Shown: piece by piece, positions 1 through 32,000 of the stretch | Numbering within the stretch: the stretch's first letter is position 1 | Layout of the letters: each line of letters starts with the position of its first letter | Source of the DNA: Gemmata obscuriglobus | GTDB lineage: Bacteria; Planctomycetota; Planctomycetia; Gemmatales; Gemmataceae | Direction of reading: 5' to 3' | Assembly: GCF_008065095.1 (NCBI RefSeq) | Contig: NZ_CP042911.1 | Span: forward strand, 750,001-782,000 | Length of the DNA stretch: 32,000 bases | Program-made: the position numbers and the translations under genes | Notes under the pieces: generated by a model | Told to the model about the DNA's origin: nothing | Databases searched by the model: none | Seen by the model: the letters and a program-made list of their open reading frames with translations, nothing else

Positions 1-895
1 TGTACGTCACCACCTGATTCCCGTGCCACGGCTCGACGGTTGCGATCACCCGGGCGGCTTTACTCACTTGCCCCGGTTTGATCTCGCTCGCACCGCGGCT
101 GCCCTTGGGGTTGGCCTGGTTGCCTTCACCGATTTTGTTCACCGACCAGCCGGTCCCGCCCCCGCGGAGCACATGGACGCCGTCGTAGCTTGTGACCAGC
201 ACGCCGGTCATGGGGCGCCCCCCGGCGCCGCTATGTCCGAGAAGGGCGAAGTTGTGGCACACGTGCAGTTCTTCCGAGAGTACCTGCGTCTTCCAGTTTT
301 CCTTCTTCTCGGGCTCCTTTGCCGGTACCTTCAACGCCACGATGCGAACCGGCTTGCCGTCGGTCCAGTTGCCCTTCGCGCTCGACCCACGGCCCATCAG
401 CGGCACGTGAACGATTTCCGGCTTCCCGTCGCCGTCGATGTCGAAGCAGCGCACGCGGTGGACCGTCGGCTCCTCGCAGGGGAGTTCGTACATCGCCCAC
501 TCTTTGGTCGCGTCTGCACCGCGTTTCAGCCACACGAGTTGTCCCGGGTTTGCGGTGTCGAACGGCTTCCACGCCGCGCCGACCACCAGTTCCGGGAGCC
601 CGTCGCCGTCGATGTCGATCGGGGCGACACACACGTTGTCCGGCTTCGTCTTGCCGTCGAGGATGACGAACTTCTTCCAGCCCGCGCCCGCCTTCCCGGG
701 GTTCTGATACCAGACGACCTTGTGCTGATCGACCACCACGATGTCGGGCCTTTTGTCGCCATCAATGTCGGCGGTGACGACCGCGTACCCAATCTTCAGT
801 CCGGTGTCGATCTCTTGAGTTTTAAATCTCGGCGCGTCTGCGGCGAATGTCTGGAAACCGCAGAGTGCGGCGGTGACGGCGAGTAGGTGGCGCAC
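1..895 (-). CDS. Secreted FG-GAP/VCBS-repeat protein. Partial: the 3' end lies beyond the window start.
   Basis: My own reverse-strand translation from GTG (complement of 893-895) gives VRHLLAVTAALCGFQTFAADAP (signal-peptide-like). It then shows repeated DIDGDxxPD/E motifs (ADIDGDKRPDIVVVD, PIDIDGDGLPELVV, CFDIDGDGKPEIVHV), which are typical of FG-GAP Ca-binding repeats. The frame stays open to position 1. It is absent from the ORF track because it has no stop codon in the window. The + strand ORF 23..886 is its antisense shadow. Confidence 0.8.
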   Translation of the reverse strand, partial: MRHLLAVTAALCGFQTFAADAPRFKTQEIDTGLKIGYAVVTADIDGDKRPDIVVVDQHKVVWYQNPGKAGAGWKKFVILDGKTKPDNVCVAPIDIDGDGLPELVVGAAWKPFDTANPGQLVWLKRGADATKEWAMYELPCEEPTVHRVRCFDIDGDGKPEIVHVPLMGRGSSAKGNWTDGKPVRIVALKVPAKEPEKKENWKTQVLSEELHVCHNFALLGHSGAGGRPMTGVLVTSYDGVHVLRGGGTGWSVNKIGEGNQANPKGSRGASEIKPGQVSKAARVIATVEPWHGNQVVTY

Positions 896-1071
896 GGCAA
901 CTGGTTCTCACGGGATGGGAAGATGGGGCGGCTCCGCGGAGCGCCCAGCTTACCACACCGACCCGTTCGGTACACAACTCCTTGCGGCCCGACAGTTGGA
1001 ACCGGACAATACGCCTCTGAGGTTGCCCGGCGCCCGGTTTGTGGGATCCTGAACGCACGAGGAAACGGTTG

Positions 1072-1860
1072 ATGTCGATACCCGCGTCTCACCGCCCGGC
1101 CCGGGAATGGCTCCTGCTCCTGATCGCGCTGGCGGTCGTGGCGGTGGTGGTGGCGCCGCTGTGGCAGTTGATGGGCAGCCCGGAGTCCCGGGCCGAACTG
1201 GAGGCGCGGTGGACCCGGGACCGGCTCGCGAAGCTGTTCCTCGGCTTCGAGCAGGTGCTGTGTTACGTTTGCGCGGCGTGGGCCGTACTGATCCTCCAGA
1301 GCCGGTTCCGCGAGGTGCTGGCCCAGCGCCGGGCGTTCGCCCTGGACCTGTTGCCCACGGAAGAGGGGGCACGCATCTTGCCCGAAGACGCCCGCCCGCT
1401 CGGTCGGAAGCTCGAGCAGGTGACCGCCGGCCGGCCGCTCGTCCTGGCGAACCTGGTGCGGCTGGGGCTGGGGAAGTTCGCCGTGAGCAAGTCCGCGACC
1501 GACGTCGCGGAGGTGGTCCGGAACCAGGCCGATGTCGAAATGTCGCGGATGGTGACCGGGATGTCCACGGTCCACTACCTCGCCTGGGCGATCCCGGCGA
1601 TCGGTTTCGTCGGCACCGTCCGCGGGCTGGGCGGCGCGTTCGGCGCCGAAGCGACCGACATCGCGGAGTTCACGCGCCAGGCGAAGGACCAACTGAAGGT
1701 CGCGTTCGACTGCACGCTGGTGGCCCTCGTGCTGAGCCTCGTGCTGATGTATTTGGTCCACGCGGTGCAGCGGGCGGAGGAGTCGCTCGTCACGGACGCG
1801 CAGCAGTACTGCCAGGAGCACCTCCTGCTGCGGTTGTACTCAGGGGGCGAGGGGGAGTGA
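1072..1860 (+). CDS. ExbB/TolQ/MotA-family proton-channel protein (stator 'A' subunit-like)
   Basis: ATG at 1072 is preceded by GAGGA (1059-1063); the ORF track's TTG at 1039 is the maximal start. There are hydrophobic helices near the N-terminus plus the family signature IPAIGFVGTVRGLGGAF (compare E. coli ExbB GLLGTVWGIMHAF). A final TM reads FDCTLVALVLSLVLMYLV. The two channel Thr (T182 codon 1615-1617, T215 codon 1714-1716) are 33 residues apart, the same spacing as ExbB T148/T181 and TolQ T145/T178. Confidence 0.85.
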   Translation: MSIPASHRPAREWLLLLIALAVVAVVVAPLWQLMGSPESRAELEARWTRDRLAKLFLGFEQVLCYVCAAWAVLILQSRFREVLAQRRAFALDLLPTEEGARILPEDARPLGRKLEQVTAGRPLVLANLVRLGLGKFAVSKSATDVAEVVRNQADVEMSRMVTGMSTVHYLAWAIPAIGFVGTVRGLGGAFGAEATDIAEFTRQAKDQLKVAFDCTLVALVLSLVLMYLVHAVQRAEESLVTDAQQYCQEHLLLRLYSGGEGE

Positions 1861-1954
1861 GCGCGAACCAGGGTTCCGGAGGGGCCGAAGTGGCCGTCCG
1901 GTGTCTCTCGCGTGCTCTCGGCCCGGGTCCCACACCTACATTCGTCACACTGAC

Positions 1955-3181
1955 ATGCTCTGGTCCCGCAAGCCCGCTCCGGTTCACGACCGCCACCGCG
2001 CGGTCGGCATCGACCTGACCGCGAGCCGCGCCCGCGCGGAAGCGGCGGGCGAGAAGTCGCGCGCGCTGGTGCTCGACGCCCCGGACGAGGAGCTCGCGCT
2101 GTTCGTCGCCGGCGACCGGCGCGGGCCGGAGGTCGGGCGCGCCGGGGTCGGGTTGTACCGCAAGCTGCCGCACCTCGTTTGCTCCAACTTCCTCCCTGCG
2201 CTCGGGCAGTCGCGCGAGTGGAAGCTGGGCCGGCACACGCTCACGGCCGAGGCCGCGCTCGGGCTGGTGTTCGACCGGCTCCGGGCGGTTATTGGGGGGG
2301 AGTCGGACGGCACCGCGCTGGCGCTGCCGGCGTACCTGACGCCCTCGCAGGTGACCCGCGTCGGCGCCGCGGCGGGCCGCGCCAAGTTCGCCCTCAAGGG
2401 CACCGCGGTCGGCGGGCTGGCGCTGGCCGCGGACCGCGCCGCCGGGGTCCTCGGCGGGGACGGGGCCGGCCCCCCGCCGGCCGCCGGCTGGGTGGTGCCG
2501 CTGCGGCCCGGCGCGAGCGGCCCCGGCGCCGTGATGGTGCTCGACGCCGACGAGTTCGCCGTGTCGGCGCTGCTGGTGGCGGTCGACCGGGAGCAGGTGC
2601 GCGCGGTCGGTGGGGCGGCGTGGCCGCGGCTCTCGGTCAAGGTCTGGAAGGAGCGGCTCCTGGACGCCGTTGCGGACCGGTGCGTCAAGTTGTGCCGTCG
2701 CGACCCGCGCGACTCGGGCGAGGCCGAGCAACTGCTGTTCGAGCAACTGGACGAGGCGTTCGACCGCGCCCGCGCCGGCCAGCGCATCGGGCTGACCGTC
2801 CGCACCGCGCACTGGTTCCAGGACATCGTTCAGCAGCCCGAAGAGTTCGAGGCGCACTGCTCGGCGCTGGTCCGGCTCGCCGGCGAGTCGGTGCGCGACT
2901 TCGTAAACGGTATCGGGCTGGCCGAGCCGCCCCGCGCGGTCTGGCTGACCGACGCCGCCGGGCGCCTCCCCGGGTTCGTCCGGGCGGTCCACGCGAACAC
3001 CCCCGAGGGCACGGCGGTCGAGATCCTGCCCCCGAACGCCGTTGCGGCGGCGGCGGCGGCGCTGGTGCCGCGGTGGCTCACCGGGGCGCTCCCCCGGGCG
3101 CACCTCGATAGCCTGATCCCGCTGCCCCCGCGACCGGCCGCCCCGGCCGGCGCGCGAGCGACCCCGCGCGCCAGCGGGTGA
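1955..3181 (+). CDS. Hsp70/actin (ASKHA)-fold protein with degenerate nucleotide-binding motifs
   Basis: The order of Hsp70 landmarks is preserved. AVGIDLTAS matches [45 protein letters not shown] matches [38 protein letters not shown] matches [29 protein letters not shown] matches VLLVGGSTRIPxVQ. There is no signal peptide or TM. An alternative GTG start lies at 1901. Confidence 0.7.
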   Translation: [408 protein letters not shown]

Positions 3182-3205
3182 CCCGGACGACAGGAGGAAC
3201 CGTCG

Positions 3206-4720
3206 ATGCGAATCCGCCACAAGCAGCCCACGCTGGTCAGCATGTGGATGCTGGACGTGTTCTGCTGCGCGCTGGGGTGCGTCACGCTCCTGTTCCTGCT
3301 GAACAGCCGGCTGGCGACGGACGCCGCCCGCGCCAGCCGCGACGCCCGCGCCGACCTCGCGCACACCGACCAGCAGCTCGCCACCGCCCTCGCGGCGCTC
3401 GAAACCACCCGGACCAAGCTCGCGACCGAAGAAGCCGAACGCGGGAAGCTGACCGCGTCGCTCGCCGAGCTTGAAGGCGCGCGGCTCAAACTGGTTGACG
3501 AGTCCCGAGCACTCACCGAGGACCTCAAACTCGCCCGTACCGAGAAGGATGAAGCCGGGCGTAAACTTGACACCGCACGCGACGAGCTGAAAACCGCGCG
3601 GACCCTCCTCGATTCGACTCGAGAGAGCCTCGCCGGGCTCGAAAAGAAGGCCACCGCCACCGCGAAAGAGCTGGCCGACGCGCGGGCCGAGGCCGCCACC
3701 GCCGACCGGCTCCTCAAGGCGCGTCAGACCGACATCGACGAGCTCGCCAAGAAGGACGCCGCCCGGGCCACCCAGCTCGACGGCCTCCGGCGCTCGATGC
3801 TGTCCAAGGACGCCGAGCGGTCGGCGCTGGACGCGCAGCTCGCGGAGGCGCGCAAGGAACTCGCCGAGCTCGACGCCAAGCTCCGCGCGACCCGGCGGGA
3901 GCTGGACGCGCAGATCGCCGCCACGAAGGCCGGGGCCGCGAAAACGGGCGAGGAACTCGGCACCGCCCGCGCGCAGATCAAGGACCTGAACAAGAAGGTC
4001 GACGACGCGAACGCCACCATTATTGACCTCCAGGGTGAGAAGGCGAAGCTGGCCGACAAGTACGACCGGTTCCAGAAGGAAGCGGAGACGCGGTTCGCCG
4101 GGGTCGCGATGACCGGCAAGCGGGTCGTGTTCCTCGTGGACATGTCCGGCAGTATGGGCAAGCGTGACCTTCAGACTCTGGACGGTACGAAGTGGCCGCT
4201 GGTGGTCGAAACGGTGTGCAAAGTGATGCGCAGCATCTCGACGCTGGAGCGCTACCAGGTGGTCGTGTTCTCCAGTTCCGCCCGCTGGCTCTTTGACGAC
4301 GGGGAGTGGTGCTCGTTCGACGGCGAAAAATCCGTCGTCCGGGTACGCGACGCGCTGTTGAAAACGAAGCCGGTGGACGACACCAACATGTACGCGGCGT
4401 TCGAGAAGGCGTTCGGCCTGAAGACCTCGGGGCTCGACACGATGTACCTGTTCTCCGACGGCCTGCCGACGAGCGGCCCCGGGCTAACGCGGGAGCAGGA
4501 GAAAGCGAACCCGCCGCTGTCGGAGTCGGAACTCGGGGTGATCCTCGGTAAGCACGTGCGCGACACGCTCGCGTGCACGTGGAACAAGCCCGCTGCGGGG
4601 CAGTCGCGGGTGCGGATCAACGCCATCGGGTTCTACTTCGAGAGCGTCGAGGTGGGGGCGTTCCTCTGGTCGCTCGCGCGTGACAACGACGGGAGCTTCG
4701 TGGGGATGTCCAAACCGTAA
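3206..4720 (+). CDS. Membrane-anchored protein: TolR/ExbD-like TM helix (Asp17), long coiled coil, C-terminal vWA domain with an intact MIDAS
   Basis: A strong SD AGGAGG (3192-3197) precedes ATG 3206. The N-terminus KQPTLVSMWMLDVFCCALGCVTLLFLL resembles TolR INIVPLLDVLLVLLLIF and ExbD INVTPFIDVMLVLLIIF, including the LDV Asp (codon 3254-3256). Residues about 35-300 are Ala/Glu/Lys/Arg/Leu-rich heptad-like sequence. The vWA region reads KRVVFLVDMSGSMG (DxSxS, D312/S314/S316), then DDTNMY (T393) and LFSDGLPT (D418). Confidence 0.85.
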   Translation: MRIRHKQPTLVSMWMLDVFCCALGCVTLLFLLNSRLATDAARASRDARADLAHTDQQLATALAALETTRTKLATEEAERGKLTASLAELEGARLKLVDESRALTEDLKLARTEKDEAGRKLDTARDELKTARTLLDSTRESLAGLEKKATATAKELADARAEAATADRLLKARQTDIDELAKKDAARATQLDGLRRSMLSKDAERSALDAQLAEARKELAELDAKLRATRRELDAQIAATKAGAAKTGEELGTARAQIKDLNKKVDDANATIIDLQGEKAKLADKYDRFQKEAETRFAGVAMTGKRVVFLVDMSGSMGKRDLQTLDGTKWPLVVETVCKVMRSISTLERYQVVVFSSSARWLFDDGEWCSFDGEKSVVRVRDALLKTKPVDDTNMYAAFEKAFGLKTSGLDTMYLFSDGLPTSGPGLTREQEKANPPLSESELGVILGKHVRDTLACTWNKPAAGQSRVRINAIGFYFESVEVGAFLWSLARDNDGSFVGMSKP

Positions 4721-5026
4721 TCGGGTCAGGGGGCCATGCCGCCCGGTGCCCCGAAAACCAGTTTCTGATACCACAGGTCAATTTTTCAGCTTCCCCTCAT
4801 TTTCTTCTTGTGTGGGTCGTCAGATTAGCGTACAACATAAGCACTCGCAGACTCGCGCCGAATCGAATCGCTATCCGATACAACTCACTCTCCCTCGGAC
4901 GCACCTTTCGGTCGCGCGTTTCCTTTTGATTGATTGTTCTCTCGTTACATGGCGTAACAGCGTATCTCCTGCGTTCGTAGGAGGTGCTGCGCCTACTGTC
5001 TTCCATTCTCGTCGAAGGGACAGCAC

Positions 5027-6085
5027 ATGTCACTTTATCCGAAGGGTCTGCGTCGCGGCTTTACGCTGATCGAATTGCTGGTAGTGATCGCGATTATCGC
5101 GATCTTGATCGGGCTGCTGTTGCCCGCCGTCCAGAAGGTGCGTGAAGCGGCAGCACGCATTAAGTGTACGAACAACCTGAAGCAGATCGCCATCGCGTGC
5201 CACGGGTTCCACGACGCCAACCAGCGGTTCCCAGCCGGCACCACGCTCGGCAAGGGCCGGAACGGCAACGGCTGGTACACGAACGCGCACGCCTACGACA
5301 ACCCGGCCGCCGGGTGGACCAACGCCACCACCAGCTACCCGGCCGACGGCCCGTTCTGGTCGTGGGCCATGCGGATCGCTCCGTACATGGAGCTGGACAA
5401 CGTCCAGAAGGCCGCCAACATGAGTGGCACCCCCGCCGGCTGGCCGTGGTGGCAGATCATCCCGGGAACTACCGGCGGCAGCAACACGGTGGTCGGCATC
5501 CAGGCGAAGACGTTCATCTGTCCTTCGGACTCGCGGTCTGACCTGTTCTGGACCGAGTCCGGCACCGGGAACCGCGCCGCCCTCACCGACTACATGGCGG
5601 TCACCGGCCGGGACACGTACAAGGAGACCATCTCCGGGAGCAAGCTGGCGGGTCAGGACGGGATCATGTACGTGAACTCGTCGGTCAAGATCGCGGGCAT
5701 CACCGACGGCACCAGCAACACGCTGATGATCGGGGAGCGCCCGCCGGCGAACAGCCTGGAGTACGGGTGGATGTGGGCCGGGGCCGGGTACGACCCCGGC
5801 GCGTTCGGCGCGGGTGACGTGGTGCTCGGGGTGCGCGAGCGGATCCCGTCGATCAACGACGCCCCGGGCGTGTACGGGCCGGGCAACCTGAACCAGGACA
5901 CCCACTTCAACCACTACTGGAGCCTGCACACGGGCGGCGCGATGTGGGCCCGGGCAGACGGCTCGGTGCAGTTCATCGCCTACTCGGCCGGGTCCCAGGT
6001 GGTCACCCAGGTCAACGGGGTCAACGTGACCCTCCTTGAGGCGATGGCCTCGCGGGCGGGCGGCGAAGTGTTTGCCGCCCCGTGA
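5027..6085 (+). CDS. DUF1559 / H-X9-DG protein with prepilin-type N-terminal cleavage/methylation domain
   Basis: N-terminus [56 protein letters not shown]-terminal [17 protein letters not shown] fits the H-X9-DG motif. This is a hallmark planctomycete family. Confidence 0.9.
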
Positions 6086-6110
6086 CCCGCCGACTTCGGA
6101 GGACCTTGTA

Positions 6111-6251
6111 ATGCTTCGTCGGCTCGTTCTTGTAGTGGTTCTGGGCGCTTCGCTGGTATCCCTTGGCTGTGACGGGGACAAGAACCAGCCCACGGCGGGG
6201 GCCGGCTCGCCCCCGCCCAAGCGGGAAGCGCCCGGACAGAAAGCCAAATAA
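6111..6251 (+). CDS. Small putative lipoprotein (46 aa) downstream of the DUF1559 gene
   Basis: ATG 6111 is preceded by GGAGGA (6098-6103). MLRRLVLVVVLGASLVSLGC looks like a signal peptide ending in Cys. The Gly/Pro/Lys-rich tail has no recognisable domain. A terminator follows directly. Confidence 0.55.
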   Translation: MLRRLVLVVVLGASLVSLGCDGDKNQPTAGAGSPPPKREAPGQKAK

Positions 6252-6293
6252 AAGTGAGGAGAGCCGGTCCGGGGATTTCCCCGAACCAGCCGA

Positions 6294-6326
6294 ACGGCCG
6301 CGGTAACACCCGCGGCCGTGCCTTTT
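6294..6326 (+). terminator. Rho-independent terminator after the DUF1559/lipoprotein pair
   Basis: A 10-bp perfect stem ACGGCCGCGG / CCGCGGCCGT (6294-6303 / 6310-6319) has loop TAACAC and is followed by GCCTTTTG. Confidence 0.65.
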
Positions 6327-6387
6327 GTGCGTCCGTCACGAGAATGACCCCAAGCGGCCGTTGGCGCCGCCGGCGAGGGGGAACCGC

Positions 6388-6972
6388 ATGTCCGTGTCGG
6401 CCGCGCCAGAACCGCTTCTGAACGTCCCCAACGTGTTGTCGTTGTCCCGGGTGCCGCTTGCAACGGTGCTGTTCGCGTGCATCGTCCACGAGTTGTGGCT
6501 CCCGGGACTGCTGGTGTTCTTGGTGGCTGCCGCGACCGATTGGGCCGACGGCTGGTGGGCACGCCGGTACGGCCCCCTCACGCTCGTGGGCCGCAGCCTC
6601 GACCCGCTCACCGACAAGATCCTCGTGTGCGGTACCTTCATTTATCTCATTCCCGTCCCGAGGGCCGGCATCGACCCGTGGATGGTGACCGTTGTGGTGT
6701 GCCGCGAACTGTTAGTGACGGGCCTTCGTGGGATGGTCGAGGCGACCGGTAAAAAGTTCGGCGCCGACTGGTTCGGCAAACTGAAGATGGCACTTCAGTG
6801 CGCGGTGCTGGCCAGCGTGCTGCTGATCGCGTGGCTCCGCACCGTCGACGGTGTGACGGGGTTGTTGGGCCTGCTGCTACCGGCGCAGATGGCGTTGCTG
6901 TGGCTGACGCTCGCGGCCACGGTGGGGAGCGGGGCGCAATACCTCGTGAAGGCCGTGAGGCTACTGAGATGA
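6388..6972 (+). CDS. pgsA: CDP-alcohol phosphatidyltransferase (CDP-diacylglycerol--glycerol-3-phosphate 3-phosphatidyltransferase-like)
   Basis: Motif TDWADGWWARRYGPLTLVGRSLDPLTDK fits D-x2-DG-x2-AR-x8-G-x3-D-x3-D. The protein is multi-TM and hydrophobic. ATG 6388 is favoured over the maximal start at 6325. Confidence 0.85.
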   Translation: MSVSAAPEPLLNVPNVLSLSRVPLATVLFACIVHELWLPGLLVFLVAAATDWADGWWARRYGPLTLVGRSLDPLTDKILVCGTFIYLIPVPRAGIDPWMVTVVVCRELLVTGLRGMVEATGKKFGADWFGKLKMALQCAVLASVLLIAWLRTVDGVTGLLGLLLPAQMALLWLTLAATVGSGAQYLVKAVRLLR

Positions 6973-7049
6973 ATGGCGCCCGCGCAAAACGAAATCGCGA
7001 ATCGCCGGGCGGGCGTTTGTTCAACGTTTGAAGGTTCTGTGGCTCCCGA

Positions 7050-7067
7050 GCAAGAACCGGTTCTTGC
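7050..7067. repeat. 18-bp perfect palindrome GCAAGAACCGGTTCTTGC in a gene-free stretch
   Basis: Read directly from the sequence. It lies 78 nt downstream of the pgsA stop. It could be a hairpin terminator or a dimeric-regulator operator. No U-tract follows. Confidence 0.5.
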
Positions 7068-7360
7068 GGTTACGTCGGGGGCCGGATTTTCCACCCCGCC
7101 CTTGAGGCGCCGCGAGCCCACCAACAAACCGTGAACGGACCTCGAACACGAGTCGCGCGCTGACCTCAGGTGGCTCAACCTGGTACACAAGTAGCCACCG
7201 ATCACGTGCCTGCTCCACTCCGTGCCGCCCATTCTCGTGCGGCCACTTCTCCGACGTGTAAGGTTCTCAAAATAGCCCGGCATAATTCCCCAACTGCGAC
7301 GGTTCGCGGATCGCGGTTTGCAAGCACGTCGCCGAGTCCCCACTACCATCAGGTTCAAAC

Positions 7361-8497
7361 ATGAGCGAAGTGACACACGCAGGCGGGTGCCCGTCAGGGG
7401 TCAGCCACGACCGTAACGTACCAGACACCGACCTGCTCGCGCCGCTCACGGTCCGCGGCGTCACGTTCCGCAACCGTATCGTCGTGTCGCCGATGTGCCA
7501 GTACTGTGCGACGGACGGGTTCGCGGACGACTGGCACCTGGTCCACCTCGGGAGTCGGGCCGCCGGTGGTGCGGGGCTCGTGTTTGTGGAAGCCACCGCG
7601 GTGGCGCCCGAAGGGCGTATCACCCCGGGCGACCTCGGCATCTGGACCGACGCCCACGCCGAACCGCTCAAGCGGGTCGCCGATTTCGTAACCCGTATGG
7701 GGTCGGTGCCGGGCATCCAGCTCGCCCACGCCGGGCGAAAGGCGAGCTGCCGGGTGCCGTGGGAAGGCGGCGCCCAACTCCCGCTCGGCGAAGGCGGGTG
7801 GCAGCACGTCGGCCCGAGCGCGGTCCCGTTTAACGAGGGCGACCGCGCCCCGACCGCACTGGACGAGGCCGGCATCCGCACGGTAATCGGTCAGTTCAAG
7901 ATTGCCGCCGAGCGGGCGGTGCGGGCCGGGTTCCGCGTGCTCGAACTGCACGCGGCGCACGGGTACCTGATGCACGAGTTCCTCTCGCCGCTCTCGAACC
8001 GCCGCACGGACCGGTACGGCGGGAGCCTCGAAAACCGGATGCGGATCGTACTCGAAACGGCCGCCGTGCTGCGCGACACCGTGCCTCAAGAGCTGCCGCT
8101 GTTCGTCCGCATCTCCGCGACGGACTGGGCCGACGGCGGTTGGGACCTGCCGCAATCGATTGAACTGGCCAAGGCCCTCAAGCCGCTCGGCGTGGACCTG
8201 ATCGATTGCTCCAGCGGGGCGCTGGTGCCGCACGTCAAGATCCCCGTGGGCAAGGGGTACCAGGTGCCGTTCGCGGAAGCGATCCGGCGCGAGACGGGGT
8301 TGCTGACGGGGGCGGTCGGCCTCATCACGGAGACACAGCAGGCCAACGAGGTCGTCACCTCTGGCGCGGCGGATTTGGCGTTCCTCGCGCGGGAGATGCT
8401 GCGCGAGCCGTACTGGGCGTTGAAGGCCGCCCAGACCCTCGGCCAGGAGCCCGCGTGGCCGGTGCAGTACGGGTACGCGGTCAAGCGCCGGGGCTGA
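7361..8497 (+). CDS. namA: NADH:flavin oxidoreductase, Old Yellow Enzyme family (YqjM/NamA-type)
   Basis: LTVRGVTFRNRIVVSPMCQYCATDGFADDWHLVHLGSRAAGGAGLVFVEATAV...IQLAHAGRKAS and ELHAAHGYLMHEFLSPLSNRRTDRYGGSLENR are classic OYE signatures. Confidence 0.9.
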   Translation: MSEVTHAGGCPSGVSHDRNVPDTDLLAPLTVRGVTFRNRIVVSPMCQYCATDGFADDWHLVHLGSRAAGGAGLVFVEATAVAPEGRITPGDLGIWTDAHAEPLKRVADFVTRMGSVPGIQLAHAGRKASCRVPWEGGAQLPLGEGGWQHVGPSAVPFNEGDRAPTALDEAGIRTVIGQFKIAAERAVRAGFRVLELHAAHGYLMHEFLSPLSNRRTDRYGGSLENRMRIVLETAAVLRDTVPQELPLFVRISATDWADGGWDLPQSIELAKALKPLGVDLIDCSSGALVPHVKIPVGKGYQVPFAEAIRRETGLLTGAVGLITETQQANEVVTSGAADLAFLAREMLREPYWALKAAQTLGQEPAWPVQYGYAVKRRG

Positions 8498-8503
8498 GCG
8501 GCG

Positions 8504-8531
8504 CGCCGGGCGCTCGTTCAGACGCCCGGCG
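8504..8531 (+). terminator. Hairpin downstream of the OYE gene (possible terminator)
   Basis: A 9-bp stem CGCCGGGCG / CGCCCGGCG with a 10-nt loop begins 7 nt after the stop codon. No U-tract follows. Confidence 0.4.
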
Positions 8532-8771
8532 GGAATTGCAAGGCGGGCGCGCACTTGAAAGATCGCGCCGCATTGCTATTATGCATACATGCCACCGGGC
8601 AACCAGATGTTGCTCGCCCGAACGGTTAGCTCAGTACCCGCCTTTGCTGTTCGGTGTCGCCCAGTTTAGCTCTGCTGCTCGCCCCGCTCAACGCGTGGTC
8701 GGGCCGATTTAGTCGCCCGTGCCCCAACCCGGGCCACGGGCCGCCCTCCCTTTTCCTTCTCCGGGCCCGAT

Positions 8772-9809
8772 ATGCTCTTCTCTCCCATCCGCGCGCGCCG
8801 CGGGTTCACGCTCATCGAGTTGCTGGTGGTGATCGCGATCATCGCGATTCTGATCGGGCTGTTGCTGCCGGCCGTGCAGAAGGTGCGCGAGGCCGCCGCC
8901 CGCATGAAGTGCCAGAACAACCTCAAGCAGCTCGGGCTCGCGGTCCACAACTTCCACGACGTGATGAACGGGCTCCCGAGCACCCGGTACACCACCCCGG
9001 TCGGCACCCCGAACCGCGGGGCGGCCCCGGTGTACGACACGATCAGCGGGTTCGTGTACCTGCTCCCGTACGCGGAGCAGGCGAACCTGAAGGACTCCAT
9101 TTACAACAACGCGGCCTTCGTCGCCGGCACCGGCGGCGCCCCCTGGGACTCGAACTTCGCGCCTTGGACCGTCGTCCTCTCGCTGTTCCAGTGCCCGTCC
9201 GACGCCGGCACGACGGCCAGCGGCACGGCCCCGCGGAACTACCACATGAACGTCGGCGACCGGTACGACGGCAGCCGCGGCGCGTTCCAGGCGGTCCCGC
9301 AGGGCGGGGCCACCCCCGAAAAGCACAGCGCCGGGCTGCTGGCCATCAGCGACGGCACGAGCAACACGCTCCTCTTCTCCGAGCGCCGGCGGCCGACCGG
9401 CGCCAACGAGATCGCCCGGTTGGGGCTGACCGCCTCGACCGTGCCGGGCGACTGCCGCGCGCTGTGGAACGGCACCCAGTACAGCGCCGTCGTCACGCAC
9501 ACCCCGTCGAGCCGGTACGGCGACGGCCGGTCCCTCTACGGCGAGATCCTGACCGTCCTGCCGCCGAACGGCCCCGGGTGCCACTCGGACTCCGGGTGGG
9601 ACGGGAACCGCGGGTTCTTCACCGCGAACAGCAACCACACCGGCGGGGTGAACGCGTGCCTGGCCGACGGGAGCGTCCGGTTCGTCCGCGACAGCGTCAG
9701 CGTCGGCGACCAGACCGTCAACTCCAGCACTGTGGCCGGGACCAGCCCCTACGGCGTCTGGGGCGCGCTCGGCAGCCGCAACGGGGGCGAGGTCGTCACC
9801 CTCGACTGA
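8772..9809 (+). CDS. DUF1559 / H-X9-DG protein with prepilin-type N-terminal domain (paralog of 5027..6085)
   Basis: [55 protein letters not shown], plus HTGGVNACLADGSVRFV (H-X9-DG). The first ~130 nt after the RGF codons are also closely similar to 5052-5190 at the DNA level. Confidence 0.9.
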   Translation: MLFSPIRARRGFTLIELLVVIAIIAILIGLLLPAVQKVREAAARMKCQNNLKQLGLAVHNFHDVMNGLPSTRYTTPVGTPNRGAAPVYDTISGFVYLLPYAEQANLKDSIYNNAAFVAGTGGAPWDSNFAPWTVVLSLFQCPSDAGTTASGTAPRNYHMNVGDRYDGSRGAFQAVPQGGATPEKHSAGLLAISDGTSNTLLFSERRRPTGANEIARLGLTASTVPGDCRALWNGTQYSAVVTHTPSSRYGDGRSLYGEILTVLPPNGPGCHSDSGWDGNRGFFTANSNHTGGVNACLADGSVRFVRDSVSVGDQTVNSSTVAGTSPYGVWGALGSRNGGEVVTLD

Positions 9810-9817
9810 GCCGCCGC

Positions 9818-9847
9818 GCGGTCCGGGGCCGGGGCGGCCCGGACCGC
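9818..9847 (+). terminator. Intercistronic GC hairpin between DUF1559 gene 2 and its downstream lipoprotein gene
   Basis: A 10-bp perfect stem GCGGTCCGGG / CCCGGACCGC has a 10-nt loop. It starts 9 nt after the stop at 9809. There is no U-tract, so it may act as a partial terminator or an mRNA stabiliser. Confidence 0.4.
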
Positions 9848-9884
9848 TCACGTTCCCGATCCTCTCCACCGAGAACCAACTGTT

Positions 9885-10274
9885 ATGAGCCTCGCGCGCC
9901 AGTTACTGTTTTTTGTCGCTCTGTTGGCCCCCGTGGCCGCCGGGTGCGGCGGGTCGGAGTCGGCGGTCGCCACGTCGCTCCTCCGGGGCAAGGTGACCTG
10001 CGACGGCCGGCCGGTCGTGGCCGGCGTGGTGACCGCCTACCGGGGCGGGACGAAGGTAATGGAGGCGAACATCAACCCGGACGGCGGGTACGAGTTCGCG
10101 CGGCCGTCGGCCGGCGAGTACCAGCTGACGGTGACCAAAACCGACGTGGCGACCCCGTACGCCAAGCCGGTCAAGCTGCCGGCCCGGTACGCCGACCCGG
10201 CCCAGTCCGGTTTGACCGCGAAGGTGGCCGGGGACCAGGCGAGCACGCAGGACCTGGCCCTGACCGCGAAGTGA
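9885..10274 (+). CDS. Putative lipoprotein with a carboxypeptidase-regulatory-like beta-sandwich domain
   Basis: MSLARQLLFFVALLAPVAAGCGG is a signal peptide ending in Cys. LRGKVTCDGRPVVAGVVTAY...NPDGGYEF...GEYQLTV matches the CarboxypepD_reg-like pattern. Confidence 0.7.
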   Translation: MSLARQLLFFVALLAPVAAGCGGSESAVATSLLRGKVTCDGRPVVAGVVTAYRGGTKVMEANINPDGGYEFARPSAGEYQLTVTKTDVATPYAKPVKLPARYADPAQSGLTAKVAGDQASTQDLALTAK

Positions 10275-10289
10275 CGCCGCCCGCGGCGC

Positions 10290-11330
10290 TCAGAACTGCT
10301 TGAGGAACCGCAGGTCGTTCTGCCAGAACAGCCGGATGTCGTCGATCGCGTGCTTGAGCATCAGCATCCGCTGCGGCCCCATCCCGAACGCGAACCCGGT
10401 CACCTTGTCCGGGTCGTACCCGCCGGCGCGCAGCACGTTCGGGTGGACCATCCCCGCGCCCAGGATTTCGAGCCAGCCCGTGCCCTTCGTCAGCCGGTCG
10501 CGGTTCGGGTCGTCCTTCGGCCAGTCGATGTCCACCTCGATCGACGGCTCGGTGAACGGGAAGTAGCTGCTGCGGATGCGGACCTGGCGCTCGGGGCCGA
10601 ACATCCGGCGCGCGAACGCCGTGATCGTGCCCTTCAGGTCGGCCATCGTGACGCCTTCGCCGACCACCAGTCCCTCGACCTGGTAGAACTGGATCTCGCT
10701 TCGCGTGCTGATGGCCTCGTTCCGGTAGCACATCCCGGGCAGGATGACGCGGATCGGCTTCCCCGCGGCCTCGCGCATCACGTGGATCTGCCCCGGGCTG
10801 GTGTGCGTCCGCAGCACGACGCCGGGTGTGGTGGTGAAGAACGTGTCCCACATGTCGCGCGCCGGGTGGTGCGCGGGCATGTTCAGCGCCTCGAAGTTCA
10901 GCTCGTCGGTTTCGACCTCGTTGGTGCGGTACACCTGGAACCCGAGGTCCGCGAAGATCGTGTATATCTGCCGCAGGATCTGCGTCGCGGGGTGGAGGCG
11001 CCCGCGGGGGCGCCCGCGGCCCGGCAGCGTCACGTCGAGCGGGTTCGTGGTGAGGCTGAGTTGAAGGGCCTTCTCCTTCGCGTCGGCGAGCGCCGCGTCG
11101 TAGGCCGCGGTGAGCGACTCCTTGACCCGGTTGAGTTCGGCGCCGGTGGCGGGCTTGTCCGCCTTCGGGACTTTGCCGAGCAGCGCCATCGCGTTCTTCA
11201 GCAGCCCTTTCTCGCCGAACACCTGAGTGTTCCAGGCGCGAAGGGCCGCCTCGTCGGCGCACTGCTCGAGGGCCGCCTGGGCGTCCGCGACGAGCTTCCT
11301 GAGGTCATCGAGCGAGTTCACCTCGGCCAT
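10290..11330 (-). CDS. pheS: Phenylalanine--tRNA ligase alpha subunit
   Basis: HPATQILRQIYTIFADLGFQV...NFEALNMPAHHPARDMWDTFF...LRTHTSPGQI...FPFTEPSIEVDI...GWLEILGAGMVHPNVL...GFAFGMGPQRMLML. I use the start MAEVNS (complement of 11328-11330). The track ORF running to 11930 passes through queD in another frame. Confidence 0.95.
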   Translation of the reverse strand: MAEVNSLDDLRKLVADAQAALEQCADEAALRAWNTQVFGEKGLLKNAMALLGKVPKADKPATGAELNRVKESLTAAYDAALADAKEKALQLSLTTNPLDVTLPGRGRPRGRLHPATQILRQIYTIFADLGFQVYRTNEVETDELNFEALNMPAHHPARDMWDTFFTTTPGVVLRTHTSPGQIHVMREAAGKPIRVILPGMCYRNEAISTRSEIQFYQVEGLVVGEGVTMADLKGTITAFARRMFGPERQVRIRSSYFPFTEPSIEVDIDWPKDDPNRDRLTKGTGWLEILGAGMVHPNVLRAGGYDPDKVTGFAFGMGPQRMLMLKHAIDDIRLFWQNDLRFLKQF

Positions 11331-11398
11331 CTGCTCTGCTCCCAACGTCGAAGTTCCTTCGTTGGGACAGGATACGGCCGCAAGGGGTTCGCGTCCGG

Positions 11399-11872
11399 TC
11401 ACTCTGGGGCCGCGGGCGGCGTGCCGCCGACCACCTCTCGCATCGCCACCGGCCTCGAAGGCACCCCGGGGGTGGGCCGGTACGTGGCGAACGAGTTCTC
11501 GGTCTCCCAGAGGATCACCTCGGTGACCGGCAGCCCTTGCGCCACCGCCCGGTCGAAGATGAGCCGGGCGATGGTTTCCGCGGTCGGGTTGACGTCCAGC
11601 GCGATGAACGGCTCGCCCTGCCGCTCCAGTTCCGGGATGATGGGGTCGTCCTGGTGCAGCAGCATGCGGTGGTCGAGGGTGTCGTCGATCCACTTCCCGA
11701 TGACGCGCTTGATCTCGGTGAAGTCCACGACCATGCCCAGGGCGTCGAGCGACTCGGTCTCGACGGTGACGACGGCCTTCCCGTTGTGCCCGTGCAGGTT
11801 GCGGCACTTCCCGGCGTAGTTCAGCAACCGGTGCCCGTAGCAGAAGTGGATTTCCTTCGTCACTCGGAACAT
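11399..11872 (-). CDS. queD: 6-carboxy-5,6,7,8-tetrahydropterin synthase (PTPS family)
   Basis: MFRVTKEIHFCYGHRLLNYAGKCRNLHGHNGKAVVTVE...LGMVVDFTEIK shows the QueD/PTPS His/Cys motifs. GGAGG lies 6 nt upstream of ATG 11872. There is a C-terminal Pro-rich extension. Confidence 0.85.
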   Translation of the reverse strand: MFRVTKEIHFCYGHRLLNYAGKCRNLHGHNGKAVVTVETESLDALGMVVDFTEIKRVIGKWIDDTLDHRMLLHQDDPIIPELERQGEPFIALDVNPTAETIARLIFDRAVAQGLPVTEVILWETENSFATYRPTPGVPSRPVAMREVVGGTPPAAPE

Positions 11873-11965
11873 CGTTCCCTCCGGCACAAAGACAAAAGAA
11901 GGCAGGCGAAGGGCGGCCCGCGCAGCGCACGCGGTCGCCGGCGAGCGGTCTTTTGCCTTTCTCCT

Positions 11966-12658
11966 TTACTTCTCTGCGTATTCAGTCGGGTCGGTCATGT
12001 GGGCGTCGCGGAACGCCTGCCGGCGCTCCGCGCACTTGTTGCAGGTGCCACAGTGCAAGCCGCGCACGGGGCGGATGCAGGAGAACGTGTGCTCCAGCGG
12101 CCGCCCGCGGCCGCGGCGCATCACGTCCACCTTGTGAAGGGCCGCGTACGGGCGCAGCACCCTCACGTCGCCACGCACCGCGGAACTCACGATCCCGGCG
12201 AAGCCGTCGTAGAACGCGGGCGTCGCGTCCGGGAACGGGTTCGTACCGAGCGGCGCGGTCGCGACGAACGGCACCGCGTTCAAATGACACCAGATGAGCG
12301 GTTTGGCGAGCAGGAGAACGTTGCGCCCGGGCAGGAACACCGCCTCGTCGGCGGAGTCGGCACCGGGCACCCCCTCGCCGGTGGTGCTCCAGTGGGCACC
12401 GTACACGTCGGCGGTCGGCTGATCGAGAACCCGCAGCGGGCGCAAGTTCGGGGCCGCGATTGCTGCCAGGAAGCGTTCCAGGTAGGCACGCTCGACGGCC
12501 TCCCAGTGCAGCCCGGAGCGCACATACAGCGGGAACACGACGGGGCACGCGCGGACCGCTTCGGCGAGCAGGATGGCGCTGTCCAGCCCGCCGCTGACGA
12601 GCACCGCGAGCGGGGCGTCGGGCAGCGGCGCGGGTTGCGGGTCGAGGGTGGCGGTCAC
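11966..12658 (-). CDS. queC: 7-cyano-7-deazaguanine synthase
   Basis: LAVLVSGGLDS (PP-loop), FLPGRN, and the C-terminal Zn cluster CIRPVRGLHCGTCNKCAERR. The GTG start (complement of 12656-12658) overlaps the upstream gene's TGA in a GTGA arrangement. Confidence 0.85.
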   Translation of the reverse strand: MTATLDPQPAPLPDAPLAVLVSGGLDSAILLAEAVRACPVVFPLYVRSGLHWEAVERAYLERFLAAIAAPNLRPLRVLDQPTADVYGAHWSTTGEGVPGADSADEAVFLPGRNVLLLAKPLIWCHLNAVPFVATAPLGTNPFPDATPAFYDGFAGIVSSAVRGDVRVLRPYAALHKVDVMRRGRGRPLEHTFSCIRPVRGLHCGTCNKCAERRQAFRDAHMTDPTEYAEK

Positions 12659-14133
12659 CGGCAGGCCCGCACGCGACGACGCGGCTTCGGACCGCCCGGC
12701 CTCGGCCCGGGACCGCCCGGGGCCGGCCCGGCAGGGCCACCCGGAGGGGGCATTCCCGCGCCGCCTCCCCCGCCCCCGCTCCCGCCCCGCGGGTTGAACT
12801 TGTTCGCGACATTGCTCACCGATTCCTTCAGGTCGGCGGACTCGACCGACGAGCGGGCGTAGAACAGGTCGCCGGACGAGCCGCACCCGATGTTCGCCAG
12901 CATTTGCGCCTTGATCTTGTTGCCGAGCGGGTCGACCTCACTCTTCCACCACCGCGGCGGGGTGCCCTCGTCCCCCTTGCCCAGGTCGCTCTCCTTCCAC
13001 TTCCGGCTGGTGCTCGACGCTTTCTCGCTGTCGGCGTACCACACCACGACCTCGAACCGCACCTCGCGGCTGCCGATACTGGCCTTGAGCCCGTACCCCT
13101 TGCTCCCGCTCAGCGTCTCCGCGATGGTGCGCGCGAGCTGGGCCTTGCCGTCGTCGCTGCCGCCGGCACCGTCTTTGCTGGCCGCCGGAGCGGCCGGGGG
13201 CTTCGAGTCGCCCTGGAACAGTTGCAAGCTCCAAAACGTGCCGCGGGTCACCCGTTTGCCGAGTTCACCCATACGCGATCCGGCGGTCTTGTCCTGGGAG
13301 CCCGCGTTCCCGCTCAGAATCTTCTTGAACACCGGTTCGGGCACATCCTGCGGGCAGACGACAACGAGCCGGTTAGTAGGAGCGAAGACCCGCGTCCGGG
13401 GCGCCCCGCTGCTGAACCCGTCCACGGCGTAGTAGGTGCGCCCGTCGAGGGACTGCTGCTTCGCACCGGGCAGCTTGCCCAAGCCGTCGGCGTTGAACTC
13501 CGATTTGGTGCGGAACACCATCGCGGAGTGGCCCTTGCTGTTGGACCCGAACAGGACGTGGTCGGCGAGGCCGTCGAGGTCGTTGGCGCCGATCGCGCGG
13601 CCGATGCCGTCGCCCGCGAGCTTGAACTCGCTGCCGCCGAACGTACCCGAGAGCGCCTTATAGAACTCCGGGTACTTTTGCGCGTGCCCCAGGTTCAACC
13701 CGGACAGCGAGTCGGCGTCCTCGGGCACGTAGTGCATCATTTCGACCGACTTCGGCGTGCGGCCGAGCAGGTACACCAACAGTCCGGTGACGCAAGCGAG
13801 CATCACCAGCCCGGCGACGATCACCCCGACGAGCAACCCCTTGCTGGTCTCGCGCTTCTTGGACTTCCGCTTCTTGGGGGCCTTCGGGTCGGCGCCGCCC
13901 TTGGCGGGCTTGTCTTTCTTCTTGCCCTCGCCGGCCCCGTCGCGCTCCCGGTCCTTCTTGGGCCGGTCGTCGGACTTCTTCTTCTTGGGCCGGTCGTCGC
14001 CTTCGTCGTCCGCCGGCTCGGGCGCGACGAACGTGGTGCCGCACTTGGGGCACTCGATGTCCGTGCCGGCGTCCGGGGCGTCGTCGAGTTTGAGTTTGGC
14101 CCGGCATTCCGGGCAGCGGAGTTCAACGGCCAT
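12655..14133 (-). CDS. Zinc-ribbon (MJ0042-like), basic linker, single TM, extracytoplasmic domain protein with a Gly/Pro-rich C-terminal tail
   Basis: LRCPECRAKLKL...IECPKCGTTF is followed by a Lys/Asp/Arg-rich linker. That linker includes an 18-nt direct repeat at 13955-13972 and 13982-13999, encoding DDRPKK. The TM is LLVGVIVAGLVMLACVTGLLVYLL. About 330 aa of uncharacterised domain follow, and the tail reads GGSGGGGGGAGMPPPGGPAGPAPGGPGPRPGGP. Confidence 0.75.
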   Translation of the reverse strand: MAVELRCPECRAKLKLDDAPDAGTDIECPKCGTTFVAPEPADDEGDDRPKKKKSDDRPKKDRERDGAGEGKKKDKPAKGGADPKAPKKRKSKKRETSKGLLVGVIVAGLVMLACVTGLLVYLLGRTPKSVEMMHYVPEDADSLSGLNLGHAQKYPEFYKALSGTFGGSEFKLAGDGIGRAIGANDLDGLADHVLFGSNSKGHSAMVFRTKSEFNADGLGKLPGAKQQSLDGRTYYAVDGFSSGAPRTRVFAPTNRLVVVCPQDVPEPVFKKILSGNAGSQDKTAGSRMGELGKRVTRGTFWSLQLFQGDSKPPAAPAASKDGAGGSDDGKAQLARTIAETLSGSKGYGLKASIGSREVRFEVVVWYADSEKASSTSRKWKESDLGKGDEGTPPRWWKSEVDPLGNKIKAQMLANIGCGSSGDLFYARSSVESADLKESVSNVANKFNPRGGSGGGGGGAGMPPPGGPAGPAPGGPGPRPGGPKPRRRVRACR

Positions 14134-14251
14134 GCGGTAGCACCCGAGGCGAGCGGCGGACGTGCGGCTCCGACTTTCCGATACTATCGGGAGTCGCGCG
14201 CCGAGAGCAAGGGTGCGCGCGCGAGTTCATAAGAAGACGGCACCTGCACCC

Positions 14252-14824
14252 ATGGAGAACCATAACGTGACGCCCGTAGACGTGATGGCCCGCATCGACC
14301 GCCTGTTCGCCGAGCGCGGCGGGTCCGAGTACCACGGCGAGGCCGTGACCCAGCTCGAGCACGCGCTCCAGGGGGCTTACTTCGCCGAGCAGGACGGGCA
14401 GCCCGCCGAGATCGTCGCCGCCGCGCTGCTCCACGACATCGGGCACATGCTCCACGGCCACGGCGAGGACTACCTCGATAAGAACATCAACGACCGCCAC
14501 GAGGAACTCGGCGCCCGGTTCCTGGCGCACGCGTTCGGCCCGGCCGTCACCGAGCCGATCCGGCTGCACGTGCCGGCGAAGCGCTACCTCGCCAGCGGCA
14601 AGCACCCCGCGTACCCGGGCGTCCTCTCGCCGGCGTCCATAAAGAGCCTCGAACTCCAGGGCGGGCGAATGGACCCCGCCGAGATCGCGGCGTTCGAGGC
14701 GGAGCCGCACTTCGCCGCCGCCGCCAAGGTGCGCGAGTACGACGACCGCGCGAAAGTGGTCGGCATGGAGACCCCGCCGTACAGCCACTTCCGCAAGTAC
14801 CTGGAGGCCTCGCTCCGTGGCTGA
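14252..14824 (+). CDS. HD-domain protein of the phosphonate-degradation-associated (PhnZ-like) type
   Basis: EYHGEAVTQLEHALQGAYFAE...AALLHDIGHMLHGHGED shows the H...HD...H...H ligand pattern. Its 3' end overlaps the phnX start by 8 nt. ATG 14252 is favoured over the maximal start at 14162. Confidence 0.75.
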   Translation: MENHNVTPVDVMARIDRLFAERGGSEYHGEAVTQLEHALQGAYFAEQDGQPAEIVAAALLHDIGHMLHGHGEDYLDKNINDRHEELGARFLAHAFGPAVTEPIRLHVPAKRYLASGKHPAYPGVLSPASIKSLELQGGRMDPAEIAAFEAEPHFAAAAKVREYDDRAKVVGMETPPYSHFRKYLEASLRG

Positions 14825-15620
14825 GATCAAGCTGGTGGTGCTCGACTGGGCCGGGACCACGATCGACTTCGGGTGCCGCGCCCCGTCCGGGGCGTTCGTG
14901 GCCGCGTTCGCCACGAAGGGCGTGACCGTGACGCTGCCCGAGGCACGCGGCCCGATGGGGCTGCACAAGAAGGACCACATCCGCGCGATGCTGCGCACCG
15001 ACGCGGTGGGCGGGAAGTGGCGCGCCGCCGTCGGCCGGGACTGGACCGAGGCGGATGTCGAAGACCTGTACCGCGACGTGACCCCGCGGCAGGTGGAAGC
15101 CGCCGTGAAGTACAGCGAACTGATCCCCGGCGCTCGCGAGGCTGTCGCCGCGGTCCGCGCGACGGGGATCAAGGTGGCCGCGACGACCGGCTACTTCCAC
15201 GAGGCGGCCGCGGCGGTCGCCGGGGCCGCGAAGCGCCAGGGGTACGAGCCCGATTTCAACATCTGCGCCGATGACGTTCCGGCGGGCCGCCCGGCCCCGT
15301 GGATGATCTTCCGGTGCATGGAAGCGCTCAACGTGTACCCGCCGGCCGCGGTCCTGAAGGTGGGCGATACGGTCATCGATATTGAAGACGGGCGCAACGC
15401 CGGGTGCTGGAGCGTCGGCGTGATCGACTCCAGCAACGAGATGGGGCTGAGCGCGGACGAGCTTCGCGCGCTGCCGCCCGCTGAACTCGAAGCCCGTCGC
15501 GCGGCCATCACCGCGCGCTACAAACAGGCGGGCGCGCATGCGGCCATCAGCGACCTGGGCGCGCTGCCGGGGCTGATCGCCGACTTGAACGCCAAACTCG
15601 CCCGGGGGGAGCGCCCGTAA
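14817..15620 (+). CDS. phnX: Phosphonoacetaldehyde hydrolase (phosphonatase, HAD superfamily)
   Basis: VVLDWAGTTIDFGCRAP...ARGPMGLHKKDHIRAM...TTGY...GYEPDFNICADDVPAGRPAPWM...KVGDTVIDIEDGRNAGCWSVGV closely parallels characterised PhnX sequences. The start codon is GTG. Confidence 0.9.
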   Translation: MAEIKLVVLDWAGTTIDFGCRAPSGAFVAAFATKGVTVTLPEARGPMGLHKKDHIRAMLRTDAVGGKWRAAVGRDWTEADVEDLYRDVTPRQVEAAVKYSELIPGAREAVAAVRATGIKVAATTGYFHEAAAAVAGAAKRQGYEPDFNICADDVPAGRPAPWMIFRCMEALNVYPPAAVLKVGDTVIDIEDGRNAGCWSVGVIDSSNEMGLSADELRALPPAELEARRAAITARYKQAGAHAAISDLGALPGLIADLNAKLARGERP

Positions 15621-15967
15621 CTCACCTGACGAGCGGCGCGTCGTTGCGGAATCGGGCGGCCCCGATGACATCGCGCCTACCCCCGCACAACGAAGCCCAA
15701 TTCGTGGCGGTTGAATCAGGTAGCGGTTTGAGCCGACGGCACGGGCGCTGCTCGTCGCAACTGCAAGGGCTTTTTCGTTCGATCGCGCGGGGCTTGTACC
15801 GTCCGGCGCCCGCGGCCGGGTGCCTCGGCGGAATCGTCGTGGATTGACCTCGTCTCGCGCCCGCCCGGGGCGCCACTTCCGACAAGTCTCCTTCCTTCGG
15901 TCGGTTCCGTTGGTACGATAGGAGCGGCGGCCGGCGCCCGGCCCCGACCGCCCCGGGAGACCTCTCC

Positions 15968-16399
15968 ATGATCCGCGTGGCCCGTGTCCTGTACCCGACC
16001 GACTTTTCGAGCTACTCGAACTTGGCCTACTTTCACGCCGTCGCGCTGGCCGAAGCGCACGGGGCGACACTGGCCGCGGTTCACGTTTACGCCCCCGGGA
16101 CCGGCCTCACCCGCGAGCAGGCCAAGGGGCTGCTCGAGCAGGTGCGCCCGGCGAACCCGAAGATTTCGGTCAGCCACGTGCTGCTGGAGGGCGACCCGGC
16201 CTCGGAGATCACCCGCTACGCCGCGGACGCCGGGATCGACCTGATCGTGATCGGCACCCACGGCCGAACGGGCGTGGAGCGGCTGGTGATGGGCAGCGTG
16301 GCCGAGCGCGTGATGTGCGAGTCCGCGTGCTCGGTGCTCGTGGTGAAACTGCCGAAGGGGGCGGTCGGCGCGGAGCCGGCGGCCGAAGTCCGCGCTTGA
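15968..16399 (+). CDS. Universal stress protein (UspA family)
   Basis: VLYPTDFS...DLIVIGTHGRTGVERLVMGSVAERVMCESACSVLVV is the canonical USP ATP-binding C-terminal motif. Confidence 0.9.
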   Translation: MIRVARVLYPTDFSSYSNLAYFHAVALAEAHGATLAAVHVYAPGTGLTREQAKGLLEQVRPANPKISVSHVLLEGDPASEITRYAADAGIDLIVIGTHGRTGVERLVMGSVAERVMCESACSVLVVKLPKGAVGAEPAAEVRA

Positions 16400-16416
16400 C
16401 CACCGGAGGTCCGTAC

Positions 16417-17310
16417 GTGTCCGCTGCCGACCCGCCCGAAGACGAGCCGACCCCGCAGTTCCCCGCGGCGTTCCGATCCGCGGTCGCGGGCCGGCTCGCG
16501 GCCGGCGGGTACGCGGTCGCGAGCTGGGAGCCGAGCGGGGTGAACGTGCGCCCGCCGGGGGGCGGCGACGAGCAGTACATCGGGCTGGCGAACCTGTACC
16601 GCCGCGCGAAGGCCGCCGGCCCGGCCGAGTGGCCCGAGCTGATCGACGGGTTCCTCGACCGGCTCGCCCGGGCGGTCGCCGCGCCCGACATCCCGCACGA
16701 CCTCATGACCGTCGCGGACCGGCTGCGCCCGCGGCTCGGGCGGCCGTTCGACAAGCGCGCGGCCCACCCGTGGGGCATCCCGCTCCCGGGCACCGGGCTG
16801 GAAATCACCCTGGTGGTGGACTTCCCGCACACGATGGCGTTCGTCACCGACGAGATGCTGAAGCGCTCGCGGAAGCGGGGCGAGGACCTGCTCGACATCG
16901 CGGTCGAGAACCTGCGGAACGCGACCGCGGCGGACTTCTTCGACCGCGCCTCGCCGGACCACGACATCTACTTGGGGCACACCGGCGACAGCTACGACGC
17001 GGCCCGCGCGCTGCTCGTGGAGGAACTCATGCCGGACTCGCCGGCGGGGTTCTGGGTGGCCGTTCCGAGCCGGGACGAACTCGCCGTGTGGCCGGTGTCG
17101 TTCCCGGCGATCAAGGACGTTCACGGGCTGCACCTGTTCGCGGTGGAGAACTTCCGCGAGCACGCGTACCCGATCACCGACGACGTGTTCTGGGTGTGGC
17201 ACGGGGTGTGGCACCCGTTCATCACACTTAAGGACGGCGACTCGGTGATCGACCCGCCGGAGCTGTTCGTCGAGGCGCTCCAGGCGCTTGAGGGGCCGAA
17301 ACCCGAGTGA
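16417..17310 (+). CDS. Hypothetical protein with no confidently recognised domain
   Basis: GTG 16417 lies 7 nt after GGAGGT (16405-16410) and 17 nt after the USP stop. Third-position G/C bias and amino-acid composition look like real coding sequence. The competing minus-strand ORFs are Arg/Pro-rich shadows. Confidence 0.6.
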   Translation: MSAADPPEDEPTPQFPAAFRSAVAGRLAAGGYAVASWEPSGVNVRPPGGGDEQYIGLANLYRRAKAAGPAEWPELIDGFLDRLARAVAAPDIPHDLMTVADRLRPRLGRPFDKRAAHPWGIPLPGTGLEITLVVDFPHTMAFVTDEMLKRSRKRGEDLLDIAVENLRNATAADFFDRASPDHDIYLGHTGDSYDAARALLVEELMPDSPAGFWVAVPSRDELAVWPVSFPAIKDVHGLHLFAVENFREHAYPITDDVFWVWHGVWHPFITLKDGDSVIDPPELFVEALQALEGPKPE

Positions 17311-17492
17311 CGCTATGGGGGCCTGAACCGGATCAGAAACCCGGCCCCTCCCCCAACGCGCTCGTGTGGCCCTCGCCTGAACATAACTGCGCGGCCCCGC
17401 CTTCCCCGCAACTTGACATTTCACCTTCTTGCTGGCGACCGTGTGGCCGGTTTGATAGGCTTTAGCACACCGCCCCTACCGGAGGCCCTCGC

Positions 17493-18227
17493 ATGCGCGT
17501 CCTCTCCGCGTTCTTGCTCTGCGCGTCCTTCTTCTCCTTGCTCACGCCGTCCCGCGCGGACGACAAACCGAAAACCGGGTTCATCGACAAGACATTCAAG
17601 AACGCCGACGGCACCACCTCGCCCTACGTCGTGTTCGTCCCCCACACCTACGACGGCACGAAGGAGTACCCGACGGTCCTGTTCTTACACGGCTCCGGCG
17701 AAACCAAGGGCGGGAAGAAGATGCCGGTCGAGGTGGGCCTCGGCACGGCGATCAAAAAGCGTGAAAAAGACTTCCCCTTCATTGTCGTGATCCCGCAGTC
17801 CGAAAAACGGACGTGGCAGGCGACCTCCGGCGACGCCAAACGCGCCCTCGCGATGCTCGACGAGGTGCAAAAGGCGTACAAGACCGACCCGAAGCGCCAG
17901 TACCTGACCGGGCTGTCGATGGGCGGCTTCGGGACGTGGAGCATCGCCACGACCTACCCGGACCGCTGGGCCGCGATCGTTCCGGTCTGCGGCGGCGGCA
18001 ATGTGAAGAGCGCGGAGAAGATCAAGGACGTCCCGACGTGGGTGTTCCACGGCGACGCCGACACCGCGGTGAAGGTGGACCTCTCGCGCGAAATGGTGGA
18101 CGCGATCAAGAAGGCCGGCGGCAGCCCCAAATACACCGAGTACCCGAAGGTCGGGCACAACTCGTGGGACGCGGCCTACGACACCGACGAACTGTACAAG
18201 TGGCTGCTCGAACAGAAAAAGAAGTGA
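17493..18227 (+). CDS. Secreted alpha/beta-hydrolase (esterase / PHB-depolymerase-like / predicted peptidase family)
   Basis: Signal peptide MRVLSAFLLCASFFSLLTPSRA. Nucleophile elbow GLSMGG. HGDADTAV and VGHNSW supply the Asp and His of the triad. GGAGG lies upstream at 17481-17485. Confidence 0.8.
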   Translation: MRVLSAFLLCASFFSLLTPSRADDKPKTGFIDKTFKNADGTTSPYVVFVPHTYDGTKEYPTVLFLHGSGETKGGKKMPVEVGLGTAIKKREKDFPFIVVIPQSEKRTWQATSGDAKRALAMLDEVQKAYKTDPKRQYLTGLSMGGFGTWSIATTYPDRWAAIVPVCGGGNVKSAEKIKDVPTWVFHGDADTAVKVDLSREMVDAIKKAGGSPKYTEYPKVGHNSWDAAYDTDELYKWLLEQKKK

Positions 18228-18354
18228 GCACCTGGGTTCTCCGACTCGTGACCGATGATTTTCCGAGCCAGACGACGGGCCTGTGACCATTGAGAAGGTA
18301 GCACCGATCGCCGGTGACGGGTCCGTGGTCTGAATCCTCCCGCAGGAGCTGCGA

Positions 18355-19893
18355 ATGTCGAACTCGAACGTGAACCGCCGGGCGTTCATCGCCGGCACCG
18401 CCGCGGCCGGGGCCGCGATGTCCCTTCCGGCCGCCAGTTACGCGCGGATCAAGGCCGCCAACGAGAAGCTGCGGGTCGGCTTCCTCGGCGTCGGCGGCCG
18501 GTGCCAGCAGCACATCGGTGTCATCCTTCAGATGCAGAAGGAAGGCAAGGCGGTCGCGCCGGCCGCGGTGTGCGACGTGTGGGACGGCGAGGTGAAGAAG
18601 GGCGTGATCCAGGGGCGCGGGCTGTACCCGTCGGCCGAGAAGTGCGGGCTCGACAAGAGGGACAAGAACCACGTCAGCAAAGACTACCGCACGATCCTCG
18701 ACCAGAAGGACGTGGACCTGGTGTGCATCGCCACCCCGGACCACTGGCACGCGCGCATGGCGATCGACGCCATGAACGCGGGCAAGGACGTGTACATGGA
18801 GAAGCCGATGACCAAGACGATCGCCGAAGCGATCGCGGTCGTCGACACGGCGGTGAAGACCAACAAGGTGGTCACCGTCGGCGTGCAGAGCATGGCCGAC
18901 CCGACCTGGCTCGCGGCGCACGAGTACGTCGCCGCCGGCAACATCGGTAAGGTGATGCAGGGGCAGACCAGCTACTTCCGCAACAGCTCGGTCGGCCAGT
19001 GGCGGTACTACCCGCTCACCAAGGACATGACGCCGAAGACCATCGACTGGGACATGTGGCTGGGCCACGCGTTCAAGGGCGTGGACGGCGAGCCCCTCGG
19101 GCCGACCCCGGACGCGCAGCCGTTCGACCGCGCCGTCTGGGCGCAGTGGCGGTGCTACTGGCCGTTCGGCGGCGGCATGTACACGGACCTCTTCGTCCAC
19201 CAGACGACGCACATGATCGCGGCCATGGGCCTGCGGTTCCCGGCCCGCGTCGTGGGCGCCGGCGGCCTGTACCTCGAGTACGACGGCCGCGACGTGCCGG
19301 ACGTGGCCACCGTGGTGGCCGACTACGACGAGGGGTGCCAGTTCATCGTCGGCGCGACGATGTGTAACGACGTGCAGTTCGGCGAGATGATCCGCGGCCA
19401 CCTCGCGACCATCAAGTTCGACGGCGGCGGCGACTTCATCAAGGGCTTCTCGGTGTACGGCCAGAACATCGCCGGCGGCCCCGCCAAGCCGAAGAGCAAC
19501 GGGGGCGAGGAGAAGCCGGTTCACGTGTTCGCCAACCCGAAGAAGGGCGACGCCACCTACGCCCTGTGGGAGAACTTCCTCGAGTGCGTCCGCGAGCGCA
19601 AGCGCGAGACGCTCAGCACCCCGGAACTCGGCGCCGCGGCGTTCGCCACGGTCAACATGGGCGTGCAGAGCTATCGGTACGGCAAGGTGCTGTTCTGGGA
19701 CAAGGAAAAGCGCGCCCCGAAGGAAGCGGACCAGTCGTGGGCCGGCCAGTGGGAGGCCCGCAGCAAGAAGCGCGGCAAGCCGAACCAAATCATGGGCTGG
19801 AACGCCGGCGACAAGGGCAGCCTGCTGCAACCGCCGGACTACCAGAAGCTCGAAGGCCCGTGGGTCGGCGGCAAGGACCCGGCCGGCGAGTAA
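18355..19893 (+). CDS. Gfo/Idh/MocA-family oxidoreductase with a twin-arginine signal
   Basis: NRRAFIAGTAAAGAAMSLPA is a TAT motif. LRVGFLGVGGRCQQHI is a Rossmann GxGxxG. IATPDHWH and VYMEKPM are family motifs. Confidence 0.85.
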   Translation: MSNSNVNRRAFIAGTAAAGAAMSLPAASYARIKAANEKLRVGFLGVGGRCQQHIGVILQMQKEGKAVAPAAVCDVWDGEVKKGVIQGRGLYPSAEKCGLDKRDKNHVSKDYRTILDQKDVDLVCIATPDHWHARMAIDAMNAGKDVYMEKPMTKTIAEAIAVVDTAVKTNKVVTVGVQSMADPTWLAAHEYVAAGNIGKVMQGQTSYFRNSSVGQWRYYPLTKDMTPKTIDWDMWLGHAFKGVDGEPLGPTPDAQPFDRAVWAQWRCYWPFGGGMYTDLFVHQTTHMIAAMGLRFPARVVGAGGLYLEYDGRDVPDVATVVADYDEGCQFIVGATMCNDVQFGEMIRGHLATIKFDGGGDFIKGFSVYGQNIAGGPAKPKSNGGEEKPVHVFANPKKGDATYALWENFLECVRERKRETLSTPELGAAAFATVNMGVQSYRYGKVLFWDKEKRAPKEADQSWAGQWEARSKKRGKPNQIMGWNAGDKGSLLQPPDYQKLEGPWVGGKDPAGE

Positions 19894-19908
19894 TTTAAGT
19901 TGAGTTCA

Positions 19909-19946
19909 CCGGCCCCGGACGCTCCAGTTGGAACGACCGGGGCCGG
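19909..19946 (+). terminator. GC-rich hairpin after the oxidoreductase gene
   Basis: CCGGCCCCGG (19909-19918) pairs with CCGGGGCCGG (19937-19946). An inner TCCA/TGGA pairing lies inside the loop. The hairpin starts 16 nt after the stop. Confidence 0.5.
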
Positions 19947-19960
19947 CTCGTTGCGCCTTC

Positions 19961-20203
19961 TGTGTCGGGCCGGTTCAGCTCGCTGCGTTGCAGCAGGCCG
20001 ATGTTGCGTCGGCCGAGCGTTTGTCCGGCAATGCGTCGCGGGGAAGGCTGTTCCAGCACCGCTTCCTGGCCCAGGGTATATACCGGGCAACCGGTCTGGA
20101 ACAACCTCGCAGTACGCGGTTCCGGTTGCCCGGTATATACCCTGGGCCAGGCGGTGCCGTGAGCCTTCCGCGCCACAGGTTACGAAGTGGACGGCCCGAC
20201 ACA
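19961..20203. repeat. ~243-bp imperfect palindrome with a 30-bp perfect inverted-repeat core
   Basis: Core arms 20065-20094 (CCTGGCCCAGGGTATATACCGGGCAACCGG) and 20122-20151 are exact reverse complements, separated by 27 nt. Flanking complementary blocks are 20056-20061/20152-20157, 20042-20049/20162-20169, and the outer 19961-19972 (TGTGTCGGGCCG)/20192-20203. Confidence 0.8.
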
Positions 20204-20258
20204 GCATCTTCAGCGAGCGGCGTGAGCCCGCCGGCACACCGCTTGCCCCGAACACGTC

Positions 20259-21038
20259 ATGACTCCCCTCGCGGACACCCACGTTCACCTGCTCGCCGGC
20301 CTCGACGACGGCCCGGAGACCCCGGATGTCGCGCTCGCGATGTGCCGGACGCTCGTTTCCCAAGGCGTCGGATACGTAACCGCGCTCGCACATCAGAACC
20401 CGGACTACCCCGAGAACACCGCGGACCGGCTCCGCGCGGCCGCGACACAACTCGCGGTCGCGCTGCGCGAAAAGAAGATCCCGCTGTCGGTCCACCCCGC
20501 CGGCGAGGTCATGCTCTCCGCGGACACACTCGACGAGTGGCGGAGCGGGGCCCTCATGTCGGTCGGCGACCACCGGCAGTGGCTCCTGGTCGAAATGCCG
20601 CACGACGGGTTTCTCGACGTGCTCCCGCTTGCGGGCGCGCTCCGCCCGGAGGGCGTGGGGCTCATTATCGCACACGCGGAGCGGTACCCCCCGCTGCTCG
20701 ACGATCCGGTCCTGACGCGCGAATGGATCGCGGCGGGGTGCCTGATTCAGGTGACGGCCCGGGCGCTCGCGGAGGCCGAAGGAGAGGAGGAGAACGCGCT
20801 GCGGCGCTGGGCGACCGACGGGTTCATTCACCTGCTCGGGTCCGACGGGCACGGCATCGACCGCCGCCGCCCGGAGCTGACAGCCGGCTTCCAGCGGCTC
20901 ACAAAATGGATCGGGCGCCGGCACGCAGAAGGGATCGCGTGCGCCCGCGGCGAGGCCGTGCTGCGTGGCGAACCCGTGGTCGTTCCCCCACCGGCCCCGA
21001 TCCGGCGAAGCTGGCTCGCGCGGCTGTTCGGGGCATGA
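20259..21038 (+). CDS. PHP-domain protein-tyrosine phosphatase (CpsB/CapC/YwqE family)
   Basis: The N-terminal DTHVHLLAGLDDGPET matches the DxHxHxLPGxDDG signature. AHAERY and LLGSDGHG are the later metal-ligand motifs. Confidence 0.8.
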   Translation: MTPLADTHVHLLAGLDDGPETPDVALAMCRTLVSQGVGYVTALAHQNPDYPENTADRLRAAATQLAVALREKKIPLSVHPAGEVMLSADTLDEWRSGALMSVGDHRQWLLVEMPHDGFLDVLPLAGALRPEGVGLIIAHAERYPPLLDDPVLTREWIAAGCLIQVTARALAEAEGEEENALRRWATDGFIHLLGSDGHGIDRRRPELTAGFQRLTKWIGRRHAEGIACARGEAVLRGEPVVVPPPAPIRRSWLARLFGA

Positions 21039-21063
21039 CGCGTCGAACTCTGTGTCTGCGCAC

Positions 21064-22608
21064 TCAACGCGGGTCGATCCGTCGCACCACGAGGCGGTCC
21101 CGCTTCGCGGTTATTGTGATGAACAACTTCGCCTGGGGGATCAGGAAGAAGTGCTGGTCGCACGCGACGTTCACGTTGCCGCTGAACGCGTCCACCATCC
21201 CCTCGAACTCGGGCAAATCGCTCAGCACCGTTGTGCCCGGTGCAGCGGCCTCGGAGTTGCGCCCTTTGTGGACGCTCACCGCGAGGGTTTTCTGTTGGTT
21301 CGGCGCGAACCCGACGGTTTGCGGAGCGACCTTCAGGAAGTAGTCTTTGCTCGACACGGACGGCACGAACCACACGCCGCTGCTCGCGCCGATCCCGCCG
21401 ACCCGCTGGTCCTGATACGCCTTGCTGACCACGATGCCGTTACCGTAGAAGTTTCCGTCCACGCCGGGGTACGGGACCGGGTAGCTGTCGGCCGAGACCT
21501 GCCACTTGCGGTTCTGATTGGTTAGCAGTATGGCGTTCTGGCGGCTGTGAAGCCCGTCGTAGGTCGAGAAGGCGGTGCCGTCGGGGGCGGCGCGGAGGCA
21601 CCGGTCGTGCCAGTGGACGCCCAGCTTGCCGGACGCGCCTTCGACTTCCGTGATGCCGCTCGCGCCGATGTCCCAGAGCTTCACCTCTCCGAACACTTCG
21701 ACGGTCGCCATCGGCCCGTTGGTCCGCGAGCCCATCGCCATCCCGCGGATGCCGCCGGGGCCGGTCGAATCGTACTCCTTGGTAAGTCCCGGGAGAGCAT
21801 ACACGCGGAAGATGCGGGAGTTCGGCGCGGCCAGCACGACCTTTGAGACCCCGGCGGTCAGGTGCGCGTCGCCGGTGTCGGCCGGGACGGTCGCGGTGAA
21901 CTGCCCGGCGCTGGTGTCGAACACGGTGAGCTGCCCCTTGTCCGGAAGGTGCATCACAAGGTACCGCCCGCCGCCGCCGACCGCGACCGTGCCCACCCGT
22001 TCGAGTTTGACGGTCGCGGGGTCCGCTTCGAGCGGTGCCGGGGTGATCGACGGCAGCGCCACGGTAACCGGGCGCAGGTCGAACGTGTCCTTGGGCTGGG
22101 GGGGGATGAACGGACTGTTCGGCGGGACGAACGTGTTCCTTGGCGGGTTAAACGTGTTGTTCTGCGGGGTGAACGTGTTGCTCGGCGGGTTCACCCGGTT
22201 GATGGCGGGCGGGTTCGTTCCCGGCCGCTTGTAAGTGGCCGGGACCGTGGTGCCGATCAACCCGAACAGCACCCACGCGGTGAGGCCCAGCCCGCCGAGC
22301 ACCATCAGCATCCCGCACCCGCCGCTGAGCAGGACGATGGCCGCGGACCCGCTCGCACGCCGGGGCTCGGCGTCTTCGCCGTCGATGTCTCTTTTCGTTC
22401 GGGGCCGCGGCAGTTCGGGAGCGGGCAGCGCGCCGGGCGTGACGTGCAGTTCGTGTCGCGGCTGGCCGGGCTCGGGCGGCGCCGCCGGCTTGCGGAACTC
22501 GACGATCATCTCGGCGTCGCAGTGCGGGCACGCGGCGGTAAAAGCGGTGCGCGACTCGGTGACCGGGAACGTCGCCTCGCACGCGGGACACGTGACGTCT
22601 TGGGGCAT
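21064..22608 (-). CDS. Zinc-ribbon, TM, Pro/Asn heptad repeats, beta-rich (propeller-like) extracytoplasmic domain protein
   Basis: The start MPQDVTCPACEATFPV...AACPHCDAEM (complement of 22606-22608) is favoured over the maximal 22791. TM is AAIVLLSGGCGMLMVLGGLGLTAWVLFGLIG. A repeat tract reads NPPSNTFTPQNNTFNPPRNTFVPPNSPFIPP. About 330 aa of Gly/Val/Thr-rich, beta-strand-like sequence follow. Confidence 0.7.
   Translation of the reverse strand: MPQDVTCPACEATFPVTESRTAFTAACPHCDAEMIVEFRKPAAPPEPGQPRHELHVTPGALPAPELPRPRTKRDIDGEDAEPRRASGSAAIVLLSGGCGMLMVLGGLGLTAWVLFGLIGTTVPATYKRPGTNPPAINRVNPPSNTFTPQNNTFNPPRNTFVPPNSPFIPPQPKDTFDLRPVTVALPSITPAPLEADPATVKLERVGTVAVGGGGRYLVMHLPDKGQLTVFDTSAGQFTATVPADTGDAHLTAGVSKVVLAAPNSRIFRVYALPGLTKEYDSTGPGGIRGMAMGSRTNGPMATVEVFGEVKLWDIGASGITEVEGASGKLGVHWHDRCLRAAPDGTAFSTYDGLHSRQNAILLTNQNRKWQVSADSYPVPYPGVDGNFYGNGIVVSKAYQDQRVGGIGASSGVWFVPSVSSKDYFLKVAPQTVGFAPNQQKTLAVSVHKGRNSEAAAPGTTVLSDLPEFEGMVDAFSGNVNVACDQHFFLIPQAKLFITITAKRDRLVVRRIDPR
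22103..22207. repeat. Five tandem ~21-bp repeats inside CDS 21064..22608
   Basis: Units start at 22103, 22124, 22145, 22166 and 22187 (GGGxxGAACGTGTTxxxxGGC on the + strand). On the minus strand they encode 7-residue N-T-F-x-P-P/Q-x repeats. Confidence 0.7.
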
Positions 22609-23129
22609 CGGAGCACTCGGGGCGCGGGTAACAGGGCGCTCGACGGTGTTATTGTTCCGAATCGGCCGCGCGAGTGCAAGCACGGGCGGGACGGTGTTGC
22701 GGGCCGCGCCGCGATTCGCTTGCCCCAACGCGCAAGGCGTTGATGACTGGACAATTCGGTACGCCGGTGGCTGAGATGATCGCGGCCGCACGGTTGAGGA
22801 CGTGTGGCACCAAAGCTTGCTGGAGGGGCTGCAGTCGGCGGGGCGCGTTTGGGGACGAGCCGCGCCCGCAAGGGCGCGGGATGCGTCGGCCGCTCCCTTG
22901 CCAGTGCTCTTGGGTGAGTGTGAGCAGTGTGCAGAACGGGCTCGCCTCCGACCGCTTCGACATCAACCCGAGTACGGTGCGCGTCACTCGGTCGCTCCGG
23001 GGCTTGGTTCGGTGGGGTTGTGCCGATGCGCGTGCCGTTCGTGTCGCGAACAGCTCATGCGTTCCGGCATGCCGGATGCTTCGCGAACAACGTTCCGATT
23101 CTCAACACGCTTGCGAAGGACACAGACCA

Positions 23130-23543
23130 ATGGCGAAGTCCAACAAAAGCCGCACCGGGGACGAGGCGGTGCGCACGGTCGGCGGCGCGGCGGGCGGGGC
23201 CGCGACCGGTGCGGCGGCCGGTGCGCTGCTCGGCCCGGTCACCGCGGCGGCCGGTGCGGTGCTCGGCGGCATCGTCGGCGCGTTTGCCGGTAAGAGCGCG
23301 GGCGGGGCGGAGTCGAACCCCAAAACGGTCGCGAAGAAGGCCGCGGCCACAGTGAAGAAGGCGGCGAAAGCCGTTGCGAAAACGGCTCGCGCCGAGCTGC
23401 CGGCCGCCAAGAGTGCGGCGAAGGCAACCGCCAAGAGCCCCGTCGCGAAGAAATCCGCCGCGAAGAACACGCCACCAAAATCGGCGGGTAAGAGTGCGGC
23501 CAAGAAGTCCACCGCGAAGAAGGTCGCGGCCAAGAAGAAATGA
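23130..23543 (+). CDS. Glycine-zipper N-terminus fused to a histone-H1-like Lys/Ala-rich tail
   Basis: MAKSNKSRTGDEAV, then GGAAGGAATGAAAGALLGPVTAAAGAVLGGIVGAFAG, then AKKAAATVKKAAKAVAKTA...AKKSAAKNTPPKSAGKSAAKKSTAKKVAAKKK. ATG 23130 is chosen within the track ORF 22674..23543. The upstream part of that ORF has non-coding-like composition. Confidence 0.65.
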   Translation: MAKSNKSRTGDEAVRTVGGAAGGAATGAAAGALLGPVTAAAGAVLGGIVGAFAGKSAGGAESNPKTVAKKAAATVKKAAKAVAKTARAELPAAKSAAKATAKSPVAKKSAAKNTPPKSAGKSAAKKSTAKKVAAKKK

Positions 23544-23618
23544 CCGGCCCACGCGCGGCGAACTTGAAACCCGGACGGCGCCGACCCAAACTAGCGTCAC
23601 CCCGCTGGAGCCGTCCGA

Positions 23619-24134
23619 ATGGAAGTTCTCATCACCGCCGACCAGGTCCGCGCGCGTGTGGACGAGATGGCCGCCGAGATCATGCGCGCCTACGACGGCA
23701 AGCCGGTCACGGTCGTGGGCATCCTGACCGGGTGCCTGATCTTCACCGCGGACCTCATACGCCGGATCGACCTGCCGCTGCGGGTCGCGTTCATCACCGC
23801 GTCCAGTTACCGGGGAACGACCACCGTTTCCGGTCTGCTGGAGATTCGTGACGATTTGCTGCCCGACATCGCCGGGCGCCACATCCTGCTGCTCGACGAC
23901 ATCCTCGACACCGGTAAGACGCTCGCCCGCGTCGTGGCGCATCTGATCGACCGCGGTGCGGCGTCGGTGAAGGTGGGGGTGCTGCTCCGCAAGCTCGGCC
24001 GCCAGGAAGTGCCGTTCGAGCCCGATTTCGTCGGGTTCCCGATCCCCGACAAGTTCGTGATCGGGTACGGGTTGGATTTCAACGACGAGTACCGGCACCT
24101 GCCGTTCATTGGGGTGCTGCAACCCGGTGAATAG
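23619..24134 (+). CDS. hpt: Hypoxanthine phosphoribosyltransferase
   Basis: VVGILTGCLIFTADLIR...ITASSYRG...HILLLDDILDTGKTL (PRPP-binding motif)...FVIGYGLDFNDEYRHLPFIGVL. Confidence 0.95.
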   Translation: MEVLITADQVRARVDEMAAEIMRAYDGKPVTVVGILTGCLIFTADLIRRIDLPLRVAFITASSYRGTTTVSGLLEIRDDLLPDIAGRHILLLDDILDTGKTLARVVAHLIDRGAASVKVGVLLRKLGRQEVPFEPDFVGFPIPDKFVIGYGLDFNDEYRHLPFIGVLQPGE

Positions 24135-24154
24135 GCCCAAGGCCAAGAGTGTTC

Positions 24155-24264
24155 GTGTTCACCGCAGCGGGCGCGAGAGGGCGCAGAGAAGAAGCCAAGA
24201 GCGGAGTCGCTTTCACTCTCTTGGCTTCTTCTCTGCGCCCTCTCGCGCTCGCTGCGGTGAACGC
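24155..24264. terminator. 110-nt hairpin with a ~47-bp stem between the convergent hpt and PhoD-like genes (likely bidirectional terminator, or a palindromic element)
   Basis: 24157-24201 pairs with 24218-24262 base for base. The only non-Watson-Crick position is g24170/t24249, which is a G-U pair in + strand RNA. 24155-24156 also pairs with 24263-24264. The loop is about 16 nt. The hairpin fills nearly the whole 139-nt gap between the two stop codons. Confidence 0.8.
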
Positions 24265-24273
24265 TCCTCTGCC

Positions 24274-25680
24274 TTACTCCTTCACGATCTCGAACGCCTT
24301 CTCGTCGGCGACTTCGAGCGTCGCGCTGCCCTGCTTGTTGGTCTCGACCTTGCCGGTCACACGGATCGTCGCCCCGACCAGCTTCTCGATGTCGCCCTTC
24401 GCGAGCGCGCCCTTCTGAACCTTGACCGGCACAACCACTGCGAAGTTGTCCTTCGCCCGGAAGTCCTTATCTGAGTTCAGGTACAGGTTCGCCTTCCCGC
24501 CGATCGACTGCACCATGAACTGGACCTTCACCGTTTCGCCGGCCTTCTTCGCCGCCTCCGCGGGCGTGAGTACCCCTTCCGGCGGCTTCGGCCCGACGGG
24601 GGCTGTGGTCGCCGCGGTGCCAGTTCCCTTGAGCGTGGCGAGCCGCACCTTGAACCCGCATGTGGTGTCCCCGTCTTCGTCGCAGATCTGGACGCTCACA
24701 CGCGGGTTATCGGTCCAGTCGATGGTGATGAACCCAAAATTGTCGCCGTGCGGCATCCCGCCGACGCGTTTCGAGTTCAGTTCGGGTGCGCGCCAGTTCT
24801 TCGACGACTGGTTGAACCCGCTACTGGTAACGTCGTACAGCGGGTAGCCGATCGCAGTCGGGTCCACCGAGATGTCCGCAAGGTGCCGGTCGCCGCTCAG
24901 GATCATCACCCCGCTCGCGCCGGTGCTTTTGAGCAGCGCGTAGAGCTTCTCGCGCTCCTTCGGAAACGTCGCCCACTTCTCGAACGGGTGCTCGTCCGAA
25001 ATCACCTGGATGCTGGACACGAGCAGCCGCAACTCGGCCGGCTTTTTGAGCTGCGTTTCGAGCCATTTCCATTGTTCTGTGCCGAGCAGGGTGGCGTCGG
25101 CGTCGGTGTTCGGGAGGTACGGTGCGGTCCGCAGTTTCGCGTCGAACGGCCCCTTCTTGAGCGGGCTGCGGAAGTACCGCGTGTCCAGCATGATGACCTG
25201 GACGCGCTTGCCGGGCGGGCCGTAAATCTCCGCGTGGTACACGCCCTTCTGGGCGCGCCGCGGCGAATCCGCCGGGGTTTCGAAGAAGTCGTGAAACTCC
25301 TTCTGCGCCGCGTCCTTGTGCTCCCACTCGGCGCCCGCGTCGTTCTTGCCGTAGTCGTGATCGTCCCAGGTGCCGAGCATCGGGCACGTTGCCTTCAGCT
25401 TCGCGAACCCCGGCACCTTCGCCATCTGCGCGTACTTTTCGCGGATGACCTCGGGCGTCACCTTCACCTTCCGGTCGAGGTCGGCGTACATGTTGTCGCC
25501 CAGCAGCAGCAACAGGTCCGGCTTCGCGGCGGCGATGGCGCCAAAGATGGGCACCGGCTTGTCCTGATCGACACAGGAGCCGAACGCGATCCTGGTGAGC
25601 ACCTTCGGGTCGTCGGCACGGGCGGCGGAGCCGAGTGCGACGATCAGCGCGAACAGCAGCCCGGCGCGAAAGGGGCGCAT
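24274..25680 (-). CDS. Secreted PhoD-like metallophosphatase (alkaline phosphatase D family) with an extra C-terminal domain
   Basis: The start MRPFRAGLLFALIVALGSAARA is a signal peptide (complement of 25678-25680). Motifs: RIAFGSC, LLLLGDNMYAD, TWDDHDYGKND, ILSGDRH. The ~110-aa C-terminal domain is unassigned. Confidence 0.8.
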   Translation of the reverse strand: MRPFRAGLLFALIVALGSAARADDPKVLTRIAFGSCVDQDKPVPIFGAIAAAKPDLLLLLGDNMYADLDRKVKVTPEVIREKYAQMAKVPGFAKLKATCPMLGTWDDHDYGKNDAGAEWEHKDAAQKEFHDFFETPADSPRRAQKGVYHAEIYGPPGKRVQVIMLDTRYFRSPLKKGPFDAKLRTAPYLPNTDADATLLGTEQWKWLETQLKKPAELRLLVSSIQVISDEHPFEKWATFPKEREKLYALLKSTGASGVMILSGDRHLADISVDPTAIGYPLYDVTSSGFNQSSKNWRAPELNSKRVGGMPHGDNFGFITIDWTDNPRVSVQICDEDGDTTCGFKVRLATLKGTGTAATTAPVGPKPPEGVLTPAEAAKKAGETVKVQFMVQSIGGKANLYLNSDKDFRAKDNFAVVVPVKVQKGALAKGDIEKLVGATIRVTGKVETNKQGSATLEVADEKAFEIVKE

Positions 25681-25891
25681 GGCAAGTTCCTGCGGGAGGC
25701 GGGATGTGGAGCCACCGCTATTCAACGACCGGGGCACCGGGCGGCAACGCGCAACCAACGGTATGAAGATGAAGAGTAGACGCGGCCCGCGTCCGCCGTG
25801 CGCCGCACTTATCACAAAAGCCATCCGGGGGCGGTGGCTTGTTGGGTGCAAGTGTCGCGCGGGCCGTGGGCGCCGGCCCGCGCTCGCGACG

Positions 25892-26260
25892 TTATTCCTT
25901 GACCGCCTTCTTCAGGTCATCGAACGCCGTTGCGGCTTCTTTGCTCACGGCCTCCCACTTGTCCGCGGCGGCCTTCTCCAGTTCGTCGAGCTTCTTCTTC
26001 GCGGCGTCGCGCTTCGCGCCCGCGTCCTTGAGCTGCGCGTCCAGCTTGGCCTTTTCGCCACCGGCCGCCTTCTCCGCTTTCGTTTTCAGCTCATCGACCT
26101 GTTTTTCAAGCTTGCCGAGATCGCCCTTGTACGCGATCACGAGTTCATCTTTCTTTGTCGAAGTGACCTTCGTGTCTTTTGTTGTGTCCTTCGACTGGTT
26201 GCACCCGATCGTCAGGCCGGCGATCATCAGCGCGCAGCAGCTCACGCACGTCCGTAACAT
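25892..26260 (-). CDS. Putative lipoprotein with a Lys/Glu/Ala-rich helical region
   Basis: MLRTCVSCCALMIAGLTIGCNQ is followed by KGDLGKLEKQVDELKTKAEKAAGGEKAKLDAQLKDAGAKRDAAKKKLDELEKAAADKWEAV. GAGGG lies 8 nt upstream of ATG 26260. A GTG at 26269 is the maximal start. Confidence 0.65.
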   Translation of the reverse strand: MLRTCVSCCALMIAGLTIGCNQSKDTTKDTKVTSTKKDELVIAYKGDLGKLEKQVDELKTKAEKAAGGEKAKLDAQLKDAGAKRDAAKKKLDELEKAAADKWEAVSKEAATAFDDLKKAVKE

Positions 26261-26444
26261 GGAACGCACCCTCAGTTTTCGGTGTGATGGAATCGGAAAC
26301 GGGCACGAAACGGAAGTGACCGGTCGTTGAGGGGCCGCTCGCGCCCGCCGCTGCCCCTCGCAAATAGAGACGCCGGAGCGGGGGGATTATTCCCCGCTCC
26401 CGTCGCTCCAAATTTCAGGCTCCACGCGCGGCCGAAGTGCGCAC

Positions 26445-26475
26445 GAACCGCCCGGAACGTTTGCCGGGGCGGTTC
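26445..26475 (-). terminator. Hairpin just downstream of mnmA (minus strand)
   Basis: GAACCGCCCGG / CCGGGGCGGTTC forms an 11-bp stem with one bulged G and loop AACGTTTG. It lies about 28 nt after the mnmA stop. A second 9-bp hairpin GGAGCGGGG/CCCCGCTCC is at 26375-26400. Confidence 0.4.
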
Positions 26476-26502
26476 CCCACTTGGAACGTGGCACTACCGC
26501 AT

Positions 26503-27576
26503 TCACTTCGTGGGCAGTTCGATCCACCCCCCGCCGAGGACGCGGGTGCCGTCGTACAGCGCTAGCGCCTGCCCCGGCGTGACCGCAGGCTGCGGGGCGT
26601 CGAAGACCACTTCCGCGCCGCCGTCGGGCAGCGCGGTCACGGTCGCGGGCACGCCCGCGTGCCGGTAGCGGATCTTCGCCACACACGTCAGCGGTTCCGT
26701 GGGCGGGTCGATGAGCCAGTTCATCCCGCTCGCCACGAGCCCCGATGAGAGGAGATCGCTTTCGTCGCCCACGACGACCGTGTTGGTCTCGGCGAGCAGT
26801 TCCAGCACGAAGCGCTTTTTCCCGCCACCGATGTTGAGCCCCTTGCGCTGGCCGATGGTGTAGCGGTCGATACCGTCGTGGTCACCGAGTACGGTGCCGT
26901 CGCGCTCGGCGATCACGCCGGCGGTAGCGGCTCCGGGCCGGCGGGCGCGGACGACATCGGTGTGGTTGCCGCTGGGGACGAAGCAGATTTCGACGCTGTC
27001 CGGCTTCTCCGCGACGCCCACCAAGCTCGCCTCGCGCGCGAACTGGCGGATCTGTGGCTTCGTGTACCCGCCCACCGGGAACAGCAGGTGCGGGAGCACC
27101 TCGCGCTTGATCCCGTGGAGCACGTAGCTCTGGTCCTTGTCGGCGTCAACGCCCTTGTGCAGTTCGCCGTTCCGCACCTGGGCGTAGTGCCCCGTGGCGA
27201 TGAAGTCGGCGCCCAACTTCTGGCCGAACGTCCACAACTGGCCGAACTTCAGCCAGTTGTTGCACACCACGCACGGGTTCGGCGTGCGGCCCCGCACGTA
27301 CTCGTCCGCGAAGTAATCGATGATGCGGTTGAACTCGCTCTCGAAGTCGAGCGCGTAGAACGGGATGTCGAGCTTGTCGGCCACGCGGCGCGCGTCGCCC
27401 GCGTCGATAGCTGAGCAGCAGCCCTTCTTGTTGTCGCGGCGCTCGTCGGGCTGGTCGTGGCCGTGCGTGCCGGTGCGCATGAACAGCCCGATCACCTCGT
27501 GGCCCTGCTTCTTCAGCAGGACCGCCGACGCCGAACTGTCGACCCCGCCGCTCATCGCCAACACGACACGCGCCAT
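26503..27576 (-). CDS. mnmA: tRNA-specific 2-thiouridylase (tRNA 2-thiouridine(34) synthase)
   Basis: MARVVLAMSGGVDSSASAVLLKKQGHEVIGLFM (PP-loop), CCS, VVCNNWLKF, ATGHYA, and the full-length family pattern. Confidence 0.95.
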   Translation of the reverse strand: MARVVLAMSGGVDSSASAVLLKKQGHEVIGLFMRTGTHGHDQPDERRDNKKGCCSAIDAGDARRVADKLDIPFYALDFESEFNRIIDYFADEYVRGRTPNPCVVCNNWLKFGQLWTFGQKLGADFIATGHYAQVRNGELHKGVDADKDQSYVLHGIKREVLPHLLFPVGGYTKPQIRQFAREASLVGVAEKPDSVEICFVPSGNHTDVVRARRPGAATAGVIAERDGTVLGDHDGIDRYTIGQRKGLNIGGGKKRFVLELLAETNTVVVGDESDLLSSGLVASGMNWLIDPPTEPLTCVAKIRYRHAGVPATVTALPDGGAEVVFDAPQPAVTPGQALALYDGTRVLGGGWIELPTK

Positions 27577-27654
27577 ACGGCCCTCCTCCGTTCAGTATAG
27601 AGGCGGAAGAGGCGGGACGCGTTCACACCGGCGCGCGTCGTTTCCCGGTTCCGG

Positions 27655-29400
27655 TTACGGCGTGTCGTAGTACTCGAAGAACCCGATCATCATCTCGTCC
27701 CAGGTCTGGTCGCCCCAGGTCACCTTCTTGCCCGGGTTCGGGTTGAACGGGTTCTTGGCCGAGTTGTCGTACCATGCGGTGCACTCGATTTTGCTCCCGG
27801 CGGGAAGCGCGCGGGGCTTCGCCAGCTCGTATGACAGTTGCCAGTTGAAGTCGTACTTCGGCACGTTCAGCAGCGTCTCGCGGGTGCCGTCCTTGTTCAC
27901 CAGTTCGTACTTGAACGCTTTCCCGCGGAGGTGCATGTGCGGGCTGAGCGACAGCAGCGTGGTCGGCTTCTCGAACGTGTGGCTCGCGGCCACCTGGTAG
28001 TTCTCGGCGCCCGGCGGAATGGCGAACCGCACGTTCAGCGCCGCGTCGCCCTTTGCTTCCTGCGCCGGCGGTTTCTTCGCCAGCACGATCCCCAGCACCG
28101 ACCGGTCCTTCCCGGCCGTGCCGTTGGGCGTGTAATGTACCTCGAACATCACTTGCGATCCCTTCGGCACCTTCTTCGCCATCCCCTCGGGGTAAACGAG
28201 CGGCTGGTCGCCCGGCACGTAGGTCCCGATCATGTAGCGCGCGAAGTTGTTGTGATCCAGCTTTCCACCCGGCGGGACCATGTACACGATGACGTGGTGA
28301 ACGACCGCCCGGTAGTCGGGCCGCACTTCTGCCGCCTGCACCCACATGTCTTCCTTCAGCGGCGCGCCGACCGTGATGTGCTGGTACGGGATGCCCATTC
28401 CGAGCAGCGAGGTCGCGGGCACGTCGAACGGCTGGTTCATCTTCAGCACCAGGTCCGGCTTTTGTGGGAGCCGCCACCCGTCGATGAACTGCGCCGGCGC
28501 CGGCGCGTCCTTCGGGTCCCCCTCGGGGCACCCGGCGTCGATCCACGCCAGTAGCGTTTTCTTTTCTTCCGCCGACAGCCGGCGGTCGTTCTTGAAGTGG
28601 CCCGCTGGGGCGTCCGCGTGCCACGGCGGCATGACGCCGTCCGCGACCACCTCGCGAATCATGTCCGCCCAGCCCTTCGCCTGCTTGTACGAGGTGAGGG
28701 CGAACGGGCCGACCTCGCCGGCGCGGTGGCACTCCTGACACTTCGCCTGGAAAATCGCGGCCACGTGCTTGTGGTAACTGACCGCGGCGGTCGGCACGGG
28801 CTTCTTCTCGCGGGTTAGCTTGCACCCCGCCGCGGCGGTGAACGGCTTCTTCACCTCCCGACCCTCCAGAACCGCGTCCAGAGCAGCGGCCAGTTCGCGG
28901 GTGGTGGCCTTGTCGCGGTGGACGCCGGGGGCGAACTGGTCGTCGATCCGCCCCGCGTACCGGACGGTACGGGTCGCGTCGAGCACCACGACCGTCAGGA
29001 CGCGCGAAACCGCCAGTTTGTCCGCCAGCTTCGTGCCGTCGTCCTTCAGGAGTGGGAACGGCAGCTTCAGATCTTTTGCGGCCCGGGCCACCTCGTCCGC
29101 CGAGTCGGTGAGCTGGCTGTTGACTGCGACGAACACCACACCGTCGTCGGCGTAGCGCTTGCGGAGGTCGGCGAGCCGGCCCCAGTACGCCTTACACACC
29201 GGGCAATCGAGGGCGGTGAACGCGATGACGGTGGCCTTCGCGTCGCGGGCCTGCTCGTTCAGTGCCCACGGCTTGCCCGAGAGCGGTTCCGTCAGGGTGA
29301 AATCGGCGACCTTCGCTCCGACGGGCGCGGGCTGGTCCCCGGCCGTGAGCGGACTCGCGCCGAGGGCGAGCGAAAGCGCAACGAGGGTCCGGTGGAGCAC
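27655..29400 (-). CDS. Exported multidomain redox protein: TlpA/redoxin domain (CPVC), CxxCH heme-c motif region, copper type II ascorbate-dependent monooxygenase-like domain
   Basis: The start codon is GTG with GGGAGG upstream, followed by a signal peptide. AFTALDCPVCKAYW is thioredoxin-fold. IFQAKCQECHRAGEVGPF is a planctomycete cytochrome-c-type motif. VVHHVIVY, SPHMHLRG and WDEMMIGF resemble the PHM/DBH CuH (HH...H) and CuM (HxH...M) ligand sets. Confidence 0.8.
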   Translation of the reverse strand: MLHRTLVALSLALGASPLTAGDQPAPVGAKVADFTLTEPLSGKPWALNEQARDAKATVIAFTALDCPVCKAYWGRLADLRKRYADDGVVFVAVNSQLTDSADEVARAAKDLKLPFPLLKDDGTKLADKLAVSRVLTVVVLDATRTVRYAGRIDDQFAPGVHRDKATTRELAAALDAVLEGREVKKPFTAAAGCKLTREKKPVPTAAVSYHKHVAAIFQAKCQECHRAGEVGPFALTSYKQAKGWADMIREVVADGVMPPWHADAPAGHFKNDRRLSAEEKKTLLAWIDAGCPEGDPKDAPAPAQFIDGWRLPQKPDLVLKMNQPFDVPATSLLGMGIPYQHITVGAPLKEDMWVQAAEVRPDYRAVVHHVIVYMVPPGGKLDHNNFARYMIGTYVPGDQPLVYPEGMAKKVPKGSQVMFEVHYTPNGTAGKDRSVLGIVLAKKPPAQEAKGDAALNVRFAIPPGAENYQVAASHTFEKPTTLLSLSPHMHLRGKAFKYELVNKDGTRETLLNVPKYDFNWQLSYELAKPRALPAGSKIECTAWYDNSAKNPFNPNPGKKVTWGDQTWDEMMIGFFEYYDTP

Positions 29401-29481
29401 GTCAAAGCCTCCCTGGGTGGGGCACAGGTGTCGGAGAGGTATCAGGCCGTTCGGCGGGCGCCGGCCGTGGAAGTCGAGCAG

Positions 29482-30084
29482 TCACGCCCGCGGGCGCAGG
29501 AACCGCTCTATCATCAGCCGCGCGGTGTCGCGGAACGCCGCGAGATCGATCCGCGGGTCGAGGAACTTGCGCCACGTCAGCCCGTCGGCGAGCGCGATCA
29601 GTGTTTCGGCGGCCCGGCGCGGGTCGAGGGCGGGGTCGATGTGCCCGCCCTCTTGCCCACGGCGCAAGAGTTCGACCATCCCGGCGACGATCTCCTGATC
29701 GTCGCGGCGAACAACCTCGGCCACGCGCGGGTTGCGCATGGCTTCCGCGGTACACTCGAAGTGAAGCGGCCCGCACGCCGGATCGTTGATTTGCCCCAGC
29801 ACGTCTTCCGCCAACTGGAGCAGCCCCGCGATCACGTCCGGGTTGGCCGCGGCGGTCGCGAACCGCGCGTGGGTGTCCTGCCGGTTCTCGCCGGCCATCG
29901 CGACGATGATGTCGTCCTTGCTGCGGAAGTAGCGGTACACGGACCCGGGGCTCAGACCGGCCTCCCGACACACTTCCTGCATGGACGTTTGATGGAACCC
30001 GTGGCGCGCGAAGCACCGTTCGGCCGCGGCCAGGATCTGCTTGCGGCGGTCGTCGGCCAGTGCGCACACGGCGGCCTCTCTCAT
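29482..30084 (-). CDS. TetR/AcrR-family transcriptional regulator
   Basis: RRKQILAAAERCFARHGFHQTSMQEVCREAGLSPGSVYRYFRSKDDII is the canonical TetR N-terminal HTH. Confidence 0.9.
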   Translation of the reverse strand: MREAAVCALADDRRKQILAAAERCFARHGFHQTSMQEVCREAGLSPGSVYRYFRSKDDIIVAMAGENRQDTHARFATAAANPDVIAGLLQLAEDVLGQINDPACGPLHFECTAEAMRNPRVAEVVRRDDQEIVAGMVELLRRGQEGGHIDPALDPRRAAETLIALADGLTWRKFLDPRIDLAAFRDTARLMIERFLRPRA

Positions 30085-30089
30085 CGCGA

Positions 30090-30151
30090 GCGAACGTTCA
30101 TTCGCATCATAATTGCCGGCGGATTCGTGTCAATTCGGATTGTTCGGATTG
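30090..30151. promoter_or_regulatory. Candidate operator/promoter region between the divergent TetR and cysteine-synthase-family genes
   Basis: GCGAACGTTCATTCGC (30090-30105) contains the palindrome GAACGTTC (30092-30099). A tandem direct repeat TTCGGATTG occurs twice (30134-30142, 30143-30151). The region is AT-richer than its surroundings. Confidence 0.35.
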
Positions 30152-30201
30152 CAGCAACCTTCACACATACAACACCAGCCCGGTTCCGGAGAACGACGTT
30201 C

Positions 30202-31143
30202 ATGGCCACCGAACTGCCCGGCTGTCACCGCTATTTGAACCGCATCGCCCCGACGCCGCTCGTGCCGGTGCAACTGGACGCCGGGCGGCCCGCGGTGTGG
30301 TGCAAGCTGGAGTTCCTGAACCCGAGTGGCAGCACCAAGGACCGCATCGCGCGGTTCATCCTGGAGAAGGCGTGGCGCCGCGGGCTGGTGACGTGCGGGG
30401 GCCGGGTCGTCGAGGCGTCGAGCGGGAGCACGAGCATCGCCCTGGCGCTCGCCTGCGCGCAGATGGGGCTGAAGTTCCTGGCGGTGATGCCGGAGGGCGT
30501 GAGCAACGAGCGGGTGTTCATCATCCGGGCCTACGGCGGCGACGTGACGTTCACCCCGGCGGCGCTGGGGATTCGCGGCGCGATCGCGGAGGTGGAGCGG
30601 CTCGGGGCCGAACCCGGCGTGTTCCTGCCGAAGCAGTTCGCGAACCTCGACAACGCCGAAGCCCACCGGCTCGGGACCGCGCGCGAGGTGCTGGACCAGA
30701 TCCCCGGCGGCCGGGTCGATGCGGTGGTCAGCGGGGTCGGCACCGGGGGGACGCTGGTGGGGCTGTTCGAGGGGCTGCGCGAGAACGGGTGCCGGGTGGT
30801 GCCGGTGCTGGCCCGCCCGGTCAACCTCGTGAGCGCACCGGAGGTCGAGTGCTGTAGCTTCTCGGCGCGCATCCCGGGCGTCGCGGACTCGATCTCGGAG
30901 ATTTTCCGCCCCGAGCGCGTTCCGGGCTTATTGACCGTTGAGGTGCGCGACGAGGACGCCATCGCCACGACGCGCGAGCTGATCCGGCTGGGGTTCCCGG
31001 TCGGCCCGAGTTCCGGGCTGAACTACTGCGCCGCGCTCGAAGCCCTGCGCCAGCTCAACGACCCGCACGCCCAGGTGGTCACGGTGTTCCCGGACCGGAT
31101 GGAGCGCTACTTCACCACCGAACTGTTCAAGCCGTTCGTATGA
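30202..31143 (+). CDS. PLP-dependent cysteine synthase family protein (CysK/CysM/CBS-like)
   Basis: KLEFLNPSGSTKDRIA carries the PLP Lys. SSGSTSIALA and GVGTGGTLVG are family motifs. Only the last 314 codons of track ORF 28918..31143 are used. Confidence 0.85.
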   Translation: MATELPGCHRYLNRIAPTPLVPVQLDAGRPAVWCKLEFLNPSGSTKDRIARFILEKAWRRGLVTCGGRVVEASSGSTSIALALACAQMGLKFLAVMPEGVSNERVFIIRAYGGDVTFTPAALGIRGAIAEVERLGAEPGVFLPKQFANLDNAEAHRLGTAREVLDQIPGGRVDAVVSGVGTGGTLVGLFEGLRENGCRVVPVLARPVNLVSAPEVECCSFSARIPGVADSISEIFRPERVPGLLTVEVRDEDAIATTRELIRLGFPVGPSSGLNYCAALEALRQLNDPHAQVVTVFPDRMERYFTTELFKPFV

Positions 31144-31183
31144 TGGAAGGTCGCCCGGTTCGTCCCCTCGAGCAGGCCGCGTA

Positions 31184-32000
31184 ATGAGCATCCGGCTGTC
31201 GTGCCCGTCCTGTAACCACGGTTTCGCACTGCCCGTCCTGCCGGGGCACCGTCGCGCGACGTGCCCGCGGTGCGGCGACGTGTTCCCGATTCGGACCTAC
31301 ACGGAGGAAGGGGATCACGAGCCGGTGGCGGAGACGACCGGAACCGCCGTCGCACCTAAAAGCCAGAAGCAGCCCTTCTGGAACAACGGGTTTTACCTCC
31401 TGCTGGTTACCTTCGCGCTGGTGGTGATCGCTTCGGGCGTCATTGTCGGGATGCGGACAAGAGACGGATCGGGGCCATCGAACGACGGCCTTTCTTCCGT
31501 GCCACCTCCGTCGTCGGAATTGGCCGCGCTCCGCTACCTCCGCGGGAACTCCAACATCGTGTTCGCGATTCGCCCGGAACCGCTGCTCGCGTATGCGGAA
31601 CGGACAAAGCAGCAACCCGGCGACGTGCTGAAACGGTCCGGGCTTCCGGACGGACTCGGCGCGACGGTCGAGCAACTGGGCGTTCCGCTCGCGCAGATCG
31701 ATCACCTCGCGGGCGGGCTCGAACTGGGCGAGGGCGACGACGCTATCCGACTGACGTTGGTGCTGGTGCTGAAACAACCGCCCGCCGACGAGGACATGTT
31801 TCTGAGTAAGCTGAAGGCGCGGCCGGTGGCCGGAAAGCGCGACCGGTACGACGCCGCGGTGGGCCGGTTCGGCTTGCTCCTCGCACGGGTGTCGCCGACG
31901 GTATGGGTGTTCGGGTTGAACCAGAAGGACTTTAGCGCGATCGAGGCTGGCGAGCACCGTCCGGCGGGTGCGCAGTTCCGCGGCGACGATCGCTCGGGAC
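31184..32000 (+). CDS. Zinc-ribbon, TM, extracytoplasmic domain protein. Partial: continues beyond the window end.
   Basis: My own translation from ATG 31184 gives MSIRLSCPSCNHGFALPVLPGHRRATCPRCGDVFPI, then the TM FYLLLVTFALVVIASGVIVG. The frame stays open to 32000. It is not in the ORF track because it has no stop in the window. It has the same architecture as 12655..14133. Confidence 0.7.
   Translation, partial: MSIRLSCPSCNHGFALPVLPGHRRATCPRCGDVFPIRTYTEEGDHEPVAETTGTAVAPKSQKQPFWNNGFYLLLVTFALVVIASGVIVGMRTRDGSGPSNDGLSSVPPPSSELAALRYLRGNSNIVFAIRPEPLLAYAERTKQQPGDVLKRSGLPDGLGATVEQLGVPLAQIDHLAGGLELGEGDDAIRLTLVLVLKQPPADEDMFLSKLKARPVAGKRDRYDAAVGRFGLLLARVSPTVWVFGLNQKDFSAIEAGEHRPAGAQFRGDDRSG

Follow-up and report, generated by a model that had tools for sequence, protein, structure and literature searches.

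A three-gene locus of Gemmata obscuriglobus resembles a stripped-down, long-stalked version of a predicted class of TolQ/vWA ion-driven motors

Motors that combine a TolQ-like channel with von Willebrand factor A (vWA) proteins were predicted from sequence alone in a 2025 study (PMC12204202), which described a TolQ-like gene tightly linked to genes for TM-anchored vWA proteins, without tolR or exbD, as encoding a putative 5:2 motor. In that class the helix of the vWA proteins lacks the SHLS motif of TolA and TonB and carries a conserved Asp, whose predicted position is opposite the Thr ring of a pentamer. According to the study, the class is hosted mainly by Proteobacteria and Verrucomicrobia, and for Planctomycetes only the other vWA family of the study was named; an Hsp70-like partner, an FHA protein and Gemmata are mentioned neither in its text nor in its supplements. 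The Gemmata locus analysed here had been regarded, in a first-pass annotation, as an undescribed machine matching no known system. This claim had to be given up, since such motors had been predicted and since all three Gemmata proteins are homologous to those of a gammaproteobacterial cluster fitting the published description. Judged by sequence comparison, the triad is not confined to planctomycetes and looks like a reduced, long-stalked version of a widespread predicted motor class that has been partly described.

The features of the locus within the window, the 32-kb stretch of DNA that we analysed, are listed in Table 1. As first annotated, the three genes lie on the same strand with short gaps, 94 nt between genes 1 and 2 and 24 nt between genes 2 and 3, and direct reading of the sequence confirmed the strong Shine-Dalgarno motif of gene 3. 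GC3 is of the coding type (0.89-0.94) across genes 1-3, and orthologue alignments set in at 1072 and 1955, which supports the starts assigned to genes 1 and 2. The expected synteny was also found in Gemmatales, where gene 1 lies upstream in 65/65 loci and gene 3 downstream in 61/67, and the recurrence of the three-gene arrangement in about 60 species genomes places it far beyond chance. Genes 2 and 3 share a 4-nt overlap in five orthologous loci; the gap between genes 1 and 2, however, reaches 580 nt in some genomes, so that a single operon is not guaranteed. Six loci carry genes 1 and 2 without an adjoining gene 3, and in at least one of them an IS110-type transposase occupies the gene 3 slot. 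The chromosomal context is the same in at least 45 Gemmatales genomes and identity follows taxonomy, a pattern of vertical, housekeeping-like inheritance rather than that of a mobile defence island. None of the 23 coding-type ORFs of the window encodes ExbD/TolR, TonB, OmpA, Pal or Zor proteins, and no MotB gene was found in the window. In 45 Gemmatales loci, Zavarzinella included, the gene directly upstream of gene 1 is transcribed divergently and encodes an FG-GAP/beta-propeller protein, and this conserved neighbour is a possible but unproven partner of the triad. The N-terminus of the FG-GAP/beta-propeller protein is signal-peptide-like.

Table 1. Features of the Gemmata obscuriglobus locus (positions in the window)
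Feature	Position	Strand	Basis or remark
FG-GAP/beta-propeller protein, secreted, divergent neighbour	2-895	-	Pfam FG-GAP_3, FG-GAP and AUDH_beta_propeller matches
Gene 1, 262-aa MotA/ExbB/TolQ-family membrane protein	1072-1860	+	Pfam PF01618
T182 codon, first pore-lining threonine, in GFVGTVRGL	1615-1617	+	aligns with TolQ T145
T215 codon, second pore-lining threonine, in AFDCTLVAL	1714-1716	+	aligns with TolQ T178
Gene 2, 408-aa soluble protein, Hsp70 nucleotide-binding-domain (ASKHA) fold	1955-3181	+	AF2 and Foldseek
Shine-Dalgarno AGGAGG	3192-3197	+	8 nt 5' of gene 3 ATG; direct sequence reading
Gene 3, 504-aa bitopic protein: basic tail, Asp-bearing TM helix, helical stalk, vWA head	3206-4720	+	
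Gene 3 transmembrane helix, residues 10-32, LVSMWMLDVFCCALGCVTLLFLL	3233-3301	+	D17 codon 3254-3256
Gene 3 helical/coiled-coil stalk, residues ~36-296	3311-4093	+	AF2; conserved break 148-152, length hotspot ~241
Gene 3 vWA domain, complete MIDAS (D312-x-S314-x-S316, T393, D418)	4121-4711	+	Pfam VWA_2

Gene 1 was placed within the MotA/ExbB/TolQ family, as the first-pass annotation had proposed, by a match to Pfam MotA_ExbB of 37.4 bits (cut-off 22.9), and its family profile aligned with residues 26-212 of E. coli TolQ (8ODT) with an E-value of 4.6e-4. Hydropathy indicated helices at residues 8-37, 55-75 and 207-235 together with a GTV helix of lower hydrophobicity around 166-190, giving one extra N-terminal hydrophobic helix relative to TolQ. 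The signature GTVRGLGGAF occupies residues 181-190. The proposed equivalence of T182 and T215, 33 residues apart, to the TolQ pore threonines was borne out by the alignment and by the invariance of both residues in 69 orthologues (56-90% identity); T182 (in 25 sequences) and T215 are invariant in distant relatives as well. Gene 1 is predicted to form an ion-channel ring, a pentamer.

Gene 3 carries the NCBI annotation ‘Chromosome partition protein Smc’, a label that reflects its coiled coil only. The best-conserved segment of the protein is its N-terminal helix: residues 8-29 are nearly invariant while whole-protein identity is just 35-70%, and D17, within MWMLDVFCC, is invariant in 66 sequences. 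Such conservation is unlike that of a cleaved signal peptide and suggests that the helix is retained, and the basic residues preceding it fit an N-in topology. The resemblance of the helix to TolR, ExbD and MotB lies at the motif level only, no sequence similarity being statistically detectable. In the AF2 monomer (pTM 0.45) helices span residues 10-147, 153-255 and 259-296, with a confident break at 148-152. The stalk might double back on itself rather than reach over ~38 nm, and its use to bridge the enlarged planctomycete periplasm, as first suggested, is speculative. Most stalk indels lie at residue 241 and measure 14 or 28 aa, and the distance from the Asp to the MIDAS varies from 231 to 371 residues; taken modulo 7, nearly all lengths fall in classes 0, 1, 4 and 5 and none in classes 3 and 6. 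The C-terminal domain matched Pfam VWA_2 with 31.9 bits (cut-off 27), AF2 folded residues 306-502 as a vWA domain, and Foldseek matched it to the vWA domains of C2a, TRAP, CMG2 and the pilin PilB (E 1e-6 to 1e-5). All five MIDAS residues are invariant in the 66 sequences, and the anatomy first read from the sequence, an Asp helix followed by a helical stalk and a vWA head with a full MIDAS, was upheld. We predict gene 3 to be a dimeric axle (B subunit), and the joint invariance of D17, T182 and T215 supports its assignment as the putative Asp-bearing partner of the gene 1 pentamer.

Gene 2, 100% identical to GobsT_06640 (annotated ‘hypothetical’), yielded no signal in Pfam, NCBIfam or PDB sequences, nor with hhalign against DnaK. 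Its AF2 model (pLDDT 73.5, pTM 0.79), in contrast, was matched by Foldseek to the nucleotide-binding domains of DnaK/Hsp70 (E 1e-14, TM 0.6-0.66), which agrees with the Hsp70/actin fold first assigned to it. The description of this protein as eroded applies to its ATPase motifs only: no such motif is recognisable, a substrate-binding domain is lacking and, by eye, GIDLTASR and DADEF replace the Gly-rich phosphate loops, but 75 columns are invariant among 29 sequences, which argues against erosion of the protein as a whole. We predict that it acts in the cytoplasm, where it would serve the motor as an adaptor or regulator.

Homologues of all three proteins occur, with the gene order preserved, in gammaproteobacterial (Woeseiaceae-type) and acidobacterial clusters. 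Gene 1 is 33% identical to its distant-cluster homologue (144 bits), gene 3 matches with 61 bits, and hhalign linked gene 2 to the FHA-bearing protein at the equivalent position with 98% probability (E 2e-13). In these clusters there are two vWA paralogues, whose stalks have half the length of that in gene 3 and which share the [FM]LD..CC..G helix with it, and ExbD, TolR and MotB were absent from the recorded Pfam matches of seven distant loci. An FHA domain is frequently part of the Hsp70-like protein of the clusters, whose gene lies beside one for a Ser/Thr kinase. FHA and kinase occur together in six loci, L081-L082 and L084-L087 (a kinase match is on record for five of these, L087 being counted by the gene layout it has in common with L086), and both are absent from L093, L094 and Gemmata. 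This co-occurrence suggests that gene 2 is a regulatory adaptor subunit, and the FHA and kinase context is a better clue to its function than the analogy to MreB in the Agl motor, which found no support. Based on sequence, the Gemmatales version is a reduced one, with a single vWA gene, without FHA or kinase, and with a stalk about twice as long.

With moderate confidence, we propose that the triad specifies a membrane machine powered by ion flow and built like MotAB, ExbBD and TolQR, with gene 2 as a pseudo-ATPase adaptor. Gene 1 would form the channel ring, presumably a pentamer, whose pore would hold two gene 3 N-terminal helices; D17 would face the T182 and T215 rings, taking up and releasing the coupling ion, as in a proton-driven motor, and ion flow would turn or pull the gene 3 dimer. 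The helical stalk would extend into the periplasm and present the vWA head there, whose MIDAS could bind an acidic ligand via a metal ion. At the cytoplasmic face the Hsp70-fold protein would act as an adaptor or clutch, docked either to the cytoplasmic domain of gene 1 or to the basic tail at the N-terminus of gene 3. The docking site of gene 2, the kind of work done, the topology and the 5:2 stoichiometry are what we infer.

vWA/MIDAS domains, such as integrin I domains, switch conformation when ligand binds, and the complex might serve to signal and not to generate force: the vWA domain would sense a periplasmic ligand or metal, the stalk would transmit the conformational change, the Hsp70-like protein would relay it, and gene 1 would be a gated channel or a sensor of the PMF. 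The conserved 148-152 break could then be a hinge, and in distant clusters the module is linked to an FHA domain, to a PEGA/FGE-sulfatase protein and to a Ser/Thr kinase that has TPR repeats. We consider this unlikely, however, because the full ion-coupling triad, the Asp and two Thr rings, is kept, as an energy-transducing motor requires, and because the core is kept in Gemmatales without any kinase or FHA domain. Somewhat less credible still is that gene 3 is a mere membrane-anchored, BatA-like vWA/coiled-coil protein, that gene 1 uses an ExbD/TolR encoded elsewhere, and that their adjacency reflects a common envelope function. The lack of sequence-level homology of the helix to TolR/ExbD, the six loci without an adjoining gene 3 and the absence of ExbD/TolR over 32 kb of the genome only are consistent with such an anchor, yet a passive one would not hold a buried Asp and ~20 neighbours invariant at 35% overall identity, and in other phyla, too, the helix is found beside members of this TolQ-like subfamily, in neighbourhoods that lack ExbD. 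A Zorya-like anti-phage system, in which a MotAB-like envelope sensor signals to a cytoplasmic partner, is very improbable: a weak PADLOC ZorA match (E 1.3e-4), long gene 1 relatives with ZorA-like C-terminal coiled-coil tails and the kinase and FHA signalling parts of distant clusters hint at it, but the match is limited to the common MotA core, gene 1 is tailless, gene 3 lacks a peptidoglycan-binding domain, the window holds no ZorC/D or nuclease effector, and inheritance in Gemmatales is vertical.

Compared with TolQR/ExbBD, the proposed machine shares the gene 1 superfamily, the profile match along TolQ and both pore threonines, and gene 3 has a basic tail and a single helix with the Asp at similar depth (cf. 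LLDVLLVLL in TolR). It differs in that the TolQ match is distant and gene 1 has the extra helix, in the Cys- and Gly-rich helix of gene 3 (DVFCCALGC), unlike TolR or ExbD, and in the absence of the TolR/ExbD periplasmic domain and of a TolA/TonB-type third protein. With MotAB/PomAB and ZorAB it would share the 5:2 logic, in which the B subunit supplies the Asp and the output domain lies beyond the membrane; however, the triad lacks an OmpA-like peptidoglycan-binding domain, a ZorA tail and ZorC/D, and neither the window nor the loci showed a sign of flagellar or defence context. Although the gene 2 model superposes on Hsp70/DnaK nucleotide-binding domains, the protein has no detectable sequence similarity to them. 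PilM, the GspL cytoplasmic domain and FtsA are ASKHA adaptors of envelope machines; like PilM and GspL, gene 2 is a soluble ASKHA-fold protein encoded beside a bitopic coiled-coil envelope protein, but no PilM, FtsA or MreB structure was among its top 50 fold matches. From the class of PMC12204202 the Gemmatales locus differs by its one vWA gene in place of a heterologous pair and by an Asp-to-MIDAS distance of 231-371 rather than 141-158 residues, and its stalk exceeds the proteobacterial ones 1.5-2.4-fold in length.

The three-gene architecture proposed in the first-pass annotation, with a MotA/ExbB/TolQ-type channel gene (gene 1), a gene for an Hsp70-fold protein (gene 2) and a gene for a vWA protein with a transmembrane helix and a stalk (gene 3), was confirmed by family matches, residue invariance and synteny. 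The genes are separated by gaps of 94 and 24 nt, and no ExbD/TolR, TonB/TolA, OmpA/Pal or Zor protein was found among the 23 coding-type ORFs in the 32-kb window. NCBIfam holds no model for any component of the triad.

Features of the triad and of its surroundings, in window coordinates
Feature	Position	Strand	Basis or remark
Secreted FG-GAP/AUDH-type beta-propeller gene	2-895	-	divergent from gene 1, starts at 895
Gene 1	1072-1860	+	ORF, coding-type codon usage, GC3 0.89-0.94 (range for genes 1-3)
Gene 2	1955-3181	+	ORF, coding-type codon usage, GC3 as for gene 1
AGGAGG	8 nt upstream of gene 3 start	+	sequence
Gene 3	3206-4720	+	ORF, coding-type codon usage, GC3 as for gene 1
Gene 3 membrane helix, residues 17-25	3254-3280	+	D17 and the invariant cysteines just past it
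Gene 3 stalk length hotspot, residues about 241-255	about 3926-3970	+	length variation near residue 241
DUF1559 protein, first paralogue	5027-6085	+	prepilin-type N-terminal methylation motif
DUF1559 protein, second paralogue	8772-9809	+	prepilin-type N-terminal methylation motif
Zinc-ribbon protein	12655-14133	-	checked as long-form paralogue of gene 1, unrelated

Gene 1 scored 37.4 bits against PF01618 (MotA_ExbB), above the superfamily cut-off of 22.9. The hallmark of this superfamily is a pair of pore-lining threonines in the last two transmembrane helices (T145/T178 in TolQ, T148/T181 in ExbB). A profile of the wider family of gene 1 matched TolQ structures with E 4.6e-4 across 187 residues, covering residues 26-212 of E. 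coli TolQ (8ODT); the alignment placed GFxGTVRG on GLFGTVWG, with T182 on T145, and AFxxTLVAL on ALIATAIGL, with T215 on T178. Both threonines were invariant in 69 Gemmatales orthologues and in a further 25 distant relatives down to 28% identity. Compared with TolQ, gene 1 has one additional N-terminal hydrophobic helix, and it is a member of a large, distinct subfamily (with E held under 1e-10, 823 cluster representatives match) of more than 8000 90%-identity clusters, Gammaproteobacteria (Woeseiaceae) and Acidobacteriota included. A metagenome scan with two intermediate relatives of gene 1, P0249 and P0251, returned solely further Gemmataceae loci and no layout intermediate between the Gemmatales and proteobacterial ones. 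Longer close relatives (P0293, P0295, P0335, P0358 and P0369; 450-955 aa), 35-42% identical to gene 1 across the channel core, all carry a long C-terminal coiled-coil tail and, in most of the sequences read though not in P0295, an N-terminal zinc ribbon as well, a layout that recalls ZorA. With PADLOC, gene 1 itself gave only a weak match to the ZorA core (E 1.3e-4), which we do not take as a defence assignment.

The N-terminus of gene 3, MRIRHKQPTLVSMWMLDVFCCALGCVTLLFLL, consists of a basic tail (MRIRHKQP) and a single hydrophobic segment at residues 8-37, in which D17 was invariant across 66 sequences. Since residues 8-29 are near-invariant although whole-protein identity drops to 35%, we read this helix as probably packed in a protein pore. 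Just past D17 the helix carries three invariant cysteines, C20, C21 and C25, of which C21 is invariant across phyla, as is G24; TolR, ExbD and MotB have no comparable Cys-rich helix. Gene 3 had no Pfam or NCBIfam match to ExbD/TolR (PF02472) or MotB, and when all PDB sequences were searched with a profile of this Asp-bearing helix, neither TolR nor ExbD nor MotB came up, even at E values as high as 10. As only chance matches appeared there (PDE1B, E about 1), we do not claim homology of the helix to those of TolR, ExbD or MotB.

Beyond the membrane, AlphaFold2 predicted helices at residues 10-147, 153-255 and 259-296 of gene 3 followed by an alpha/beta domain at 306-502 (pLDDT 79.7). This domain passes the VWA_2 cut-off and superposes on the MIDAS-bearing vWA domains of C2a, TRAP, CMG2 and the pilin PilB, and its metal-site residues D312, S314, S316, T393 and D418 were all invariant among orthologues. 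Protein length ranges from 437 to 577 aa, and the distance from the Asp to the MIDAS from 231 to 371 residues in Gemmatales; at the hotspot near residue 241 the variation comes mostly as single 14- or 28-residue blocks, that is two or four heptads, and model confidence is lowest nearby, at residues 246-273. Taken modulo 7, almost all the Asp-to-MIDAS distances fall in classes 0, 1, 4 and 5 and none in 3 or 6, which would fit heptad-preserving changes of a coiled coil, with some caution because the sequences are related to one another. Given the pTM of the monomer model (0.45) and a confident, conserved break at 148-152, the predicted stalk may be either extended, to about 38 nm, or folded back. 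Existing labels for this protein are misleading: a G. obscuriglobus entry whose sequence is 100% identical to gene 3 bears the annotation 'Chromosome partition protein Smc', and relatives of gene 3 carry the JGI name 'predicted nucleic acid-binding Zn-ribbon protein'. Both are artefacts on a membrane-anchored vWA protein, the former reflecting the coiled coil alone, and we dismissed its NCBIfam matches to SMC and Rad50 and its PADLOC matches to LmuB and JetC as coiled-coil noise.

Gene 2, which is 100% identical to GobsT_06640, had no match in Pfam (PF00012 included) or NCBIfam, yet the AlphaFold2 model (pLDDT 73.5, pTM 0.79) returned Hsp70, DnaK or Hsp110 nucleotide-binding domains as all of its best 50 PDB matches in Foldseek (E 1e-14 to 1e-12, TM 0.60-0.66, probability 1.0). 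Because a gene 2 profile matched nothing among PDB sequences and hhalign gave no signal against the E. coli DnaK nucleotide-binding domain (0.3% probability), the predicted link to Hsp70 is one of fold only. Gene 2 thus shares the ASKHA/Hsp70 nucleotide-binding fold with the chaperones, but it lacks their sequence signatures and, at 408 aa, the size of that domain alone, the substrate-binding domain. On visual inspection, other sequence stands in place of the Gly-rich phosphate loops, and ATPase activity has presumably been lost. The protein had been called 'eroded', a term that holds for its catalytic motifs but not for the protein as a whole, since 75 columns are invariant among 29 sequences of 58-86% identity.

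In a synteny scan using one genome per species we found 111 relatives of gene 2, nearly all of them, judged by record title, in Gemmatales (Gemmata, Frigoriglobus, Limnoglobus, Fimbriiglobus, Urbifossiella and Zavarzinella); the few MAGs labelled otherwise were read as mislabelled. Gene 1 lay upstream of gene 2 in all 65 loci with sufficient flank and gene 3 downstream in 61 of 67, at median gaps of 88 and 38 nt that reach about 600 nt in some loci, and in five loci there is a 4-nt overlap between genes 2 and 3. Genes 1 and 2 occur without a downstream gene 3 in six loci scattered over the order (L044, L009, L016, L023 and L074 among them), gene 2 being followed by an IS110-family transposase in L044 (locus positions 8904-10319) and by an amidohydrolase-like gene on the opposite strand in L009. 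On the other side of the triad, the divergent FG-GAP gene is retained in 45 Gemmatales loci, distant genera included (L001-L079, at about 4.7-6.0 kb of the locus). A beta-propeller adjoining a MIDAS vWA domain recalls integrins, and because of this resemblance the FG-GAP protein could be a partner or ligand; alternatively, its position may reflect mere retained synteny. The genes downstream, for a DUF1559 prepilin-like protein, a CDP-alcohol phosphatidyltransferase and an OYE-type reductase, are unrelated to the triad. DUF1559 prepilin-like proteins form a large family typical of planctomycetes, and the two paralogues in the window showed no link to the triad, a DUF1559 neighbour being retained in only 9 loci.

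Clusters with a TolQ-like gene of the gene 1 subfamily were also found in distant phyla. Seven of these (L081-L087) share a gene order of a Ser/Thr kinase with TPR repeats, a PEGA and FGE-sulfatase protein, a small protein, the TolQ-like gene, a 455-468-aa protein with a C-terminal FHA domain, and two TM/coiled-coil/vWA proteins of about 365 and 330 aa; none of the seven contains an ExbD. Homology between the FHA protein and gene 2 spans 272 columns (hhalign 98%, E 2e-13). Both vWA proteins begin with [MR]RRRR..FS[ML]SFLD[CV]..CGFGA..LL, the same helix as in Gemmata gene 3 with the Asp, C21 and G24 invariant, and BLASTP with gene 3 gave 61 and 46 bits; their Asp-to-MIDAS distance is 141-158 residues, as against the longer spans of Gemmatales. 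Six distant loci combine an FHA domain on the Hsp70-fold protein with a kinase domain on the TPR protein encoded upstream, and two more, L093 and L094, have neither; as Gemmatales loci also lack both, the two features co-vary. The Hsp70-fold protein, a putative pseudo-ATPase, is a conserved core component across phyla. In all distant clusters the TolQ-like gene is preceded by the PEGA and FGE-sulfatase protein and the small protein; in L081, the sole locus in which its sequence was read, the latter is acidic, begins with a signal-like segment and might act as a MIDAS ligand.

From family membership, residue invariance, linkage and cross-phylum conservation, we consider that the triad is probably an ion motor of the 5:2 type, in which five channel subunits surround two Asp-bearing B subunits. 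Gene 1 would form the ring, the D17-bearing helix of gene 3, as a dimer, the axle, and the stalk bearing the MIDAS vWA head the output in the periplasm, while gene 2 would be a cytoplasmic adaptor or clutch, phospho-regulated in the variants that have FHA and kinase domains. We also entertain a more specific but rather unlikely proposal, in which gene 2 is a true third subunit and the motor works like a PMF-powered integrin that moves its vWA head on a stalk tuned to the periplasm. Here the motor would pull or re-orient the MIDAS head bound to a periplasmic or outer-membrane partner, for which the neighbouring FG-GAP beta-propeller is a candidate, as integrins pair propeller and vWA likewise; periplasm width would set stalk length, and the gene 2 clutch would be switched by Ser/Thr phosphorylation via FHA in other phyla and be constitutive in Gemmatales.

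That the triad is a signalling device and not a force generator seems to us distinctly unlikely. It is quite improbable that gene 3 is a passive vWA anchor and gene 1 is served by an ExbD encoded elsewhere, as the helix conservation appears to be the pattern of a pore-packed helix, one that neither a generic anchor nor a signal peptide removed by cleavage would show. A Zorya-like defence system is highly improbable, because sequence identities track taxonomy and the triad is vertically inherited in a stable context, which counts against a mobile defence island.

Motors of the 5:2 type drive flagella, Ton uptake, Tol-Pal division, gliding with type IX secretion, and Zorya defence, and each new output domain has meant a new envelope use of the proton gradient. 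In the motor that we favour, a metal-dependent binding domain would sit on the axle itself, accompanied by a conserved Hsp70-fold partner in the cytoplasm that is connected to a Ser/Thr kinase in other phyla. For the class combining tolQ and vWA genes we know of no experimental test, phenotype, ligand or structure. As the Gemmatales form is a minimal three-gene version present order-wide, its compactness makes it suited to structural studies and, in planctomycetes that are tractable, to genetics, and its stalk lengths provide a natural series for testing how such a motor spans the periplasm.

On comparison with the literature and with other genomes, the system is neither undescribed nor planctomycete-specific, homologous clusters being present in Gammaproteobacteria and Acidobacteriota. 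A computational study (PMC12204202, Mol Biol Evol, June 2025), which reports no experiment, described TM-tethered vWA proteins tightly co-occurring with tolQ homologues in the absence of tolR/exbD, with a TolR/ExbD-like trans-pore helix and a conserved Asp; the vWA genes were 'predominantly' heterologous pairs, the hosts mainly Proteobacteria and Verrucomicrobia, and AF3 put the Asp residues within the Thr ring of the pentamer. Because the distant clusters fit this class by description and the Gemmata triad is homologous by sequence to Woeseiaceae-type clusters of the same layout, the core idea has already been published as a prediction. The text and supplements of PMC12204202 mention no FHA, Hsp70, kinase or Gemmata, and the 2020 eLife survey of vWA-MoxR systems (PMC7159879) mentions no MotA, ExbB or TolQ link. 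Our literature search on MotA/TolQ with vWA, FHA or Hsp70 found only PMC12204202 and no description of the Hsp70-fold partner elsewhere, so that this partner is an addition to the published picture.

Among known systems, the triad differs from Zorya (ZorABCD) in that gene 1 has no long cytoplasmic tail, gene 3 no ZorB peptidoglycan-binding domain, and ZorC/D were not found. Like the B subunits ExbD, TolR and MotB, gene 3 has a basic tail and then a single N-terminal transmembrane helix bearing a conserved Asp, but its periplasmic part is a helical stalk and a vWA domain in place of the ExbD/TolR fold or an OmpA-like domain. With the class of PMC12204202 it shares a vWA domain, an Asp-bearing transmembrane helix without the SHLS motif, and a location beside a tolQ-like gene with no tolR/exbD; however, the window, like 61 loci of Gemmatales, has a single vWA gene, not the predominantly heterologous pair of that class or the two genes of the distant clusters, although a second paralogue may lie elsewhere in the genome. 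The triad is a variant of the predicted 5:2-motor branch, distinguished by having only one vWA subunit, a stalk of twice the length and neither FHA nor kinase control.

What the first reader, a model, noticed from the sequence alone, without database searches (positions are those of the whole stretch)
3206..4720. Chimeric 'B subunit': TolR/ExbD-type TM Asp, TolA-like long helical domain and MIDAS-competent vWA head in one polypeptide
The N-terminal 32 residues align by eye with the TolR/ExbD anchor (SMWMLDVFCCALGCVTLLFLL against VPLLDVLLVLLLIFM). The next ~265 residues (about 3308-4106) are uninterrupted Ala/Glu/Lys/Arg/Leu/Asp/Thr-rich sequence. That composition is typical of a parallel coiled coil and resembles TolA domain II. 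If it forms one continuous helix, it would span tens of nanometres. The C-terminal vWA keeps every MIDAS ligand, which implies metal-dependent binding to a partner. I do not know of a stator-type anchor fused to a vWA domain among characterised motors.
Basis: partly seen in the sequence, partly recalled or inferred. Interest (0 to 1): 0.75.

Follow-up and report, generated by a model that had tools for sequence, protein, structure and literature searches.

The report
Coiled-coil vWA axle of ion motor
This Gemmata gene most likely encodes the central "axle" subunit of an uncharacterised proton-driven membrane motor: a membrane helix with a buried aspartate, a roughly 40-nm coiled-coil stalk, and a metal-dependent adhesion (vWA) head that reaches across the periplasm. 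A motor of this general kind was predicted by computer in 2025 but has never been studied experimentally.

Summary
ORF 3206-4720 (Gemmata obscuriglobus, 504 aa) has three parts:
- One transmembrane (TM) helix with an invariant Asp17.
- A proline-free heptad coiled coil of 265 residues (3.5-residue periodicity z = 22).
- A C-terminal vWA domain with all five MIDAS residues invariant.

It is the last gene of a conserved cassette:
- A MotA/ExbB-type channel protein (A, 1072-1860).
- An Hsp70-nucleotide-binding-domain-like cytoplasmic protein (M, 1955-3181).
- This protein (B).

No ExbD, TolR or MotB gene is present, so B is the only candidate partner for A's pore. A keeps the pore Pro and both Thr residues.

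Across 350 relatives the stalk length varies from 195 to 397 residues, but its phase modulo 3.5 residues is conserved. That fits a continuous rigid shaft.

Homology of the TM helix to TolR/ExbD is not statistically supported, and the stalk is not TolA-like.

"Transpore-helix-vWA" partners of TolQ-like proteins were predicted in 2025 (PMC12204202). This is therefore a new variant of that kind, with four distinguishing features: a single B gene, a coiled-coil shaft, the Hsp70-like partner (with an added FHA domain in some relatives), and a linked secreted FG-GAP propeller gene. All named hits are Gemmatales. The physiological role is unknown.

The parts
1..895 (-). 5' part (298 of 416 codons) of a secreted FG-GAP beta-propeller gene, transcribed divergently from the motor operon. 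It is a candidate periplasmic partner of the vWA head.
   Evidence: The full gene lies in L001 at 6440-7690. Pfam: FG-GAP_3 4e-26, FG-GAP 1e-16, AUDH_beta_propeller 1e-16. It has a signal-peptide-like N-terminus. It sits in this position in 30 of 50 loci, whereas the outer flanking genes are kept in 0-9 loci.
896..1071 (.). Intergenic region of 176 bp between the divergent FG-GAP and A genes. It is the presumed shared promoter region.
   Evidence: The sigma-70 consensus scan found nothing here.
1072..1860 (+). A subunit: a MotA/ExbB/TolQ-family ion-channel protein of 262 aa with four hydrophobic segments (an alternative TTG start lies at 1039). The pore motifs are AIPAIGFVGTVRGL (P175, T182) and AFDCT (D213, T215).
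   Evidence: Pfam MotA_ExbB E = 2.6e-9. The alignment with TolQ, ExbB and MotA puts T182 on TolQ T145 and T215 on TolQ T178. Both motifs are >= 98% conserved in 58 sequences. Hydropathy is and residue numbers.
1955..3181 (+). M: a soluble 408-aa protein with a predicted Hsp70 nucleotide-binding-domain (actin-like ATPase) fold. The Gly-rich phosphate loops are replaced by VGIDLTASR and VLDADEFAV. Some relatives carry a C-terminal FHA domain that is absent here.
   Evidence: No Pfam or NCBIfam hit. AF2 pLDDT 70.9, pTM 0.74. The top 50 Foldseek hits are all Hsp70/DnaK NBDs, E about 1e-15, TM 0.60-0.71. Orthologues in L088-L091 are homologous (hhalign 99.9%, E 1e-31) and carry FHA. No TM segment.
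3206..4720 (+). B: the finding's ORF (504 aa plus stop). It is the predicted axle/anchor subunit of the motor.
   Evidence: An AGGAGG Shine-Dalgarno-like sequence lies 8-13 nt upstream of the ATG.
3206..3238 (+). Cytoplasmic N-tail MRIRHKQPTLV (3 Lys/Arg plus one His, no acidic residue). P8 is invariant across the family, and H5 and K6 are invariant among close relatives.
3239..3301 (+). Transmembrane ('transpore') helix SMWMLDVFCCALGCVTLLFLL. Invariant Asp17 is at 3254-3256. C20 and C21 are nearly invariant, and L23 and G24 are invariant.
3302..4096 (+). Periplasmic heptad coiled coil, residues 33-297, about 39 nm if fully extended.
   Evidence: Periodicity and register are.
3911..3985 (+). 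Ala/Lys/Gly-rich stretch (about residues 236-260) where the heptad register shifts, AF2 confidence drops, and relatives carry insertions of 14 or 28 residues.
   Evidence: The register changes at about 229-240. pLDDT is below 50 at 244-259. Insertions are visible in alignment columns 283-317. Protein lengths fall at 504, 518 and 532.
4097..4717 (+). C-terminal vWA domain, residues 298-504, with a complete MIDAS: D312 (4139-4141), S314 (4145-4147), S316 (4151-4153), T393 (4382-4384), D418 (4457-4459). The C-terminal motif GSFVGMSxP is invariant among close relatives.

Best explanation
B is the B-type (axle/anchor) subunit of a non-flagellar, ion-driven MotA/ExbB-type motor that, in all named hits, occurs only in Gemmatales. 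By analogy with solved MotAB, ExbBD and TolQR complexes the stoichiometry is presumably A5B2.

Proposed mechanism (steps 2-4 are inferred, none was tested here):
1. Two B chains insert N-in. Their Asp17-bearing helices sit inside a pentamer of A, facing the conserved Thr182/Thr215 ring. Protonation and deprotonation of the Asp couples ion flow to rotation of A relative to B.
2. The TM helix continues without a linker into a parallel two-stranded coiled coil. This carries two vWA heads about 39 nm into the periplasm (roughly 27-57 nm across the family).
3. The heads use their MIDAS metal to bind a carboxylate of an envelope partner. The secreted FG-GAP propeller encoded divergently next door is the leading candidate, giving an integrin-like propeller/vWA pairing.
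4. Either the anchored heads make B the stator, so that the rotating A ring acts on the cytoplasmic Hsp70-like protein M, or M holds A and the stalk acts as a drive shaft or winding tether that applies torque or tension at the outer envelope.

Shown here: the domain anatomy, the conservation, the gene linkage and the phase-conserved stalk. Inferred: complex formation, stoichiometry, topology, the partner and the physiological role.
For: Gene linkage:
- A is a MotA_ExbB family member. A, M and B lie in this order in 47 of 50 loci that have enough upstream DNA, and in six more distant loci.
- No ExbD, TolR or MotB-like gene is present in the cassette.

TM helix:
- B's TM helix is the most conserved segment of the protein (0.80 column identity).
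- Asp17, P8, L23 and G24 are invariant at about 33% overall identity.
- The Asp lies 5-7 residues into the helix from the N side, as in TolR D23 and ExbD D25.

A subunit:
- A retains the pore Pro and both Thr residues of TolQ/ExbB/MotA. They are >= 98% conserved in 58 sequences.

Stalk:
- AF2 models one unbroken helix from residue 10 to 147, running from the TM into the stalk.
- Heptad periodicity has z = 22.5 here and is significant in 24 of 25 distant relatives, although their stalk sequences are only 31% conserved.
- The Asp-to-vWA spacing takes 86 distinct values between 195 and 397 residues, but its phase modulo 3.5 is conserved (Rayleigh p about 7e-6). Periods 3.0, 3.6, 3.67, 4, 5 and 7 show nothing (p > 0.79).

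Periplasmic location of the head:
- The same vWA subfamily occurs behind an N-terminal Ser/Thr kinase plus TM, behind nSTAND1 plus TM, and in a protein with a signal-peptide-like N-terminus followed by a caspase domain.

Head and partner:
- The MIDAS is invariant and the fold is that of adhesion-type vWA domains.
- FG-GAP linkage persists well beyond background synteny: 30 of 50 loci, against 3 of 50, 9 of 59, 8 of 59 and 0 of 59 for the outer flanking genes.

Precedent:
- PMC12204202 independently predicted, with AF3, that vWA proteins carrying an Asp-bearing transpore helix replace TolR next to tolQ-like genes.
Against: - There is no statistically significant sequence similarity between the TM region and ExbD, TolR or MotB.
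- No complex model could be computed here, so insertion of B into an A pentamer is inference.
- The positive-inside rule is not decisive. There are 3 Lys/Arg in the 11-residue N-tail and 4 Lys/Arg plus 3 acidic residues in the 18 residues after the helix.
- The AF2 monomer model breaks the stalk at 148-152 and 253-254. pTM is only 0.43, so a fold-back cannot be excluded from that model.
- Three of 50 loci have B without A and M upstream.
- M intervenes between A and B, which is unusual for A/B pairs.
- M's nucleotide-binding loops are degenerate, so its activity is unknown.
- FG-GAP adjacency is absent from 20 of 50 loci and from the four distant loci with DNA.
Confidence: 0.68

Rival explanations
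1. Envelope-surveillance or conflict (defence) system. On this reading the vWA head is a periplasmic sensor, and the MotA-like channel together with the Hsp70-like protein (with FHA in some relatives) transmits or executes a response, loosely as Zorya does with ZorAB.
For: - The same coiled-coil-plus-vWA module is fused to nSTAND1 NTPase, caspase and Ser/Thr kinase domains. These are typical components of bacterial conflict and signalling systems (the general theme is in PMC7159879).
- M carries FHA in some relatives.
- A has a weak PADLOC ZorA2 hit, E = 1.4e-4.
Against: - No nuclease or other effector gene is present in the cassette.
- Flanking genes are housekeeping genes, and those beyond the FG-GAP gene are unconserved. 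This is not a defence island.
- The three genes are kept in the same order down to 34% B identity, and every named hit is Gemmatales.
- B and M have no specific PADLOC hit; B's hits are coiled-coil noise.
- The ZorA hit covers only the generic MotA/ExbB core.
Confidence: 0.12
2. B is simply a membrane-anchored periplasmic adhesin or spacer. Its TM helix is a signal anchor, A works with a B subunit encoded elsewhere, and the gene linkage reflects co-regulation only.
For: - No significant similarity to ExbD, TolR or MotB.
- B is found without A and M upstream in 3 of 50 loci.
- M separates A from B.
Against: - A plain anchor would not be the most conserved segment of the protein, and would not keep an invariant buried Asp together with P8, L23, G24 and the Cys pair.
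- The stalk phase relative to the TM Asp is conserved.
- A-M-B linkage holds in 47 of 50 loci and in all six distant loci.
- From established knowledge, MotA/ExbB-family proteins are not known to work without a single-pass partner that carries the acidic residue.
Confidence: 0.1
3. Inverted topology: the coiled coil and vWA domain are cytoplasmic. On this reading they act with M as a chaperone/co-chaperone-like pair (as in MoxR-vWA systems) tethered to the membrane beside a channel.
For: - Charge bias across the TM helix is weak.
- Cytoplasmic vWA co-chaperones exist (PMC7159879).
- M has a chaperone-type fold.
Against: - Homologous vWA heads follow an N-terminal kinase plus TM, or a signal peptide. 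Both arrangements place the head outside the cytoplasm.
- The N-tail has 3 basic residues plus one His and no acidic residue.
- The Asp position matches N-in B subunits.
- The closest structural matches are extracellular adhesion vWA domains.
Confidence: 0.05

Closest known systems
TPH-vWA proteins paired with TolQ-like pentamers (predicted with AF3; Idiomarina loihiensis type; PMC12204202, Mol Biol Evol 2025)
   Same: - A single-pass protein with an Asp-bearing 'transpore' helix and a C-terminal vWA domain.
- Encoded with a tolQ/motA-like gene in the absence of any tolR/exbD gene.
- The Asp is proposed to face the conserved Thr ring.
- No experimental data exist.
   Different: [quoted passage not shown]
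- Here there is one B gene (implying a homodimer), a phase-conserved heptad coiled coil of 182-381 residues, an Hsp70-like gene between A and B, and a linked FG-GAP propeller gene. All named hits are Gemmatales.
- Direct sequence relatedness could not be tested, because none of their sequences were available.
ExbD / TolR / MotB (B subunits of solved 5:2 motors)
   Same: - N-in single TM helix with an essential Asp near the cytoplasmic end.
- Partner of a MotA/ExbB-family protein that keeps the pore Pro and Thr residues.
   Different: - No detectable sequence homology.
- No ExbD-type or OmpA-like periplasmic domain, and no flexible linker or plug.
- The TM helix is rich in Cys, Ala and Gly, and it continues directly into a coiled coil.
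GldM/PorM of the GldLM gliding/type 9 secretion motor
   Same: A dimeric single-pass subunit, enclosed by a pentamer of the channel subunit, carrying a long rigid periplasmic extension that is thought to transmit rotation across the periplasm. This comparison rests on my own knowledge and the review PMC9389320.
   Different: - No homology.
- GldM's periplasmic part is a chain of globular domains rather than a coiled coil.
- The key charged residues are arranged differently.
- There is no vWA head.
TolA / TonB and the SHLS-type vWA force transducers
   Same: A membrane-anchored elongated periplasmic protein energised by a MotA/ExbB-family motor and reaching towards the outer membrane.
   Different: - Those proteins bind the outside of the motor through a Ser/His (SHLS) TM motif, and an ExbD/TolR subunit is also present.
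- B lacks that motif.
- Its stalk is a heptad coiled coil, unlike TolA domain II (z = 0.4 against 22.5).
Myxococcus Agl-Glt gliding machinery with the vWA adhesin CglB (PMC9946355)
   Same: It combines a TolQR-like motor, an actin-fold cytoplasmic partner (MreB) and a MIDAS vWA adhesin at the envelope.
   Different: - It is a machine of at least 17 proteins, and its vWA is a separate outer-membrane lipoprotein.
- There is no homology beyond the domain families.
- This is a functional analogy only.
Integrin head (alpha-subunit FG-GAP beta-propeller plus beta-subunit beta-I/vWA domain)
   Same: A MIDAS vWA domain whose gene is linked to that of a secreted FG-GAP beta-propeller.
   Different: - The interaction is untested.
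- In bacteria these are separate polypeptides in a different context, and the similarity is at the level of domain families only.

Membership tests
ExbD/TolR family (Pfam PF02472) | N-in single TM helix with a conserved Asp a few residues in from the cytoplasmic end | tested here: met
   D17 is invariant. There is a single hydrophobic segment at 12-32. The only hhalign local alignment places D17 on TolR D23 / ExbD D25. The topology itself is inferred, not measured.
ExbD/TolR family (Pfam PF02472) | Significant sequence or profile similarity to the family | tested here: not met
   No ExbD hit at E <= 1 for the whole protein or at E <= 10 for residues 1-52. hhalign probability 0.13%, E = 0.45 (the target alignment holds only 2 sequences).
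ExbD/TolR family (Pfam PF02472) | Periplasmic ExbD-type alpha/beta domain | tested here: not met
   The periplasmic part is a coiled coil plus a vWA domain.
MotB/PomB/ZorB-type B subunits | C-terminal OmpA-like peptidoglycan-binding domain, and a plug after the TM helix | tested here: not met
   No OmpA or MotB_plug hit. The helix runs uninterrupted from the TM into the stalk.
TPH-vWA partners of TolQ-like proteins (PMC12204202) | TM helix with a conserved Asp plus a C-terminal vWA domain, encoded with a tolQ/motA-like gene and no tolR/exbD gene | tested here: met
TPH-vWA partners of TolQ-like proteins (PMC12204202) | Usually two heterologous vWA genes; disordered regions near the vWA domain rather than a structured stalk | tested here: not met
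   There is a single B gene in every locus examined. The stalk is a heptad coiled coil.
TPH-vWA partners of TolQ-like proteins (PMC12204202) | Sequence relatedness to the Idiomarina-type proteins; predicted insertion of the helix pair into the pentamer | not testable with these tools
   No sequence of that family was available: the supplement text has none and a plasmid tblastn search found nothing. No multimer prediction tool was available.
TolA/TonB-type force transducers | SHLS/His motif in the TM helix; domain II that is Ala/Lys/Glu-rich and non-heptad (TolA) or Pro-rich (TonB) | tested here: not met
   There is no His in the TM helix of any of 26 sequences. TolA domain II gives z = 0.4, against 22.5 here.
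vWA domain with MIDAS | vWA profile match and fold; DxSxS, Thr and Asp ligands | tested here: met
   VWA_2 E = 2e-8 and VWA E = 2e-4. Foldseek hits to vWA structures at E about 1e-7. D312, S314, S316, T393 and D418 are invariant. Metal binding itself was not tested.
MotA/ExbB/TolQ family (gene A) | Profile match; conserved Pro and Thr in the last two TM helices | tested here: met
   PF01618 E = 2.6e-9, above the gathering score. P175, T182 and T215 align with the TolQ/ExbB/MotA residues and are >= 98% conserved.
Hsp70 / actin-like ATPase superfamily (gene M) | Two-lobed NBD fold | tested here: met
   The AF2 model has pTM 0.74. Foldseek matches DnaK/Hsp70 NBDs at E about 1e-15 and TM 0.60-0.71. 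This rests on a predicted structure only.
Hsp70 / actin-like ATPase superfamily (gene M) | Sequence-profile membership and Gly-rich phosphate-1/phosphate-2 loops (DxGTT, DxGGGT) | tested here: not met
   No Pfam or NCBIfam hit. hhalign against the DnaK NBD found nothing, and the PDB profile search found nothing. One orthologue has a sub-threshold HSP70 hit, E = 0.0048. The loops read DLTASR and LDADEF.
Zorya (ZorABCD) defence system | ZorA with a long cytoplasmic tail, ZorB with a PG-binding domain, and ZorC/ZorD effectors | tested here: not met
   There is only a generic ZorA2 core hit, E = 1.4e-4, on A. A is 262 aa with a short C-terminus. No effector genes are nearby.

The most novel reading that the evidence does not exclude
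A four-component envelope machine that has so far been found only in Gemmatales. In this reading an ion-driven MotA-like ring turns, or is turned against, a rigid, phase-conserved 30-60 nm coiled-coil shaft. The tip of the shaft is an integrin-like head formed by the MIDAS vWA domain and a secreted FG-GAP propeller. On the cytoplasmic side the ring is coupled to a degenerate Hsp70/actin-fold protein, which in some lineages reads phosphothreonine signals through an FHA domain. Such a machine would power an envelope process peculiar to these FtsZ-less, budding bacteria with an enlarged periplasm. Candidates include outer-membrane tethering or constriction, control of periplasmic spacing, or capture of macromolecules.
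Probability: 0.25. Interest if true: 0.85.

Novelty: new variant of a known kind. Interest (0 to 1): 0.62.

Why it matters
All well-understood members of the MotA/ExbB motor class use a B subunit with a small globular periplasmic domain. Apart from GldLM, how they pass work across the periplasm is debated.

This system is different in three useful ways:
- The B subunit is one continuous helix from the proton-binding Asp to an adhesion head.
- Evolution has varied the stalk length two-fold while keeping its helical phase, which is a natural experiment on torque or tension transmission.
- The system has only three or four genes, a MIDAS site that can be mutated, and an obvious candidate ligand. 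That makes it a compact model for asking whether such motors rotate a shaft or wind a tether.

It also adds an uncharacterised energised envelope system to Gemmatales, whose division, membrane architecture and uptake mechanisms are largely unexplained. Finally, it supplies a structured-stalk counterpart to the TPH-vWA class predicted in 2025.

Tried and rejected
Searches and tests that gave nothing useful:
- Pfam on residues 1-52 alone at E <= 10 gave no family.
- hhalign of the N-terminal profile against TolR+ExbD was not significant.
- hhalign of the M profile against the E. coli DnaK NBD, and an hmmsearch of the M profile against all PDB sequences, gave nothing meaningful. M's classification therefore rests on the predicted fold.
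- NCBIfam and PADLOC hits on B (SMC, Rad50, LmuB, JetC and others) all cover only residues about 40-300. I rejected them as coiled-coil compositional matches.
- tblastn of the vWA domain against 72,556 plasmids found no match.
- The supplements of PMC12204202 contain no TPH-vWA sequences and no mention of Gemmata.
- The promoter/terminator scan, Rfam and tRNA scans of the region and window were uninformative.
- Literature searches for Gemmata with TolQ or vWA, and for MotA with FHA, Hsp70 and vWA, found no description of this cassette.

Considered and set aside:
- The AF2 monomer breaks the stalk at 148-152. I considered a hairpin, but the heptad register is continuous through that point. The membrane-proximal and membrane-distal parts of the stalk also gain and lose segments independently, and total length is phase-quantised.
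- Context look-up for a kinase-vWA fusion (P0327) returned only a 3-kb contig.
Full report
**Source and gene.** The window is from Gemmata obscuriglobus. The ORF at 3206-4720 (+) encodes a 504-aa protein that is 100% identical to a G. obscuriglobus entry annotated 'VWA domain-containing protein'. GC3 is 0.89 against GC2 0.46, which is typical of real genes in this window. An AGGAGG sequence precedes the ATG.

1. *Anchor.* Residues 1-32 read MRIRHKQPTLV-SMWMLDVFCCALGCVTLLFLL. This is the only hydrophobic segment in the protein.
   - Asp17 is invariant among 19 close relatives and among 26 relatives averaging 33% identity, together with P8, L23 and G24.
   - The TM segment is the most conserved part of the protein: 0.80 mean column identity, against 0.64 for the N-tail, 0.60 for the vWA domain and 0.31 for the stalk.
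2. *Stalk.* Residues 33-297 contain no proline and are 82% A/L/R/D/E/T/K.
   - Hydrophobic residues recur with a period of exactly 3.5. Power is 3.47 against 0.146 +/- 0.14 in shuffles, and none of 2000 shuffles reached it.
   - 24 consecutive heptads (residues 65-232) stay in one register, with Leu at a, Leu/Ala at d and Arg/Glu/Lys at e/g.
   - AF2 predicts helices 10-147, 153-252 and 255-297, mostly at pLDDT 85-92.
3. *Head.* Residues 298-504 match Pfam VWA_2 (E = 2e-8) and structurally match adhesion-type vWA domains such as LapA, CMG2/ANTXR, TRAP and alpha2delta.
   - D312-x-S314-x-S316, T393 and D418 are invariant in both alignments.
   - They sit where MIDAS ligands should in the model.

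**Gene context.** B is the third gene of a cassette.
- *A (1072-1860, 262 aa)* matches Pfam MotA_ExbB at E = 2.6e-9.
  - It has four hydrophobic segments, a MotA-like topology.
  - Its last two helices align with TolQ, ExbB and MotA so that P175 and T182 (AIPAIGFVGTVRGL) and T215 (AFDCT) fall on the pore Pro and Thr residues: TolQ T145/T178, ExbB T148/T181, with MotA sharing the Pro and the second Thr (T209).
  - These motifs are at least 98% conserved in 58 sequences of 53-100% identity.
- *M (1955-3181, 408 aa)* has no Pfam, NCBIfam or PADLOC hit and no TM segment.
  - Its AF2 model (pLDDT 70.9, pTM 0.74) matches Hsp70/DnaK nucleotide-binding domains throughout the top 50 Foldseek hits (E about 1e-15, TM 0.60-0.71).
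  - Sequence-level links are absent, apart from a sub-threshold Pfam HSP70 hit in one orthologue (E = 0.0048).
  - The Gly-rich phosphate loops are replaced by conserved VGIDLTASR and VLDADEFAV, so canonical ATPase activity is doubtful.
- *No ExbD, TolR or MotB-type gene* occurs in the cassette in any locus examined.

**Conservation of the cassette.**
- A genome scan found relatives in 119 species-level genomes. All that carry a reliable label are Gemmataceae/Gemmatales: Gemmata, Frigoriglobus, Urbifossiella, Fimbriiglobus, Limnoglobus and Zavarzinella.
- A, M and B occur in this order in 47 of 50 loci that have at least 4.9 kb of upstream DNA.
- A profile search of 1.84 billion cluster representatives with the vWA head found 177 clusters (50% identity) at E <= 1e-30. 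Nearly all of the 150 listed are 420-620 aa with the head at the C-terminus. All but five of the 30 retrieved and read carry the N-terminal motif M(R/K)xRH(R/K)xPxxFxLSM(V/L)DVLCCALGCVILLWL.
- All six distant members whose contigs I examined again show MotA_ExbB, then M, then B, in unrelated neighbourhoods.
- In four of these, M is about 500 aa. It consists of the same Hsp70-like module (hhalign 99.9%, E 1e-31) followed by a C-terminal FHA domain (E 1e-12 to 1e-16). In the Gemmata clade and in two other distant loci the FHA is absent.

**A fourth linked gene.** A secreted FG-GAP beta-propeller gene lies immediately upstream of A on the other strand (window 1-895, cut by the window start; 416 aa in full; FG-GAP_3 4e-26).
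- It occupies this divergent position in 30 of 50 loci, down to 43% B identity (Zavarzinella, Limnoglobus).
- By contrast, the next upstream gene is kept in 3 of 50 loci, and the three downstream genes in 9, 8 and 0 of 59.
- This goes beyond background synteny and points to a functional link. The integrin-like pairing of an FG-GAP propeller with a MIDAS vWA domain makes it the best candidate ligand or co-receptor. The interaction is untested.

**Is the anchor TolR/ExbD-like?**
- It is not by sequence statistics. The Pfam ExbD and MotB_plug profiles do not hit. hhalign against TolR+ExbD finds only the six-residue match sMlDVl / P(L/F)(L/I)DV(L/M), which places D17 on D23/D25 with probability 0.13%.
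- It is by position and context, for three reasons.
  - The Asp lies the same few residues into an N-proximal single TM helix.
  - A retains the residues that surround that Asp in solved complexes.
  - From established knowledge of MotAB, PomAB, ExbBD, TolQR, ZorAB and GldLM, MotA/ExbB-family proteins are not known to work without such a partner.
- I therefore treat B as working like a B subunit without filing it in the ExbD/TolR or MotB families.

**Is the stalk TolA-like?** No. E. coli TolA domain II has 6.8% hydrophobic residues and no heptad signal (z = 0.4). B has 18% and z = 22.5. The heptad signal is significant in 24 of 25 distant relatives, even though their stalk sequences have diverged. 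The TolA/TonB SHLS/His TM motif is absent.

**A new property of the stalk.** In 350 family members the distance from the TM Asp to the RFAG motif that opens the vWA domain ranges from 195 to 397 residues, with 86 distinct values.
- The values cluster in the classes 2, 5 and 6 (and, less often, 3) modulo 7.
- Using only the distinct lengths, the phase modulo 3.5 is strongly non-uniform (Rayleigh R = 0.365, p about 7e-6). Periods 3.0, 3.6, 3.67, 4, 5 and 7 show nothing (p > 0.79).
- Length is therefore free, at roughly 27-57 nm, but the hydrophobic seam stays in phase from the membrane helix to the head.
- AF2 also predicts an unbroken helix from residue 10 to 147. Together these points argue for one continuous in-register coiled coil rigidly joined at both ends, as expected for a shaft or a geometry-critical tether.
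- This speaks against the fold-back that the monomer model's break at 148-152 might suggest. The heptad register runs straight through that break, and the membrane-proximal and membrane-distal parts of the stalk gain and lose segments independently.
- Caveat: distinct lengths are not phylogenetically independent.

**Topology.** The charge bias is modest. Three close homologues of the head occur in revealing architectures: behind an N-terminal Ser/Thr kinase plus TM helix (P0327, P0374), behind an nSTAND1 NTPase plus TM (P0365), and in a protein with a signal-peptide-like N-terminus followed by a caspase domain (P0333). Each of these places the vWA outside the cytoplasm.

**Mechanism.** I commit to the following model at about 0.68 confidence.
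1. An A-pentamer/B-dimer ion-driven motor forms, with Asp17 as the ion-binding site.
2. The B dimer continues as a parallel coiled coil of about 39 nm.
3. The two MIDAS heads bind an envelope partner, possibly the FG-GAP propeller.
4. M acts on the cytoplasmic face, either as the element driven by the A ring or as the element that holds it. In some lineages it is recruited or regulated through FHA-phosphothreonine binding.

Whether B is the stator or the rotating shaft cannot be decided from sequence. Complex formation, stoichiometry, the ligand and the cellular role are inferred.

**Rivals.**
- Surveillance or defence system (0.12). The kinase, caspase and STAND fusions and the FHA domain favour it. 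The lack of effectors, the housekeeping neighbours that (beyond the FG-GAP gene) are not conserved, and the stable gene order down to 34% B identity argue against it.
- Plain anchored adhesin unrelated to A (0.10). The extreme conservation of the TM helix and the phase constraint argue against it.
- Inverted topology with a cytoplasmic vWA-Hsp70 pair (0.05).

- These were predicted by AF3 to sit inside the pentamer.
- No experiments were reported.
- Neither the main text nor the two supplementary files held as text mention Gemmata. The gene sets of its figures were not available to check.
- A survey of MotAB homologues (PMC12505986) reported the B gene consistently directly downstream of A in its data set, an arrangement this cassette does not have.
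- I found no description of the A-M-B cassette.

**Verdict.** The finding is genuine and biologically coherent, but the central idea of a stator-type anchor fused to vWA is no longer unprecedented. It is best rated a new variant of a recently predicted, experimentally untouched kind. Its distinguishing features are:
- a single B gene;
- a phase-conserved coiled-coil shaft;
- an Hsp70-fold partner, with an added FHA domain in some relatives;
- a linked FG-GAP propeller gene;
- occurrence only in Gemmatales among all named hits.

Interest is 0.62.

Noticed in passing
window 1-895 (-), full gene in L001 6440-7690: A secreted FG-GAP beta-propeller gene lies divergent from the motor operon. It is kept in this position in 30 of 50 related loci, while the outer flanking genes are kept in 0-9 loci. 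An FG-GAP propeller next to a MIDAS vWA is reminiscent of an integrin head.
   Followed up: partly
window 3254-4096 (B Asp17 to start of vWA); family P0001-P0508: The spacer between the TM Asp and the vWA domain varies from 195 to 397 residues (86 distinct lengths) but is quantised modulo 3.5 residues (Rayleigh p about 7e-6). No signal appears at other periods.
   Followed up: yes
window 3911-3985 (B residues about 236-260): This Ala/Lys-rich stretch is a hot spot for insertions of 14 or 28 residues (two or four heptads) in relatives, giving protein lengths of 504, 518 and 532. It coincides with a heptad register shift and the lowest AF2 confidence in the stalk, so it may be a hinge.
   Followed up: partly
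P0327, P0374, P0365, P0333 (relatives of window 4097-4717): The same vWA head, with a short coiled coil, is fused to Ser/Thr kinase plus TM, to nSTAND1 NTPase plus TM, or to a caspase domain behind a signal-peptide-like N-terminus. The head therefore looks like a portable periplasmic binding or sensor module.
   Followed up: partly
L088 6432-7970, L089 6460-7980, L090 1071-2597, L091 5492-6973 (orthologues of window 1955-3181): In a distant branch of the family the Hsp70-like protein M carries a C-terminal FHA (phosphothreonine-binding) domain. It is absent from the Gemmata clade and from two other distant loci.
   Followed up: partly
window 4694-4717 (B residues 497-504): The extreme C-terminus GSFVGMS(K/R)P is invariant among close relatives and nearly so in distant ones, which is unusual for a protein end. 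It may be a docking motif.
   Followed up: no
window 1375-1398 (A residues 102-109, ILPEDARP): This is a strongly conserved motif in A's cytoplasmic loop, and a candidate contact site for M.
   Followed up: no
L017, L077, L078 (and the short contig L016): B homologues occur here with no A or M within 6 kb upstream. In L017 the downstream genes match the Gemmata locus, which suggests a rearrangement or insertion upstream of B.
   Followed up: no
L037, L038, L065, L079 (labelled Alcaligenaceae), L046 (Bacteroidales), L005 (Singulisphaera), L025 (Isosphaera): These metagenome-assembled genomes carry other taxonomic labels but hold loci 42-69% identical to the Gemmata cassette. The labels are probably wrong, or the contigs were mis-binned.
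   Followed up: no
window 5027-6085 (+) and 8772-9809 (+): Two paralogous genes have the N-terminal motif [32 protein letters not shown] (pseudopilin-like; called DUF1559-type from memory, and not scanned against Pfam here). To my knowledge this family is expanded in Planctomycetes. No link to the cassette appears beyond the closest relatives.
   Followed up: partly
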